Part shown: positions 1 to 64,000 of the stretch, piece after piece
How the letters are laid out: the number at the start of each line of letters is the position of its first letter
Numbering within the stretch: position 1 is the first letter of the stretch
NCBI GenBank assembly: GCA_964533215.1
Contig: CAZHLJ010000004.1
Span: 191,587-255,586, forward strand
Direction: 5' to 3'
From: an uncultured Muribaculaceae bacterium
GTDB lineage: Bacteria > Bacteroidota > Bacteroidia > Bacteroidales > UBA932
DNA: 64,000 nucleotides
Program-made: the position numbers and the translations under genes
The notes under the pieces: model-generated
Databases searched by the model: none
Told to the model about the DNA's origin: nothing
Seen by the model: only the letters and a program-made list of their open reading frames with translations

Positions 1-90
1 CTCATCTTGAGATGTCTCTTCCAGGAACTTATTACACGATGTCAAAAGTGTAATTGATAATAATATTATTAATGATTTTATCTTATACAT
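1..90 (-). CDS. susD: SusD/RagB family lipoprotein, 5' end (partial, runs off window)
   Basis: Read by hand: ATG at 90-88 gives MYKIKSLIILLSITLLTSCNKFLEETSQDE; lipobox LTSC followed by a xFLxx motif typical of SusD; starts 12 bp after the SusC stop. Confidence 0.8.
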   Translation of the reverse strand, partial: MYKIKSLIILLSITLLTSCNKFLEETSQDE

Positions 91-102
91 ATTCTGAGTG
101 TT

Positions 103-3100
103 TTAGAAAGTAATGTCAATGCTGAGAGTGTATGAAGGAAGTGGTGGTGCAGATTGCCCTCCCAAAGTGACCTGATCCGGATCCTGACCTTTCAGTTTCT
201 TTGATGCAAGACAGAAAAGGTTATTTCCTTCCAATCGGATACTGGCACCATTAAGACCTATATTCTCACATAACTTCTGTGACAATTGGTACCGCAGCGA
301 AGCTGTACGCAACCTTACGTTGTCAGAAGAGACTACACGTATATCACTTTTGTTATACATTTGCCACATATTATTGGCTATCTCAATTTTACGATTAGAG
401 CCAAATCCTGACATTGGTAAATTTTCACTCGAAAGAGTAGGGATATTGGTTCTTGACTCATCTCCAGGTTTTCTCCATCTACTTACAAACTCATCGGACA
501 TGTTTTGCTGCGGCTGAGGGAGTCTCTGTCCACTATCGCTGTACAAATCGTTCAGCCTCATTTTTGCCCCTAAACTATAAGTAAAAAACAGGTTAAGAGA
601 GAAGTTGCTATACTTCAACATTGTTCCAAAACCTCCTTGAATATCAGGGATTCTATTACCTGAAACCGCAAAGACCTTTTTATACATACTCTCCTTTGTG
701 TCTCCATCCTTCTCTTCCGTATCTTTGAAGGTAGGCAGACCATTTGCATCCAGTCCGGCAAACTTGTAAGAGTAGAAGGTGTTGATCGGCACGCCTTCCA
801 GCACTGCTGTTCCATTAAGATATTCAAGGTATCCGTAATTTGAATTGATTCCGGATCTTAAGACATTATTTGTATTTTTAGCTCCATTAAAAGAGAGCGA
901 CCAAGTCCAGTCCTTTGTCCTGACAGGAACGAAATTAAAGATAACTTCAAATCCCTTGTTTGCAATATCTCCTGCATTTAAGGACATACTTGGCATGCCT
1001 GTTGTCGGAGATACAGATTTGGAAATAATCTGATCTTCTCCTTTCTTGTAATAGTATTCTACTGTTCCTGATATCCTGTTGTTCAATAATGAAAAATCTG
1101 CTGCAATATTGTAGGCTGTAGTTTTTTCCCATTTCAACAATGGATTAGGCAGTTTTGAAAGATAATACATATACTCTTGAGAAAGTGGGTCAAGAGGGCC
1201 TCCTTGCAATATAAGACTTGGTGTCTGGTCATCTGACACATTTCCCTGGACACCCATGGACCCCTTGATTGCAAGTTCGTTAATCCAATCTATGTTTTTA
1301 AGATATGATTCATTATGAAGATTCCATCTTCCTGAGAGTGACCATATAGGCAAAAACCTTGCACTCTTGTCTTGTCCGAACTTGTTTGAACCATCTGCTC
1401 TTACGTTAAAATTGAAGATATACTTATGCATATAGTCATAAGTGGCAATACCATAAAATGACACAAAATTCGACAATCTGTTTACAACAACATTTGGATT
1501 TGCCAAAATAAGAGCATTGTACCTTGGCCAGAATGCAGGATCTATGGCAATGAATTTTTCTCCTCTTTCAGGCATGTACCCAAACTGACTTGTCCTTATA
1601 CCCTCGTATTTGCTCGATCGCAATTCTGTTCCAATCGCCCCGGATATTTCGTGATCTTTTGAGATTGTAGTACTGTAGTCAGCCTGTGCCCTGACAGTGT
1701 ATCCGAAGTTTCTTGTATTGTTGTTCTCCAATCCTCCTCCATATGGTAATTGACATTGGTCCTTTACAAAGGGGCTGGTTGGGTCTAGGCTGGGAAACTT
1801 TGCCCCATAATTGAGGTTTCTAAGGTTGGCAGCATAGTAGCTCCTTTCGCTGAACCACTCTTTTTCCTGAGTATCGGCATTATTTATTCCTGCAGTACCA
1901 GTGAATCTAAGTTTGGGAGTTACTTTCCACTCAATATTGGACAAGAAATTCAATGAGTTGTTGTTGATTGTATTTCCGGTATTTTCAATTTCATTAAGCA
2001 CATTATATATAAGTTGCTGTTGATTTCCCTGTCTTACATTGTAGAACGCCCTCTCACCTGAAAGGTCATACAGTGCAATTGCGCGGGATGTGTTGTATGC
2101 ATATTGGTATGGAGAAATTGACCCATGCAGATATTCCTTGTCTGTCAAAGAGCCCCTCAACTGCAAATTCGCAGTTAATTTCTTTGACAAATTGAATATC
2201 AGCTTCATATTGGCATTGTACTGCTCTACTCCGGAACCTTTGACTGTGTTCTTGTCGCTTGCATAAGCACCGGAGAAGTAATAGTTAACCTTGTCGGTAG
2301 CACCAGAAACAGATATATTGTGTTTATTTGAAAAAGCGGTTCTATAAAGAGCATCGAACCAATCTGTGTTCTGTTCCTCCATTCTTTTTACGCGGAGCAA
2401 AAATTCATCTTCGGAAATTTTCCTGTCATAAAGATCATACAGAGCCCCTTCATAACCCACAGCTGCTGGAGCGAAGCTATAAATGAGACCTCTTTTTTCA
2501 ATCTCTTTTGAAACATCTATTCGTTCAAAAGAATTCATTCTGTGTAGGTTTTTGTAATCCGGTCTCTCTGTTAGGGTAAGGGAGGTAGAATAACTTAAAC
2601 GAGGCGCTCCTATTTTTCCTTTCTTTGTTGTAACGACTATTACACCGTTAGCAGCCCTTACACCATAAATTGCGGTAGAAGAGGCATCTTTCAAAATATC
2701 CACACTCTCTATATCCATCGGATTCAATCCGGAAATTGCATTTCCAATGAGATTGACATTATCAAGGCTATTAATCTCATCCGTAGAAAGGGGAACCGGA
2801 TCTTCAAGAATAATTCCATCCACAACCCACAATGGCTCCCTATTGCCGGATATAGTGGAAACTCCACGTATACGTATCTTTGTTGAAGCACCTGGAGTTG
2901 AAGTATTGTTCAAAACTGTCATTCCGGGGATTTTTCCCAAAAGCATATTGTCTAGTGTCAATGCCCCGGCCTGTTTGATATTTTCTCCGCTTACCGAGAA
3001 AATTGAGGAGGTAGATACCCGCTTGTCTATTTTCTGATAGCCTGTGCTTAGAACTACAACTTCCGACATCTGCTTGGCATCTGTCTTCAAAATTATATTT

Positions 3101-3687
3101 ACAATATCCCTCAATACTCTCTCTTCATGGCTCTTCATGCCTATATATGAAATCAATAGTATTTGCTGGATGCCGCCAGGGATGGTTATAGTAAAGTTTC
3201 CATCAGCATCCGTGGTAACTGCATTCTTCAGCCCCTTTATTGAAACAGAGGCTCCAACCAATGGTTCCCCGTTTTCGTCAGTCACAGATCCTTTTATAGT
3301 TTTGGGTTTCTGGTCACTAAGATCTTTTTTCTTTAAATAGACAACATTGTCCTTCACCTCGTAATATAAAGAGGTCCCTTTAAGGGCAATATCCAGAACT
3401 TGATCTACTGTAGCATTTTTTACATCAATAACAAGATTGCTGACCGGCTCAATGTCTTTGTTTCCATAAACAAATTGAATGTCAGCTTTTTTCTTGATTT
3501 CCCAAAGTAGTTGCTCAAGAGTTATAGATTTTTTGCTCAAAGTAATCTTTCCCTGAGGCTTGTTATCCGCAGCTATCAGGTTTGTACAAAATAACTGAGA
3601 CATTATGATGACCTGTATGACTAGCAATAAGTTGCACCTGGCCAAAAACTGTGTGACAAAACTAAGTGAGGATCCTGTTTTTTTCAT
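103..3687 (-). CDS. susC: SusC/RagA TonB-dependent outer membrane transporter with N-terminal STN signalling domain
   Basis: STN-like N-terminus, carboxypeptidase-regulatory-like domain, plug motif LKDASSTAIYGVRAANGVIVVTTKKG, NPLLKWEKT motif, C-terminal Phe. Confidence 0.95.
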   Translation of the reverse strand: MKKTGSSLSFVTQFLARCNLLLVIQVIIMSQLFCTNLIAADNKPQGKITLSKKSITLEQLLWEIKKKADIQFVYGNKDIEPVSNLVIDVKNATVDQVLDIALKGTSLYYEVKDNVVYLKKKDLSDQKPKTIKGSVTDENGEPLVGASVSIKGLKNAVTTDADGNFTITIPGGIQQILLISYIGMKSHEERVLRDIVNIILKTDAKQMSEVVVLSTGYQKIDKRVSTSSIFSVSGENIKQAGALTLDNMLLGKIPGMTVLNNTSTPGASTKIRIRGVSTISGNREPLWVVDGIILEDPVPLSTDEINSLDNVNLIGNAISGLNPMDIESVDILKDASSTAIYGVRAANGVIVVTTKKGKIGAPRLSYSTSLTLTERPDYKNLHRMNSFERIDVSKEIEKRGLIYSFAPAAVGYEGALYDLYDRKISEDEFLLRVKRMEEQNTDWFDALYRTAFSNKHNISVSGATDKVNYYFSGAYASDKNTVKGSGVEQYNANMKLIFNLSKKLTANLQLRGSLTDKEYLHGSISPYQYAYNTSRAIALYDLSGERAFYNVRQGNQQQLIYNVLNEIENTGNTINNNSLNFLSNIEWKVTPKLRFTGTAGINNADTQEKEWFSERSYYAANLRNLNYGAKFPSLDPTSPFVKDQCQLPYGGGLENNNTRNFGYTVRAQADYSTTISKDHEISGAIGTELRSSKYEGIRTSQFGYMPERGEKFIAIDPAFWPRYNALILANPNVVVNRLSNFVSFYGIATYDYMHKYIFNFNVRADGSNKFGQDKSARFLPIWSLSGRWNLHNESYLKNIDWINELAIKGSMGVQGNVSDDQTPSLILQGGPLDPLSQEYMYYLSKLPNPLLKWEKTTAYNIAADFSLLNNRISGTVEYYYKKGEDQIISKSVSPTTGMPSMSLNAGDIANKGFEVIFNFVPVRTKDWTWSLSFNGAKNTNNVLRSGINSNYGYLEYLNGTAVLEGVPINTFYSYKFAGLDANGLPTFKDTEEKDGDTKESMYKKVFAVSGNRIPDIQGGFGTMLKYSNFSLNLFFTYSLGAKMRLNDLYSDSGQRLPQPQQNMSDEFVSRWRKPGDESRTNIPTLSSENLPMSGFGSNRKIEIANNMWQMYNKSDIRVVSSDNVRLRTASLRYQLSQKLCENIGLNGASIRLEGNNLFCLASKKLKGQDPDQVTLGGQSAPPLPSYTLSIDITF

Positions 3688-3714
3688 ATTTATTAGTTTA
3701 AATTAAGTTCATTG

Positions 3715-4893
3715 TCATCTCTTCCTTTCAATGATCATTGTACGGCCATTCTGTCTTATGGTGAACAAATCAGCATTGTTCAATGTCTCTATTATACCGG
3801 AGAAGTTTGTATCACGTAACAGATTTATTCCCATTCTTATCTCCTCGCATTCCTTGTCTTTGAAAATAAAATCAAAGTCATACCACCGTTGTAATGATTT
3901 TATAATGTTTAAAAGTTTTTCATTCCTGAAAGCGAAAGAACCATCAGTCCATAAAGAGAGCGTCTGGGCATCTACACTCTTGACAGCAATTTCACTGCTT
4001 CCCTTTTTACAAATAGCCTGCTGATCCGGAGAAATTATTACAGAGCAATCTTCGTTTATAACTTTTAAAGACCCTGATACAAGTGTAGTATAGACCTCAT
4101 CGTTGTCGTCATATGCGTTAAGGTTGAAACTCGTTCCCAGGACTTCAATCGATACATCTTTTGTCTTAACAATAAATGGTCTGCTCTCATCTCTACGCAC
4201 ATCAAAATAAATTTCACCCGATGCCTCGATTATTCTGTTTTTTCTCGAAAATCTTACAGGAAACCTTAAAGTGCTGCCTGAGTTGAGATGTGCAATTGTG
4301 CCATCCGGAAGTGCAATCTTATAGTCTTTTCCAAAATCCGTTTTAATGGTATTCAATCTATTATCTTTTGCAGACAAGCTGTTATTTCCATTTGTATAAT
4401 AGATTATATCCTCGTTTTTGTCAATTTGGATATTACAGTTGTTCTCAACAAATGACGAATCTGATGAGAGATCAATAACCTTACCATCTGCCAGAACCAG
4501 ACTTGCTCCATTAGCTCTTAAAGGAATTTCACGATTCTCGTAAAAAAACGATGTGTTGTTCACAATATAGTAAGAGGAGAGACCGACTGTGACAGCCAAC
4601 AGAGCAATTGCAGCATATTTATAGAACTGCCTGAAATCTACACGCCGATGGACATAAGGGACTAATTTGTATTCAATTTTAGCCCAAGCTTCAGACGAAT
4701 CATACTTATCTATCCTTTTATAATATCCTGTACGATATTCGTTGTCAGTCAATTTATCCAACAACAACTTATTGTCGACATCTTCATCAAGCCATTTTTC
4801 AACAGCCCTTTCATCCTTTAGCTTGTTGCTGTTAAGGATTACAGAGGCTATTCTGGCCGAAATTTTAAAAAGTTTTTTATTTTTCATAGACAT
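3715..4893 (-). CDS. FecR family anti-sigma factor
   Basis: N-terminal domain, one TM helix, LPDGTIAHLNSGSTLRFP, GEIYFDV and VLGTSFN motifs; directly upstream of an STN-SusC. Confidence 0.92.
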   Translation of the reverse strand: MSMKNKKLFKISARIASVILNSNKLKDERAVEKWLDEDVDNKLLLDKLTDNEYRTGYYKRIDKYDSSEAWAKIEYKLVPYVHRRVDFRQFYKYAAIALLAVTVGLSSYYIVNNTSFFYENREIPLRANGASLVLADGKVIDLSSDSSFVENNCNIQIDKNEDIIYYTNGNNSLSAKDNRLNTIKTDFGKDYKIALPDGTIAHLNSGSTLRFPVRFSRKNRIIEASGEIYFDVRRDESRPFIVKTKDVSIEVLGTSFNLNAYDDNDEVYTTLVSGSLKVINEDCSVIISPDQQAICKKGSSEIAVKSVDAQTLSLWTDGSFAFRNEKLLNIIKSLQRWYDFDFIFKDKECEEIRMGINLLRDTNFSGIIETLNNADLFTIRQNGRTMIIERKR

Positions 4894-5019
4894 CTGGTAT
4901 TAAAACAATCCTATTTTAAATTATGGGTACTCGGGTTTTTAGAAAATTTAATCCAGCTGAAAAGTAGGTCTGTTTTCAGTCAAGTTGTGGGTTTGCCACA
5001 TTTGCTTTCCAACTTGATT

Positions 5020-5053
5020 AAAAAAAATCCTCAGCCCTTTTCAGAGCTGAGGA
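5020..5053 (-). terminator. Intrinsic terminator after trpB2
   Basis: Minus strand TCCTCAGCTCT-GAAA-AGGGCTGAGGA followed by a T run. Confidence 0.8.
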
Positions 5054-5076
5054 GGGTGCAACAAAGGTAATGTTTG

Positions 5077-6363
5077 CTACAAATATTTGTCGTATGCAGC
5101 CAAGTCCAGTAATCCATGACCCGACAGGTTGAATAGCAGAACGTCCTGACGTCCTGACTCTCGTGCCTTAAGAGCCTCTCTTATTGTTGCAGCAATTGCA
5201 TGTGTAGATTCCGGAGCCGGAATGATTCCCTCTGAACGGGCAAATAGGATACCGGCCTCGAAGGTCTCTTTCTGTTCAAAAGCATAGCTATTGATAAAGC
5301 CATCCATCTTGAGTTGGCTGACAATACTTCCACCTCCATGGTAGCGAAGGCCGCCGGCATGAATCTTATCCGGCTGAAAATCGTGACCAAGTGTGTACAT
5401 TGGAATAAGAGGTGTCATACCGGCTGTGTCTCCATAGTCGTACTCCATCACCCCCTTGGTAAGTTTAGGACAAGCGGAAGGCTCTGCTGCTATAAACTCA
5501 GTCTTGCGCTCCCCTGCCAAAGTGTGGCGCAAGAAAGGAAAGGAGATGCCGGAGAAGTTTGATCCACCTCCAAAGCAAGCAATCACCTTGTCCGGATAGT
5601 CCCCAGTCATAGCCATCTGCTTTTCTGCCTCAAGTCCAATTATAGTCTGATGCAGAAGGACATGATTAAGGACACTGCCCAATGTATATCTCGTATTTGG
5701 CTGCGTTACGGCTCTTTCCACCGCTTCCGAGATTGCCATTCCTAACGATCCTCCACAAGTCGGGTCCTCTGCCAGCACCTTACGCCCGTACTCGGTTACA
5801 TTGGATGGAGAAGCATATATTTTACCTCCATATGTATTAATGACAACTTTTCTGTAAGGCTTTTCCTCATAACTGTGCTTAACCATAAACACATCCAGAT
5901 CCAATCCAAAAAGCTTGCAGGCAAGACTCATTGCAGAACCCCATTGTCCAGCACCAGTCTCGGTTGTGATTCTGGTAATTCCCTGAAGCCGATTATAATA
6001 CGCCTGCGGAATTGCAGAATTCAGTTTATGTGAACCCACCGGGCTAGTACTTTCATTTTTAAAATATATTCTTGCCGGCGTATCCAGCATTTTCTCCAGA
6101 CCGGTAGCCCTTACAAGCGGAGTCGGGCGATAAGACTTGTAAAGATCCAAAACCTCGTCCGGAATGTCATGCCATCGTTTTTCCGAAAGTTCCTGCTCAA
6201 CCAGTGCCTTTGCAAACAGCATTTCCATCTCTTCCGGCAATACTGGCTTTCTGGTTTGAGGATTCAACATCGGTTGTGGTTTTGTAGGCATGTCTGCTAC
6301 AATGTTATACCACTGCTTTGGCATTTCGCTCTCTGGGAGCAAGATTTTCTTTGTTGTCTTCAT
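5077..6363 (-). CDS. trpB2: TrpB-like PLP enzyme (tryptophan synthase beta chain type 2, TrpB2)
   Basis: GSHKLN PLP lysine, TETGAGQWG, GGGSN, HAGGLRYHG, NLSGHG motifs; no trpA nearby. Confidence 0.93.
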   Translation of the reverse strand: MKTTKKILLPESEMPKQWYNIVADMPTKPQPMLNPQTRKPVLPEEMEMLFAKALVEQELSEKRWHDIPDEVLDLYKSYRPTPLVRATGLEKMLDTPARIYFKNESTSPVGSHKLNSAIPQAYYNRLQGITRITTETGAGQWGSAMSLACKLFGLDLDVFMVKHSYEEKPYRKVVINTYGGKIYASPSNVTEYGRKVLAEDPTCGGSLGMAISEAVERAVTQPNTRYTLGSVLNHVLLHQTIIGLEAEKQMAMTGDYPDKVIACFGGGSNFSGISFPFLRHTLAGERKTEFIAAEPSACPKLTKGVMEYDYGDTAGMTPLIPMYTLGHDFQPDKIHAGGLRYHGGGSIVSQLKMDGFINSYAFEQKETFEAGILFARSEGIIPAPESTHAIAATIREALKARESGRQDVLLFNLSGHGLLDLAAYDKYL

Positions 6364-6402
6364 CTTCTGACAAGCGTTGTTAATTATTTGAATTAGTTGA
6401 AA

Positions 6403-6434
6403 TAAAAAAGGCCCGATGCGTGAGCATCGGACCT
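6403..6434 (-). terminator. Attenuator terminator upstream of trpB2
   Basis: Minus strand AGGTCCGATGC-TCAC-GCATCGGGCCT followed by TTTTT, about 40 nt before the trpB2 start. Confidence 0.88.
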
Positions 6435-6468
6435 CGTATATTAAAAAAATATAATAAATATCTCTCTT

Positions 6469-6546
6469 CTATACACAAACAGTAGTGCTCACAAATCTAT
6501 AAGATCTGTGCCACCACCACATTTGAGTTAAAGAGCCATTAATCAT
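6469..6546 (-). CDS. Trp leader peptide (TrpL-like) MINGSLTQMWWWHRSYRFVSTTVCV
   Basis: Hand-translated 25-aa ORF with three tandem TGG codons (6519-6511), lying between a promoter box and a terminator upstream of trpB2. Confidence 0.88.
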   Translation of the reverse strand: MINGSLTQMWWWHRSYRFVSTTVCV

Positions 6547-6584
6547 TATTATATTTTATTATCTCTATGTTTTGTTTCAGGGTG

Positions 6585-6592
6585 CAAATGTA
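6585..6592 (-). promoter_or_regulatory. Bacteroidota primary-sigma -7 box for the trp leader/trpB2
   Basis: TACATTTG matches TAnnTTTG, about 40 nt upstream of the leader ATG. Confidence 0.7.
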
Positions 6593-6689
6593 TAAAATTA
6601 TTTTATCAACGAAAAAATTATTGATGATGCAGTCTTTTACCCCAAAAAAGCATCTATTATAAAACAGAATAATTTAAATCCAGAAAAAG

Positions 6690-7502
6690 ATGAAATCCAA
6701 CAGTTTTAAAATTACAATTTGTGCACTTGCCTCAATATTCCTTCTCTCTTCCTGCCTTGGAGATCAGAGTGAATCGATTGAAAGCGGTAAAGATCTTGCC
6801 TATATCACTACATTCAACAATACTAAATGCGCCGCTACCAATTGCGGATACATCACATCTACAGAGATTCAGGCTATGGCATTGGGTGAGTGTTACCTGG
6901 TTGGTTATTCAATCTCCACACCGGCAGTTAATGGGATATATACCCCAGACAGGGTTATCAACGTTTCTGTAACACCTCTTCCACAATCTCCTTTAAGAGA
7001 AGGTACTCCGCTAAGTGAGCAAGAGAATAATTTTGCAGTGGACAATCTTACTATTCCATTCTTTTACCCCACAAGGTATATGGGAGACAGGTGGATTTTC
7101 AAATATGCCGCAACTCTAAATTCAAATGAAAAACTTATCCCACGTTATTATTATGATGCAAATAATCAAGTTGATAAAAATGGTGATAATATAAAGAACA
7201 AGAACATGGTTGTGATTGATGTCTACTTCGAAAAGGTTATAACAACCAACCAGCCAACCTCCGGCATGAATGAATATCTTACTATAGCAAATCTCGAGAG
7301 TCTGAGAAATTTATATATGCCTGACTTCTCACAAGGAACATCAACATCAACCGGCAAAAATGTTGATGTGCAGATACTATTCAGATACCATATGAACAAA
7401 GGGGCCGGCGTGCCTTCTGAGATATCCTACGTTGGTAACTGGGAAACATACAGTCGGGTATATATGACATTCGGAATAAGTTATAATAGAACAGACATTT
7501 AG
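6690..7502 (+). CDS. Lipoprotein, possibly NigD-like
   Basis: Lipobox LSSC; beta-rich sequence; upstream of an ECF sigma/beta-barrel anti-sigma pair, the context known for NigD-like lipoproteins. Confidence 0.6.
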   Translation: MKSNSFKITICALASIFLLSSCLGDQSESIESGKDLAYITTFNNTKCAATNCGYITSTEIQAMALGECYLVGYSISTPAVNGIYTPDRVINVSVTPLPQSPLREGTPLSEQENNFAVDNLTIPFFYPTRYMGDRWIFKYAATLNSNEKLIPRYYYDANNQVDKNGDNIKNKNMVVIDVYFEKVITTNQPTSGMNEYLTIANLESLRNLYMPDFSQGTSTSTGKNVDVQILFRYHMNKGAGVPSEISYVGNWETYSRVYMTFGISYNRTDI

Positions 7503-7529
7503 ACAATTGCTCTGATTTTTCAATTTATT

Positions 7530-7988
7530 ATGAAACCTGATTCTATTACAAAACCGACAACACGATATTCATCTGCAAGACTGGTTTTATTATTCGCGAT
7601 TTTAGGAATTTCAATAATGCCACTCTCAACAAGTTGTAAAAAAGAGAATTCTAACAATACTGGTTATACCAAATTGGCTGGTACAACATGGTTACATGAA
7701 ACAGATGATGTATTTCAGATTCTACAGTTTATTGACCAATCAACAGTTACCATTCAAAGCGGAAGAAAAGACGGCACATATTCTATGAATTTGACCACCT
7801 ACTCATGGCATTATGCATCAGATATTGATGACAGATGGGGTCTTTTTCATATGTATTATAAAACTTTTGATAATGAACAAGGTAAACTCATCTATTCAGG
7901 AACAGTGGAGAAAGGTCTAGTTTTACTGAAAAATAGTAGCGATAACACACAAGAAGATTTACGGTTCACGCAGATAAAGAAAAAATAG
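7530..7988 (+). CDS. Hypothetical lipoprotein
   Basis: Hydrophobic signal ending STSC-KKE; LAGTTW motif resembling lipocalin-like Bacteroidota lipoproteins. Confidence 0.65.
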   Translation: MKPDSITKPTTRYSSARLVLLFAILGISIMPLSTSCKKENSNNTGYTKLAGTTWLHETDDVFQILQFIDQSTVTIQSGRKDGTYSMNLTTYSWHYASDIDDRWGLFHMYYKTFDNEQGKLIYSGTVEKGLVLLKNSSDNTQEDLRFTQIKKK

Positions 7989-8049
7989 ACTACCATAAAA
8001 ATTCGGACAAAATTCGTAAATTCGGAAAAAACAAAAGAAGGGACGGTTA

Positions 8050-8604
8050 ATGAATGATCTGGAATTAATCGCCGGATGTAAAAGGAGAGATCGAAAGGCT
8101 CAACGGGAATTATATACGGCATACGCACCTGGAATGATGAGTGTCTGCCGTAGGTATGTGAACGATCCTGCGACTGCGCAGGATCTTTTGCAGGATGGAT
8201 TTGTAAAGGTTTTTACAAAAATAGATACATATTCAGGAGAAGGATCATTTGCCGGTTGGATAAGAAGGATATTTGTCACCACTTCACTGGAATATCTGCG
8301 TAACAATGGTTTTTTGAAATCAAGTGTACCTATAGAAGAGTCCGGCCCGGTCGAAGATGATGTCAATATTTCAATAATGAGCCAACTGACCGCCAAAGAG
8401 CTCTTGGCCTGCATTGCAAGTTTGCCTGCAGGTTACAGGACTGTTTTTAACCTTTATGCAATTGAAGGATATTCTCATAATGAAATTGCCGGAATGCTTA
8501 ATATAAAGGAGAGCTCTTCTCAGTCGCAGCTGGTAAGAGCGCGCAGAATCCTGCAAAAAAACGTACAATTAATAATTGGACAAGATTATGCGAGACAAAG
8601 ATAA
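8050..8604 (+). CDS. ECF RNA polymerase sigma-70 factor
   Basis: Region 2 (AQDLLQDGFVKVF, SFAGWIRRI) and region 4 (LPAGYRTVFNLYAIEGYSHNEIA, SQLVRAR). Confidence 0.95.
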   Translation: MNDLELIAGCKRRDRKAQRELYTAYAPGMMSVCRRYVNDPATAQDLLQDGFVKVFTKIDTYSGEGSFAGWIRRIFVTTSLEYLRNNGFLKSSVPIEESGPVEDDVNISIMSQLTAKELLACIASLPAGYRTVFNLYAIEGYSHNEIAGMLNIKESSSQSQLVRARRILQKNVQLIIGQDYARQR

Positions 8605-9721
8605 TTTCTATGACTATTTCAGAGATGCTCTCAAAGATCATCAGGCTGACGTAGATGAAAAGTGCTGGGAAAACATCAGCGCACGCATAGAACCAAAAAG
8701 GAGAAGGCTCTTATGGCCACTGCTAAGTACGGCTGCAGCGGCAGCTATTGTTGTATTTATACTTCTGCCCTATGCGGCCAAGAATTCTCACAAAACACAG
8801 CAATCTGTTACAAGCCAAAAGATTGCCGTAGAAAATCCAAAGTCTGATAAAAAACGTGTTACTGCGTATAATATTACAGACACAAAAAATAAGGAGGTTA
8901 TCTCCATGAAATCAACCATTCCGGAAGAGCCTGCAATATCATCTGAGGAGAAGACAATCTCAGAAGACAATGCCATGCCTAAAGAAAAGGCACAGCCAGG
9001 AGCCAATAAACCTGCTGACAAACCGTCAAAAACAGAGTATACCGGATCAGATAAAACATACGATTTTACAGATGATAATCAGACAACGAGAGAAAGCAGA
9101 TGGACCATATCCGCTTCATTGGGAGCTTTGGGTAAGACAACAGGCTCTACTCCTAACAATTATAGTGCAGTAAGGACATTGCAACCCCTCCAGAGCTTTG
9201 AGATTGCAACAAGTACAATTTCAGACGCAGAGTATGCAGCACCCTTCTCATTAGGAGTGTTGTTGAGAAAAGAGTTTAGCAAGACTTTCAGCGTGGAAAC
9301 CGGCTTTGTATATAGCTATCTATCCACCACTTACAGAAATGGTGGCAACCAGCAGTATAAAGCAAAGTTAAAATTGCATTACATTGGTGTCCCTGTGAAT
9401 CTTGTCGCTACTCTTTGGAATGTTACCAATGACTGTAAGCTTTATGCCAGTTCAGGCATGATGATTGAAAAAGGGGTCAAGTCGGATTTTTCACAATATC
9501 TGTCCGAAACAAAACAGTCCATAACATCCAGTCAAAGTATAAAGGGAGTCCAGTGGTCTGTGAATGCATCAATGGGACTATCATACAGGATATTCCGAAA
9601 CTGGAACATTTATCTTGAACCTCATGTATCCTATTACTTTGATAACAACCAGCCAATAAGCATCCGTACTCAAAAGCACACAATAGTCGGCGTCAACTCC
9701 GGATTCAGATTGGAATTATAA
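8588..9721 (+). CDS. Putative anti-sigma factor with C-terminal outer-membrane beta-barrel
   Basis: Overlaps the sigma gene; short N-terminal domain, RRR plus TM helix, low-complexity K/E/S/T/P linker, amphipathic beta-strands ending GFRLEL; ATG at 8588 preferred to TTG at 8576. Confidence 0.75.
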   Translation: MRDKDNFYDYFRDALKDHQADVDEKCWENISARIEPKRRRLLWPLLSTAAAAAIVVFILLPYAAKNSHKTQQSVTSQKIAVENPKSDKKRVTAYNITDTKNKEVISMKSTIPEEPAISSEEKTISEDNAMPKEKAQPGANKPADKPSKTEYTGSDKTYDFTDDNQTTRESRWTISASLGALGKTTGSTPNNYSAVRTLQPLQSFEIATSTISDAEYAAPFSLGVLLRKEFSKTFSVETGFVYSYLSTTYRNGGNQQYKAKLKLHYIGVPVNLVATLWNVTNDCKLYASSGMMIEKGVKSDFSQYLSETKQSITSSQSIKGVQWSVNASMGLSYRIFRNWNIYLEPHVSYYFDNNQPISIRTQKHTIVGVNSGFRLEL

Positions 9722-9730
9722 ACAAGTTTT

Positions 9731-9738
9731 TATCTTTG
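9731..9738 (+). promoter_or_regulatory. -7 promoter box for lipA-lipB
   Basis: TATCTTTG, 27 nt before ATG at 9766. Confidence 0.6.
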
Positions 9739-9765
9739 CGGCTCTTAAATATCCTTTATCAAGAA

Positions 9766-10626
9766 ATGATGATAAGACCCGACAAAAAACCTGATTGGTT
9801 AAGAATAAAACTAGGCACTTCCGGAGGGTATTCGGTAGTGGAGAAAATAGTAAAGGATCATTCTCTGAATACAATTTGCAGTAGTGGCATGTGCCCAAAC
9901 AAGACCGAATGTTGGAGCAGGGGAACAGCCACATTTATGATTCTTGGGGATATCTGTACCCGCTCATGTAAATTCTGTGCAACAAACACCGGAAAGCCAT
10001 TATTGCCAAATGCAACCGAGCCCGCCGAGTTGGCAGAATCGGTTTTTCTGATGAAGTTAAACCATTGTGTAATAACCTCAGTAACCAGAGACGACTTACC
10101 AGATGGCGGAGCATCTCATTGGGCAAGCGTTATAAACGAATGTAGAAAAAGAAATCCTAAAACTACAATTGAGGTGCTTATCCCTGATTTTGATGCCAAA
10201 CACAAGCTGATTGACATTATTCTTGAAGCCAAGCCAGACATAATAGCTCATAATATTGAGACAGTAAGACGACTTACACCCTCTGTAAGATCTAAGGCAA
10301 AGTACGATGTTTCTTTGGAAACACTTAACTATATCTCACAAAAGGGTGTTATTTCAAAGAGTGGCATTATGCTTGGACTAGGAGAGTCAGAAGAGGAGAT
10401 TCTAATCACATTAAGAGACCTGCGTGAGAATGGATGCAGAGTTGTTACTATTGGACAATATCTCCGTCCGACACTTAGACATTTACCCGTTGAAGAATAT
10501 GTCTCTCCTGAAAAATTTGCCCGTTACAAGGAGTTTGCCCTTAAAACAGGCTTTGACCATGTAGAAAGCGGTCCATTTGTCAGATCGTCATACATGGCAG
10601 AAAAAGCAATAAGTATTTGTAAATAA
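9766..10626 (+). CDS. lipA: Lipoyl synthase
   Basis: CX4CX5C (CSSGMCPNKTEC), radical SAM CTRSCKFC and C-terminal RSSY motifs. Confidence 0.97.
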   Translation: MMIRPDKKPDWLRIKLGTSGGYSVVEKIVKDHSLNTICSSGMCPNKTECWSRGTATFMILGDICTRSCKFCATNTGKPLLPNATEPAELAESVFLMKLNHCVITSVTRDDLPDGGASHWASVINECRKRNPKTTIEVLIPDFDAKHKLIDIILEAKPDIIAHNIETVRRLTPSVRSKAKYDVSLETLNYISQKGVISKSGIMLGLGESEEEILITLRDLRENGCRVVTIGQYLRPTLRHLPVEEYVSPEKFARYKEFALKTGFDHVESGPFVRSSYMAEKAISICK

Positions 10627-10637
10627 TTAATTGTTAT

Positions 10638-11300
10638 ATGCCCGACTTCATTATTAAAGACCTTGGTCTAATCGATTACAAGGAGGCCTGGGATTTTCAG
10701 AAAGAGCTTTTCAACAAACTGATAGAAGCTAAGTCAACAGGAGAAACGAAAGAGATGTATCTGCTGCTGCTTGAGCATCCTCATGTTTATACAATGGGTT
10801 TGCATGGAAATGTTGACAACCTGCTATTCAACGAAGATTTTCTAAACCGTATAGGTGCAAAGTATTACAGAATCGAGCGTGGTGGTGATGTCACATACCA
10901 CGGCTATGGACAACTCGTAGGATATCCGATTTTTGATCTTGAAGAACTCGGGATTGGAATAAAAAAATATATCTGGCTTCTGGAAGAGGCTATAATTATG
11001 ACAATTGCTGAGTATGGAATTACCGGTGAACGCCTTGAAGGAAGTGTTGGAGTATGGATTGAAAGTCAGACATCAAATGCCCGTAAAATTGCCGCCATTG
11101 GGGTTAAAGCTTCACGATATGTAACAATGCACGGTTTTGCCCTGAACGTTACTACCAACCTCGATTATTTCAACTTCATCAATCCATGTGGCTTTATAGA
11201 CAAAGGGGTAACTTCAATCGAAAAGGAGACTGGAAAAAAACCTTCCCTTAAGGAGGTTGGAGAAAAGTTCGCCAATAATCTCAGATCAGCGATGCTTTAA
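10638..11300 (+). CDS. lipB: Lipoyl(octanoyl) transferase
   Basis: EHPHVYTMG, RGGDVTYHGYGQLVGYP, KIAAIG, HGFALNV and INPCG motifs. Confidence 0.97.
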   Translation: MPDFIIKDLGLIDYKEAWDFQKELFNKLIEAKSTGETKEMYLLLLEHPHVYTMGLHGNVDNLLFNEDFLNRIGAKYYRIERGGDVTYHGYGQLVGYPIFDLEELGIGIKKYIWLLEEAIIMTIAEYGITGERLEGSVGVWIESQTSNARKIAAIGVKASRYVTMHGFALNVTTNLDYFNFINPCGFIDKGVTSIEKETGKKPSLKEVGEKFANNLRSAML

Positions 11301-12195
11301 CCATACGATTCTTACCACAGAAATCCTGACGTACCTCCACCTTTTCAAACCATGAGGATTGAAGCAAACTGACAATTTCTGCCGCCAGGGATTCGTTTAT
11401 TTCCAGATAGATCAGACCTCCTGGCTTTAACAGTATGGAGCCCCAGAGAGCAAGGGCTTTGTAAAATAGCAACGGATCGTCATCGGGTACGAAAAGAGCT
11501 TCATTAGGCTCAAAATCCAAAACGTTGCTTCTCATCAGTATACGTTCCGACTCTTTAACATAAGGCGGGTTGCTCACAAGGATATCCAAGGAGTTGTTTT
11601 CAATCATCTTCTGACTATCCGGCCCTTGCATAAGGTCTGCCTTGAACTCTTTGAATTTACACATCCCCGATTGGCCGAGAGACAATTGAACGGCATTTCT
11701 GTGGGTTACTTCAAGAGCCTTGTCTGAGAAGTCAAGAGCAAAGACCTCCGAATTAGATAAATCATTATCAGCCCTTAATTGCTTTGTCATCTCGCAGGCG
11801 AGAGTAATTCCTATACATCCGGATCCGCATGCGGCATCAAGGATACGAATAGGATATGACAGGTCATTGTCAAGTATCCACCTTACCAACTCCTCCGTTT
11901 CCGGTCTGGGAATAAGAACTCCCTCCTCAACATTAAACTTCCTTCCGTAGAACTCTTCATATCCCAACACGTACTGAAGGGGGCGGGCCTTAGAGAGCTC
12001 TAGAACCGCTTGTTCAAGATCACTCTTCAGCAACTGTTCATCTATAACTCCGGAGGGATTTACTATATGCTCGTAAGAACTTATCTTACAGAAATGCTGC
12101 AGCAGCCTTACGGCAATCGCCCGCCCCTCCCCAGTCTGATAAAGATGAGAAAGCCTTTGCTGAACATCCTCTGTAAAACTCTTATATGTGGCCAT
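11281..12195 (-). CDS. prmC: Release factor glutamine methyltransferase (HemK)
   Basis: PLQYVLG, LIPRPETEEL, DAACGSG, SNPPY motifs. Confidence 0.95.
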   Translation of the reverse strand: MATYKSFTEDVQQRLSHLYQTGEGRAIAVRLLQHFCKISSYEHIVNPSGVIDEQLLKSDLEQAVLELSKARPLQYVLGYEEFYGRKFNVEEGVLIPRPETEELVRWILDNDLSYPIRILDAACGSGCIGITLACEMTKQLRADNDLSNSEVFALDFSDKALEVTHRNAVQLSLGQSGMCKFKEFKADLMQGPDSQKMIENNSLDILVSNPPYVKESERILMRSNVLDFEPNEALFVPDDDPLLFYKALALWGSILLKPGGLIYLEINESLAAEIVSLLQSSWFEKVEVRQDFCGKNRMVKASLI

Positions 12196-12199
12196 TTGC

Positions 12200-14509
12200 T
12201 TAATTAACAGGAATAGTTATGCACCAAGTGTTGCCTCCAAAATCATTAACGTACAGAAAGTTTCCCTCCACTACAATATTACCAAGTATAGGAGCACCAA
12301 GGTTCATCCTCCATTTAAAAAGACCGTTGCGAACATCCAGACAATACAGACACCCATCATTTGCTCCAAAATAGAGATTGTTATCATTAAGGCAGACACC
12401 TCCCTCCACAGTCATCTGAAAGTCCTTTGTATAAGGAGCTGTGTAGAAGAGAGAAGGGTTAGTCCTGTAGTTCCAAAGCTCCTTGTACCCATTCTGACGG
12501 TCAAAGGCTGCAACACCCTTGTCGGAAGTACCTACAACATAATACCTTTCCGTTACAACCGGGCGAGAATTGACATTTACTGTCTGGCCTATCTTTAGTT
12601 TCAAAAGCTCCGCTCCAGTTATTGGATCAACTTCTGTTATATAACCGGGAGATGTATAGAAGAAGTGGCCTCCGTAGGCAACAGGAGTGTTGTCACATAT
12701 ACGCGAGTCCTCATCGCGCTTTTCCCACAAGAGTTTGCCTGAAACTGCATCATGTGCAAATCTGCCCAACCAATATCCTCCGGAGAGCAATACCTTGGAT
12801 TTAGGTTCCACCACCGGAGAGGCCACAGTCGAGACTCCACTCTTCCATGCGTTGTTTGTCCATAAAATTCCGCCATCTGATATTCTTACTGCAGTCAGGC
12901 TGGAACCCTGACCTGCATATACGATCCCATCATTAACCGTAACACCTTCTGTAAAGACCGGGTGAGTACCCTTACTCCTTAAATCCTTGTACCAAACCAC
13001 TTTCCCTGTGGCAGCTTCCAAGGCATATAGCCGCCCCTCTACATCACAAGCCAGTACAGTGTCACCCCAGAGAGCCATATTGTTTTTAACGGAATTACGG
13101 GTCTTAAAGCTCCATAAAACTTTCCCGGTAGATTTGTCAAGAGCACCAATTGAGGATTTTTCAGCAGAATCATCATCTATCGTTGCAGAAATGACCAGAT
13201 TACCGGCTATTAAAGGAGATACCATAAAAATGTTGCCGCCAATGTTGGATACCCATTTTATCTGAGGACTCTCTTTGGAGCAGTTCTCTTTGATTACTTG
13301 CTTATACACCACACTACCGTCAGAGAATCCAATCCTCACCCTGAGAGATGCCGTCTCAGAAACATTTTCAGGCAAATTGCACACCCAGTTCCAACTGCTT
13401 TTCTGCTGCATCCTGAACTCTTTTTTCCCGGCCAAGACAACTGCACAATCCACTTCGGAGCCTGTATCGTAGATATTTGCCAAAACCGTAAACCCATGCC
13501 CAGATCCGGCACAACTATGGAAACTATTTGCAACAATATGATTGTCCAGACAAGAGTATTTGATCCTAGACCTTAATTCTCCCGTTTTGTCAAAAGAGAG
13601 TACCCTGAAAGAGGATGGAGAATGGTCTATCCCCCCTTTGTTTGGCGACATAGAGCTGAACGTATAACAGCCTTTATCTGTATATTTGAAAAGATTTGTA
13701 TGATAATGGGCATAAAGATATCCCTTGAGGTTGAATGTGTCCAGGTCATATAGATGATGATTTGCCAGAATCACCGGAGTCCCTTTTGGAATGGCATCCA
13801 GGTCTTTTCTTAACCATCTATAAAGATCATCTGCAGAGTAACTGGGCACTTTATCCCCATATATAACCGGAGTGATTACAAAATGGACACCTCCGACATT
13901 GAATGAGTACCATACAGGTCCGAAATGCTGCTCAAAATGTTGCTCACCGTAATCCCCTGCAATAAGGTCGTGGTTCCCTAAAGAGTATACCACCCTTACA
14001 CCCATTGTATTTCTGTTTATCTCGCGCGAATGAAAGTCCTGCCCCTTTTCATAACATATATCCCCATTCATCAGAAGGAATGCAATCTTATGATTTGCAA
14101 TATAATCCTTAAGACCATCAATCCAGTCCTTATATGTACTCGCTTCCGGATCTCCTATATGGATGAAGGCAGAAGGCTGATCATCCACTTTCTTTAATTT
14201 AAAATCGATTATGGCTGGTAACTTGTCACCAAGCCTTACAAAAAAATCTCCCACCTGCTCATATCCGCCCGGAGTCGAAATATAAACAAACCTGGCCCTG
14301 GGGTGCGTCTCAAATGAGAAACATCCTTTTGGATCACTCTTGTAAACATTAAAGCCGTCTGAAACGACGACTCCACCCACACCTTTTTCATAAGTATCGG
14401 TAATCCGCCCGGAAACTTGCCTTTGGGCAAAAGCATGACAACCGGCGAAAAGTAAAAGAGCCAGAAAAATAATCCGACCTGCCACTCTCCGGTGAATAAA
14501 TGAGACCAT
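12200..14509 (-). CDS. Exported calcineurin-like metallophosphoesterase fused to a PQQ-type beta-propeller
   Basis: Signal peptide; VVVSDG N-terminal domain; GD, GDI, GNHD, HH and HYH motifs; C-terminal propeller repeats with DxxTGKxxW. Confidence 0.8.
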   Translation of the reverse strand: MVSFIHRRVAGRIIFLALLLFAGCHAFAQRQVSGRITDTYEKGVGGVVVSDGFNVYKSDPKGCFSFETHPRARFVYISTPGGYEQVGDFFVRLGDKLPAIIDFKLKKVDDQPSAFIHIGDPEASTYKDWIDGLKDYIANHKIAFLLMNGDICYEKGQDFHSREINRNTMGVRVVYSLGNHDLIAGDYGEQHFEQHFGPVWYSFNVGGVHFVITPVIYGDKVPSYSADDLYRWLRKDLDAIPKGTPVILANHHLYDLDTFNLKGYLYAHYHTNLFKYTDKGCYTFSSMSPNKGGIDHSPSSFRVLSFDKTGELRSRIKYSCLDNHIVANSFHSCAGSGHGFTVLANIYDTGSEVDCAVVLAGKKEFRMQQKSSWNWVCNLPENVSETASLRVRIGFSDGSVVYKQVIKENCSKESPQIKWVSNIGGNIFMVSPLIAGNLVISATIDDDSAEKSSIGALDKSTGKVLWSFKTRNSVKNNMALWGDTVLACDVEGRLYALEAATGKVVWYKDLRSKGTHPVFTEGVTVNDGIVYAGQGSSLTAVRISDGGILWTNNAWKSGVSTVASPVVEPKSKVLLSGGYWLGRFAHDAVSGKLLWEKRDEDSRICDNTPVAYGGHFFYTSPGYITEVDPITGAELLKLKIGQTVNVNSRPVVTERYYVVGTSDKGVAAFDRQNGYKELWNYRTNPSLFYTAPYTKDFQMTVEGGVCLNDNNLYFGANDGCLYCLDVRNGLFKWRMNLGAPILGNIVVEGNFLYVNDFGGNTWCITIPVN

Positions 14510-14539
14510 AATGGTTATTTTTAAATTATAGAGACATCT

Positions 14540-15520
14540 TTATTCCAACAGTTTATTCAGGAAATCACCGATAGTCATCCCTGCCGCACGTATTTGCTGA
14601 GGGACAAGACTGGTTTCAGTCATACCTGGTACAGTATTGATCTCAAGGAAGAAAATCTCTTCACCTCTGACAATATAATCCATTCTGACAGCACCATTGC
14701 AACCAAGATAGTGGTAAATCCTATGTGAGACATCAATAATCCTCTCACTCAGTCCGACAGGTATTTCCGCCGGGGTAACCTCTTGGCTTGCTCCTAAATA
14801 TTTAGCCTCGTAGTCAAAAAATTCATTTTTGGAGATAATCTCCGTAACCGGCAATCTGACAAGTTTGCCATCGGACATAAATACACCGTTGGTCATCTCC
14901 CTTCCGTTGATACACTCCTCAATCAAGATAGTTTCATCTTCCTTGAAAGCCTCCTCTATTGCTGAAGCAAGATCTTCTCTCTTCTTAACCTTAGTTACAC
15001 CAAAGCTGCTTCCCCCGCTGCATGGCTTTACAAAAAGCGGTAATCCAAGCTTAGAGACTATATCTTCCGACGAATAGTTGTCCCCACGCCTCATAAATAC
15101 CTCTCGGGCCATCAGTACACCAGAACTCCTAAGGTAACTCTTGCAGGCATACTTGTCGAAAGTAATTGTGGATACTCTTGAGGAACAAGTTGTACAAGGC
15201 AGCCCAATCATCTCGAAATATCCTTGCAAAAGACCATTCTCACCTGGAGTACCATGAATCATTACTAATGCAACATCAAAATTTACCTTTCTGGAAGCTA
15301 CATTCCCACTTGCTGGAATTGTAAAGGAAAAATCGGATTTATCTATCTGAAATACTCTTCCATCCTCCATCTGAACTCCCCAGTCTCTGCCTCTGACAAG
15401 CACCTCAAAAAATTCATACTTGTCCCTGTCGATGTGCTTCGCCATGTTTTTTCCACTCTTCACCGACACCTCATACTCAGAGGAGTTTCCCCCATAAACG
15501 AGGGCTACAATCTTTTTCAT
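14540..15520 (-). CDS. ddl: D-alanine--D-alanine ligase
   Basis: GGNSSEYEVS, HGTPGENG, FVKP..GSS, FFDYEAKY, EINTVPGMT motifs. Confidence 0.96.
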   Translation of the reverse strand: MKKIVALVYGGNSSEYEVSVKSGKNMAKHIDRDKYEFFEVLVRGRDWGVQMEDGRVFQIDKSDFSFTIPASGNVASRKVNFDVALVMIHGTPGENGLLQGYFEMIGLPCTTCSSRVSTITFDKYACKSYLRSSGVLMAREVFMRRGDNYSSEDIVSKLGLPLFVKPCSGGSSFGVTKVKKREDLASAIEEAFKEDETILIEECINGREMTNGVFMSDGKLVRLPVTEIISKNEFFDYEAKYLGASQEVTPAEIPVGLSERIIDVSHRIYHYLGCNGAVRMDYIVRGEEIFFLEINTVPGMTETSLVPQQIRAAGMTIGDFLNKLLE

Positions 15521-15548
15521 TTGTCTATAAATATAATTTTACGAAAAT

Positions 15549-17903
15549 TTAATGAGCAAAAGGATCTGTAATCACAGAGGTGGAATCCACCTCCTCGTCA
15601 CTTCCACGGCAGTTGAACTGAGCCGAGAAGCCCGAAGGTGCAGTGAAACTATCCTTTGTCGTAATTCCAAGAGATGGGTCCTTAAGTACCTTTTGCATGA
15701 AGAGACCCCATATAGGAAGGGCCATGTTTGCGCCTCCACCAAGAGCCAGTCCCTCAAAATGAATCTGTCTGTCTTCAGCTCCGACCCAGACTCCGGCAGT
15801 AAGTTTAGGAACATACCCGATGAACCACCCGTCAGCCTGATCGTTTGTCGTTCCGGTCTTTCCTGCAATCGGGCCGTCTGGAACATATTTCCACCTCAGT
15901 CTGGAAGCAGTACCTTCATTAACCACTCCTTCCATCAGGTTTACCATCAGGTAAGCAGTATGTTCACTTATGGATTCCCTCTTTCTTGCTGTAAAGTTGC
16001 TAAGCACGTTCCCAGCCTTATCCTCTATCCTTAGTACAAAAATTGGATCCACATGAACTCCCTTACTTGGGAAAGTGTTGTAGGCAGCCACCATCTCAAA
16101 AAGAGTAAGGTCAGCCGGACCAAGACATAGGGACACTACAGGATCCAGATGGCTCTTTATACCCATCCTTTTGCACATATCCACCATTGCACGTGGACCG
16201 AACTGTTTCATAAGATAGGCCGAAATATTATTTGAACTCATTGTGAGCCCCCACTTCAAAGTAACCTCTTTACCAATATATTTCTCTTTATCAGTACTCT
16301 CAGGAGTCCATGTTGTATCGCCCACTATAAATGTCTGAGGTACGTTAAACACCTTTGAACAAGGTGTGAAACCTTCCTGCATTGCCAAAGCATACAGGAA
16401 TGGCTTGATAGTCGAGCCAACCTGTCTTTTACCCTGACGTGCATTATCATACTTGAAGTATCGATAATTAGGTCCCCCTACATAAGCCCTTACAAAACCG
16501 GTCTGTGGCTCCATGGCCATAAATGACGCTCTTAGGAACGATTTGTAATATTTTATTGAATCGTTGGGCGACATTACAGTATCTATGGAGCTACCTCCGC
16601 CCTTCCATGAGAAGACTGTCATTTTAACCGGCTTTTCAAAAACAGCCTCAATTTCAGATTCTGTAAGCCCCTCTTCCTTAAGGTTTCTGTATCTATCGCT
16701 CCATTTTCTGCCTTGCTTCATTAAGCTTGCTATCTCACTCGTAGAGGTCGCGTTGGAAAATGGAGGGTGTTTTTTCCATCTTAATTCTCTTCCAAACTGT
16801 ACCTGTAAATCTTTGCTTAGGTGTTCTGCAACGGCCTCTTCTGCATATCTCTGCATTTTTGAGTTGACAGTTGTGTAAATCTTAAGCCCGTCTTTATCCA
16901 GATTGTATCTGCTGCCGTCCGGTTTAGGGTTCTTTGTAAGCCATCCATAGAGAGGATCATCCTTCCACAAAAGCGAATCGGCACGGAAATCATCCTCCTC
17001 ACGGTATTGCGACCTTCTTGGTTTTTCTGCACTCATAACTCTCTTTATCATATCCCTGAAGTAAGGGCCCAGACCGGAGTTATTATCCTGTTGAGTGAAT
17101 GCCAGCTTTATAGGCAGTGCCTTCACCGAGTCGTATGTTGCCCGGTCTATGTAATCGTACTTGTACATCTGACTAAGTACGTGGTTACGTCTGATAAGCG
17201 AGAGATCCGGATTGGTAACAGGATTGTACCTTGTAGGTTTGTTTACCATTCCAACCAAGAGTGCCGACTCCTCTATTGTAAGCTGCGAGGGCTCCTTTGC
17301 GAAAAAAGTATTAGCGGCTGCACGTATCCCGTAAGCATTGCTGCCAAAAAAGACAGCATTCAGGTACATGCTCAGTATCTCATCCTTTGTATAGTTTCTC
17401 TCCAGCTTGACAGCTGTTATCCACTCTTTGAATTTTGAAACTCCAAGCGCAAAGGTTTTTGCACCAGGAATGTTGCTGACTGCTGTGTCCCTGGGAAAAA
17501 GGGATTTTGCAAGTTGCTGCGAAAGAGTACTTCCTCCACCACCGGAACTTCTTCGGCCAAGAAGCAGTGATTTCACCGCTACCCTGCCAAGACTTCTTAT
17601 ATCAATACCACTATGCTCATAAAACCTGACATCCTCGGTAGCAACCAATGCATCTACCAGTGATGGTGAAAGTTCGTCAAAAGAGACAAACGATCTGTTT
17701 TCAACATGAAACGTCGTAAGAATCTGACCGTCTTCCGAAATTAACTCAGTGGCAATATTTTTCTGAGGATCCTCAAGTTCCTCAAACGACGGAATATTCC
17801 CAAAGAGGCTCACCATCAGAAGGAAAAACGCTACCAGCAAGAAGGGGCTGAAAACCACTATCCAAAACCTCTTCAAGAACTTATCCCTGTTTTTTATCTC
17901 CAT
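15549..17903 (-). CDS. mrcA: Class A penicillin-binding protein (PBP1a)
   Basis: TM anchor; transglycosylase EDVRFYEH and GGSTLSQQL; transpeptidase STIK, SNN, KTG motifs; ATG at 17903. Confidence 0.93.
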   Translation of the reverse strand: MEIKNRDKFLKRFWIVVFSPFLLVAFFLLMVSLFGNIPSFEELEDPQKNIATELISEDGQILTTFHVENRSFVSFDELSPSLVDALVATEDVRFYEHSGIDIRSLGRVAVKSLLLGRRSSGGGGSTLSQQLAKSLFPRDTAVSNIPGAKTFALGVSKFKEWITAVKLERNYTKDEILSMYLNAVFFGSNAYGIRAAANTFFAKEPSQLTIEESALLVGMVNKPTRYNPVTNPDLSLIRRNHVLSQMYKYDYIDRATYDSVKALPIKLAFTQQDNNSGLGPYFRDMIKRVMSAEKPRRSQYREEDDFRADSLLWKDDPLYGWLTKNPKPDGSRYNLDKDGLKIYTTVNSKMQRYAEEAVAEHLSKDLQVQFGRELRWKKHPPFSNATSTSEIASLMKQGRKWSDRYRNLKEEGLTESEIEAVFEKPVKMTVFSWKGGGSSIDTVMSPNDSIKYYKSFLRASFMAMEPQTGFVRAYVGGPNYRYFKYDNARQGKRQVGSTIKPFLYALAMQEGFTPCSKVFNVPQTFIVGDTTWTPESTDKEKYIGKEVTLKWGLTMSSNNISAYLMKQFGPRAMVDMCKRMGIKSHLDPVVSLCLGPADLTLFEMVAAYNTFPSKGVHVDPIFVLRIEDKAGNVLSNFTARKRESISEHTAYLMVNLMEGVVNEGTASRLRWKYVPDGPIAGKTGTTNDQADGWFIGYVPKLTAGVWVGAEDRQIHFEGLALGGGANMALPIWGLFMQKVLKDPSLGITTKDSFTAPSGFSAQFNCRGSDEEVDSTSVITDPFAH

Positions 17904-17934
17904 TTTCAATCAATATATAAGGTATACCAGCCGA

Positions 17935-17942
17935 CAAAAATA
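17935..17942 (-). promoter_or_regulatory. -7 promoter box for the PBP1a-ddl operon
   Basis: TATTTTTG on the minus strand about 30 nt upstream of the start. Confidence 0.55.
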
Positions 17943-18012
17943 GGAATAAAAATTTGGATAATATCTTACTTTATAGCTTACTTTGCAGCATTCAAGGTTT
18001 AATATTGCAGAT

Positions 18013-20310
18013 ATGGGAGAGAATTTAGTAATCGTCGAGTCTCCAGCTAAAGCTAAGACTATCGAGAAATTTCTAGGGAGTGGATACACAGTAAAATCGA
18101 GTTTCGGACACATAAGGGATCTCTCCAAAAAAAATCTTGGAATAGATATCGAAGGAGGATTCATTCCCGATTACTTAATATCCGAAGACAAGAAAAAGAT
18201 TGTGGCCGAGCTGAAATCTCTTGCAAAAAAAGCTGACATTGTATGGCTTGCATCCGATGAAGACCGTGAAGGAGAGGCAATTGCATGGCATCTTAAGGAA
18301 ACGCTCAGTCTTGATGACAAAAAAACCAAAAGAATAGTATTTCACGAAATCACCAAAGATGCGATAATCAATGCCATAGAAAATCCTCGTGATGTTGACA
18401 TGAATCTTGTCATGGCGCAACAGGCCAGAAGGGTGCTTGACAGATTGGTCGGCTTTGAACTTTCGCCTGTGCTATGGAAAAAAGTAAAACCAAAACTCTC
18501 TGCCGGACGTGTCCAGTCAGTAGCCTTGAGGCTGATTGTAGAGAAAGAGCGGGATATCCAGAATTTTTCTGCGAAATCTCAATATAAGATAGAGGGTATA
18601 TTCAATCCTGAAGGGGCAAAGGCATCTGTAAAAGTCTCTGCCGAGCTTAACGAAAAATTTGAGAAGGAAGTTCAGGCGCGTGAAATTCTGGAGAAATGTA
18701 TCGGGGCCGACTTCAAAATAGCCTCAATCGAGGAGAAAGAGGCAAAACGAACTCCTCAGGCACCTTTCACAACCTCAACCCTGCAACAGGAGGCTTCCAG
18801 GAAACTGGGATTCTCTCTTAGTCAGACAATGAGGACAGCTCAGAATTTATATGAATCCGGGTTCATAACATATATGCGTACTGACTCCACCAACCTATCC
18901 AAGCTTGCACTTGGTGCTGCAAAACAGGTTATTACAGAACTGTATGGCAAGGAATACTCCAAGACAAGGCAGTATGCAACCAAGACTAAAGGGGCACAAG
19001 AGGCTCACGAAGCCATAAGGCCAACGTACCTTAGCAATCTGGAGATAGAAGCCGGTTCTCAAGAGAAAAAGCTCTACTCGCTGATATGGAAAAGGACTAT
19101 CGCATCTCAGATGGCAGACGCCTCAATTCAGAAAACCGAGATTGCAATTGGAACAGATTCTATAAAACAACTCTTTATGGCCACTGCGGACAGGGTTAAG
19201 TTCGATGGTTTCCTGAAAGTCTATATTGAATCAAAGGATGATGAATCGGCAGAGGAGGAGATGAACATGCTTCTTCCCGCTCTTTCAATGGATCAGAAGA
19301 TGAATATGATCAACTTAAAGGCCACCGAGAAATATTCACAGAAGCCCCCTAGATATACAGAGGCCAGCCTGGTGAAGAAACTTGAGGAGCTTGGAATAGG
19401 AAGGCCATCCACATACGCTCCCACTATATCCACAATCGTACAGCGCGGATATGTTGTTAAGGATAGCAGACCCGGACAGGAAAGGAAATTCCGCGAACTC
19501 TCTGTCGAAAATGGTGCAGTAGTTTCCAAAACCCTTACAGAAGTATGGGGAACAGAAAAAAACAAGCTTTTCCCTGAAGATATTGGAATCCTGGTTAACG
19601 ATTTTCTGGTGGAAAACTTTGATTCCATCGTAGATTATGGATTTACAGCTTCAGTGGAAGAGGATTTCGACAAGATTGCAGAGGGCAAATTAGTCTGGAA
19701 CAATTTGATAGGACATTTTTACAAGCCATTCCATGAAAAGGTGGAGAAGACTCTTTTGATTTCAAGACCAACCAATGCAGAAAGAGTACTTGGAGTTGAC
19801 CCTAAGAGCGGAAAGAATGTCTATGTAAGGATAGGAAGATTTGGTCCTCTGGCACAAATAGGAGACAGCGACGATCCTGAAAAGAAGTTCGTTAGTCTTG
19901 GCAAAGGACAGCTTATCGAGACCATAACCATGGAGGAAGCTCTGAAACTTTTTGAACTCCCTCGTACAGTAGGCGTCTACAACAACAAAGACATCATTGC
20001 CGCCGTAGGTCGTTTTGGCCCATACATCAAATATGACGGAGGATTCATATCCATAGGAAAGGATAATGACCCACGCACAATAGATCTGGAAACCTGCAAA
20101 GCTCTTATAGAGTCCCATTCAAAAAAAGAGGCTGAAAAGCTGATAAAAGATTTCCCTAAAGAGGGTATACAAATTCTCAATGGAAGATTCGGAGCCTATC
20201 TCAAAAAGGGAAAAAGCAATATCAAGATTCCCAAAGGCACTGACCCAAAAGAGATTGATCTTGAGACAGCTTTAAAACTTATTGAAAAGGGAGGAAAACC
20301 AAAAAAATAG
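18013..20310 (+). CDS. topA: DNA topoisomerase I
   Basis: VIVESPAKA, DEDREGEAIA, SAGRVQS, ITYMRTD, GRPSTY motifs; C-terminal GRFGP repeats in place of zinc ribbons; ATG at 18013. Confidence 0.97.
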   Translation: MGENLVIVESPAKAKTIEKFLGSGYTVKSSFGHIRDLSKKNLGIDIEGGFIPDYLISEDKKKIVAELKSLAKKADIVWLASDEDREGEAIAWHLKETLSLDDKKTKRIVFHEITKDAIINAIENPRDVDMNLVMAQQARRVLDRLVGFELSPVLWKKVKPKLSAGRVQSVALRLIVEKERDIQNFSAKSQYKIEGIFNPEGAKASVKVSAELNEKFEKEVQAREILEKCIGADFKIASIEEKEAKRTPQAPFTTSTLQQEASRKLGFSLSQTMRTAQNLYESGFITYMRTDSTNLSKLALGAAKQVITELYGKEYSKTRQYATKTKGAQEAHEAIRPTYLSNLEIEAGSQEKKLYSLIWKRTIASQMADASIQKTEIAIGTDSIKQLFMATADRVKFDGFLKVYIESKDDESAEEEMNMLLPALSMDQKMNMINLKATEKYSQKPPRYTEASLVKKLEELGIGRPSTYAPTISTIVQRGYVVKDSRPGQERKFRELSVENGAVVSKTLTEVWGTEKNKLFPEDIGILVNDFLVENFDSIVDYGFTASVEEDFDKIAEGKLVWNNLIGHFYKPFHEKVEKTLLISRPTNAERVLGVDPKSGKNVYVRIGRFGPLAQIGDSDDPEKKFVSLGKGQLIETITMEEALKLFELPRTVGVYNNKDIIAAVGRFGPYIKYDGGFISIGKDNDPRTIDLETCKALIESHSKKEAEKLIKDFPKEGIQILNGRFGAYLKKGKSNIKIPKGTDPKEIDLETALKLIEKGGKPKK

Positions 20311-20316
20311 TAATCT

Positions 20317-21312
20317 ATGTCAAAATACAAATTCCCCGAGGTAATCCCGGCTGCCGCTATAAGTGAAGCGTGCCAGGATGCCATTGCTATTATAATAAAC
20401 AATACAGGAAACAACAACATACTTCCATCGTTGAACGCTCTTTTCCCTCAGTCGGATTATAAAATCTACTATGTGGAACCGGGAATCGGCCAACTAAGAG
20501 AGACAATATCCCTTTGCGAAGAGAATAAGATCAAGTGTTTTGTCCTATGTGGTGAGGAGTTGCCAGACCTAAAGACAATTGCACCTGTAACCAATTATTC
20601 TGCATCACTTATTTCTGCCGGTAGTGTAGACGATAAAAACGATATTCTCAAGTACATTCTAAAAGATGATCTTGCTATTGATTTTTCTCACATAGCTTAT
20701 CAGAGTTATAGATATGATCCTCAAATTCTTAGTCAGACACGCGACAGAGTCTTCGAGGACCTGAGGCTGGGAGCAATCAGAAATGACCTTTCTATTGCAG
20801 AACCTCACATACGTTCCAATCACTATCTTTTTCTTGACATGCGCTCAGTCAGGGCAAGTGATTTCCCCGAGAGCCTTACCAAGTCTCCTAATGGACTTTA
20901 TGCAGAAGAGATCTGCCAACTGGCAAGGTATATTGGTATGGGGCAAAATCTGAGAACAGCCTTCATATACGGATACCCTTCCAAATGTAAACATAATTCT
21001 ACATCAAGCCAGCTTCTGGCGGAGATTATATGGCATATTTCCGAGGCCCTATCTTCCAATATCTATGAAGATCCGGCCAATCAGGACACAGAGGAACTCT
21101 TCCTGAAAAAAATTGTAAGCATGGGCAGAGAGGGTCAAGATCTGACATTTGTCACCAGCAGTTCCACCGGTAGATGGTGGATGGAAATTCCTGAAGTACA
21201 AAATGGTAATAATCAATATGTTGCTTGCTCGTATTCAGATTATATGACCGCATATTCAGGAGAAATTCCTTTAAGATGGCTTTTCTTTTATCAAAAAATA
21301 AATCTGAACTAA
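20317..21312 (+). CDS. Arginase/ureohydrolase-fold protein with degenerate active site
   Basis: HIAYQSY, LRLG, SPNGLYAEEICQLARYIG and RWWM motifs typical of Bacteroidota arginase-family proteins; metal ligands not conserved. Confidence 0.7.
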   Translation: MSKYKFPEVIPAAAISEACQDAIAIIINNTGNNNILPSLNALFPQSDYKIYYVEPGIGQLRETISLCEENKIKCFVLCGEELPDLKTIAPVTNYSASLISAGSVDDKNDILKYILKDDLAIDFSHIAYQSYRYDPQILSQTRDRVFEDLRLGAIRNDLSIAEPHIRSNHYLFLDMRSVRASDFPESLTKSPNGLYAEEICQLARYIGMGQNLRTAFIYGYPSKCKHNSTSSQLLAEIIWHISEALSSNIYEDPANQDTEELFLKKIVSMGREGQDLTFVTSSSTGRWWMEIPEVQNGNNQYVACSYSDYMTAYSGEIPLRWLFFYQKINLN

Positions 21313-21326
21313 TTATAATTTATTAT

Positions 21327-21334
21327 TATATTTG
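21327..21334 (+). promoter_or_regulatory. -7 promoter box for the Lrp/AsnC gene
   Basis: TATATTTG, 27 nt before ATG at 21362. Confidence 0.55.
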
Positions 21335-21361
21335 CCATCTGACATTAAATTATTAACAATT

Positions 21362-21859
21362 ATGCCTAAGTTCCAAATTGATCAGATAGATCAGAAAATC
21401 CTTTCATTTCTTGTCAAGAATGCAAGAATGCCATTTTTGGAGATAGCTCGTGAGTGCGGCGTCTCCGGAGCAGCAATTCACCAAAGAGTAAAAAAGATGG
21501 AGAATCTGGGAATCATCACTGGTTCACGTCTTTTGGTAAAACCTCAGACACTTGGTTTGAACGTTTGTGCATTTGTTGGTGTGAGCCTGGCTCAGGCAAA
21601 TCATTATCCATCAGTCATCGAAGCTTTAAGGAATATCCCTGAAGTTGTTGAATGTCACTTTGTAACAGGTAAACATGCACTGATGCTGAAGATCTACTGT
21701 CAGAATCATGATCATTTAATGGAAATTCTTATCAATACCATCCAGAACATTCCGTCTGTAGAACAGACCGAAACCTTTATCTCTCTGGATCAGGCTATTG
21801 AAAGACAAGTTTGGGTTAAAGACTACCCTTCGAAAGTCTCAACTCTTAAAAAACGCTAG
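21362..21859 (+). CDS. Lrp/AsnC family transcriptional regulator
   Basis: IDQIDQKIL..NARMPFLEIARECGVS HTH; IPEVVECHFVTG ligand-binding domain. Confidence 0.93.
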   Translation: MPKFQIDQIDQKILSFLVKNARMPFLEIARECGVSGAAIHQRVKKMENLGIITGSRLLVKPQTLGLNVCAFVGVSLAQANHYPSVIEALRNIPEVVECHFVTGKHALMLKIYCQNHDHLMEILINTIQNIPSVEQTETFISLDQAIERQVWVKDYPSKVSTLKKR

Positions 21860-22523
21860 CTATTGCCTTAGCCATAATCAGATCTTCCGGTTTGGTTATC
21901 TTTATGTTGAGTCGGCTTCCCTCTTCGAGGAAGATATTTACTCCTATGCCCTCAACCACCGAAGCATCATCTGTAAAAGCGGGCGAGTATGCCTGATTAT
22001 ATGCTCCTAAAATAATTTCTGAGTGAAATATCTGAGGTGTCTGTACCATAACAAGATCTTCTCTGCTCACCGGCATGCTTTTCCCATCTGCTGCAATCTT
22101 TCTGATTGAGTCCGTCACCTTTGTTACAGGGACAACAGCACCTTTCTCCTCCGCCCTTTCATACATAGACTCCAGAAACTCTTTAGAGACAAACGGCCTC
22201 ACTCCGTCATGTATAGCAACAAGCGCATCTTTGGGAACATATTTCAATCCGTTCTTGACAGAGTGAAATCTTGTGATACCACCGGAAACCAAAATATGGC
22301 TGAAGGTAAGACGATGTTCCAGACAATAATCTTTCCAATATTGTTTGTATGAAGAGGGAACAACTATTACCATCTCAACCGGGAATGACAGCGACATAAA
22401 TGCCTCAACTGTATGTAGCAGAACGGGCTTACCATCCAATTCAAGGAACTGTTTTGCAATTTTCCCGCCCATTCTGCTTCCTGACCCTCCGGCAACAATA
22501 ATAGCATAGCACTTTTTATTCAT
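21846..22523 (-). CDS. ispD: 2-C-methyl-D-erythritol 4-phosphate cytidylyltransferase
   Basis: AGGSGSRMG, KQFL, IHDGVRP, QTPQ, TDDAS, NIKIT motifs. Confidence 0.95.
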   Translation of the reverse strand: MNKKCYAIIVAGGSGSRMGGKIAKQFLELDGKPVLLHTVEAFMSLSFPVEMVIVVPSSYKQYWKDYCLEHRLTFSHILVSGGITRFHSVKNGLKYVPKDALVAIHDGVRPFVSKEFLESMYERAEEKGAVVPVTKVTDSIRKIAADGKSMPVSREDLVMVQTPQIFHSEIILGAYNQAYSPAFTDDASVVEGIGVNIFLEEGSRLNIKITKPEDLIMAKAIASVF

Positions 22524-22545
22524 ATTTTATAAAAGTTTATATGTA

Positions 22546-22584
22546 CAAAATTACATAATAATCGTTTATTTTTTAGTACTTTTG
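22546..22584. promoter_or_regulatory. Divergent -7 promoter boxes for ispD and purH-mre
   Basis: Minus TAATTTTG at 22553-22546 and plus TACTTTTG at 22577-22584. Confidence 0.6.
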
Positions 22585-22600
22585 CATCTATTTATAACGT

Positions 22601-24124
22601 ATGGACAATAAGAGAATAAAACGGGCACTAATATCTGTCTATCACAAAGATGGAATAGATAAAATTGCAAGGAAACTTGTAGAATCCGGAGTTGAAATAC
22701 TCTCAACCGGTGGAACATTTGATTTTTTGAAAGGGATATCTGTCCCTGTCACTTCAGTAGAAGAGATTACATCCTACCCTTCTATTCTTGGAGGTAGGGT
22801 GAAGACTTTACATCCAAAGATTTTTGGAGGTATTTTGGGAAGGAGAGACAATCCCGGTGATATGCAAAGTTTTAATGACTATCAGATTCCTGAGATAGAC
22901 CTTGTAATTGTAGACCTCTACCCTTTCGAAGAGTATGTGGCCTCAGATGCCTCACATGGAGAGATAATTGAGAAAATTGACATCGGGGGTATTTCACTTA
23001 TAAGGGCGGCAGCTAAAAATTACAATGATGTAGTGATAGTGCCATGCAAAGAGATGTACTCACGTTTGTCGGATATACTTGAGAGAAAAGGGGCTGAAAC
23101 GACTCTGGAAGAGAGGTATTACTTTGCAGCTCAGGCTTTCAATGTGAGCTCACACTACGATTCGGCTATATTTGAATACTTCAATCGCGAAGCACACATT
23201 CCTGCTTTCAAAAAGAGCATAGCTACCTCCATTCCTCTAAGGTACGGAGAGAACCCTCACCAAAACGCACTTTTCTTTGGGGAGGCTCAGGATATTCCAC
23301 GACAACTTCACGGAAAGGAGATTTCATACAATAATCTTCTGGATATAGAGGCTGCAATTGAACTTATCTCCGATTTCGAAGAGACTACTGTTGCAATTTT
23401 GAAACATAATAATGCCTGTGGATGTGCCTCAAGGGAAAAATTACTGGATGCATGGTCTGCAGCATTGGCAGGTGACCCGGTATCGGCTTACGGCGGAATA
23501 ATCATTTCCAACCGTACAATTGATGTGGAGACCGCGACTGAAATGAACAAGTTGTTCTGCGAAGTGATAGTTGCTCCAGGTTATGCGCCAGAAGCTCTGG
23601 ATATCCTCAAAAGCAAGAAAAACCGCATAATATTGGTAAACACCAAGGATCTCAGAAGCAGCAAGAAATTCAGAAGCATGCTTAATGGGGTTCTGGTTCA
23701 GGACAGGGATGCAAACGTGGAGACTAAAGAGTCTCTCAAGACAGTCACTGACACTGCGCCGAGCAATAAACAAATTGAAGACCTGCTCTTTGCGAACATT
23801 CTTGTAAAACATTCAAAATCAAACGCTATAGTATTGGCAAAAGACAAGACACTGCTGGCAAGCGGTATCGGACAGACCTCCAGAGTAGATTCCCTGAAGC
23901 AGGCTATTGCAAAAGCTACAGGATTTGGATTTTCACTCGAAGGAGCTGTCATGTCTTCTGACGCATATTTCCCGTTCGGAGATTGTGTCGAAATAGCACA
24001 TAAGGCTGGAATAACCTCTGTAATACATCCGGGGGGATCAATCAGAGATCAGGAGAGCGTAGATTACTGCAACAGCAACGGGGTTTCAATGGTAAACACC
24101 GGAATAAGACATTTTAAACATTGA
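22601..24124 (+). CDS. purH: Bifunctional AICAR transformylase/IMP cyclohydrolase
   Basis: ALISVYHK, STGGT, GRVKTLHP, IDIGG, LRYGENPHQ, KHNNACG, SDAYFPF, RHFKH motifs. Confidence 0.98.
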   Translation: MDNKRIKRALISVYHKDGIDKIARKLVESGVEILSTGGTFDFLKGISVPVTSVEEITSYPSILGGRVKTLHPKIFGGILGRRDNPGDMQSFNDYQIPEIDLVIVDLYPFEEYVASDASHGEIIEKIDIGGISLIRAAAKNYNDVVIVPCKEMYSRLSDILERKGAETTLEERYYFAAQAFNVSSHYDSAIFEYFNREAHIPAFKKSIATSIPLRYGENPHQNALFFGEAQDIPRQLHGKEISYNNLLDIEAAIELISDFEETTVAILKHNNACGCASREKLLDAWSAALAGDPVSAYGGIIISNRTIDVETATEMNKLFCEVIVAPGYAPEALDILKSKKNRIILVNTKDLRSSKKFRSMLNGVLVQDRDANVETKESLKTVTDTAPSNKQIEDLLFANILVKHSKSNAIVLAKDKTLLASGIGQTSRVDSLKQAIAKATGFGFSLEGAVMSSDAYFPFGDCVEIAHKAGITSVIHPGGSIRDQESVDYCNSNGVSMVNTGIRHFKH

Positions 24125-24143
24125 TTATAATATAAAAATATAT

Positions 24144-25163
24144 ATGGCATTTTCTTTTTTCACACAAGATCTGGCTATTGACTTAGGAACAGCAAATACA
24201 GTCATTCTCATCAACGACAAGATCGTTGTGGACGAACCATCAATTGTAGCGATAGATCAGAACACAGGCAAACCAATCGCTTTTGGCCAGAAAGCAAGGA
24301 TGATGCATGGAAAGACCCACGCAAACATCAAAACAATCAGGCCTCTGAAAGACGGTGTTATTGCCGACTTCAATGCTTCTGAACAGATGCTCAGAGGTTT
24401 CATTAAGATGATTAATTATAAGAACTCTCTTTTCACTCCAAGTCTGAGAATGGTTGTTAGTATACCTTCAGGCAGTACAGAGGTGGAGATAAGAGCTGTG
24501 CGTGACTCTTCCGAACATGCCGGTGGACGTGATGTCTACATGATATATGAGCCTATGGCGGCAGCTGTTGGTATAGGCCTTGATGTAGAGGCACCTACTG
24601 GAAATATGGTTGTAGATATCGGAGGTGGTACCACAGAAATTGCTGTTATCTCATTGGGAGGAATTGTTGTCAACCAGAGCATACGTGTTGCAGGTGATGG
24701 CTTTACAAATGAGATTCAACAATATATGCGCCAACAGCACAGCATCAAGATAGGAGAACTTACAGCAGAAGATGTTAAGATCAAAGTTGGTGCGGCGCTG
24801 TCTGAGCTTGACGAATACCCAGAACCATACGTTGTTAGAGGTCCTAACCTGATGACTGCGCACCCTGTTGAAGTCAGCGTAACCAGTCAGGAAATTGCTC
24901 ACTGCATAGATAAATCGCTTGCAAAAATTGAGGCTGCCATTATATCTGTTCTGGAACAGACTCCTCCTGAGCTTTATGCAGACATAGTGCAAAAGGGTAT
25001 CTTCCTCACAGGAGGTGGTGCTCTGCTTAGAGGATTGGATAAGAGACTGTACGAAAAGATAAATATCAAGTTCCATGTCTCTGAGGATCCTCTTCATGCT
25101 GTAGCACGTGGTACAAGCATTGCCCTTAAAAATGCAGACAGGCTTCCGTTCTTAATGCGATAG
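24144..25163 (+). CDS. mreB: Rod shape-determining protein MreB
   Basis: IDLGTANT, EPMAAA, DIGGGTTE, LTGGGALL motifs. Confidence 0.98.
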   Translation: MAFSFFTQDLAIDLGTANTVILINDKIVVDEPSIVAIDQNTGKPIAFGQKARMMHGKTHANIKTIRPLKDGVIADFNASEQMLRGFIKMINYKNSLFTPSLRMVVSIPSGSTEVEIRAVRDSSEHAGGRDVYMIYEPMAAAVGIGLDVEAPTGNMVVDIGGGTTEIAVISLGGIVVNQSIRVAGDGFTNEIQQYMRQQHSIKIGELTAEDVKIKVGAALSELDEYPEPYVVRGPNLMTAHPVEVSVTSQEIAHCIDKSLAKIEAAIISVLEQTPPELYADIVQKGIFLTGGGALLRGLDKRLYEKINIKFHVSEDPLHAVARGTSIALKNADRLPFLMR

Positions 25164-25169
25164 TATTAA

Positions 25170-26015
25170 ATGGCCAGAAGACCTCCAATTTCTCCATTTT
25201 TGGTGACATTGCTTCTTTTCGTCATTTTAGAAGCAGGCTCCATCTTACTGATAAGGAAAAGTTCTGTCTTCCAGAATGTGAGGATTACAGGAGTGCTCAT
25301 GCAGTTTCAGGGAAAGTTGATAAATGCTAAGACTAATATAAAGTACTACCTTAGCCTTAAAAGCGTCAACGAACAACTGGCACAAGAGAATAACAGGCTG
25401 CTTAATCAGCTTGCAAAATATCAGACCCAGCTTGACACTGCAAGAGCAGACAGTCTTTCATATAAACCTCTGAGTGACAGCTCTGACTTCTCTTACATAC
25501 CTGCAAAGATTGTTGGCAACAGCACTAACAGGCAGCATAATTTTATAATTATTGACAAGGGAAGAAAGAATGGTGTGGAAAAAGATATGGGTGTTATATC
25601 TCCAAATGGTGTTGTCGGAGTTGTAAGTGCTGTTTCGGAAAATTATTCCTACATAATCTCACTCTTGAACATCAACCAGAGTGTGAGCGCTAAAATCTCC
25701 AAGTCAGGTGCCTTCGGACCGCTGATCTGGAACGGAAGAAGCGCCGATTATGCCTTGCTTACTGAGATTCCACAGCACATTAAGATTCAGGTTGGAGACA
25801 GCGTGCTTACAAGCGGTTTCTCCTCCCTCTTCCCTGCTGACATTCCATTAGGTTCAATAAGAAAATCGAAGATTATAAAAGGCACCCATCACGAGATTCA
25901 GGTAAGGCTGTTCCAGGATTTCAGGACACTTCGATATGTTAATGTTGTTGTAAACAGCCATAAGAGCGAGATAGATACAATAAGTAACCAGAAATTCAAC
26001 CCTGAAAATCAATAA
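25170..26015 (+). CDS. mreC: Rod shape-determining protein MreC
   Basis: TM, coiled coil, IIDKG..GV..DMGV, GVVG, TSG..FP motifs; position in mre operon. Confidence 0.93.
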   Translation: MARRPPISPFLVTLLLFVILEAGSILLIRKSSVFQNVRITGVLMQFQGKLINAKTNIKYYLSLKSVNEQLAQENNRLLNQLAKYQTQLDTARADSLSYKPLSDSSDFSYIPAKIVGNSTNRQHNFIIIDKGRKNGVEKDMGVISPNGVVGVVSAVSENYSYIISLLNINQSVSAKISKSGAFGPLIWNGRSADYALLTEIPQHIKIQVGDSVLTSGFSSLFPADIPLGSIRKSKIIKGTHHEIQVRLFQDFRTLRYVNVVVNSHKSEIDTISNQKFNPENQ

Positions 26016-26530
26016 TGAAGAGTAGTCTGAGCAACATAATATTGTTTTTCTCCTTCCTGATAACTCAGGTGATGCTGACCAATTTCGTTGATTTTGGCCC
26101 TTTGGTCTTCATTGCGGTATATCCACTTTTCATCCTGACCTTCCCCACGCAGACTTCGATAATAAGCATGATGCTCTGGTCTTTTGCATTGGGATTTGGC
26201 ATTGATTTCTTTACTGGTTCCATACTAGGTTTGAACGCTGCTGCTGCAGTTTTTCTTGCCTTCATTCAGCCCTCAGTTTTCAAGATAGTCTGTCGCAAAG
26301 GAGAGTTGGAAAGCCAGATAAGACCCGGACTGACAGAACTTGGTCTTCCCAGGTTCCTGACGTTTATTGCCATTGGCCTTTTCTTTCATCAGATTGCCAT
26401 AATCCTGCTGGAAAATTTCGATTTTGCTTTCAATATATATTCTTTGTTAAGAATCGTAGTAAGCCTGTTGCTGAATACATTGCTTATATTACTCATTGAA
26501 TTCGGCATATTTTATAAAAACTGGCACTAA
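26015..26530 (+). CDS. mreD: Rod shape-determining protein MreD
   Basis: Multi-TM protein with FALGFGIDFF..G motif between mreC and mrdA. Confidence 0.88.
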   Translation: MKSSLSNIILFFSFLITQVMLTNFVDFGPLVFIAVYPLFILTFPTQTSIISMMLWSFALGFGIDFFTGSILGLNAAAAVFLAFIQPSVFKIVCRKGELESQIRPGLTELGLPRFLTFIAIGLFFHQIAIILLENFDFAFNIYSLLRIVVSLLLNTLLILLIEFGIFYKNWH

Positions 26531-26542
26531 TTTTTTGAAATC

Positions 26543-28387
26543 ATGGGGGTTGAGCTCAAGAGAAACAATATTCTTATCATCAGTGTAATTGTTGTTGCGT
26601 TTCTGATTGTAGCGCAGCTTTTCAACTTACAGATTCTGGATGATGAATATAAGATAACCGCCAGTAACAACGCATTTCGATACGATATCCGTTATCCTGC
26701 CAGAGGATTGATTCTGGATAGAAACGGCAAGATACTGGTAGGAAACGAGACCGCCTACGACATAATGATTACCCCTTACGAGGTAAAAGATCTGGACACC
26801 GCTGATTTTTGCAGGATTTTCAATCTTGACATAGATGTGGTAAGAAAAAGCCTTAAGGATTTTAGTAAAAACCGTCGTAAAATAGGATATCAGTCTCTTC
26901 CGTTTGTCAAACAGATTTCAGGGCAGCAGTATGCTATTTTTCTTGAGAAGGCATACAAGTTTCCAGGCTTCAGCGCAATTTCCCGCACTGTAAGATCTTA
27001 TCCATACAATGCCGGAGCTAATCTACTTGGTTACATAACCGAGGTTGACACATCCTATATGCGCAAGCATCCTTCATACAAAAGAGGAGACTATGTTGGC
27101 AGGACAGGAATCGAGCAATCCTACGAAAGTGTTCTTAAAGGAGAAAAAGGTTACAACATTTTTCTGAGAGACGTTCACAACAAGGTTCAGTCAAGTTTCT
27201 CAAACGGCTCTTACGACAAGGAGGCAATTCCTGGAAAGAACATTATATCATCCATAGATGCAGAGCTACAAAGCTACGGGGAATCTCTTATGGCGAACAA
27301 GGTGGGCAGTGTCGTGGCAATAGAACCCTCCAGCGGAGAGATACTTACTCTGGTTTCCAGCCCGGGGATAGACGTGACGAAGCTTGCTTCAATAAACAAA
27401 TACTATGGAGAACTTGTAAACAACCCTCTCAAGCCTATGTTCAACAGAGCAGTCATGTCCCCTTATCCTCCTGGTTCTGTCTTCAAGCTTGTGAACGGAC
27501 TGGTTGCTCTTGAAGAGGGAGTGCTTGATACCACTAACCGATATCCTTGCAGCATGGGCTACCATGTGGGAAGAGGTGTCGGCTGTCACGCTCATCCTTC
27601 ACCACTGGATTTCAGCCACGCTATAATGATGTCGTGCAACGCATACTTCTGCTATGCATTCCGCAATATCATGGACAACCCTGCCTATCCTAATATTGCT
27701 GCAGCATTCAATAGTTGGAAGGAAAAAGTAGAGAGCCTCGGCTTTGGAAAAAAACTTGGCTCTGATTTTCCATCGGAACAGGCCGGAGTACTACCCTCAA
27801 CAAAGACATACGATAAGATTCATGGCAAGAACAGGTGGAAGTCCTTATCCATAATATCACTTTCCATTGGTCAGGGTGAGATAGGAACTACTCCCCTTCA
27901 TCTTGCAAACCTGGCTGCCACAATAGCAAACAGAGGCTATTTCTATACTCCTCACATTATAAAAGGTGCGCAGGATACAGTCATAAATACAGACTTTTCA
28001 AAAAGACACTATACCAAAATTAAACCGGAAAATTTCAAAAAGGTTATTTATGGTATGTACCTGGCAGTAAACTCAGGCCCAGGTTCAGGAGGGACAGCAA
28101 GCATTGCTGCAGTTCCAGGTCTGGATATCTGCGGCAAGACAGGAACTGCGCAGAACCCTCACGGTAAAGACCATTCGGTATTCATCTGCTTTGCACCTAA
28201 AGACAACCCGAAGATTGCAGTAGCAGCCTATATAGAGAATGCAGGGTTTGGTGCAACATGGGCAGCTCCTATTGCCTCTCTCCTTGTTGAGATGTATCTG
28301 AACAGAAAGGTGGAAAGAAAGGATATTGAAGCATATATTCTAAATGGCAATACTATAACCAATGTTACTAAAAATGTTTCCAAATGA
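26543..28387 (+). CDS. mrdA: Penicillin-binding protein 2
   Basis: RGLILDRNG, PPGSVFK, SCN and KTGTAQ motifs. Confidence 0.95.
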   Translation: MGVELKRNNILIISVIVVAFLIVAQLFNLQILDDEYKITASNNAFRYDIRYPARGLILDRNGKILVGNETAYDIMITPYEVKDLDTADFCRIFNLDIDVVRKSLKDFSKNRRKIGYQSLPFVKQISGQQYAIFLEKAYKFPGFSAISRTVRSYPYNAGANLLGYITEVDTSYMRKHPSYKRGDYVGRTGIEQSYESVLKGEKGYNIFLRDVHNKVQSSFSNGSYDKEAIPGKNIISSIDAELQSYGESLMANKVGSVVAIEPSSGEILTLVSSPGIDVTKLASINKYYGELVNNPLKPMFNRAVMSPYPPGSVFKLVNGLVALEEGVLDTTNRYPCSMGYHVGRGVGCHAHPSPLDFSHAIMMSCNAYFCYAFRNIMDNPAYPNIAAAFNSWKEKVESLGFGKKLGSDFPSEQAGVLPSTKTYDKIHGKNRWKSLSIISLSIGQGEIGTTPLHLANLAATIANRGYFYTPHIIKGAQDTVINTDFSKRHYTKIKPENFKKVIYGMYLAVNSGPGSGGTASIAAVPGLDICGKTGTAQNPHGKDHSVFICFAPKDNPKIAVAAYIENAGFGATWAAPIASLLVEMYLNRKVERKDIEAYILNGNTITNVTKNVSK

Positions 28388-29811
28388 CAGCAGGGATTAA
28401 ATACAAGAAGCTGGACTGGCCTTTGATAACATGTTACCTTATTCTGATAATCGTAGGATGGGTGAATGTCTTCTCTTCTGTCTATGACCCTGAGCACGGT
28501 CAGATGTTTGACATGTCTCAGCGATACGGGATGCAGTTCATCTGGATTCTGACATCACTCGGGTTAGCGTCCCTGATAATTTTTGCCATAAGCCCGAAAG
28601 TGTATGACGTAACAGCCTGGATGTTATATGCAGCAAGTATATTCATGCTCGTTTTGGTAATTTTTGCCGGAGTTGAGGTAAACGGGTCAAAATCATGGTT
28701 CATGCTTGGGCCTGTGCGCTTCCAACCCGCAGAATTCTCAAAGATTGCTACGGCTCTTGCTCTATCGGCTCTTATGAGTTCCTACAACTTTAAGTTCAAA
28801 TCTCTGCCGAGTCTATGCAAGATAGGCCTTACTATTATAATCCCTATGGCATTGATAGTTCTTGAAAAGGAGACAGGATCTGCATTGGTCTATGGCGCAT
28901 TTATAATAATGCTTTACCGAGAAGGGCTGAGCGGCTGGTACCTTGTGTTCGGTGTTCTGGCAATAATACTTTTCCTGATAACTCTCTCATTCTCTCCCTT
29001 CGTGGCGATAATATGCCTGTTTGGAATAATTGTAGTTGCAAGGGGGCTCTTTACTCATACGATTTTTGCTCACTCTATCTTTCTCCTGTTTTACCTGCCG
29101 ATACTGATATTTTCAAGAAAGCTTGGGGAGCTTGGCATTTTCAGTGGGGTTTTCCAATTGGCAGATACAATATGGCTCATTATTTTCATTATTCCACCCT
29201 TCATATATCATTTGATAGCCACTTTCAAGCAAAAAACGTCTCATCTTTGGTACACTCTGATATGTTTCATAGTCTCCCTCGCATTGATTTTCTCTGTTGA
29301 CTTCATTTTTGACAAAGTCCTCCAGGATCACCAAAGAGCTAGAATTGAAAATCTGCTGGGAATAAACGTTGATCTAAGGGGCGCCGGCTACAATGTCTAT
29401 CAATCCAAGATAGCTATCGGTTCCGGAGGATTGTGGGGCAAAGGGTTTCTTGAGGGAACACAGACAAAATTCAACTTCGTTCCGGAACAGAGTACTGACT
29501 TCATTTTCTGCACAGTAGGTGAAGAGTGGGGGTTTATCGGATGCCTGTTTGTCATTTTCATATACTGCTATATGATTATCCGGATAATCAATCTCTCCGA
29601 GAAGCAGAAAGACAATTTCGCACGATTATATGGATACTGTCTGGCATCCGTAATATTCCTTCATTTCTTCATTAACATAGGAATGACAATCGGGCTTGTA
29701 CCTGTAATAGGAATCCCCCTGCCCTTTGTGAGCTACGGGGGATCTTCTCTATGGAGCTTTACTGTTTTTCTTTTTATATTTATCCGATTGGATCTGGAAC
29801 GTTGGAAGTAG
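28384..29811 (+). CDS. rodA: Rod shape-determining protein RodA (SEDS)
   Basis: FQPAEFSK, SKIAIGSGG, VPEQSTDFIF, PLPFVSYGGSS motifs. Confidence 0.96.
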   Translation: MTAGIKYKKLDWPLITCYLILIIVGWVNVFSSVYDPEHGQMFDMSQRYGMQFIWILTSLGLASLIIFAISPKVYDVTAWMLYAASIFMLVLVIFAGVEVNGSKSWFMLGPVRFQPAEFSKIATALALSALMSSYNFKFKSLPSLCKIGLTIIIPMALIVLEKETGSALVYGAFIIMLYREGLSGWYLVFGVLAIILFLITLSFSPFVAIICLFGIIVVARGLFTHTIFAHSIFLLFYLPILIFSRKLGELGIFSGVFQLADTIWLIIFIIPPFIYHLIATFKQKTSHLWYTLICFIVSLALIFSVDFIFDKVLQDHQRARIENLLGINVDLRGAGYNVYQSKIAIGSGGLWGKGFLEGTQTKFNFVPEQSTDFIFCTVGEEWGFIGCLFVIFIYCYMIIRIINLSEKQKDNFARLYGYCLASVIFLHFFINIGMTIGLVPVIGIPLPFVSYGGSSLWSFTVFLFIFIRLDLERWK

Positions 29812-30154
29812 TATCTTCACATTCGGTAAAAGGATTATCCGATTTGATGTAAATCATCAGAGTTCCTTTTGCAAGTTTTTCTCCTTCACTAACCAAGATC
29901 TTTTCTATTGTACCGGCAAATGGGGCTCTAATGATATTTTTCATCTTCATTGCCTCATACACCATGATCTGCTGACCGTTAGCCACATGATCCGAAACTT
30001 TTACCAAAATTTCAGATACCGTTCCGGGGATTATTGAAAATATCTCCTGAGGGTCTGGCTTTTGCCAGCTCTTACGATTCCGGACCTTCTTGGTGAGAGT
30101 TGTCTCATATTTGGCAGCATCGGGAAAGATCTGTAAAAATTCAATATTTTTCAT
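29780..30154 (-). CDS. Biotin carboxyl carrier protein
   Basis: EAMKM biotinylation motif; follows the carboxyltransferase gene. Confidence 0.9.
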   Translation of the reverse strand: MKNIEFLQIFPDAAKYETTLTKKVRNRKSWQKPDPQEIFSIIPGTVSEILVKVSDHVANGQQIMVYEAMKMKNIIRAPFAGTIEKILVSEGEKLAKGTLMIYIKSDNPFTECEDTTSNVPDPIG

Positions 30155-30172
30155 CAATTATTGTTTTAACTG

Positions 30173-31720
30173 TTAAAATGGTGGAAGGCCATGCTTCTTG
30201 TTAGGACGCTTGACTGTTTTGTTTTCAGATACTTCAAAGGCGTGTATCAGATACCTTCTTGTATCTGCAGGATGTATTACAGAGTCGATGTATCCTTTTG
30301 CTGCTGCAACATACGGATTTGCGAACTTTTGTTTGTACTCCTCTACCTTTGCCTTTCTCATAGCTTCAGAATCTGCTGCCTCGACAATTTCCTTACGGAA
30401 GATAATATTGGCAGCTCCCTCAGGACCCATAACGGCAATCTCGGCAAGAGGCCATGCAAAAACAAAGTCTGCCCTCAAATGACGGGAATTCATTGCAATA
30501 TAACCTCCGCCATATGCTTTTCTTAGAATAACTGTTACTTTTGGAACAGTTGCCTCGCTGTAAGCATATAATAATTTTGCACCATGTCTTATCACACCTG
30601 CGTGCTCCTGATCCACACCTGGAAGATACCCTGGCATGTCTTCAAGAGTGACGATAGGAATATTGAAAGCATCACAATAACGGATAAACCTTGCAGCCTT
30701 GTCAGAAGAGTCGCAGTCCAGCACGCCGGCCAGTACCAAAGGCTGATTGGCTACGAAGCCAACGCTACGTCCATCTATTCTTCCAAATCCAACTACGATG
30801 TTTGCTGCCCATAACTCATGAACCTCAAAAAACAGAGAGTCATCAGTAATAGCTTTGATAACATCTCTAACATCATAAGGTTTGGATGGGTCATCCGGAA
30901 CTATTGCATCAATCTTGTACTTCTTTGAAGGAGCCGCTGCCTTGGTTTTTAGATTTTTGCACTCATTGTGTGCGGGGATATAATCCAAGAGTGTCTTTAT
31001 CTGCTCAAAGCATTCAGCTTCATTGTTTGCAAAGAAATGTGCGTTACCTGTCGTTTCGCTGTGTACTCTTGCACCTCCGAGAGACTCCATATCTATCTCC
31101 TCACCCAGAACAGATTTAATAACCTCAGGTCCGGTGATGAACATTTTGGAAATCTTGTCAACAACAAAAACGAAGTCTGTCAATGCCGGTGAATAAACAG
31201 CTCCACCTGCACATGGACCTAAAATTACTGACAACTGTGGAATTACACCACTAGCCATCGTGTTTCTGAAGAAAATCTCTCCATAACCTGCAAGTGAATT
31301 CACACCCTCCTGGATACGTGCTCCTCCTGAATCATTGATACCTATCAAAGGTATCCTCATCTTAAGAGCATAATCCATTATTTTGGTTATTTTCCTTGCA
31401 TGCATGGAACCTAAGGAACCACCGGCTACAGTAAAGTCTTGAGCATATATTGCTACTGGTTTTCCTTTAATTGTGCCTGTACCTATGACAACTCCGTCTC
31501 CTGCGAGATCTTTACCCTCCATTCCGAATTCACGAGCGTCATGTTCAATGAAAAGGTCGTATTCATAAAAAGAGCCCTCATCCAATAGCTGGCTGATTCT
31601 CTCTCTTGCCGGAAGTTTTCCCATAGCAATCTGTTTAGCAATTGCTGTTGCACCACCTCCTTGTTCTGCTTTAGCAGTCCTTTCCTGTAGTTCAGAAATC
31701 TTTCTACTTAGTAAACTCAT
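30173..31720 (-). CDS. Acyl-CoA carboxylase/decarboxylase carboxyltransferase subunit (PccB/MmdA family)
   Basis: ARERI, DFTVAGGSLG, DSGGARIQEG, GPCAGGAVYSPA, RKAYGG, KKHG..P motifs. Confidence 0.93.
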   Translation of the reverse strand: MSLLSRKISELQERTAKAEQGGGATAIAKQIAMGKLPARERISQLLDEGSFYEYDLFIEHDAREFGMEGKDLAGDGVVIGTGTIKGKPVAIYAQDFTVAGGSLGSMHARKITKIMDYALKMRIPLIGINDSGGARIQEGVNSLAGYGEIFFRNTMASGVIPQLSVILGPCAGGAVYSPALTDFVFVVDKISKMFITGPEVIKSVLGEEIDMESLGGARVHSETTGNAHFFANNEAECFEQIKTLLDYIPAHNECKNLKTKAAAPSKKYKIDAIVPDDPSKPYDVRDVIKAITDDSLFFEVHELWAANIVVGFGRIDGRSVGFVANQPLVLAGVLDCDSSDKAARFIRYCDAFNIPIVTLEDMPGYLPGVDQEHAGVIRHGAKLLYAYSEATVPKVTVILRKAYGGGYIAMNSRHLRADFVFAWPLAEIAVMGPEGAANIIFRKEIVEAADSEAMRKAKVEEYKQKFANPYVAAAKGYIDSVIHPADTRRYLIHAFEVSENKTVKRPNKKHGLPPF

Positions 31721-31742
31721 TCTATTTTTTGTTTTAGTGTCA

Positions 31743-31796
31743 CGAAGGTATGAAAATTATTTAATACACAAATTTTCGAATAATTCACTACATTTG
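31743..31796. promoter_or_regulatory. Divergent -7 boxes for the carboxyltransferase operon and gcvP
   Basis: Minus TACCTTCG (31750-31743, variant) and plus TACATTTG (31789-31796). Confidence 0.55.
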
Positions 31797-31837
31797 TTGT
31801 TTCAAATTAACGCATAAATCTAATAAATACATACAAT

Positions 31838-34666
31838 ATGTCACTTTCATTTGCCGATCGCCACAATGGCCCACGCGAACACGAAATCAAAGAGATGCTC
31901 AATTTCATTGGTGCACAAAATCTTGATGAGCTAACAAAACAGACTGTTCCTTCCGACATAATGTTAGAGAAGCCCCTTGCTCTCGACAATGCAATAAGTG
32001 AATCGGAATACCTTACCAAATTAAAGGCCATTGCCTCTAAGAATAAAAGCTTACGCTCACTTATAGGACAAGGTTTCTACGGTACTGCAACCCTTTCAGT
32101 TGTAGTAAGAAATATTTTTGAAAACCCAAGTTGGTATACCTCATACACTCCATATCAGGCCGAGATTTCCCAAGGCCGTCTTGAGGCGCTGCTCAATTTC
32201 CAGACAATGGTCTCCAGCCTTACAGGATTCAAGATGTCAAACTGCTCTATGCTTGATGACGCAACTGCTGCCGGTGAGGCAATGAGAATGATGTACGAGT
32301 TACGTTCAAGGGAGGCTGTCAAAGCTGGAAGAAACAAGGTTTTTGTAGATTCAAATATTTTCCCTCAGGTGCTTTCTGTTATTGAAACAAGAGCAGCTGC
32401 TCTTGGCATAGAAGTCGTGGTTGGAAACTTCCAGGCGTATAAGTTCGACCCTAAATGCTATGGCGCTATTGTACAATATCCAGCCGCTAACGGTGAAGTC
32501 CGTGATTACGCCTCATTCTGCGAGGATGCTCATTCCAATGGTGCTCTGGTTACAGCTGTCACAGACCTACTGGCACTTGCCTTGCTTAAAGAGCCGGCAT
32601 CATGGGGAGCTGACATAGCTGTAGGCTCTTCTCAAAGATTTGGTCTTCCTATGGGATTTGGCGGTCCTGCTTCAGGATTCATGGCAACAAGAGACGAATA
32701 CAAAAGGCAGATGCCGGGCAGGATTATCGGAGTTTCCGTAGACAGGTTAGGCAAACCGGCACTGCGTATGGCTCTCCAGACACGTGAACAGCATATCAAG
32801 AGAGAGAAGGCAACTTCAAATATCTGTACCTCTACGGCCCTTATGGCAACAATGAGCGGTATGTTTGCAGTTTATCACGGTCCGGAAGGAGTAAGGTCAA
32901 TTGCCGAAAATGCATCGTCATTCGCACATACTGTTGCTGATGAGCTAAGAAAGGTTGGGCTTAAGTTAAGCACGGAAAACTTCTTCGACACAATCGAGAT
33001 TGTGGGAATAGACTCAAATGCTGTTAAAATCCAGGCTCTGGAGAAAGGGCTTAATTTCTACTATCCTAACAGCTCAACAGTACGCATAAGTTTCGACGAA
33101 CTTTCAAACTGCTATGAAGCAACTACTATTCTTGAAATTTTTGGTCGTAAAATGCAGAGTTGTACAGGAAAAGTTCCGGAAAATTTCTTCATGAAACGCA
33201 CCTCGCCTATCCTTACTGAGGAGGTATTCAACAAATACCACTCAGAAACAGAGATGATGAGATACATTAAGAAACTGGAGAGAAGGGATATCTCTCTTAC
33301 ACACTCAATGACTCCGCTAGGATCATGCACAATGAAGCTTAATGCTGCTGTTGAAATGCTTCCTTTAAGCTGGAGCGAATTTGCAAATATACATCCTTTT
33401 GCTCCTGTAGATCAGGTTGGCGGATATCTTCAGTTGATAAAAGAGGTGGAACAGGATCTGGCAACAATTACTGGTTTCCACGCCTGCTCGCTTCAACCAA
33501 ATTCCGGAGCTGCCGGAGAGTACGCCGGACTTATGACCATCAGGGCATACCATATTGCAAAAGGAAACACTCAAAGAAACATATCAATCATACCTACATC
33601 TGCACACGGCACAAACCCTGCCTCAGCAGCTATGGCCGGAATGGAGATAGTTCTAGTCTCTTGTGACGAAAAAGGCAACATCAATGTGGACGAGCTTCGC
33701 GAGAAAGCCCAGGCTAACAAGGAGAGGCTCTCCTGCCTTATGATTACATACCCTTCCACTCATGGTGTGTTCGAGTCTAAAATAAGAGAGATCGTAAACA
33801 TTATCCACGAAAATGGTGGACTAGTATATATGGACGGTGCAAATATGAATGCACAGGTAGGCATCACCAATCCTGGCTTCATCGGTGCAGACATCTGTCA
33901 CTTGAATCTTCACAAGACATTTGCAATGCCTCATGGAGGCGGTGGTCCAGGTGTAGGTCCTATCTGTGCTACAAAAGAGCTTGCTCCATATATGCCTGGT
34001 CATCCTATGCTGAACACCAATTCTTCAAAGGGAGTCAAAGCTGTCAGCTCAGCTCCTTACGGAAGTCCTTTATTGTTACCTGTAACACACGCATATATAA
34101 AGCTTCTAGGCTATGAAGGTCTTAGAAAAGCTACACAGATTGCAATCCTGAATGCCAACTATATGTCGGCAAAACTGGCATCAGCTGGCTTTGAAACTTT
34201 GTACACTGGTGAGAATGCAAGAGTTGCCCACGAATGTATAATTGACGTAAGACATTATACCAAAGAGTACGGTGTAGATGCCGGAGATATAGCAAAACGC
34301 CTTATGGATTTCGGATTCCATGCTCCTACCCTCTCTTTTCCTGTTCACGAAACTCTAATGATTGAACCAACCGAGAGTGAGTCTAAAGCTGAGATGGACC
34401 GCTTTATTGAGTCTCTAGAAACAATTAAGAGAGAGTGTGAAGATATACGTGACGGTAAACTTGACAAAGAAGACAACCCTCTTAAAAATTCACCTCACAC
34501 AGCCTTAGAAGTCACAGCTTCAGAATGGAATCACAAATACAGCCGTGAACAGGCATCTTATCCTCTTGAATGGATAAAAGAGAACAAGTTCTGGCCGCAG
34601 GTTGCAAGAGTCGACAATGGCTTCGGAGACAGGAATCTTGTATGTACATGCGAAGGATGGCTCTAA
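31838..34666 (+). CDS. gcvP: Glycine dehydrogenase (glycine cleavage P protein, single chain)
   Basis: YTPYQAEISQGRLE, QTREQHIKREKATSNICT, PLGSCTMK, HLNLHKTF, PHGGGGPG motifs. Confidence 0.98.
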   Translation: MSLSFADRHNGPREHEIKEMLNFIGAQNLDELTKQTVPSDIMLEKPLALDNAISESEYLTKLKAIASKNKSLRSLIGQGFYGTATLSVVVRNIFENPSWYTSYTPYQAEISQGRLEALLNFQTMVSSLTGFKMSNCSMLDDATAAGEAMRMMYELRSREAVKAGRNKVFVDSNIFPQVLSVIETRAAALGIEVVVGNFQAYKFDPKCYGAIVQYPAANGEVRDYASFCEDAHSNGALVTAVTDLLALALLKEPASWGADIAVGSSQRFGLPMGFGGPASGFMATRDEYKRQMPGRIIGVSVDRLGKPALRMALQTREQHIKREKATSNICTSTALMATMSGMFAVYHGPEGVRSIAENASSFAHTVADELRKVGLKLSTENFFDTIEIVGIDSNAVKIQALEKGLNFYYPNSSTVRISFDELSNCYEATTILEIFGRKMQSCTGKVPENFFMKRTSPILTEEVFNKYHSETEMMRYIKKLERRDISLTHSMTPLGSCTMKLNAAVEMLPLSWSEFANIHPFAPVDQVGGYLQLIKEVEQDLATITGFHACSLQPNSGAAGEYAGLMTIRAYHIAKGNTQRNISIIPTSAHGTNPASAAMAGMEIVLVSCDEKGNINVDELREKAQANKERLSCLMITYPSTHGVFESKIREIVNIIHENGGLVYMDGANMNAQVGITNPGFIGADICHLNLHKTFAMPHGGGGPGVGPICATKELAPYMPGHPMLNTNSSKGVKAVSSAPYGSPLLLPVTHAYIKLLGYEGLRKATQIAILNANYMSAKLASAGFETLYTGENARVAHECIIDVRHYTKEYGVDAGDIAKRLMDFGFHAPTLSFPVHETLMIEPTESESKAEMDRFIESLETIKRECEDIRDGKLDKEDNPLKNSPHTALEVTASEWNHKYSREQASYPLEWIKENKFWPQVARVDNGFGDRNLVCTCEGWL

Positions 34667-34698
34667 AACAATTGTTATAACCCAATTATAAAATTAAA

Positions 34699-35433
34699 AT
34701 GAAAAAATTATTGATGTTTTCTTGCATGCTTTTATTGGTACTAGGTGCCAATAGCAGTGCATTTGCTCAGACAAAAGAGCAAGAGGCCGAGATCTCTTCG
34801 GACGTTCCTGAACTGAGCGCTTTCCACACAATCATCTATCCTATGTGGCACAAGGCATATCCTGCAAAAGATGTAGAAATGCTTAAGGGCTTTATTCCTC
34901 AGATTAAAGCTAACATGGAAAAGATGAACAGCGCAAAGCTTCCTGGTATCCTGAGAGATAAAGAGGCTCAATGGAAGGAACAACTTGTAAAATTCAATGC
35001 TGTTGCTGAATCTTACTACAAAGCATGTTCAGACAATGACACTGAGGCTATCCTTAAAGCTGCTGAAAATTTCCACAGAGCTTACGAAGGAATGAACAGA
35101 GTTGTTAAGCCATTCGTTAAAGAGATGGATGCATATCACCAGACTCTTTATGTGATTTATCATAAACTATACCCGGAAAAGAATTACAAGGCAATTGCTG
35201 AAGGAATGGACAAATTCATTGCTGAGGCTGATGCTCTTACCAAGACTGATCCTGTAAGACTGGAAAAAAGATTAAAAGAAAACGTTGCTAAGTATAACAC
35301 TGTAGCAAAAGAACTTTATGACAACACCGTAGCTTTGAAGGCTGCCCTAGGCCAGAAAAATGCTAAGGATAAAGATGCTGCCATTGAAAAAATGCACTCT
35401 TCCTACAAAAAACTGGAAGCCGTATTCAATTAA
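34699..35433 (+). CDS. Exported all-helical protein with two internal His-motif repeats
   Basis: Signal peptide ending AFA-Q; two ~100-aa repeats each with H-x7-H and a distal H. Confidence 0.8.
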   Translation: MKKLLMFSCMLLLVLGANSSAFAQTKEQEAEISSDVPELSAFHTIIYPMWHKAYPAKDVEMLKGFIPQIKANMEKMNSAKLPGILRDKEAQWKEQLVKFNAVAESYYKACSDNDTEAILKAAENFHRAYEGMNRVVKPFVKEMDAYHQTLYVIYHKLYPEKNYKAIAEGMDKFIAEADALTKTDPVRLEKRLKENVAKYNTVAKELYDNTVALKAALGQKNAKDKDAAIEKMHSSYKKLEAVFN

Positions 35434-35452
35434 TCATCATTAAGTAACCTCT

Positions 35453-35491
35453 AAAGCCTGACAATTGTTCATCAATCTGTCAGGCTTTTTT
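35453..35491 (+). terminator. Intrinsic terminator
   Basis: AAAGCCTGACA ... TGTCAGGCTTT followed by a T run. Confidence 0.85.
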
Positions 35492-35530
35492 CATTTCCAT
35501 ACATATGAGTTTTTACTACCTTTGTTTAAC

Positions 35531-37300
35531 GTGAAAAAAAATCTGACCATACTTCTCCGGAATATCTATGCCTTTGCCGCCATTCTGCTTATGCTGAATA
35601 CTGGCACAGTCAAAGGGCAGGATCACAATATGATCAATGCAATCAATGATCAGTTCGCATGTTATATAAAAGATAACAATAACGGTGAAGTCCTTAGGAA
35701 CATCGCTTCATTTTTCTTAAGCACAGGGGAGTTCAATCAGGTGATCAGCTACGCGGAACAGCTCAGGAATCTTGGAGAGAGCAACAACAATATGCGTTAC
35801 CGTGCCTATGCCAATGCTTACCTTGGACAGGCTTATCTTATGACCAACCAGGTTGATGCTGCTAAATCATATCTTAACCAGGCACTAAAACAGGCCACTT
35901 CAATTCAGAACGATTCCATACTATGCTCCGTATACAATGGCCTTGGTCTCTATGCTTCAAACGTGGATGCAGATTATAACGGCTCGATAGAACTATTCTT
36001 CAAAGGAGTTGAAGCATCTAAAAGATGCGCTTTTACACGTCTGTACAACATCCTGCTCTGCAATATCTCAGGGGTGTACTATCTTAAAGGTGATGCCAAT
36101 GGTCTGAAATATGCTCAGGAGTGCTATAATTATGGTCACCTGAAAAACGATCCATTCCTTGCCTTGTGGGGAGCCATAAATTCATCCAAGATGTATTTTC
36201 TGATGGGAGAGTATGAGGAGGCACTCAAATATATAAAGGAGTCGGAATTCTTATTGCAGAAAAACAAATACAAGGACCAGGCAGATGTTTATACAACATA
36301 TGGCGATATTCTTCTTGCACTTGAAGACGAAAAAGGAGCTGACAATTATTACAAAGAGGCTCTCTCAAATATAGGCAGTGCAACATCTTCATCCACTGCA
36401 TACGTTTACCTAAGTTATGGAAAGCGGCTCTTATCCAAAGGAAAATATTCTGAAGCTGTTATCCTTCTTGATAAAGGGCTCAAAGTCTGCATTGAAGCAC
36501 ATAACCGAATTTTCATTAAAGAATTTTATGATGCCCTTAGCAAGTGTTACGAAAAAATGGGGGTCTACAACAAATCTCTAGAATATTATAAAATATACCA
36601 CCAAGAGGTAAGCCACGCCTTTAACGAGGAGAGTGAGCGATCCATGAATAAAATGAGAGTACAGTTCGACACCCAAAAGAAAGAGAATGAGGCAGAGCAG
36701 GCACGACTGGAACTTATAAACAAAAACAGGAAGATGCAATCCCTGCTGATAATTTTATCTCTTGCTGTCCTTACCTCCATATATATATATATTCTTTATG
36801 TCCGCAAGAACAGGCTCTACCGGCAGATTATTATCCGAAACAGAGAGGCTATAAAACGCGAGGACGAACTTAAAGAACAGATAAGCAATTTTAAAAAGGA
36901 CTGCCCTGCAATATCAGAAAGGTATTCTGCATCGTCTCTAAAGGGAGACAAAATTGAAGATATGTTTCTTCAAATACAGCATATCATGAGAGAAGAACAT
37001 CTTTATCATGATCCTGCTCTGACAAAAGAGAAAATTGCTGAAATTTTAGGTACAAACCGTACATATCTGTCACAGGTTATAAATGACAGATCTGGCCTGA
37101 CTGTCCCTCAATACATAAATACTTTCAGAATTGATGAAGCTGTGAGGATACTTTCAGATACCAAAGACGATACCCCTCTCAAGGCAATTGCAATTGACCT
37201 AGGGTTCAATTCAATATCCACCTTCTACAAGCTCTTCCAGACTTCAGTAGGTATGACTCCTTCTCTATACCGCAAGAAAGCCCGCGAATTTTCTTCCTGA
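35531..37300 (+). CDS. Membrane-anchored TPR sensor / AraC-family transcriptional regulator
   Basis: N-terminal signal, TPR repeats, TM helix, C-terminal AraC HTH (LGTNRTYLSQVIN, LGFNSISTFYKLF..GMTP); GTG start just downstream of TACCTTTG at 35517-35524. Confidence 0.88.
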   Translation: MKKNLTILLRNIYAFAAILLMLNTGTVKGQDHNMINAINDQFACYIKDNNNGEVLRNIASFFLSTGEFNQVISYAEQLRNLGESNNNMRYRAYANAYLGQAYLMTNQVDAAKSYLNQALKQATSIQNDSILCSVYNGLGLYASNVDADYNGSIELFFKGVEASKRCAFTRLYNILLCNISGVYYLKGDANGLKYAQECYNYGHLKNDPFLALWGAINSSKMYFLMGEYEEALKYIKESEFLLQKNKYKDQADVYTTYGDILLALEDEKGADNYYKEALSNIGSATSSSTAYVYLSYGKRLLSKGKYSEAVILLDKGLKVCIEAHNRIFIKEFYDALSKCYEKMGVYNKSLEYYKIYHQEVSHAFNEESERSMNKMRVQFDTQKKENEAEQARLELINKNRKMQSLLIILSLAVLTSIYIYILYVRKNRLYRQIIIRNREAIKREDELKEQISNFKKDCPAISERYSASSLKGDKIEDMFLQIQHIMREEHLYHDPALTKEKIAEILGTNRTYLSQVINDRSGLTVPQYINTFRIDEAVRILSDTKDDTPLKAIAIDLGFNSISTFYKLFQTSVGMTPSLYRKKAREFSS

Positions 37301-37396
37301 CTTCTCCTCTAATTTTTATTCCTAATTCGGCAATTGCCGCATGTGCGTGTTTATAAAGGGTAAATTGCGTTGCGATTTAACCAAAATTATAAACAT

Positions 37397-40300
37397 ATGA
37401 AACAAAAAGTCTTTTTAATTATCCAACTGTTCCTCGTTGGTTTTTTGGCTTGCTTGCAACCAACCTATGCTCAACAGGCAAGGCAGACTGCTCAAGGTAC
37501 CCGAACTATTAAAGGAACGGTAGTGGATGAAAACGGAGAACCTTTACCGGGTGTCGCCGTTTCTCAAAAAAAAGTCAGCAAAGGACAAACAGTTCAAGTT
37601 GTCCTTTGTGACATTAACGGTAATTTCTCGCTGAACATTAAAAGTGATGTTAAGCAGATAGAGGCCTCATTAATGGGTTATGAAATTCAGATCGTTACAC
37701 TTACCGACAGCAAAGACTACAAAATTCAGCTGAAACCAAGTGCTGAGTTTCTGGACGAAGTGGTTGTCACAGGTATGTTCACAAGAAAGGCCAATTCATA
37801 TACAGGAGCCGTAGCAACTGTAAAGAAAGATGAATTGTTGAAAATGGGTAACCAGAACCTGGTTCAGAGTCTGAAGAATCTGGATCCTTCTTTCCTCCAG
37901 CTAGACAACCTCTCTATGGGATCTAACCCAAATGCCTTGCCAGAACTGCAAATGAGAGGGCAATCGGCTTTCCCTGACATTAAAGGGGAATATCAGAACA
38001 ATCCTAACCAACCACTGTTTATTCTGGATGGATTTGAAACAGCCCTTACAAAAATCATTGACCTAGACATGAACCTTGTTGAGAGCATCACATTGCTGAA
38101 AGATGCCACAGCAAAGGCAATATATGGATCCAAGGCAGCCAACGGTGTTATAGTCGTTGAGACCAAGAAGCCTGATTCCGGTAAAATGAGAATCAATTAC
38201 AATGGAAGCGCTGTCATTGAAGCTCCGGACCTTAGCAGCTACGACCTCGCCAATGCGACAGAAAAGATTGAGATTGAGAGGCTGGCCGGTATGTTTGATT
38301 CGGACAATGTGGTTACAAGAATTGCCAGACAACAGCGTTACAACTCAATCCTTAAAGAGGTTCTGGCAGGAGTGAACACTGATTGGCTCTCCCAACCTGT
38401 AAGAACCGGAATCGGTCAGAAACATTCGCTCTATCTTGAAGGTGGAGATGACCACATGCTTTATGGAATAGACCTATCTTACAATAAAATCACCGGTGCT
38501 ATGAAAGGGTCTGACAGAAACACTTTTAATGGTGGAATAACACTCTCGTACAGATTGAAGGACTTTGTTTTCCGCAACAAACTCTCCATAACACAGAACT
38601 CAGCAAACGAATCACCTTGGGGAAGTTTCTACAACTATGCCCAAATGAACCCTTACAGCAGAATATACGATGAAAAGGGAAACCTTATAAAAACATATGT
38701 ATATACAGAAATGGATGGAAAGGGTGTTGACTCGACTAACCCTATATGGAACTCAATGATCAACACCAAGAATATCTCTGGTTATACAGATATCACAAAC
38801 AATTTTTACGCTGAATGGTCTGTCACCCCTACCCTTAAATTCACCGGACGTCTGGGAATTTCAAATGTGGCATCCTCTTCAGATAATTTCAAACCGGCCA
38901 GCCACACAGACTTTGCCAGCTACTCAGGAGAAGATATTTATAGAAAAGGTTACTATCTGCAGAGCCACAGCAAGACAAATAATTTTAGTGGAGACTTAGG
39001 CGCAAACTATTCAATCACAAAAGGTAAGAGTATCTTTTTTGTGAACGGACAGCTTAGCATAACCAATTACTCCTACGACTATTCATTCGCAGAGGCAGAG
39101 GGTTTCCCAAATGACAATATGGACCATATTATTTTCGCCACACAATATCTTAAAGATGGCAAACCCGGTGGAAGCGAGAATGTTGCAAGAACAATCGGTG
39201 GGATTCTCTCTGCAAACTACTCTTATGACAATCGTTTCCTTCTGGACGGTAACTACAGGATCACAGGATCTTCTGAGTTTGGAGCAAACAACAGATGGGG
39301 TTCATTCTGGTCAATAGGTGGAGGTTGGAACATCCACGAAGAGTCCTTCCTTAAAGGCAGCGACATCGTTAACAGACTTAAATTAAGGCTTTCAACCGGT
39401 TACACGGGTTCGCAGGGATTCAACACCTATCAGGCTATGGCAACAGTCAAATATTTTACGACAAGTTCTTATAACGGGAACATCGGTTCATACCTTGTAT
39501 GCCTGGCTAATCCAAACCTGCAATGGCAGAAAAAGTTTGATCAGAATATAGGGGCAGACTTGGTATTGTTCAATAACAGGTTGACAGGCAGGTTTGACTA
39601 CTATATTGCCACAACCACCAGCATGCTGACGGATGTGACAGTCCCTCAGTCAACAGGTTTCGGCACATACAGGGAAAATCTTGGAGAATCTGAGAATAAG
39701 GGTTTTGAAGGATACCTTAACTTTAAGGTCTGGGAAGACTCTAAAACAAAGAGTTTCCTTAACGTTTATGGCTCTATTGCCCATAACAAGAACACTATCA
39801 AGAAAATTTCCGAATCATTACAGAAGTACAACTCGGAACAGGATGCGGTAAAGAACGGTAAAGACGATTCAAGCACAAAGACCAAGCAGACAACCCCTTC
39901 TGTAAGATACGAAGAGGGACAGTCATTAAACGCAATCTGGGCAGTTCGCTCATTAGGTATTGACCCTCAAAATGGTAAGGAGATCTTCCTGAAGAAAAAC
40001 GGAGAGGTGACTTACACATATTCTACTTCCGATCAGGTTGTTTGTGGGGATCTTTTACCTAAGTATAATGGCAATTTCGGTATAAGCGGCGAATATCACA
40101 ACATCGGTCTTAACATATCGTTCAACTATCGCTTAGGTGGCCAGATCTATAACCAGACACTGGTTGACAAGGTGGAGAATGCCGATATCAAATACAACGT
40201 AGACCGTCGTATATTCACCGACAGATGGCAGCAGGTTGGAGACTATGCTCTCTATAAGTCAATAAAAGACCTTTCTTACACCAGACCTACATCCCGATTT

Positions 40301-40510
40301 GTAGAGGATTACAATATCCTTTCACTCTCCTCAATCAATATCTCTTATGACTTCCGAGACACTAAACTTGTAAAGAATTCATTCCTTGACAGACTAAAAT
40401 TACAGTTCTATGCCAATGATCTGTTCAATGTCTCATCTGTAAAGATTGAGAGAGGAACCTATTATCCTTTTGCCAGGAATTTTACTTTTTCACTTCAAGC
40501 ATCATTTTAA
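37397..40510 (+). CDS. susC: SusC/RagA TonB-dependent transporter (no STN domain)
   Basis: LKDATAKAIYGSKAANGVIVVETK plug motif, ANPNLQWQ, C-terminal ASF; ATG at 37397. Confidence 0.95.
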   Translation: MKQKVFLIIQLFLVGFLACLQPTYAQQARQTAQGTRTIKGTVVDENGEPLPGVAVSQKKVSKGQTVQVVLCDINGNFSLNIKSDVKQIEASLMGYEIQIVTLTDSKDYKIQLKPSAEFLDEVVVTGMFTRKANSYTGAVATVKKDELLKMGNQNLVQSLKNLDPSFLQLDNLSMGSNPNALPELQMRGQSAFPDIKGEYQNNPNQPLFILDGFETALTKIIDLDMNLVESITLLKDATAKAIYGSKAANGVIVVETKKPDSGKMRINYNGSAVIEAPDLSSYDLANATEKIEIERLAGMFDSDNVVTRIARQQRYNSILKEVLAGVNTDWLSQPVRTGIGQKHSLYLEGGDDHMLYGIDLSYNKITGAMKGSDRNTFNGGITLSYRLKDFVFRNKLSITQNSANESPWGSFYNYAQMNPYSRIYDEKGNLIKTYVYTEMDGKGVDSTNPIWNSMINTKNISGYTDITNNFYAEWSVTPTLKFTGRLGISNVASSSDNFKPASHTDFASYSGEDIYRKGYYLQSHSKTNNFSGDLGANYSITKGKSIFFVNGQLSITNYSYDYSFAEAEGFPNDNMDHIIFATQYLKDGKPGGSENVARTIGGILSANYSYDNRFLLDGNYRITGSSEFGANNRWGSFWSIGGGWNIHEESFLKGSDIVNRLKLRLSTGYTGSQGFNTYQAMATVKYFTTSSYNGNIGSYLVCLANPNLQWQKKFDQNIGADLVLFNNRLTGRFDYYIATTTSMLTDVTVPQSTGFGTYRENLGESENKGFEGYLNFKVWEDSKTKSFLNVYGSIAHNKNTIKKISESLQKYNSEQDAVKNGKDDSSTKTKQTTPSVRYEEGQSLNAIWAVRSLGIDPQNGKEIFLKKNGEVTYTYSTSDQVVCGDLLPKYNGNFGISGEYHNIGLNISFNYRLGGQIYNQTLVDKVENADIKYNVDRRIFTDRWQQVGDYALYKSIKDLSYTRPTSRFVEDYNILSLSSINISYDFRDTKLVKNSFLDRLKLQFYANDLFNVSSVKIERGTYYPFARNFTFSLQASF

Positions 40511-40528
40511 CATTATATAGAAACAAAT

Positions 40529-41980
40529 ATGAAAAAGTTTACAACATATAATACAATAATTTCAGTAGCACTGGTCTCTCTCTCCGCCCTGCTACTAACA
40601 TCCTGCGAAAAGTACCTGGATGTAAGGCCTAAATCGGAGATTCCGGTCGGGCTGCATTTTGACAGGGAGAGCGGATTTCAGGACCAACTGACCGGGGTAT
40701 ATACAAAAATGTGCGGCACCAGTATGTATGGACGGGAAATGACTTTCGGGCTTATGGAAGTACTCTCACAGAACTACGACCTGAACTCCAACTCATTATA
40801 TTTCTATGCTTCGCAGTACAATTATGAAGTGACTACCATAAAGTCAAAAATTGATGACATCTGGTCAAATACATATAATTGCATTGCCAACTTGAATGTA
40901 ATGATTGATTATCTGGACAAGGCAGATCCTAAAATCTTTACTGACAACAACTACAGTGTCTTTAAAGGAGAAGCCATAGGCCTTCGCGCCTTCCTTCATT
41001 TTGACATGCTGCGTATCTTTGCTCCAAGTTTTGCCAGCAACCCTGCTGCTCCTGCAATCCCTTACGTTACAAAGTATGAGCCCAAGATAACACCTCAGAG
41101 CACTGTAAGTGAAGCCTTGGACCTTATCATCTCGGATCTGGAAAAGGCCGTGACACTGCTTAAAAAGGACACTCTCTTCACTGCACAATCTCCCTACTAC
41201 GTGACTTCACGAAGAATGTACTTCAACTATTTTGCTGCTGAGGCAACACTTGCCAGAGCCTATCTTTACAAAGGGGACAAGGTAAACGCTCTTAAATACG
41301 CAAATGAGATAATAACCAACAGCGAACTTACCGCAAACAGTGCCCTCAACTGGACTCACTATACCGCACTTGAAACCACCTATGAGTATGAATGTAACAG
41401 GACATATACAGATGAACAGGTATTCCAGTTAAAGATAAATGACCTTGAAGACATTGTAAAATACTACTTCACCTCTACTGCCGGTAACAATGCTCTCTCC
41501 CCTAGCGACACCAAGGCTGATGTGATATTCGAAAAGAGCAGCAAAGGGTATGGTAATGACTATAGAATGAACCTTTGTTTCAAGTATGATGGCGCCAAAA
41601 AGTATCTTTCCAAATTCTGGCAATATGAAAATGATATTTATAACTACTTTTTCCCAATTATCAGGAAGACCGAAGCTTATTACATTGCTGCAGAAATTCT
41701 TAAAGACTCGAATCCAACCCGGGCAATCGAGCTTCTAAATATCGTAAGGTCTCACCGGAAACTCTCTGCTTATGCTTTGCCAAACACATTGACAGCAAGT
41801 GAAATACAGAACGAGATCTTCAAAGAGTACCGCAAGGAGTTCCTTGCAGAGGGACAACTCTTCTACTACTACAAACGGTTAAACCTGCCTAAAATAGAAG
41901 GAGCCGGTGTAGCTGCAAATGACAATATCTATGTATTGCCTATGCCGGATAACGAAATTGAATTTGGCAAGAGAAATTGA
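40529..41980 (+). CDS. susD: SusD/RagB family nutrient-binding lipoprotein
   Basis: Lipobox LTSC, GEAIGLRAFLHFD, ATLARAYLY, EYRKEFLAEGQ motifs. Confidence 0.93.
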   Translation: MKKFTTYNTIISVALVSLSALLLTSCEKYLDVRPKSEIPVGLHFDRESGFQDQLTGVYTKMCGTSMYGREMTFGLMEVLSQNYDLNSNSLYFYASQYNYEVTTIKSKIDDIWSNTYNCIANLNVMIDYLDKADPKIFTDNNYSVFKGEAIGLRAFLHFDMLRIFAPSFASNPAAPAIPYVTKYEPKITPQSTVSEALDLIISDLEKAVTLLKKDTLFTAQSPYYVTSRRMYFNYFAAEATLARAYLYKGDKVNALKYANEIITNSELTANSALNWTHYTALETTYEYECNRTYTDEQVFQLKINDLEDIVKYYFTSTAGNNALSPSDTKADVIFEKSSKGYGNDYRMNLCFKYDGAKKYLSKFWQYENDIYNYFFPIIRKTEAYYIAAEILKDSNPTRAIELLNIVRSHRKLSAYALPNTLTASEIQNEIFKEYRKEFLAEGQLFYYYKRLNLPKIEGAGVAANDNIYVLPMPDNEIEFGKRN

Positions 41981-42017
41981 TCCGGAGAAATAATTTGACA
42001 TTTATAAATTAGACAAT

Positions 42018-42728
42018 ATGAAAAAATTTTTAATATCTATATTTAGTTTGATTTTGGTTCTCTCTCTCTTCCCGGCTTGTGAAAATGAGGGGTTCTATTA
42101 TCAGGACGAAGCAAGGGTACGCTTAGAGGGACCTTATACCTGGGCTGTTGGAACGGACTCCCTTGAGTTCTCATTCCTGACCTCTCCGGCTTCGGTAAGT
42201 GAAAAACAAATGGATATCACCATTTACGTAATGGGGCCTTCATCAAAAGTTGACAGGAAAGCAAATATAAGTGTTGTAAGCGGTTCTACAACTGCCACAG
42301 CAAATCAGTACACTTGCCCTGCACAGGTTACCATCCCAGCAAATTCATATTCCGCAACATTCCCTGTTGTTTTAAAAAGAACATCCGACCTGCAGAGCAA
42401 AGGGGTACGCCTCTACATAAAAGTTGCAGAATCTTCCGATTTCAAGATAGGTGTCTCAGAAAGGAACCACCTTATATTCAAATGGAATGACATTCTGGCA
42501 ATGCCTAAAAACTGGAGTGACCTTACTGAATTCTTTGGTACATTCAGCCTTGTAAAATACCGTTTTATAATCAATAACACCGGAGTAACAGAATTCAGCA
42601 CAACTACAATGAGCTGGGCTCAGTTGATGAACTACAGGATTATCTTAAAAAATGCTCTCAACGCATATAATGCAGCACATCCGAACGACCCTCTGAAAGA
42701 TGAAAATGGACAAATCATTACATTTTAA
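42018..42728 (+). CDS. DUF4843-like surface lipoprotein
   Basis: Lipobox FPAC; DSLEFSF; FFGTFSLVKYRFI; C-terminal PLKDENG..ITF; position after SusD. Confidence 0.75.
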   Translation: MKKFLISIFSLILVLSLFPACENEGFYYQDEARVRLEGPYTWAVGTDSLEFSFLTSPASVSEKQMDITIYVMGPSSKVDRKANISVVSGSTTATANQYTCPAQVTIPANSYSATFPVVLKRTSDLQSKGVRLYIKVAESSDFKIGVSERNHLIFKWNDILAMPKNWSDLTEFFGTFSLVKYRFIINNTGVTEFSTTTMSWAQLMNYRIILKNALNAYNAAHPNDPLKDENGQIITF

Positions 42729-42740
42729 ATTCTGGAAATT

Positions 42741-44306
42741 ATGAAGAATATCACAAAATATACACTTTTCATTTTGCTGGGAGCAGTTCTCTCTATGCAA
42801 TCATGTACACTGGATAAAGGGAACTACGATTATACCGCAGTTTCCGACATCAAGATTGATACAATAGGCGTTGCAAACAGGACCGTACTGAACCAAGCAG
42901 TAATAGGCACTACGGTAAAATTAAAACCGAATGTTACATATACCAAGGATGCCAGCAAACTTGAGTACTACTGGATTATATATCCTTACTACTATTCACC
43001 CGTACAACAGGGAAATGCCATAGTATACCCGCAGGCTGACACTATTTGCCGTACTCAGGAGCTTAACTGGGTAGTGGATGCAACTGCCGGAATGTATAAT
43101 GTTCAATTTGTAGCCAAAGATCCGGGAAATGGTTTGAAGACATTTTTCTGGCTATATATGAACGTTCCAAGCAAAGGCACCAAATCAGGCATGTATATCC
43201 TTTCTGAGTTCAATGGCAAAACAGATATTGAGTTGTTTGGATCTGCAAGAGCCTTGATCATAGGAGGCAACCATTTTGAACCTAAATACTATAGCTCTCT
43301 CAATGGCGGTCAGATGATGAATGGTAAGCCCCTGTTTATCAGCTTCGGAAAAAGCTATTACTATGCCTTCACTGAACAAGAGGGAAAAAGACTGAATGTT
43401 AATGGTTTACAGCTGATGGACAACTTCAGTGAGATGTTTTACTCTGCCCCTTCATATAATCCACAGGCTGTAATGTATACCAACAACTGTGAGTTCATAA
43501 TCAACAACGGAAAGATGCATGTAATGTACACCAGCAAGGCCAATGACCGTAAGTTTTCAGCAGCTGTCGCCGGTTCATATCAAGCCAGCCCTTTCCTTTC
43601 AGACATGACAAGAACGACATATAGGCCAACTGTAGGTGCAATAAATTCCGATCAGATCATATTTGATGAGCAGTCAAATGCATTCCGACCTTACTTCCCT
43701 CAGGCAACAGAGGTAAGCAGTTTCAAGCAGACTGTACCCGGTGCATTTATAGATGCCAACAACTTGGGTATAAAACCGGTAGCCATACTTAACGGCAATG
43801 GAGGCAAAATATACAGCATAATCCATAAAAACGGACATGACTCTCTATATGTAACTTGTTTCTACAATGTAGTTGACGATGGTGACCTATCAATCGGAGG
43901 TAACTCCCGGATAAGTCTGGATGGTTGTGAAGGTATCGCCAATGCAAAATTCTTTGCATCATCTCAGGCAGGAAGCGCATTCTTCTATGCAACTGACAAG
44001 GCTGTCTATTCCTTCTCCTATACCAGCGGTCAGAAAAAACAGCTGGATATATACAAATGCAGCGCTAACGAAGAGGTCACCTGTCTTTATCAGATGCCAT
44101 CCGGTGGTTTCCCTACAGCAGGATGTGTATTATGGATTGCAATCTGGAACTCATCGACAAATGTCGGTAGCCTACGAGAATATGAAATAGATCCGACATC
44201 AGGTGCAATTAACACATTCTGGACTCCAATGTTTGCACCGGAACTGTCAAATCCATCTATCACCACAGGGTTTGGCAAAATCAAGAGCATGACAATAAAA
44301 GCATAA
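42741..44306 (+). CDS. PKD-like family lipoprotein with probable beta-propeller
   Basis: Lipobox MQSC followed by DKGNYDY; C-terminal GFGKIKSM; typical fourth gene of SusC/D-DUF4843 loci. Confidence 0.75.
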   Translation: MKNITKYTLFILLGAVLSMQSCTLDKGNYDYTAVSDIKIDTIGVANRTVLNQAVIGTTVKLKPNVTYTKDASKLEYYWIIYPYYYSPVQQGNAIVYPQADTICRTQELNWVVDATAGMYNVQFVAKDPGNGLKTFFWLYMNVPSKGTKSGMYILSEFNGKTDIELFGSARALIIGGNHFEPKYYSSLNGGQMMNGKPLFISFGKSYYYAFTEQEGKRLNVNGLQLMDNFSEMFYSAPSYNPQAVMYTNNCEFIINNGKMHVMYTSKANDRKFSAAVAGSYQASPFLSDMTRTTYRPTVGAINSDQIIFDEQSNAFRPYFPQATEVSSFKQTVPGAFIDANNLGIKPVAILNGNGGKIYSIIHKNGHDSLYVTCFYNVVDDGDLSIGGNSRISLDGCEGIANAKFFASSQAGSAFFYATDKAVYSFSYTSGQKKQLDIYKCSANEEVTCLYQMPSGGFPTAGCVLWIAIWNSSTNVGSLREYEIDPTSGAINTFWTPMFAPELSNPSITTGFGKIKSMTIKA

Positions 44307-44317
44307 TTTTAATTGAT

Positions 44318-45499
44318 ATGATTAAAAATTTAAAGTACATATTTTCACTTGTCGCCCTCGTTGCGGTGATTTCATGTAAATCTTCCGGACCAGGCTTCAC
44401 AATAACCGGAGAGATTCAGGGACTAAAGGATGGAACTGTATTGGAATTGAAACCAGGAGCTACTCATAAGAACGAAAAAGGCATTGATACAGCCACAGTT
44501 GAAAACGGCAAGTTCACACTTGAAGGAAAAGACCTAGTGGAACCAAGACTATTCTACATAACAGTCATTGCCGACAATACATACGGATCTCTTTCTGTTA
44601 TGGCAGAGCCTGGCAAAATGAAGCTTACTGCCAAAGCTTCATCAAAGGAACAGGACGGACGTATTATGTATAGTTTTGATGACCTAACCGTTGAAGGCAG
44701 CCCATCTCATCTCATCTATAAAGAGAAAACCGCAGTAAGAGAGCGTCTGAATGATCTTTATGAGGAGTACCATGCAACAGGAAAGGCAATTTGTGATTCG
44801 GTTTTTGCTGCCCGCAAAGCCAACGATCAGAAGTTACTGCAGAATCTTTACAAGTCGGAATCATGGAAAAAATTCGAACAGGATGAGAAAAACTTCTTTA
44901 ACACTGTCGACTCCACTATGAACAAGATGTTTCTTGATAATGCCGACTCTTGGTGGGGTCCTTTCCTTATGATGGACCAGATGAGTTATTTCTCAAAAGA
45001 GCAGAAAGAGATTTGGGAAAAATTTTCTGACGTGGCAAAGAACAGCTACTACGGGCAACTGGTCAACAGTGAATTGTTTCCTGTCGGTTTCAAAGGGAAG
45101 CAGGCTCCTTCATTTACTGTAACTAACGACAAGGGAGAGACAATAACCTCTGCCTCGTTATTCAAGAACAGCAAGTATACGTTGGTGGATTTCTGGGCCT
45201 CATGGTGCAAACCATGCAGGAATGAGATGCCAAACTTCAAGAAGGCTTACGAAATGTTTTCTTCCAAAGGGTTCCAGATTGTGAGCATATCAACAGACAA
45301 GAGTGAACAAGACTGGAAAAAGGCTCTTGACGAGGAGAAACTCTCATGGCCAAATTTTCTTGACAGAAACGACATTGCCGGAACTTATAACATAAAGCTC
45401 ATTCCATCTACATATCTTGTAGATGAAAAAGGTGTTGTTGTAGAGGAGAACCTTCGTGGTGAAGCTCTTTTGAAAAAACTTGCGACTCTTTTTCCATAA
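44318..45499 (+). CDS. TlpA-family thiol-disulfide reductase lipoprotein (DUF4369-like N-terminus)
   Basis: Lipobox VISC; VDFWASWCKPC thioredoxin motif. Confidence 0.9.
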   Translation: MIKNLKYIFSLVALVAVISCKSSGPGFTITGEIQGLKDGTVLELKPGATHKNEKGIDTATVENGKFTLEGKDLVEPRLFYITVIADNTYGSLSVMAEPGKMKLTAKASSKEQDGRIMYSFDDLTVEGSPSHLIYKEKTAVRERLNDLYEEYHATGKAICDSVFAARKANDQKLLQNLYKSESWKKFEQDEKNFFNTVDSTMNKMFLDNADSWWGPFLMMDQMSYFSKEQKEIWEKFSDVAKNSYYGQLVNSELFPVGFKGKQAPSFTVTNDKGETITSASLFKNSKYTLVDFWASWCKPCRNEMPNFKKAYEMFSSKGFQIVSISTDKSEQDWKKALDEEKLSWPNFLDRNDIAGTYNIKLIPSTYLVDEKGVVVEENLRGEALLKKLATLFP

Positions 45500-45526
45500 A
45501 AGGGATCTTAGTTTCTGAGAATTTGT

Positions 45527-45568
45527 CTCCTTGCCGGAGAGTCTATATCCAGCAAGGAGCATTTTCTT
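45527..45568 (+). terminator. Intergenic stem-loop (terminator or processing/stabilising hairpin) between tlpA and dsbD
   Basis: CTCCTTGC ... GCAAGGAG followed by CATTTTCTT. Confidence 0.45.
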
Positions 45569-45599
45569 ATTATGAAAAGACAATAATCTTGAATATCAG

Positions 45600-47564
45600 A
45601 TGAAAAAATATCTAATTCTATCTTTTTCATTTCTCATATTGTGTTTTTCTCTTAGCGCACAAATAAAGGACCCGGTAAAATTCAAAACAACGTTTAGTTC
45701 CACACCTTCTGGAGACGGAGAGTTGGTTTTAACAGGTGTAGCAACCACGGGGTGGCACATATATTCCACAGACCTGCCTTCAAAAGGGCCGACATCTGCA
45801 GCTATTTCATTAGACTCATTGAAAGGTGCTGAGCTTATAGGCAAGCTTACACCCGGGTCGGGCGAGGTGGAGGAGTATGACAATGTATTTGACCTTAAGC
45901 TCCGCTTCTTTGAAAAACGGGCTACTTTTGTCCAGAAGATAAAGATAACTGAGCCTGAAAACTATATAATAAAAGGCTATCTTACATTCGGCGCCTGTAA
46001 TAATGAAAATTGCCTTCCTCCTACTCAGGTGCCATTTACCTTTATAGGCAAAGCCGTGAATCCGGCCGATGTCGGCATTATGCCGGATGCTAAGGGTTCT
46101 GGCACGACAGATCTGGAAAAGGCAGGTTTCGGGAAATACTGGAAGCCGGTGATTGACGACCTATATATGAATGGCGAAGAATCCGTCACAACCGATCATA
46201 CCTGGCTCTACATCTTTGCCATGGGGTTCCTTGGTGGGTTACTTGCTCTTCTGACCCCTTGCGTGTGGCCAATTATACCAATGACTGTCAGTTTTTTTCT
46301 GAAGCGGAACAGCACCCGGAAAAAAGGAATCCGTGAAGCTTGGATCTACGGAGTATCAATAGTAGTGATTTATCTGTCACTAGGGCTTGCAATAACATTC
46401 ATTTTTGGCGCAAGCACTCTTAACGCATTAGCCACCAATGCTTTTTTCAATTTATTGTTTTTCTTCCTTTTGATTCTTTTTGCTCTGTCATTCTTCGGCC
46501 TTTTCGAGATCACACTTCCCGCTCGCTGGAGTACCGCTGTAGACAGCAAAGCAGAGAGGAGTACCGGAATTCTGAGCATTTTCCTTATGGCATTCACTCT
46601 TTCCCTGGTTTCATTCTCCTGCACTGGACCTATAATTGGATTTCTTTTGGTGGAGGTTTCAACAGTTGGAAACATATTAGGTCCTGCAATTGGGATGTTC
46701 GGTTTTGCACTCGCTTTAGCCTTGCCTTTTACCATTTTTGCACTATTCCCATCATGGCTGAATTCTGCTCCTAAATCCGGAGGATGGATGACCTCCTTTA
46801 AAGTCATACTTGGCTTCATAGAGTTTGCTTTTGCCTTCAAATTCCTTTCGGTTGCAGACCTTGCTTACGGATGGGGTATTCTGGACAGAGAGGCGTTCCT
46901 GATGATATGGATACTGCTTGCCTTGTTATTAGGTCTATATCTTCTTGGCATTATCCGAATGAAGAACGAAGTCAAACGAACAAAAATTTCGGTGATACGC
47001 AAAATTATGGGTATCGTTTCATTCGTATTTGCCGCATACATGATTCCCGGCTTGTGGGGAGCTCCATGCACCTTAGTCAGCGCATTTGCACCACCTATGT
47101 ATACTCAGACATGGAACATTTACCATAATGACGTACATGCAAAATTCGAAGATTACGACAAAGGGATGGAGTATGCCGCCACTGTAGGAAAACCTGTAAT
47201 GCTGGATTTTACCGGTTATGGCTGTGTAAACTGCAGAAAAATGGAATCTGCCGTGTGGACCGATCCTAAAGTGAGCAAAATCATTAATGAGGATTACATT
47301 TTAATCGCTTTGTTTGTAGATAATAAGACACCATTGGATAAACAGATTTCAATCTACGAGAACGGAATTGAGAGAAAACTTCGTACATTAGGTGACAAAT
47401 GGAGTTTTCTGCAAAGGATTAAGTTTGGGGCCAACGCTCAGCCATTCTATGTACTTGTAGACAATAATGGTTATCTGCTGACAAAACCAAGAGCATACGA
47501 CCAGAATGTTGATGCCTATATCAAATTCCTGCAGGATGGGTTAGACAGTTATAATAAACCATAA
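45600..47564 (+). CDS. dsbD: Thiol:disulfide interchange protein DsbD
   Basis: Alpha-domain CNNENC, TM cysteines TPC and SCTGP, PKSGGWM, thioredoxin domain GCVNC. Confidence 0.92.
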
Positions 47565-47572
47565 TATATTTG

Positions 47573-48706
47573 ATGAAAAATCCGGTTTTGTGTTTATTCC
47601 TTCTTTCTCTCTTTGGATGTACATCCAGAGACAGTTTTGTATTGAAAGGCTATATTTCAAACAATAAAGCACCTGTAGATTCCGGCACAATCTACCTCTT
47701 TAACGGAGATATGTCCTATGCAGATACAACCAAAATCATCAACGGAAAATTCACTTTTTCAGGAAAAGTAGCAACTCCAGATCTATACTACATAATGGTA
47801 GAAGGTTCTCGTGCTTTTGCACAGATATTTCTGGAAAACGACAGATTCAGCCTGGAAGCCTCCCTGGACCGTAACATGAAAGACATCAAGATAGAAGGTG
47901 GTGAAAATCAGGCGTTGTTTTCCAAAGAGGCTGAAAAGGAGATGGAAATCGGGGTGAAATACAAATTCGACGCACTGAATGCTGAATATCAAAATCCAGA
48001 AACTCCTCAAAAGAGGAAGGATGAGATTCTTGACATCTTCAACAAAATTAAAGCTGAGGTAAAGGAATATCGATTCAAACTTATGGATGAATATCCTTCT
48101 TCCTATTTTACACTTAAGAATATCCTTGGAAGTGTTGACCAACTTTCATTTGAAGAGGCATCGAGACGGCTCGCCATTTTCCAGTCAGATCCCCGCTATA
48201 CCGAAAATGAAGATGTAAAGGCAATTCTCAAAGCGATAGAACAGATGAAGCTTATTCAGCCGGGAATGAAAGCCCCGGATTTTTCAATCCCTGACAGAGA
48301 AGGAAAAATCACTAAATTTTCCGATGTCTACAAAGCCAACACAATAACCCTGCTAGATTTCTGGGCAAGCTGGTGTGCACCTTGCAGGAAAGCACATCCC
48401 TACATAAAGGATATATATGCAAAATATCATAGCAAAGGACTGGAGATATTCGCTGTATCTTTCGACAGTTCTCGCGACAAGTGGATTGAGGCAATAGAAG
48501 AGGATGGATTGCCATGGCTGCACTTTTCCGACGTAAGACATTGGAATTCAGTTTCACGCGACCTTTATCTTGTCACCTATGTCCCACAGTATGTACTGGT
48601 AGACTCAAAAGGAATAATTCTAAAACGTAAGATAAGTGAGTCAGAGATAGCCCAGTACCTGGAATCAAATATCAAACTTGAACATCATACGAACTCCAGT
48701 CTTTGA
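47573..48706 (+). CDS. TlpA-family thiol-disulfide reductase lipoprotein (DUF4369-like N-terminus)
   Basis: Lipobox LFGC; LDFWASWCAPC motif. Confidence 0.9.
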   Translation: MKNPVLCLFLLSLFGCTSRDSFVLKGYISNNKAPVDSGTIYLFNGDMSYADTTKIINGKFTFSGKVATPDLYYIMVEGSRAFAQIFLENDRFSLEASLDRNMKDIKIEGGENQALFSKEAEKEMEIGVKYKFDALNAEYQNPETPQKRKDEILDIFNKIKAEVKEYRFKLMDEYPSSYFTLKNILGSVDQLSFEEASRRLAIFQSDPRYTENEDVKAILKAIEQMKLIQPGMKAPDFSIPDREGKITKFSDVYKANTITLLDFWASWCAPCRKAHPYIKDIYAKYHSKGLEIFAVSFDSSRDKWIEAIEEDGLPWLHFSDVRHWNSVSRDLYLVTYVPQYVLVDSKGIILKRKISESEIAQYLESNIKLEHHTNSSL

Positions 48707-51190
48707 CACATTGGGGTGATCCAGATAGGTAAGCCTTTGGACAAAGTCAATCCTGATAAACCTGAATATATTTGAAATTCCAAAACCTACCTCAACATAA
48801 GGCTTGCCTCCAAGGGCAAATGTAGTTGGGTTTCCGTATTTGTCAACAGGAAACTTCATCAGGTCTGAATTGAAGTCAGGATTATTCGATTTGCTCAGAC
48901 CACCATACAAAACCTTACATGTAACGATTTCCCTCAGGCTAAGTTTTTTTATCAGCGGAAGCTTGTTGAATATAAATCCATTAAAACAGTGGTCTACGTT
49001 AAGTGAAGTGTATTGGTCACTGACGAACTCAAGGAAATTCATCAAGTTATATGCTATAGACTGATAATAATATGTCTGATTGGCATTGTGTATAGTCAGC
49101 AGAGGGTAGGGAACCTCTCCTAAAAGCTTTCCTGCTTCCCAGGTAACCGCAGTATAACCAATCAGCGCAGGGAAGAATTTCTTGGAGATGCTTAATTTGA
49201 AGGAACTGTAGTTATAGTCGTTGCCAATCAGCTTGGATCCATTTGTAAATTTAAATTGCAACACCGGATATTTGCTGGTTACAGGATCTCTGAACATTTT
49301 CCCTTGATAGAATTTTTCATGCGGGGCATAACGTAAGTTCAGGCTGACCTCCGAAATGTCAATAGGACTGAATTTCAGTGAGCCTCCCGGTGACTGACGC
49401 GTATAATTGTAGCCAAGTGCATAGGAGAAATGATTTTCGAATTCATTCAGATATTCAGCCTTGAAGGTCCTGTTATAAAAAAGCTTGTCATCCACACCCC
49501 TTTTGACAGACATCAAAGCATTGCCCTCCTGCACAAAATAGAGCTCCTGACCTGGGATTTTAGTATCCTGCTGATAGTTCAGCTTAAGGCTTTTTACCGG
49601 GAAATCGTATACTGTCTTATCTGTGAATGAATAGCTTGCCCCAATGTTGTACTTATATTTCTTATCTTTAAATCCGTATGCCAGGTAGCCATCGAAAATT
49701 AATTTCTTGTTTAGCTTTGGAGTAGTACGCCCACCAAATTTTATCCTTGTACCCTCTATCTGATTATAACTATAGAATGTGGCGATAGGACCTATTTCAA
49801 AAGGTCCGAAGTCGTGAAAACCCGCAATTGCAATTCTAAAGGCATCCATTGTACGTTTGAAAGCCGGCACCTGTTGCAGACTATCCATTGTGCTGTATAT
49901 TCCCTGCTCGGATTGTGTAAGCTGGACAAATCTGTTTTCCTCCCAATAGGCATCAGACTTCTGAACCTCATCAAGCTTTGGGGAAGATGAGCTAAAGAGA
50001 TTATCGTTTATCTCTTTATTTATCTCATAATTTTTGTATGTTACACTCCTTTGCCCGAAAATCCCCAGACCATTCTGGTTGAATCCAAAGTCAACAGAAA
50101 ACTCGTCGTTGGTAAGTACCCAGCCTTGCTGAAGAGTGTTTTCAAACTCCTGGGCTATCTTTACGTCCTTCACCCAGTTAAGATTGATATTCTTATTTAC
50201 ACCCATGTCAATTTTTCTTAATGCATAAGAGCCATCAAGCGTTATGAACATATATCCTTGGAAAAGCATGTCAGTCTTGTTTCTTGGAGTAAAAAACAGC
50301 CTGGCACACTTAATATCAGCTATATCAACAGTATCGACTATGTAATATCTGTAAAAGATAGGAGCAGACTTTGCTATCGGACTTAAAAACTGGTTTGTGA
50401 GAAAGATTACGTTGTTGTCGTAAATATTTATATTCTGATAGAGATACCTTAAATAGGCAGTGATGCCCTCATTACTAAGATAGCCTTTGAAATCCACCAT
50501 TTTGTCTGCCAGAATTATCTCTTTTGATGCTTTTGGTGATTTCCTGTAGTAACAGTCCGAGATTGTCTCCTTGATATAGAGTGGAAGCACCTCTTTACCT
50601 GGCTGTTTTGTTGTATCTATGTTATCAAATACAAACCTGAACTTTTTAAGAGCCTTGCTCTTTTTGACAGATTCAGAGATATTGCTTATAGCAAACTGCA
50701 CCTTATCGTATTTCCCATACTTAAGGAAATCGAAATTTTCATTCCTGTTGTTATCCTTGTTGGCAATAACGCTGTCTATCAATGATACGGCTGGATTGTT
50801 CTTGTTTCTGTATCTTACTTTCCGTGCTTTTACCACCACTTCGTCAAGTTCTGTAAGGGAAGATGTAAGGCTTACTTTGATTAAATCTGTAGAACCATTG
50901 AATATCTTAACAATCTCTGTTTCATAGCCCACACGGGATACTCTCAGACTTGGGTTTGGGATATTTGTAGATAATAAAAAGTTCCCTTCCGAATCAGTTG
51001 TCGTCCCTTCTGTAACTCCGTTTGTCGTACTCTCAACTACAACAGCAGCAGCCGGAATAGGACTATTTGTCTGACCATCAACTACAATTCCTTTTAAAAC
51101 AGTTTTTTTTACCTGCTGCCCATTTACATGAGAGATGCCTATAAAAAGGCAAATAAGCACAAGCAAGCATTCTCTGGTTTTAGTAATCAT
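48665..51190 (-). CDS. DUF5686-like outer-membrane protein with carboxypeptidase-regulatory-like N-terminal domain
   Basis: Signal peptide, GTTTDSEGNF/GYE domain, NPA motif, FLSPIA, YRYYIVD, YNQIEG, PYVEVGFGISNIF motifs; ATG at 51190. Confidence 0.8.
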   Translation of the reverse strand: MITKTRECLLVLICLFIGISHVNGQQVKKTVLKGIVVDGQTNSPIPAAAVVVESTTNGVTEGTTTDSEGNFLLSTNIPNPSLRVSRVGYETEIVKIFNGSTDLIKVSLTSSLTELDEVVVKARKVRYRNKNNPAVSLIDSVIANKDNNRNENFDFLKYGKYDKVQFAISNISESVKKSKALKKFRFVFDNIDTTKQPGKEVLPLYIKETISDCYYRKSPKASKEIILADKMVDFKGYLSNEGITAYLRYLYQNINIYDNNVIFLTNQFLSPIAKSAPIFYRYYIVDTVDIADIKCARLFFTPRNKTDMLFQGYMFITLDGSYALRKIDMGVNKNINLNWVKDVKIAQEFENTLQQGWVLTNDEFSVDFGFNQNGLGIFGQRSVTYKNYEINKEINDNLFSSSSPKLDEVQKSDAYWEENRFVQLTQSEQGIYSTMDSLQQVPAFKRTMDAFRIAIAGFHDFGPFEIGPIATFYSYNQIEGTRIKFGGRTTPKLNKKLIFDGYLAYGFKDKKYKYNIGASYSFTDKTVYDFPVKSLKLNYQQDTKIPGQELYFVQEGNALMSVKRGVDDKLFYNRTFKAEYLNEFENHFSYALGYNYTRQSPGGSLKFSPIDISEVSLNLRYAPHEKFYQGKMFRDPVTSKYPVLQFKFTNGSKLIGNDYNYSSFKLSISKKFFPALIGYTAVTWEAGKLLGEVPYPLLTIHNANQTYYYQSIAYNLMNFLEFVSDQYTSLNVDHCFNGFIFNKLPLIKKLSLREIVTCKVLYGGLSKSNNPDFNSDLMKFPVDKYGNPTTFALGGKPYVEVGFGISNIFRFIRIDFVQRLTYLDHPNVSKTGVRMMFKFDI

Positions 51191-51271
51191 AATTCTTAAC
51201 CCGCAAATTTTAGTGAGGTAATTCAATGTTGCAATAACTGTTCCATCCAACATTATGTCAGGTTCTTTTGC

Positions 51272-51314
51272 AAAAAATACTGAGACCTGTCAAAATTGCT
51301 TCTGACAGGTCTCA
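51272..51314 (-). terminator. Intrinsic terminator
   Basis: Perfect 12-bp stem TGAGACCTGTCA/TGACAGGTCTCA with GTATTTTTT on the minus strand. Confidence 0.8.
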
Positions 51315-51346
51315 ATATTTAATTTTTCTGCTAAGTTATGCCTTAT

Positions 51347-52195
51347 CTAAATGGCTTCGGTTTTAGCCACTACCTTTACACTCTGTGTCATTGGAATAGT
51401 CATGTTCTGTTGTCCTGTCACAGAAATCGTAGTATTCATCTCAGTAACGCCATCATTATAAACCACTATGGAGAGAGCCGGATCGAAATAAAAGAAGCCT
51501 TTGGTAACGCCTGATCCTTCCATAACCAAATCCATTCCCATCTGATTTCCCTTACCGGCTATGTCAAGAGTTCCTGTATAGGAAATTCTGTAAAGCTCCT
51601 TACCATCTTTCTGTTCCTTGCCTACAAAAGTATATTTTGTATCAGTTGCTGTTGTCATGAAAGTGATAGGATTGGCACCTCCTTCAGGAGAAGAGATGGT
51701 GTCAACCTGTTTATCCTGCCATATTTCGCCGGATTTTACAATCCTTTTTGGCAGTTGTGTCAGTTTTATGTAATTTTTTACAGTGGATGCATCCTTTCCT
51801 TCACTGTCAATCAGTTTTTCAGATATAGATTTGCCATCCGGGGAGAATACAACAGAGATATTATTATTCTTAAAATCCTCTTTCTTTACCATTGGCTCCC
51901 CACCGGTAGGCACAGTCACAGACGAAGAACCTTGCACGGAAATCAAAGATGTGGCATTTCCCTGGTTGTCAACCTTGATAAACTTTAAATCCGACGATAG
52001 AGAGACATCTGCAAGTACCTTCATCTCCTGTCCCATCATAGACTGGACGGTAGAAGTGGTAACTGTTGTAGTTGTGCGGAATGTCTTACCTTCCTTGAAA
52101 TTATACTTGAGCATTGCAGACTCCTGGCCATAGAGGGCTGCGCAGAAAATAGATAATGTTAAAAATATGGACATTGTGGAAAATAACTTTTTCAT
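51347..52195 (-). CDS. Exported hypothetical protein (DUF6263-like)
   Basis: Signal peptide; LKYNFKEG, MMGQ, LP..V..G..W motifs; beta-rich. Confidence 0.6.
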   Translation of the reverse strand: MKKLFSTMSIFLTLSIFCAALYGQESAMLKYNFKEGKTFRTTTTVTTSTVQSMMGQEMKVLADVSLSSDLKFIKVDNQGNATSLISVQGSSSVTVPTGGEPMVKKEDFKNNNISVVFSPDGKSISEKLIDSEGKDASTVKNYIKLTQLPKRIVKSGEIWQDKQVDTISSPEGGANPITFMTTATDTKYTFVGKEQKDGKELYRISYTGTLDIAGKGNQMGMDLVMEGSGVTKGFFYFDPALSIVVYNDGVTEMNTTISVTGQQNMTIPMTQSVKVVAKTEAI

Positions 52196-52219
52196 AGTAA
52201 TCTTATATTAAATTATTGA

Positions 52220-53791
52220 TTATTTGCTTATTATCTTATATCGTTTATCCTCGTTTGCCATAATCCTGACAGTCCTGTATACCAGACGAGTTATCCTTGC
52301 TGCCTTATTATGGTCTATTCTGTCTGGATTGTCCAGAACAGTATGATAATCTTTGTGAAGTCCTGCGAAAACATCCACGGAAGAGATTCCCTTTATGAAA
52401 AAGCTATGGTGGTCACTACTCCCGGAAAATTCATCCCCTGTCGGTATATATTTCAATCCTATCTTCTCATTCTCCTTTAACATTATTGCCGCTATATCAG
52501 GGTTTACATCAGCCCCCTCAATCTGGAGAGTATCTTTTCCATTCCGGCTTATCATATCCAGGTTTAGCATTGCTACCGTCTTATCCAGAGGCAAAAGCGG
52601 ATGACTGCAATAATATGAAGATCCTACTAGTCCCATCTCCTCACCAGCAAAGAGAATGAAAAGAATACTACGGCGTGGGGCTTTCCTTTGGACTGACAGG
52701 GCTTTGGCAACGGTCATCACTCCGGCAGTACCAGAGGCGTTGTCATCTGCTCCGTTATAGATATAATCTTCGCCCTCTCTATGTGTCCTATTCACACCTA
52801 CATGGTCATAGTGTCCGCCTATGACTATAATTTCGTCTCTTAACCTGCTGTCGGATCCTCTGATGTAACCAACCACATTACTTGCATAGGTGCGGTTTAT
52901 AATAAGCTTTACGGACAAATGGCAGTTGCTTTCTTTTATTGCAAATGAGTTTGGTTTCAAAGTATGGTCAATAGACTCCTGAATTGTTTTAAGTGAGTCT
53001 ACACTTCCAAAAAGATGATCTATTACACCCTCTCCTACCTGAACGACAGTAAGGGCACTGCTGTCCCTTTCATCCAGAACAAAAGGAAGATTATCCTTAT
53101 CCTGAGAGAAAAATTTAGAAAGACTAGGCCAGGAATAACCTTGAGGTTTTAACATCATATGGTTCAGCGGGTCTGTCATTAGAAGCACTCCAACAGCTCC
53201 GTGTATCTTTGCATTTTTTACTTTGTTTGTAAGAAGAGAGTGTCTTGTCTCTTTGACCCCTTGAAAAACGGATGCCGAGTCATTCTCTCCGGGCTCATGC
53301 TTGAGAACCAGAACAATTTTACCTTTAACATCCACTCCGGCATAGTCATCATAGTTATATTCAGGAGCCGTAATACCATAACCCACAAATACTATATCTG
53401 CATTTACTGGTCTGCCGGGATTCATATCATCAGAGACTCCAAATGGGATATAATCTGTCTTTAGCTGAAAATCACGTCCGCCTATCTTTAATAGAGTATT
53501 CTTAATGTCCAGGTTTTGCGTGCAAAAGGCAATTGGCTGAAAGTAACTCCCCGCTACTTTCTGCAGGCCATATTTTTCGAAATGAGCCGCTATGTACTCT
53601 GCAGCCATATCCAACTCCTTGCTTGGTGTCTTTCTGCCTTTGAGAGAATCTGACGCCAGGAAATCCACATACTCCTTAATGGTCTGTGGTGTAATTTGTT
53701 TTTCGCCCCTGTCTGGCCTCTGAGAATATATAGTCTCGGAGGTGTAAATAAATAGCAGGAAAACAATAGCTATTTTGAATATATTTTTCAT
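52220..53791 (-). CDS. M28 family metallopeptidase with PA domain
   Basis: LASDSLKGR, PA domain FVGYGI..DDY, GGHYDH, NGADDNASG, GEE, NLDM, SDH, DYH motifs. Confidence 0.92.
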   Translation of the reverse strand: MKNIFKIAIVFLLFIYTSETIYSQRPDRGEKQITPQTIKEYVDFLASDSLKGRKTPSKELDMAAEYIAAHFEKYGLQKVAGSYFQPIAFCTQNLDIKNTLLKIGGRDFQLKTDYIPFGVSDDMNPGRPVNADIVFVGYGITAPEYNYDDYAGVDVKGKIVLVLKHEPGENDSASVFQGVKETRHSLLTNKVKNAKIHGAVGVLLMTDPLNHMMLKPQGYSWPSLSKFFSQDKDNLPFVLDERDSSALTVVQVGEGVIDHLFGSVDSLKTIQESIDHTLKPNSFAIKESNCHLSVKLIINRTYASNVVGYIRGSDSRLRDEIIVIGGHYDHVGVNRTHREGEDYIYNGADDNASGTAGVMTVAKALSVQRKAPRRSILFILFAGEEMGLVGSSYYCSHPLLPLDKTVAMLNLDMISRNGKDTLQIEGADVNPDIAAIMLKENEKIGLKYIPTGDEFSGSSDHHSFFIKGISSVDVFAGLHKDYHTVLDNPDRIDHNKAARITRLVYRTVRIMANEDKRYKIISK

Positions 53792-53835
53792 ATAATGAGT
53801 TACTTAAAGCGTGGTAAATGTAGGTATTTGTTTTT

Positions 53836-53948
53836 ATCTGTCCAAGTCATTCGTAGCATCAATCAGATAATCAGCAATTTAATCGTTATTGGCTATTTGC
53901 ATTAATATGCTGAATTACTGTCAGTTGCCCCGAACGACTTGGACAAAT
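53836..53948 (-). other. Long imperfect hairpin (~110 nt): candidate structured RNA or MITE-like element
   Basis: TGTCCAAGTCATTCG (53839-53853) pairs with CGAACGACTTGGACA (53931-53945); pairing continues inward; several mismatches are G-U on the minus strand. Confidence 0.6.
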
Positions 53949-53991
53949 CGTGTGTTTTCCTTAACTTCGTACTTTAATATGGAATACAACC

Positions 53992-55254
53992 ATGATCGAA
54001 AATCAAATTACTACTAACGCAACAGCGCTTTTTGGAGTGGTAGATGCTATAAATAAGCTTCTTGTAAACTACGGGGTCTCTCAGGAATTTGCCTCATGGC
54101 TGGATGAGATCATTAGTGTCAGTTTACTTTTTTTAATAGTCTACATTACAGACCTGATAGGAAGATATATCATCCATAGGGTCGTCATGCATTTGGCAAA
54201 AATGACCAAGTCCAACCTTGACGACATTATGATGGAGAAGAACGTATTCAGGTATATGATCCACATATTACCGGGAATCGTATTTTACTTATGTGCCCCT
54301 ATCGCAATCAACTCTGCTCTTTGGGTGATAATATTTAGAAAGGCAACCCTTATATTCATTGTCATTCAAATAATAAGAGCAATTCATGCTGCAGGAGAGT
54401 CGATGACTCAGTTTTACAGTGAATCACAAAGTTACTCCCAGAAACCAGTCAAAGTAATATTCCAGGTGATTTCTGTAATTGCCTATTTTGTTGGAGGAAT
54501 TGCTATTCTGAGTATTTTGATAAATACTTCGCTGACCACTCTTTTTGCTAGCTTGGGAGCATTTGCCGCAGTGATATTGCTCATATTCAAGGACAGCATT
54601 CTTGGCTTCGTGGCAGGCTGGCAACTCTCGTCAAACGATATGCTACGGAAGGGCGACTGGATAACCGTCCCAAAATTCGGAGCAGATGGCAATGTTGAGG
54701 AGATAAGCCTTTACTCTGTCAAGGTCCGCAACTTTGACAATACGATAACCACCATTCCCCCATACTCCCTTATAAGTGACTCATTCCAGAACTGGAGAGG
54801 AATGCAGGAGTCGGACGGTAGGAGAATAAAACGATCTATAAGCATCGACATGTCCAGCATCTGCTTCTGCACCCCGGAAATGATAGAGAAGTTCCGCAAG
54901 ATACAATACCTGACTGATTATATAGACAGGACTGAAGAAAATCTGAGAAAATACAATGAGGAGCACCATACAGACAACTCCATTCTTGTAAACGGCAAAC
55001 GTCAGACAAACATTGGGGTTTTCAGAGCCTACTTGCAGAACTATCTGGCAAGCCATCCTGACGTAAACCACGACCTCACATGCATGGTCCGCCAGCTACA
55101 ATCAACCGAAAAAGGAGTGGCCATCGAGCTCTACTTCTTTACCAGAATCAAGGATTGGACCTACTATGAGAATGTACAGTCAGATATTTTTGATCACGTA
55201 ATGGCCATCACGGAACAGTTTGGCCTTAAGATATTCCAGTACAGGTGCTTGTAG
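53992..55254 (+). CDS. Mechanosensitive channel, MscS family (YbdG/MscM-like)
   Basis: FKDSILGFVAG, GDWI..P, ADG.V, VRNFDNTITTIP, NWRGM, GRRIKRSI motifs. Confidence 0.92.
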   Translation: MIENQITTNATALFGVVDAINKLLVNYGVSQEFASWLDEIISVSLLFLIVYITDLIGRYIIHRVVMHLAKMTKSNLDDIMMEKNVFRYMIHILPGIVFYLCAPIAINSALWVIIFRKATLIFIVIQIIRAIHAAGESMTQFYSESQSYSQKPVKVIFQVISVIAYFVGGIAILSILINTSLTTLFASLGAFAAVILLIFKDSILGFVAGWQLSSNDMLRKGDWITVPKFGADGNVEEISLYSVKVRNFDNTITTIPPYSLISDSFQNWRGMQESDGRRIKRSISIDMSSICFCTPEMIEKFRKIQYLTDYIDRTEENLRKYNEEHHTDNSILVNGKRQTNIGVFRAYLQNYLASHPDVNHDLTCMVRQLQSTEKGVAIELYFFTRIKDWTYYENVQSDIFDHVMAITEQFGLKIFQYRCL

Positions 55255-55289
55255 CCTTAGCTCCTAAGAGAAAGCAAATTGTGTGAAGA

Positions 55290-56408
55290 CTACTTTAAGT
55301 ACTTCACAAACTCGTCGGCATAGCGCATGAAGCCGAGGTCAGTCATGTGGACCCCATCTACGGTGGCCTCATTGTCGTTACCTATCAGCTTGTTCCCAGG
55401 AATATAGTATACGTTATTGTGCTTTTCTTTTCTTAGCTTTTCGTACAGATTTCTCCATTCACTATTCTCCTCATCTAGCTCGGTCTTGACCTTCTGGTCA
55501 AATTTCAGATAAGGGAAACGGGGATTCTCAACCATGTAGATTTTCACAGAAGGCTTGGCGTCAAGAATCATATGAATGAAGTTGTATGCACTATCCCTTA
55601 CAATCTGAGCAGTGCAGTTAGGCAGGCAGTCCAACACTACAGTCCCTGCATTCACCTTTATTATTGCCTTTGCCATAGATTTGTCCATCCTTCCGTTACC
55701 GGAGAACCCAAGGTTGATTGTCTCCCTCTGCAACTTTCTACCGACTATTGCAGTATACTCCATGCCAGGACGTGAAGCACATCCGCCCTGAGTAATGCTG
55801 GTACCGTAGAAAAGAATGGCATTGCCTTTGTCCTCTTTCAGCAGAACGCTTTTCTGCGGCATACCAATATTAGCAGAAGAATCCACACCAATCGAGACCT
55901 TTTCGACACCATCATATAGCGGCAGATAAGCAATATATTCCCTCTGCCTTGCAACCATATTCTTTACAAACACAGCAGTGCTCTCCTTGCCTTTGGGCCG
56001 GGCTGTACCCATGTAATACCAATGGCCATCATCTTCCAGAGTATATAAATCCATCCCTTTTATGCCGGTGGATGGCATATGATCCATGGAAAAATTATTC
56101 ATAACTGTCCACTTGGCAGATATTGCAGTGCTGTTGGACGAGAACCTTATAGCCAGCCCGGCCGAATTCTTGCCAAGACTCCATAACTCAGGACGGAACT
56201 CACTCTTCTGATCAACCGGAAGACGAGTAAAGTAAGAATCAGTATTATCAAAGCCTTTTCCCAACAGCATCAGCTCGCTGGCATCTTTATACTTCATCTG
56301 GTCTGCTGTCTGCGCGTTAATCTGCTCCGAAGAGAGAAAGCAAATTAAATATATCAGCATCATTGCCGGCATCGCCAGCATCTGTGCATTTTTTTTCCCT
56401 AACTCCAT
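55290..56408 (-). CDS. SGNH/GDSL hydrolase with GxDLY N-terminal domain
   Basis: GMDLY, YGTSITQG, NLGFSGNG, DGVH motifs; signal peptide. Confidence 0.9.
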   Translation of the reverse strand: MELGKKNAQMLAMPAMMLIYLICFLSSEQINAQTADQMKYKDASELMLLGKGFDNTDSYFTRLPVDQKSEFRPELWSLGKNSAGLAIRFSSNSTAISAKWTVMNNFSMDHMPSTGIKGMDLYTLEDDGHWYYMGTARPKGKESTAVFVKNMVARQREYIAYLPLYDGVEKVSIGVDSSANIGMPQKSVLLKEDKGNAILFYGTSITQGGCASRPGMEYTAIVGRKLQRETINLGFSGNGRMDKSMAKAIIKVNAGTVVLDCLPNCTAQIVRDSAYNFIHMILDAKPSVKIYMVENPRFPYLKFDQKVKTELDEENSEWRNLYEKLRKEKHNNVYYIPGNKLIGNDNEATVDGVHMTDLGFMRYADEFVKYLK

Positions 56409-56429
56409 TCTACTATTTTACTTAAATTT

Positions 56430-57866
56430 TTATTCTTTACTTTTAACAAACTTGCTTAAAAACAATATCAGTACAGAAGCAGCAATAACTAACCCGACTA
56501 TATTACCGAAGTAAGGACTCAGACTAAGTCCTCCAGCCTTGTTAGGAGCAACTATAAAATAAGAGACACATATCATGGTAAGAAAAGTGGCAGGAACTGA
56601 CATGATCCAGTGAGGCTTCTTGACAGTTACGGCGTAAGCAGCAGCAGTCCACAAAACTATTGTTGCAAGCACCTGATTGATTATTCCCACATATTTCCAT
56701 ATAGTGGAAAAGTCGAGGTTACACAATACATAAGCAATTACGAACATCGGCACAGCCAGGACTAACCTGTTCTTCATAGGTTTCTGCGGATATCTGAAAG
56801 CATCGCCCAGAAGCAATCTCAACCCTCTGAAGGCAGTATCACCAGAGGTGATCGGGCATACAACAACCCCGAGAATCGCGATTACGGCGCCAAAGCGTCC
56901 AAGCCATGAGTTACATATCTCATTTACAATAATTGCCGGAGTCTTACCCCCGTCAGCAGCTAGGTTCAGCCCCTCGGTACCGCCGAAATATGAGATAGCA
57001 GCAGTAGCCCAAATAAGAGTCACAATGCCTTCACAAATCATTGCTCCGTAGAAACAAGGACGACCATATTTTTCATCCGCCATGCACCTGGCCATCATCG
57101 GCGACTGGGTTGCATGGAACCCCGATATTGCCCCACATGATATCACGACGAACATCATAGGAATCAGAATATTCACGCCGGGATTTGAGTGCATGTTCCG
57201 GAAAGAGTCAATTGACAGTTCCTGCATTGTGAGCGACCCGTCAAAGCTCTTGAAAAGCATTGCGCCACCAATTCCAAAAGCCATGAACAAAAGTATGGCA
57301 CCAAAAAACGGATATATCTTACCAATAATCTTATCAATAGGTAAAAGGGTCGCAATTATGTAATATAAGAATATTATGTAGAGCCAGAAAGTCATTTTCA
57401 TGCCGGTAAGAACCGACATCAGATCTGCGGGCCCGTTGACAAACGCTACACCAACCGCCATCAGCAGAAAGGATGTAACTATTACCATTACCTTCTTCAC
57501 GTTTGTTCCAAGATATTTACCAACCATGTCCGGTAAACTTTTCCCATCATTCCTTATTGAAAGCATACCGGAAAAATAGTCATGAGCAGCCCCCATGAAA
57601 ATACATCCAACAACAATCCAGATATAGGCCATCGGCCCGTAAGCCGCACCCATTATGGCACCAAAGATAGGCCCCAGACCGGCGATGTTCAGAAACTGGA
57701 TGATAAAGATCCTCCAGGGTTTAAGCTCAACATAATCCACTCCATCGGCAAGTCTTTTAACCGGTGTAAGTTTCGCGGAAGAGGCTCCGAAAAAACGTTC
57801 GACGAATTTGCCATAAAAAACATATCCTCCTATAAGGATAAGTGTAAATACGATAAAAGTAATCAT
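56430..57866 (-). CDS. cstA: Carbon starvation protein A family transporter
   Basis: DGVDYV, QFLNIAGLGPIFGA, CGAISGFHATQSP, PITSGDTAFR motifs. Confidence 0.92.
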   Translation of the reverse strand: MITFIVFTLILIGGYVFYGKFVERFFGASSAKLTPVKRLADGVDYVELKPWRIFIIQFLNIAGLGPIFGAIMGAAYGPMAYIWIVVGCIFMGAAHDYFSGMLSIRNDGKSLPDMVGKYLGTNVKKVMVIVTSFLLMAVGVAFVNGPADLMSVLTGMKMTFWLYIIFLYYIIATLLPIDKIIGKIYPFFGAILLFMAFGIGGAMLFKSFDGSLTMQELSIDSFRNMHSNPGVNILIPMMFVVISCGAISGFHATQSPMMARCMADEKYGRPCFYGAMICEGIVTLIWATAAISYFGGTEGLNLAADGGKTPAIIVNEICNSWLGRFGAVIAILGVVVCPITSGDTAFRGLRLLLGDAFRYPQKPMKNRLVLAVPMFVIAYVLCNLDFSTIWKYVGIINQVLATIVLWTAAAYAVTVKKPHWIMSVPATFLTMICVSYFIVAPNKAGGLSLSPYFGNIVGLVIAASVLILFLSKFVKSKE

Positions 57867-57894
57867 CTATATAAGTTTATATAATTTAAGCCGG

Positions 57895-58758
57895 TTAAAT
57901 CTCAATCCACTCAATCCTTACACCCCTTCTCTCCATTCCTCTGAACCATGTCATCTGCCTTTTGGCAAATTGATGTATTGCCACAGCCAATTGCTCCTCC
58001 ATCTGCCCGTATGTAAGTTTCCCGATAAGATATAGAGTTACAAATTTATATTCCAACCCATAGTATATAAGGTCATCCGGTGCTATCCCTCTGTCAAGCA
58101 GCGCCTTCACCTCCTCCACCATGCCGTTGTCGAGTCTATCCTTCAACCTTTGGTCAATCCTTGCATTTCTCACCTCCCTGCTGACCGAAATACCTATAAA
58201 GCGGGTGTTGAATTGAAGCGCCTCGCTATACTCTACGGGATTCACCTGCTGATAGAGTGCAATTTCAAGAGCCCTTATCAACCGCTTACGGCTCTCTACA
58301 TCTGTTCTGTTGTGCAAAGGTCTTAGAGCGGCGAGGCGCGAGACAAGCACTTCAGTAGGAAGAAGTTCCAACTCCTCCCGCAACATCTGATTGGGTGGGA
58401 CCTCCGGTAACGAATATCCCTTTGTTACAGACTCAATATACATACCCGTCCCACCGCATAGAATCGGTTGTCTCCCGCGTCCGACAATATCCATGTAAGC
58501 TTTTTTGAAATCCCGCTGATATTCAAATACATTGTATTTTGTACCTGCATCCACAATATCTATCAGATGATAAGGAATATCCACTCCGTTGATATGATAT
58601 TCCGAAATATCCTTGCCCGTACCAATATCCATCCCTCGATAAACCTGACGGGAGTCGGCAGAGATAATCTCGCCACCCACATCATACGCCATCTTAACGG
58701 CATATTTAGTCTTGCCCGAGGCAGTCGGACCCAATATACAGATCAAATCTTGGTTCAT
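57895..58758 (-). CDS. miaA: tRNA dimethylallyltransferase
   Basis: [34 protein letters not shown] motifs. Confidence 0.94.
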
Positions 58759-58762
58759 TCCA

Positions 58763-58781
58763 CAAATTTACACTATTTTTG
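58763..58781. promoter_or_regulatory. Back-to-back -7 boxes for miaA and smpB
   Basis: Minus TAAATTTG (58770-58763) and plus TATTTTTG (58774-58781) within a 29-bp intergenic gap. Confidence 0.65.
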
Positions 58782-58787
58782 CATCCC

Positions 58788-59240
58788 ATGCCTAAAGCAA
58801 AGAGTAAAATAGAGATAAAAAACAAGAGAGCCTCCTTTGAATATGAATTCATTGAGAGCTTCACTGCCGGTATCGTTTTAACAGGTACCGAAATCAAGTC
58901 CATACGTGCAGGCAAGGCCTCCCTTACCGATTCTTACTGTTATTTCGTGGGGATGGAACTGTTTGCAAAAAACATACATATTGCCGACTACTGGTGGGGA
59001 ACTTTCAACAAGCATGACCCACGCAGAGACCGCAAGTTGCTTCTTACCAAGAAAGAGCTCCGCAAGCTTTTCAGAGGCTCTCGTGAAAAGGGGCTTACTA
59101 TAATTGCGACCAGACTCTTTATCGCCGAGAACGGCTATGCGAAGCTGAACATAGCTCTAGCCAAGGGTAAGCGCGAATATGACAAGCGTCACTCTATCAA
59201 AGACAAGGATATGAGACGGGCTCAGGATCGCGAGGAATAA
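58788..59240 (+). CDS. smpB: SsrA-binding protein
   Basis: [33 protein letters not shown] motifs; ATG at 58788. Confidence 0.97.
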
Positions 59241-59247
59241 ATCTGCT

Positions 59248-60444
59248 TCAATACAACAACCCGAACATCCACAGCGGAACTTGATTACCCATGCCAATTT
59301 CAATATTGTCTTTGGCCACAAATGGGTTTTTCAAACCTGCTAATTGTTTTTGACTCTTGTCTTTTCCTCCTATTTCAAAACTATATTTCTCATCAATTAT
59401 AAAATCCGTTTTATCGGAATAGCCAACCTTATTAGTTACATTCAGCATTGAATAAAAAAATGTTTCTCTGACATTGCCGATATCTGCTCCATCTCCGGAA
59501 ATGGCATAAGCATAGTTAGTATTACCAAGATATATCTTTTCGGGCTTAACCAATCTTTTGAGGCCTTGTGCTTCCTTATCAAGAATCAATATTGTATGCG
59601 CCCGGTTCAAAGCTTCAAGATAACACAACAGGCTCGGCCTTGTTGTTCCTACCTGTTCGGCCAATTTGCTGATATTGGGTTTAAAAGGCACACTAGCAGC
59701 AATTATTGAAAAGAGTTTTTTAATCTTGATTATTGTCTGATATTCAATGTCAATATCTGCGGGCAAGTCTACCTCTATGACAGTATTGATTGTTTCAGAA
59801 AGCCGGTTATAATAACCCTCCTTATCTTCTTTATAGTATGGAAAATATCCATACTTAATAAACTCCTTGAATGCTGCAATAGGCCGGAACTCTTTACCAA
59901 GATCCGTTGCAATAGCTACGTGGTTGGTCAATAAATCTTCCAGTGTAACCACAGCTCTTTTAATCCCGTATTCATACTCCAGGTACTCCCTAAAAGACAT
60001 CCCATTTAGTGTATATTTTATAGCCCGTCGGCTTAAATCTCCTCCAGAACGGTGTATGTCAAGCATAGAAGATCCTGTAAACACAACTTTCATTTCGGGG
60101 TAAGAGTCATAAATATTCTTTATCTCCCTCGACCATCCTTTGTATTTATGAACCTCATCCAGAAAAAGGGCCTTTCCCCCGTTTTTATGGAATTCATCTG
60201 CAAGTTCCAGCAAGGAGTGATTGGCAAACCACAAGTTATCCAGAGAAGCATAAAGAACTTCAGACGAATTTACATCATAATCCATTTTAATATGCTGGAG
60301 CAGCAACGTTGTCTTACCAACACCACGGGCTCCTACAATAGCAATAAGCCTGTTTCCCCAATTTATATTTGAATATAAGTATCTTACAAAGTCCAGCTCC
60401 GTTCTAGGAATCAAGTATCTGAATCTTGAAAATAGATTTTCCAT
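59248..60444 (-). CDS. AAA+ ATPase (AAA_14/DUF4143-like)
   Basis: Walker A GARGVGKTT, Walker B FLDEVH, TGSS, KPEKIYL, RETFF; C-terminal D..FEIGGK nuclease-like motif. Confidence 0.88.
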   Translation of the reverse strand: MENLFSRFRYLIPRTELDFVRYLYSNINWGNRLIAIVGARGVGKTTLLLQHIKMDYDVNSSEVLYASLDNLWFANHSLLELADEFHKNGGKALFLDEVHKYKGWSREIKNIYDSYPEMKVVFTGSSMLDIHRSGGDLSRRAIKYTLNGMSFREYLEYEYGIKRAVVTLEDLLTNHVAIATDLGKEFRPIAAFKEFIKYGYFPYYKEDKEGYYNRLSETINTVIEVDLPADIDIEYQTIIKIKKLFSIIAASVPFKPNISKLAEQVGTTRPSLLCYLEALNRAHTILILDKEAQGLKRLVKPEKIYLGNTNYAYAISGDGADIGNVRETFFYSMLNVTNKVGYSDKTDFIIDEKYSFEIGGKDKSQKQLAGLKNPFVAKDNIEIGMGNQVPLWMFGLLY

Positions 60445-60462
60445 ATTGCAATATCTTTTTTA

Positions 60463-60470
60463 CAAAGATA
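60463..60470 (-). promoter_or_regulatory. -7 promoter box for the AAA ATPase
   Basis: TATCTTTG, 18 nt upstream of ATG. Confidence 0.55.
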
Positions 60471-60565
60471 ATTGTATTTTCCAATATACAAATTATAATG
60501 TAATTTGATTTTTCAAAAACACCCGTTGAACGTAAACCGATAAAAACCGGATTAAAAGTCATAAC

Positions 60566-60780
60566 TTTATTTCATTAACAAGCGGATTCAATAAAGGAAG
60601 TGGGTTAATCGGTAAGTGGATAAACAATAAAAATACGTTGGAATATTTGGGTGCATGGAGAATTCGGGATAATTGGACGATAAGCTAGTAAAAAGCAGAT
60701 CTACTGAATGTCGCCATCTTTGGAATTACAGTAAAAGAGTGGAGAGACAATAATGTCGACAAAAATGGAAATAATAAGAC
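60566..60780 (+). pseudogene. Decayed KilA-N domain protein gene
   Basis: Hand-translated fragments in different frames: FISLT..GSGLIGKWINNKNTLEYLGAW, EFGIIG and ADLLNVAIFGITVKEWRDNNVDKNGN; no start codon, frameshifts and stops. Confidence 0.7.
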
Positions 60781-60785
60781 AAAAT

Positions 60786-61166
60786 ATGGATGAAATTAAA
60801 CTTAACATTAAAAAGCAAATCGCAAAAACAGACAATGCTTTTACCAATCATTTGAACAGAGTGTACTGGAATGGTTTATTGGATGAAGATATTAACTCCC
60901 TTTATAAACATCAGAAAAATATAACTAGATTTTATCAGATTTATAAAGTTTTATCCATTACCTTTTCTGCTTTATTAATATCAATATCTGTATCTAAATA
61001 CTTCAATTTAGGCGATTTGATTGATATGAATAAGTCTGGATTAATGATTCTGTTTACTTTGATATTTATGATAGAGACTTATAGGTTTTATAAGCTAAAA
61101 GTAAATCTGGAGTATAAAATATACTTACTTAAGCTCTTGGAGGCTATTGACAAAAATCAAATATAA
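60786..61166 (+). CDS. Hypothetical two-TM membrane protein
   Basis: AT-rich ORF with two hydrophobic segments; ATG at 60786 preferred because 60753 lies inside the pseudogene remnant. Confidence 0.6.
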   Translation: MDEIKLNIKKQIAKTDNAFTNHLNRVYWNGLLDEDINSLYKHQKNITRFYQIYKVLSITFSALLISISVSKYFNLGDLIDMNKSGLMILFTLIFMIETYRFYKLKVNLEYKIYLLKLLEAIDKNQI

Positions 61167-61420
61167 TGAAAACCGATCTAACTGTTCTGCTTGAAATTGA
61201 TGACATAATAATTGCAGAAGATATCCAGAGAGTTCTGGAAGATTCTCAGATTTATTCTTTGCTAGTTTCAGATAATCCAGCCTCTTCTGTTTTAAATGTC
61301 TATTCTGGGTTTAATCCAATGGAAAACGTCACCATCCAGATAAATAAAAATGACTATCAGAAGGCTGTTGAAATAATTAATAACAGCGCATACAAAGATT
61401 TATTGACAGACATCGCTTAG
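61166..61420 (+). CDS. DUF2007-like small protein (putative signal-transducing protein)
   Basis: A..I...LE...I and I.I...D..KA..I pattern; translationally coupled (TAATG) to the upstream ORF. Confidence 0.65.
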   Translation: MKTDLTVLLEIDDIIIAEDIQRVLEDSQIYSLLVSDNPASSVLNVYSGFNPMENVTIQINKNDYQKAVEIINNSAYKDLLTDIA

Positions 61421-61425
61421 ACCCA

Positions 61426-62289
61426 CTATTTTTTTGCCGTGCCTGCCTTGGGTGGGGTCTTCACCATCTCAGGCTCTATTACTGCCGGTTTCCCCTTATA
61501 TATGCTGTAAATTACAAGAGCCAGGCCTCCTAGTACAAAAGGAATGCTAAGCAGTTGCCCCATATTGAGAGACATACCTTGTTCGAAGGCAACCTGCGGC
61601 TCCTTGACAAACTCGATAAAAAAGCGCGAAGCAAAGATGCCTATCAAAAACAGCCCAAAAAGGGTTCCTCTCTTGAGTTTTGGGAGAAAATTGCGGTACA
61701 TCAGAATTAGAATGACAAAAAGCAGCAGATACGAAAGTGCCTCGTAAAGCTGTGTCGGGTGTTTTGGGAGAGTCTCTCCCCGAAGCGTAAATATGAAGCC
61801 CCATGGCAGATCTGTAGGATTGCCGTAAATTTCAGAATTCATCAGGTTACCAAGTCTTATCAGACAGCCGGCAAGTGCAGTTGCAATGCCTATTCTGTCC
61901 ATCAGCCATAGAAAGTCGAACCTGAATTTCTTGCCATATTTCCTTACGAACCACCACATAGCCAGAAGAATGGCTATTGCACCTCCGTGACTGGCAAGAC
62001 CTCCGTGCCACACTTTTATAATCTCTAAGGGATGAGCCAGATAATAGTCAGGCTCATAGAAAAAACAGTGGCCAAATCTTGCACCAATGACTGCAGAACC
62101 AAGCAAGGTATAAAGCAATACATCCAGAATGTCCAGAGGTAGTTTCTCTCTTTTGAAGAACCACTGGAAAATGTAAAAACCTATTATGAATCCCGATACG
62201 AAAAGTATACTATAGTACCTTATGTGAAGAGAACCTATCGAAAAAATGTCGGGATTCGGATGCCAGGTAATGGAGAGAAGAGTATTCAT
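61426..62289 (-). CDS. lgt: Prolipoprotein diacylglyceryl transferase
   Basis: IRYY, GARFGH, GGLASHGG, RLGNLMNSE, HPTQLYE, RFFIEF, MGQLLS motifs. Confidence 0.96.
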   Translation of the reverse strand: MNTLLSITWHPNPDIFSIGSLHIRYYSILFVSGFIIGFYIFQWFFKREKLPLDILDVLLYTLLGSAVIGARFGHCFFYEPDYYLAHPLEIIKVWHGGLASHGGAIAILLAMWWFVRKYGKKFRFDFLWLMDRIGIATALAGCLIRLGNLMNSEIYGNPTDLPWGFIFTLRGETLPKHPTQLYEALSYLLLFVILILMYRNFLPKLKRGTLFGLFLIGIFASRFFIEFVKEPQVAFEQGMSLNMGQLLSIPFVLGGLALVIYSIYKGKPAVIEPEMVKTPPKAGTAKK

Positions 62290-62292
62290 AGA

Positions 62293-63243
62293 TTATCTTT
62301 TTAGACGGGTAAAGACACTGAGCGGTAAGGCTTTGTCAAACTTATCCTTAAGCACGAGCTCTCCGAATTTGAGCTCCATCTCCTTACCGACCTGTTCGGC
62401 ACTTTTTTTACCGGTATTATTAAGCTTAAATGATGTTTTTACCAAGGTGTCAGCCAACACAGCCGAGTAACCATTGGAATATAGATTCAGGACAAGGAAA
62501 CTGTCCTTTGGTGCAAGGATTTTTGAAACCTCGGAGAGAAGTTCGAACAGAAGCTCATCCAGCTTCCATCTCTCCCCATCCGGGCCATGTCCGTATGCAG
62601 GAGGGTCCAGAATTATTCCGTGATAAAGATTTCCTCTCCTGGCCTCTCTCTTGACAAACTTGAGAGCATCCTCTATCACCCAACGGATATTGTCGAGCTT
62701 GCTTATCTCCATGTTCACCCTTGCCCAGTTTACCACCTGTTTCACAGAATCAAGATGAGTCACCTCTGCTCCGCCACAATTGGCAGCCAGACTTGCTGCT
62801 CCTGTGTACGCGAAAAGGTTCAGGACTCTAGGTTTCTTGCCCGGGGTCGGATTGGCGTTTACAATCTCCCTCGTTTTAGCATATATGTAGTCCCAGTTAG
62901 GAGCCTGTTCAGGGAAAACTCCAACATGCTTGAAAGATGTAAGGCCAAGTCTCAATTTGAAAGAGAATTCTGCCCTGTTGTATGCAATCACCCACTGCTC
63001 ATCCATCTTCTTGAGCATATGCCATGTTCCGGAATCCTCCTTACCGGCTTTTCCAAAACCTGCACCTGTAGTGAATTTTGTATGAGCCATCTCCAGCCAC
63101 TCCTTGTTAGACAGCGTTTTATTCCAAAGAGCTTTTGGTTCAGGTCTTATCAGATAATACCCCCCAAAGCGTTCGAGCTTTTCAAAATCGCCCGAATCTA
63201 TCAATTCATAATCATTCCATTTAACAGGGTACTCAAGCAGCAT
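62293..63243 (-). CDS. Class I SAM-dependent methyltransferase (RlmI/RlmK-like)
   Basis: YELIDSG..KLERFG, KHVGVFPEQ, LNLFAYTG, ILDPPAYG motifs. Confidence 0.85.
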   Translation of the reverse strand: MLLEYPVKWNDYELIDSGDFEKLERFGGYYLIRPEPKALWNKTLSNKEWLEMAHTKFTTGAGFGKAGKEDSGTWHMLKKMDEQWVIAYNRAEFSFKLRLGLTSFKHVGVFPEQAPNWDYIYAKTREIVNANPTPGKKPRVLNLFAYTGAASLAANCGGAEVTHLDSVKQVVNWARVNMEISKLDNIRWVIEDALKFVKREARRGNLYHGIILDPPAYGHGPDGERWKLDELLFELLSEVSKILAPKDSFLVLNLYSNGYSAVLADTLVKTSFKLNNTGKKSAEQVGKEMELKFGELVLKDKFDKALPLSVFTRLKR

Positions 63244-63279
63244 AGTAACAATTTATAATTCTTTAACTTTATATCGGCC

Positions 63280-63317
63280 CGAAGGTAGCAATTTTTCTAA
63301 GAATATTTCTAAATTTG
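63280..63317. promoter_or_regulatory. Divergent -7 boxes for the methyltransferase-lgt operon and pgk
   Basis: Minus TACCTTCG (63287-63280) and plus TAAATTTG (63310-63317). Confidence 0.55.
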
Positions 63318-63353
63318 CCCCTACAAAAGAGAATCAACTAAATAATATAACCT

Positions 63354-64000
63354 ATGCAAAAGATTGATAATTACGATTTCTCCGGCAAAAGAGCAATTGT
63401 ACGTGTAGATTTTAATGTTCCTTTGAATGAATCGTTTCAGATTACAGATGATACAAGGATCCGCGCTGCTATACCAACACTTAAGAAGGTGCTCGCAGGC
63501 GGAGGTTCGCTTATAGTTATGTCGCACCTTGGAAGGCCGAAAGGACCGACTAACAAATATTCTCTAAAACATATAATTCCAGCTATTGAAGAGAAGCTTG
63601 GCACTAAGATCAAATTCGCTCCTGACTGTATGGGAGAAGAGGCTGCCGAGCTCTCAAAGACTTTGAAGCCTGGTGAGGTGCTACTCCTGGAAAATCTTCG
63701 TTTCTATGCAGAGGAGGAGGGAAAACCTCGTGACCTTGCCGATGATGTCACTGAGGAGGTCAAGAAAGCTGCCAAGGCCGACATGAAAGAGAAACAGAAA
63801 GAGTTCACAAAGAAGCTTGCCTCATATGCAGACTGCTACATCAATGATGCTTTCGGTACTGCTCACCGTGCTCATGCTTCCACAGCTTTGATTGCCAAGT
63901 ATTTCCCTGACGACAAGATGTTCGGCTATGTAATGGAGAATGAGATTATCGCCATAGATAAGGTGCTTAAATCTCCTGTTCACCCTGTAACCGCAATAAT
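63354..64000 (+). CDS. pgk: Phosphoglycerate kinase, 5' part (partial, runs off window)
   Basis: Hand-translated [55 protein letters not shown]. Confidence 0.96.

Follow-up and report, generated by a model that had tools for sequence, protein, structure and literature searches.

Many SusC/SusD pairs of the Bacteroidota have neither carbohydrate-active enzymes (CAZymes) beside them nor a known substrate, and the locus described here raises the question of what such a pair imports when its companions are thiol reductases. It lies in a window of 64,000 nucleotides (the whole stretch of DNA analysed, whose positions serve as coordinates) from an uncultured Bacteroidales bacterium, its genome being referred to below as G000. 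We confirmed eight same-strand open reading frames (ORFs) at 35531..48706, and the gene names given in an earlier, sequence-only reading of this DNA were correct (Table 1). A SusC/SusD importer accompanied by disulfide reductases, without any sugar-cleaving enzyme, is likely to take up protein fragments whose disulfides are broken in the periplasm. We put the probability that this cassette imports disulfide-bonded protein or peptide fragments, followed by periplasmic reduction, at roughly 0.55; a protein- or peptide-type substrate had been suggested by the sequence-only reading, and gene context favours it.

Table 1. Features of the cassette and its flank (window positions).
Feature	Position	Strand	Basis and remarks
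Candidate intrinsic terminator, hairpin and T-run	35453..35491	+	RNA fold; absent from consensus scan output
TAnnTTTG box before regulator, candidate Bacteroidetes -7 element	35517..35524	+	Motif match
TPR-AraC membrane regulator (TPR and HTH_18 AraC), GTG start	35531..37300	+	Pfam, topology prediction
12-bp palindrome, candidate TPR-AraC operator	37328..37339	+	Conservation, motif counts
SusC TonB-dependent transporter	37397..40510	+	TIGR04056, 580 bits against cut-off of 368
SusD surface lipoprotein	40529..41980	+	SusD Pfams
DUF4843 surface lipoprotein	42018..42728	+	PF16132
PKD_2 surface lipoprotein, Ig stalk and seven-bladed beta-propeller	42741..44306	+	PF16407, model, fold search
TlpA1, DUF4369 and AhpC-TSA, WCKPC	44318..45499	+	Pfam; invariant core member
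100-bp spacer with hairpin	45500..45599	+	RNA fold; unique within genome
DsbD, DsbD_N, DsbD_TM and Thioredoxin_7	45600..47564	+	Pfam; all six catalytic Cys
TlpA2, DUF4369 and AhpC-TSA, WCAPC	47570..48706	+	Pfam; accompanies DsbD in congeners

ORF positions and gap lengths bore out the claim of eight co-oriented genes with short gaps: 18 bp separate susC from susD, 37 bp susD from DUF4843, 12 bp DUF4843 from PKD, 11 bp PKD from TlpA1 and 5 bp DsbD from TlpA2. The TPR-AraC gene ends 96 bp before the susC ATG at 37397 (69 bp before a TTG), and the 100 bp between TlpA1 and DsbD compare with gaps of 1-27 bp or overlaps in congeners. Upstream, the candidate hairpin closes a lipoprotein-like gene and parts the cassette from the genes before it. 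The box preceding the regulator resembles what we take to be the Bacteroidetes -7 promoter motif, and it is a weak candidate because 15 kb hold 9 matches of this kind, itself included. A sigma-70 promoter/terminator scan gave output no better than chance level, and three RNA runs had zero cover of the cassette and were uninformative on its expression.

Domain calls for all eight proteins came from Pfam/NCBIfam profile searches. Two further claims stood: none of the eight matched a Pfam family of glycoside hydrolases, lyases or sulfatases, and WCKPC and WCAPC thioredoxin-fold proteins, recognised by Pfam and motif, lie around a three-domain DsbD. Pfam found no peptidase among the eight genes either. 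The locus therefore has the tandem susC-susD of a glycan polysaccharide utilisation locus (PUL; TIGR04056 above cut-off, SusD Pfams) without the co-encoded CAZyme, as judged by Pfam and by fold searches of both lipoproteins, which returned binding or stalk folds.

The entire cassette is also present in other genomes, and 26 of the 39 thioredoxin genes of G000 lie behind a susC (hypergeometric p 4e-22), which together indicate a linkage beyond chance. TlpA1 was linked to the SusC subclade in 53/53 informative loci (those with at least 1.3 kb of room downstream), directly after PKD in 52. The linked TlpA spans Prevotellaceae, Bacteroidaceae, Tannerellaceae, Dysgonomonadaceae, Odoribacteraceae, Prolixibacteraceae, Marinilabiliaceae and Sphingobacteriaceae, and cultured carriers of the subclade include Bacteroides reticulotermitis (strain JCM 10512), Parabacteroides sp. 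PFB2-10, which has DsbD too, and Mangrovibacterium spp. TlpA1 forms one clade (100) whose distances track those of SusC (rho 0.81; SusD, 0.83), related genomes being non-independent samples. DsbD, on the other hand, came next in only 3/38 related loci, one of them a congener; the DsbD-TlpA2 pair is kept in congeners. This distribution indicates a core of five genes plus regulator, to which some lineages have added DsbD-TlpA2 as an optional extra; a defining role of DsbD in the system was rejected. Hence the dedicated thiol-reduction chain proposed by the sequence-only reading, and the order SusC-SusD-DUF4843-PKD-TlpA-DsbD whose synteny it suggested checking, hold through TlpA but not for DsbD, of which a second gene lies elsewhere in the genome, making the cassette gene an extra copy, nor for TlpA2, which groups in the tree with a standalone gene. 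DsbDs of two clades adjoin SusC/D loci (L123, L178 and L184), and it appears that other SusC/D loci recruited theirs from the second clade.

Beyond TlpA, the subclade operon mostly stops: a trypsin-like gene comes next only in L078 and an M15 dipeptidase in L054. That the subclade loci themselves encode almost no peptidase speaks against a proteinaceous substrate. Naming a serine-dehydratase-like gene of L078 as a cysteine desulfidase was unsupported.

The idea of a singular system had to be abandoned, as G000 holds 13 paralogous SusC-SusD-DUF4843-PKD loci, 9 of them with thioredoxin-fold genes. The sister group of their SusC clade (97, FastTree) consists of 12 SusCs, and peptidases or TlpA are encoded in most of the loci of these 12. 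Another SusC/D locus, with two Met-zincins, encodes a fusion of thioredoxin (WCGPC) and DPP-IV/S9 that recurs in G024 at 75% identity; the full-length fusion was absent from the 200 order-wide genomes searched. The wider class, 41 DUF4843-selected modules from 13 other genomes, comprises 15 modules with thioredoxin-fold genes, 10 with ABC transporters, 5 with a peptidase only and 11 with none or unknown; a peptidase occurs in 8/41, 3 of these among the 15 thioredoxin-bearing ones. Also to be set against a protein substrate are the 26/41 wider modules without a firm thioredoxin gene, as well as TlpA1-clade genes that follow a different SusD type (L265, L266 and L269) or, in G000, stand as an orphan.

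B. thetaiotaomicron was the sole control genome with a PF16132 match, and we presume that its PUL52 (BT3240-42) is probably a module of the DUF4843 type. The available text of PMC13088901 gives PUL52 as BT3235-3244 and lists its substrate as unknown. BT3240-42 were detected on pectin according to the accessible part of PMC11214529, and in G000 genes for GH38, ROK and a sugar MFS begin 132 bp behind the paralogous module C3:177845; both observations weigh against protein uptake. They would suit a glycan or glycopeptide with hydrolases encoded at other sites in the genome, the thioredoxins being incidental or serving the peptide part of a glycoprotein. So would DUF4843: its model joins a helical C-terminus to an Ig domain similar to the N-terminal stalk of DUF1735/BT3987, and stalks from lipoproteins of glycan PULs match that domain (4dqa, Z 12.2; 3poh, Z 12.0). 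Yet this Ig match is generic (Calx-beta domains reach Z 11.3), and CAZymes numbered zero in the locus, in the 17 of 22 subclade downstream genes scanned and, for glycoside hydrolases, in the 45 scanned proteins of the wider class. Moreover, the two CAZyme-bearing SusC loci of G000 have distant SusCs and no thioredoxin gene. We therefore regard glycan uptake as very unlikely. Fold search found no catalytic fold in DUF4843 residues 28-159, the helical C-terminus being barely covered; its ESM Atlas matches were limited to DUF4843 clusters, and PDB sequence searches gave a single weak match, to DUF1735.

The second lipoprotein, PKD_2, is predicted to be a binding protein. No CAZyme fold, which the sequence-only reading had suggested looking for, topped the fold search of its model. 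The best fold was instead of the BtuG family (8bmz, Z 23.8, rmsd 3.9, 302 aligned), and the best Foldseek match was BT1487, which the whole chain resembles in architecture. It may be, then, that the propeller catches a metal chelate or a cofactor, akin to a siderophore, heme or corrinoid, which TlpA/DsbD release or reduce in the periplasm, and trxB is needed by B. fragilis for Fe-ferrichrome use (PMC5552952, available portion). However, the B12-binding BtuG lipoproteins (Z 22.3-23.8, 8-14% identity) exceed unrelated propellers (21.1) by a small margin, Rfam riboswitches, the cobalamin riboswitch included, gave 0 matches in the window and 7 related loci, and the regulators are AraC or ECF, with peptidases, thioredoxins and ABC transporters as class-wide cargo. 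Nor do the accessible sections of PMC10434189 name BT3235-44 in their iron lists for B. thetaiotaomicron. We consider such a substrate unlikely. A B12 uptake locus in particular was rejected: BtuG/BtuB loci of Bacteroides share the seven-bladed propeller surface lipoprotein, but the cassette has SusC/SusD in place of a BtuB-type transporter, an extra Ig stalk and no cobalamin riboswitch.

Turning to the reductases, DsbD and TlpA are a textbook pair. The cassette CxxC domains are ResA/TlpA-like, being exported thioredoxin folds with a WCxxC motif that was found in 60/60 sequences. DsbD has 8 hydrophobic segments past its signal and scores 142 against NCBIfam PRK00293, below the cut-off of 330; its cysteines C133/C138 (alpha), C221/C341 (beta, transmembrane) and C542/C545 (gamma) are kept in 8/8 aligned relatives. 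We infer that the TlpAs are reductases dependent on DsbD. An acidic surface-export signal, as defined in the part of PMC12632263 available to us, occurs in 1/29 of the TlpA1 family versus 45/53 of SusDs. TlpA1 is thus predicted to face the periplasm, and reduction would likely occur there, after import; surface-side reduction was rejected, and the earlier notion of a substrate reduced during import is unlikely. A role for TlpA as an oxidase partner was likewise rejected. Neither DsbB nor VKOR was found in the 99.96%-complete genome, in agreement with the reducing periplasm stated for B. fragilis in the available text of PMC5552952.

Control of the locus by a one-component membrane TPR-AraC, as the sequence-only reading had it, is supported for the window locus, now with a candidate operator, but does not extend to the class, since TPR-AraC-led control occurs in only 9/47 relatives. 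The regulator begins with a signal-like stretch and contains a single internal transmembrane segment, features that predict a periplasmic TPR region and a cytoplasmic AraC helix-turn-helix; SusC lacks the N-terminal STN signalling domain that is present in an ECF-led paralogue. The palindrome, new here, may be the operator: it occurs in the window and in 7 congener spacers, matches once in the window where 0.02 is expected, and its core (at most 1 mismatch) precedes susC in 6/10 AraC-led loci vs 0/42 other loci. It also precedes two unlinked thioredoxin genes in G000. In five congeners, 36 of 73 sites (at most 1 mismatch) were examined: 5 were intergenic before susC, 2 sat at the end of a contig and the remainder fell within ORFs, while the palindrome was missing before homologues of both satellite thioredoxin genes. 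A genus-wide palindrome regulon was accordingly unconfirmed.

Those satellite sites, as in a redox regulon, raise the alternative that TlpA/DsbD serve the import machine or general envelope redox, reducing or isomerising lipoprotein cysteines, with a disulfide-free substrate. The propeller of the subclade is indeed Cys-rich (median 7; C396 in 58/60, C250 in 51/60), and TrxP keeps periplasmic proteins reduced in B. fragilis, as cited in the accessible part of PMC5552952. Against this, cysteines in SusD, DUF4843 and PKD average 8.3 with thioredoxin (n=23) and 8.6 without (n=30; p 0.71), the mature PKD protein lacks Cys altogether in two modules that do have TlpA, and the thioredoxin-peptidase fusion points toward substrate processing. 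We think such a maintenance role improbable.

Under our preferred explanation, uptake of disulfide-bonded protein fragments, DUF4843, the propeller lipoprotein and SusD would capture a fragment that SusC would take in, powered by TonB. The periplasmic TPR of AraC would sense the fragment, and the susC promoter would be activated via the palindrome at 37328. TlpA1 (and TlpA2) would reduce its disulfides so that peptidases encoded elsewhere could degrade it, and DsbD would re-reduce the TlpAs with electrons drawn from thioredoxin in the cytoplasm. Most relatives would rely on the general genomic DsbD, the window lineage having presumably appended the extra DsbD-TlpA2. Used as a reporter handle, the palindrome would allow the inducing ligand to be screened directly, making the question testable.

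More tentatively, at what we judge to be somewhat below even odds, SusC-SusD-DUF4843-PKD-TlpA loci may be distinct, undescribed 'protein utilisation loci', in which a TPR-AraC- or ECF-induced importer takes up disulfide-stabilised polypeptides and a co-evolved periplasmic reductase unlocks proteolysis; defensin-, bacteriocin-, mucin-domain- or keratin-like fragments would be example substrates. A literature search, with most subscription journals and supplements outside its coverage, turned up no account of SusC/D-TlpA/DsbD or DUF4843 loci, and the class is unmentioned in the available parts of PMC4936053 and PMC12632263. If true, this would assign a function to the widespread DUF4843 and PKD_2 module, explain the dozens of exported thioredoxins beside importers in some Bacteroidales, and show how anaerobic protein degraders exploit disulfide-locked substrates. 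On this view the large thioredoxin expansion of protein-fermenting Bacteroidota would serve catabolism, not defence against oxidative stress, and in G000 a single AraC would govern a small regulon made up of the importer and two unlinked reductases.

Peptide-importing SusCDs are already known. RagAB of Porphyromonas gingivalis is an established peptide importer (PMC11817032, available portion) that shares with the window locus a SusC/SusD without glycan enzymes and, as proposed here, a proteinaceous substrate, but the window locus adds DUF4843, the PKD propeller, TlpA, DsbD and TPR-AraC. Nor is its SusC near RagA, as had been considered: phmmer gave 172 bits for RagA, no higher than for glycan SusCs, whereas the G000 paralogues exceeded 580 bits. 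That SusC scores no higher against RagA or 8YPT/8YPU (105 bits) than against other solved SusCs (216 and 170 bits) is a further observation against a protein substrate. ButCD of Bacteroides fragilis, also a CAZyme-free SusCD locus, is established to import a small disulfide-bearing protein and, unlike the window cassette, includes a ZnMc peptidase (PMC11467351, accessible text); the word 'thioredoxin' is absent from the main text of that paper. Canonical Sus/PUL utilisomes likewise have an operon in which a regulator and SusC/SusD are joined by surface lipoproteins, but the cassette has thiol reductases in place of glycoside hydrolase, lyase or sulfatase. Finally, DsbD/ScsB-TlpA periplasmic reducing pathways, which we take to be the class of the cassette DsbD-TlpA, and B. 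fragilis TrxP share the three-domain DsbD with six cysteines and the ResA/TlpA-like CxxC, whereas the cassette genes are linked to an importer of the outer membrane, and their presumed client would be cargo brought in by it, not a protein of the cell itself.

Each of the eight same-strand genes of the cassette was confirmed, and the names given in a sequence-only reading (TPR-AraC, SusC, SusD, DUF4843, PKD_2, TlpA1, DsbD and TlpA2) were upheld. The TPR-AraC protein has a single internal transmembrane segment, TlpA1 and TlpA2 carry WCKPC and WCAPC, respectively, and DsbD proved, as proposed, to be a complete three-domain protein retaining all six catalytic cysteines. The description of the locus as glycosidase-free also holds: CAZyme families gave no match among the eight proteins, and neither family search nor modelled fold placed a CAZyme domain in the PKD-like protein. 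The PKD model (pLDDT 91.8) is a predicted Ig stalk with a seven-bladed propeller, closest in fold to BtuG lipoproteins (Z 23.8, versus 21.1 for unrelated propellers) and in whole architecture to BT1487. The DUF4843 model (pLDDT 90.6) is a predicted DUF1735-like Ig domain plus helices, and neither model resembles an enzyme. A 244-aa exported helical protein without a Pfam or NCBIfam match, of which the source genome has a close second copy, does not belong to the cassette in congeners.

The cassette is a real, conserved feature. Its eight-gene order is complete in congeners G031, G023, G004 and G024, and also in G355, G354 and G352, the last with tlpA2 cut by a contig end; the G003 copy is split across two contigs. 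Flanks mostly differ between congener copies. A scan of GTDB genomes with a PKD alignment gave 59 loci. TlpA stands immediately behind PKD in 52 of the 53 that offer 1.3 kb of room or more, and ahead of susC in the other, bearing out its linkage to the SusC/D locus. Where the room reaches 3.5 kb or more (38 loci), DsbD lies downstream in three: L032 (congener G352), Parabacteroides L034 and Proteiniphilum L081. It is divergent and upstream in one more, so that the proposed synteny extends through TlpA but seldom to DsbD. Within the genus, 10 of 52 genomes have window-type DsbD, each alongside another DsbD. Because DsbD is rare, TlpA2 clusters with a standalone gene, and TlpA1, whose orthologues form a single clade, co-diverges with SusC (rho 0.81, versus 0.83 for SusD; 56 loci), the conserved unit is a regulator plus SusC-SusD-DUF4843-PKD-TlpA1, and DsbD-TlpA2 is an add-on; of the supposed dedicated thiol-reduction chain, only TlpA1 belongs to the core. 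TPR-AraC heads 9 of 47 loci; in the majority of the remainder there are paired genes that would fit ECF/anti-sigma, as judged by length rather than domains. TPR-AraC is present as two ORFs in L025 (from G033) and L038, a B. reticulotermitis record in which tlpA is also split in two (frameshift or sequencing error). Bacteroidota-type SusC/D loci in records titled Bacillota, Actinomycetota or E. coli (L046, L047, L066, L067, L069, L071, L074, L082, L087, L090) are probably mis-binned contigs.

In a quick tree the cassette DsbD clade is apart from a second clade with members likewise in SusC/D loci (L178, L184, DsbD-like L179); DsbD has thus been recruited more than once. Congener G024 (L179-L182) has at least six DsbD-like genes, several of them enlarged (848-974 aa) and adjoining SusC/D loci, and one missing the gamma-domain CxxC. 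In the source genome, another SusC/D locus has two TlpA genes and, behind them, a gene for an exported protein of 645 aa that ends in a DsbD_N domain.

The 12-bp palindrome of the araC-susC spacer, not noted in the sequence-only reading, is retained in seven congener spacers, one with a mismatch, and its core (at most one mismatch) precedes susC in 6 of 10 AraC-led loci versus 0 of 42 others. It still comes next after AraC in L036 and L025, where tlpA has moved to first place. Thirteen sites in the source genome lie within one mismatch; the three intergenic ones precede susC, an orphan TlpA1-clade gene (C4:168010) and a TPR-TlpA gene (C1:207925), and since they precede susC and two thioredoxin-type genes, they suggest a small regulon run by this AraC, which examination of congeners did not confirm. 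The two unlinked sites, ~80-90 bp upstream of exported thioredoxin genes, may belong to such a regulon or be relics of earlier cassettes. Between the cassette and the gene upstream of it lies a terminator-like hairpin. The tlpA1-dsbD spacer is 100 bp with a hairpin, versus gaps of 1-27 bp or overlaps in congeners, which favours co-transcription as the probable ancestral state.

Reduction had been placed during import. Acidic residues behind the lipidated cysteine, the surface-export signal as defined in PMC12632263, mostly occur in SusD (45/53), DUF4843 (37/49) and PKD (28/38); just 29 of 60 TlpA1 proteins have a lipobox, and 1 of these 29 has the signal. Neither DsbB nor VKOR was found in the source genome, and the B. 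fragilis periplasm is described as reducing (PMC5552952). We therefore infer that TlpA1 is a periplasmic reductase working after import, not at the cell surface.

Nor is the locus a singular system. The source genome, which amounts to 2.84 Mb in 9 contigs and is 99.96% complete, contains 39 SusC genes, of which one clade of 13 has the order SusC-SusD-DUF4843-PKD-like, with thioredoxin-fold genes after nine; among these 13 modules DsbD occurs at the window locus only, the second DsbD lying elsewhere. Of 39 mapped thioredoxin-fold genes (one further match has no called gene), 26 fall within six co-oriented genes behind susC, a zone of 164 of 2359 genes (p 4e-22).

Our favoured reading, at slightly better than even odds (about 0.55), is that the importer would take up disulfide-bonded protein fragments, which would then be reduced in the periplasm; we infer every functional step. 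We sampled 41 of the 50 non-own DUF4843 matches above cut-off in 301 genomes of the order, leaving out one contig-end match and the eight weakest (13 genomes, two giving about half). In these modules PKD is followed by thioredoxin-fold genes (15), ABC-2/GldG-type transporters (10), peptidases alone (5; Met-zincin, DPP-IV/S9) or nothing assignable (11). Three of the 15 thioredoxin modules also have trypsin-like or TldD peptidases, one of them reading TlpA-TlpA-trypsin-DsbD, and 45 scanned proteins included no GH. The transporter (L104, L105, L109, L113, L116, L118, L130, L132, L137, L143; also L099 at C3:13605 in the source genome) is the alternative cargo, never together with thioredoxin in this sample. 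Around the other SusC loci of the source genome (23 of 26 loci covered, 51 of 80 neighbours scanned), peptidases are frequent and, at three loci, clear peptidases occur alongside thioredoxins; its two CAZyme loci have no thioredoxin gene. A thioredoxin-DPP-IV/S9 fusion of 1068 aa from one SusC locus carries an S9 nucleophile motif and is 40% identical to an S9 peptidase of a DUF4843-PKD locus; no full-length fusion was found among 200 order-wide genomes. The serine-dehydratase-alpha-family gene of L078 is possibly a cysteine desulfidase.

Several observations count against protein fragments. Peptidases are rare downstream in the window's own subclade (17 of 22 downstream genes scanned), the window SusC, compared with peptide-importing RagA, is not RagA-like, and one TlpA-bearing paralogue is followed by GH38-ROK-MFS, possibly a counter-example or a separate operon. 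BT3240-42 were detected on pectin (PMC11214529), though PUL52 (BT3235-3244) has its substrate listed as unknown (PMC13088901). If TlpA instead serviced the locus's own cysteines, this gains nothing from cysteine counts, which are 8.3 and 8.6 in modules with and without thioredoxin (p 0.71), and uptake of a cofactor finds no support from riboswitches, none being found with Rfam in the window and seven related loci.

Positions of individual features (window coordinates unless a locus or contig is named; G000, source genome)
Feature	Position	Strand	Setting
12-bp palindrome	37328-37339		araC-susC spacer
Unlinked palindromes (L232, L233)	G000:C4:167922, C1:209471
244-aa helical protein	34699-35433
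Second copy of 244-aa protein	G000:C1:828554-829288
645-aa DsbD_N protein	L200:3569-5503 = G000:C1:520065-522002	(-)
TPR-AraC as two ORFs	L025:748-2436		G033
Thioredoxin (WCGPC)-DPP-IV/S9 fusion	L198:2949-6152 = G000:C7:54945-58151	(-)	end of SusC/D locus with two Met-zincins
Fusion homologue	L179:11047-14241	(-)	congener G024; 75% identical to G000 copy
GH38, ROK kinase, sugar MFS	L101:11107-16543 (G000:C3)		after TlpA-bearing paralogue, 132-bp gap
~600-aa lipoproteins, weak PHB-depolymerase/esterase similarity	L093:3486-5285, L136:4333-6123	(-), (+)	between PKD and thioredoxin genes
Trypsin-like peptidase and serine-dehydratase-alpha-family gene	L078:12857-15057		after core, Mangrovibacterium marinum

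In the main texts of the literature searched, no description of such loci was found, and the cassette appears uncharacterised. It differs from a glycan PUL in having no CAZyme. It shares this CAZyme-free SusCD make-up with RagAB and ButCD, importers of peptide or small protein, but is an orthologue of neither.
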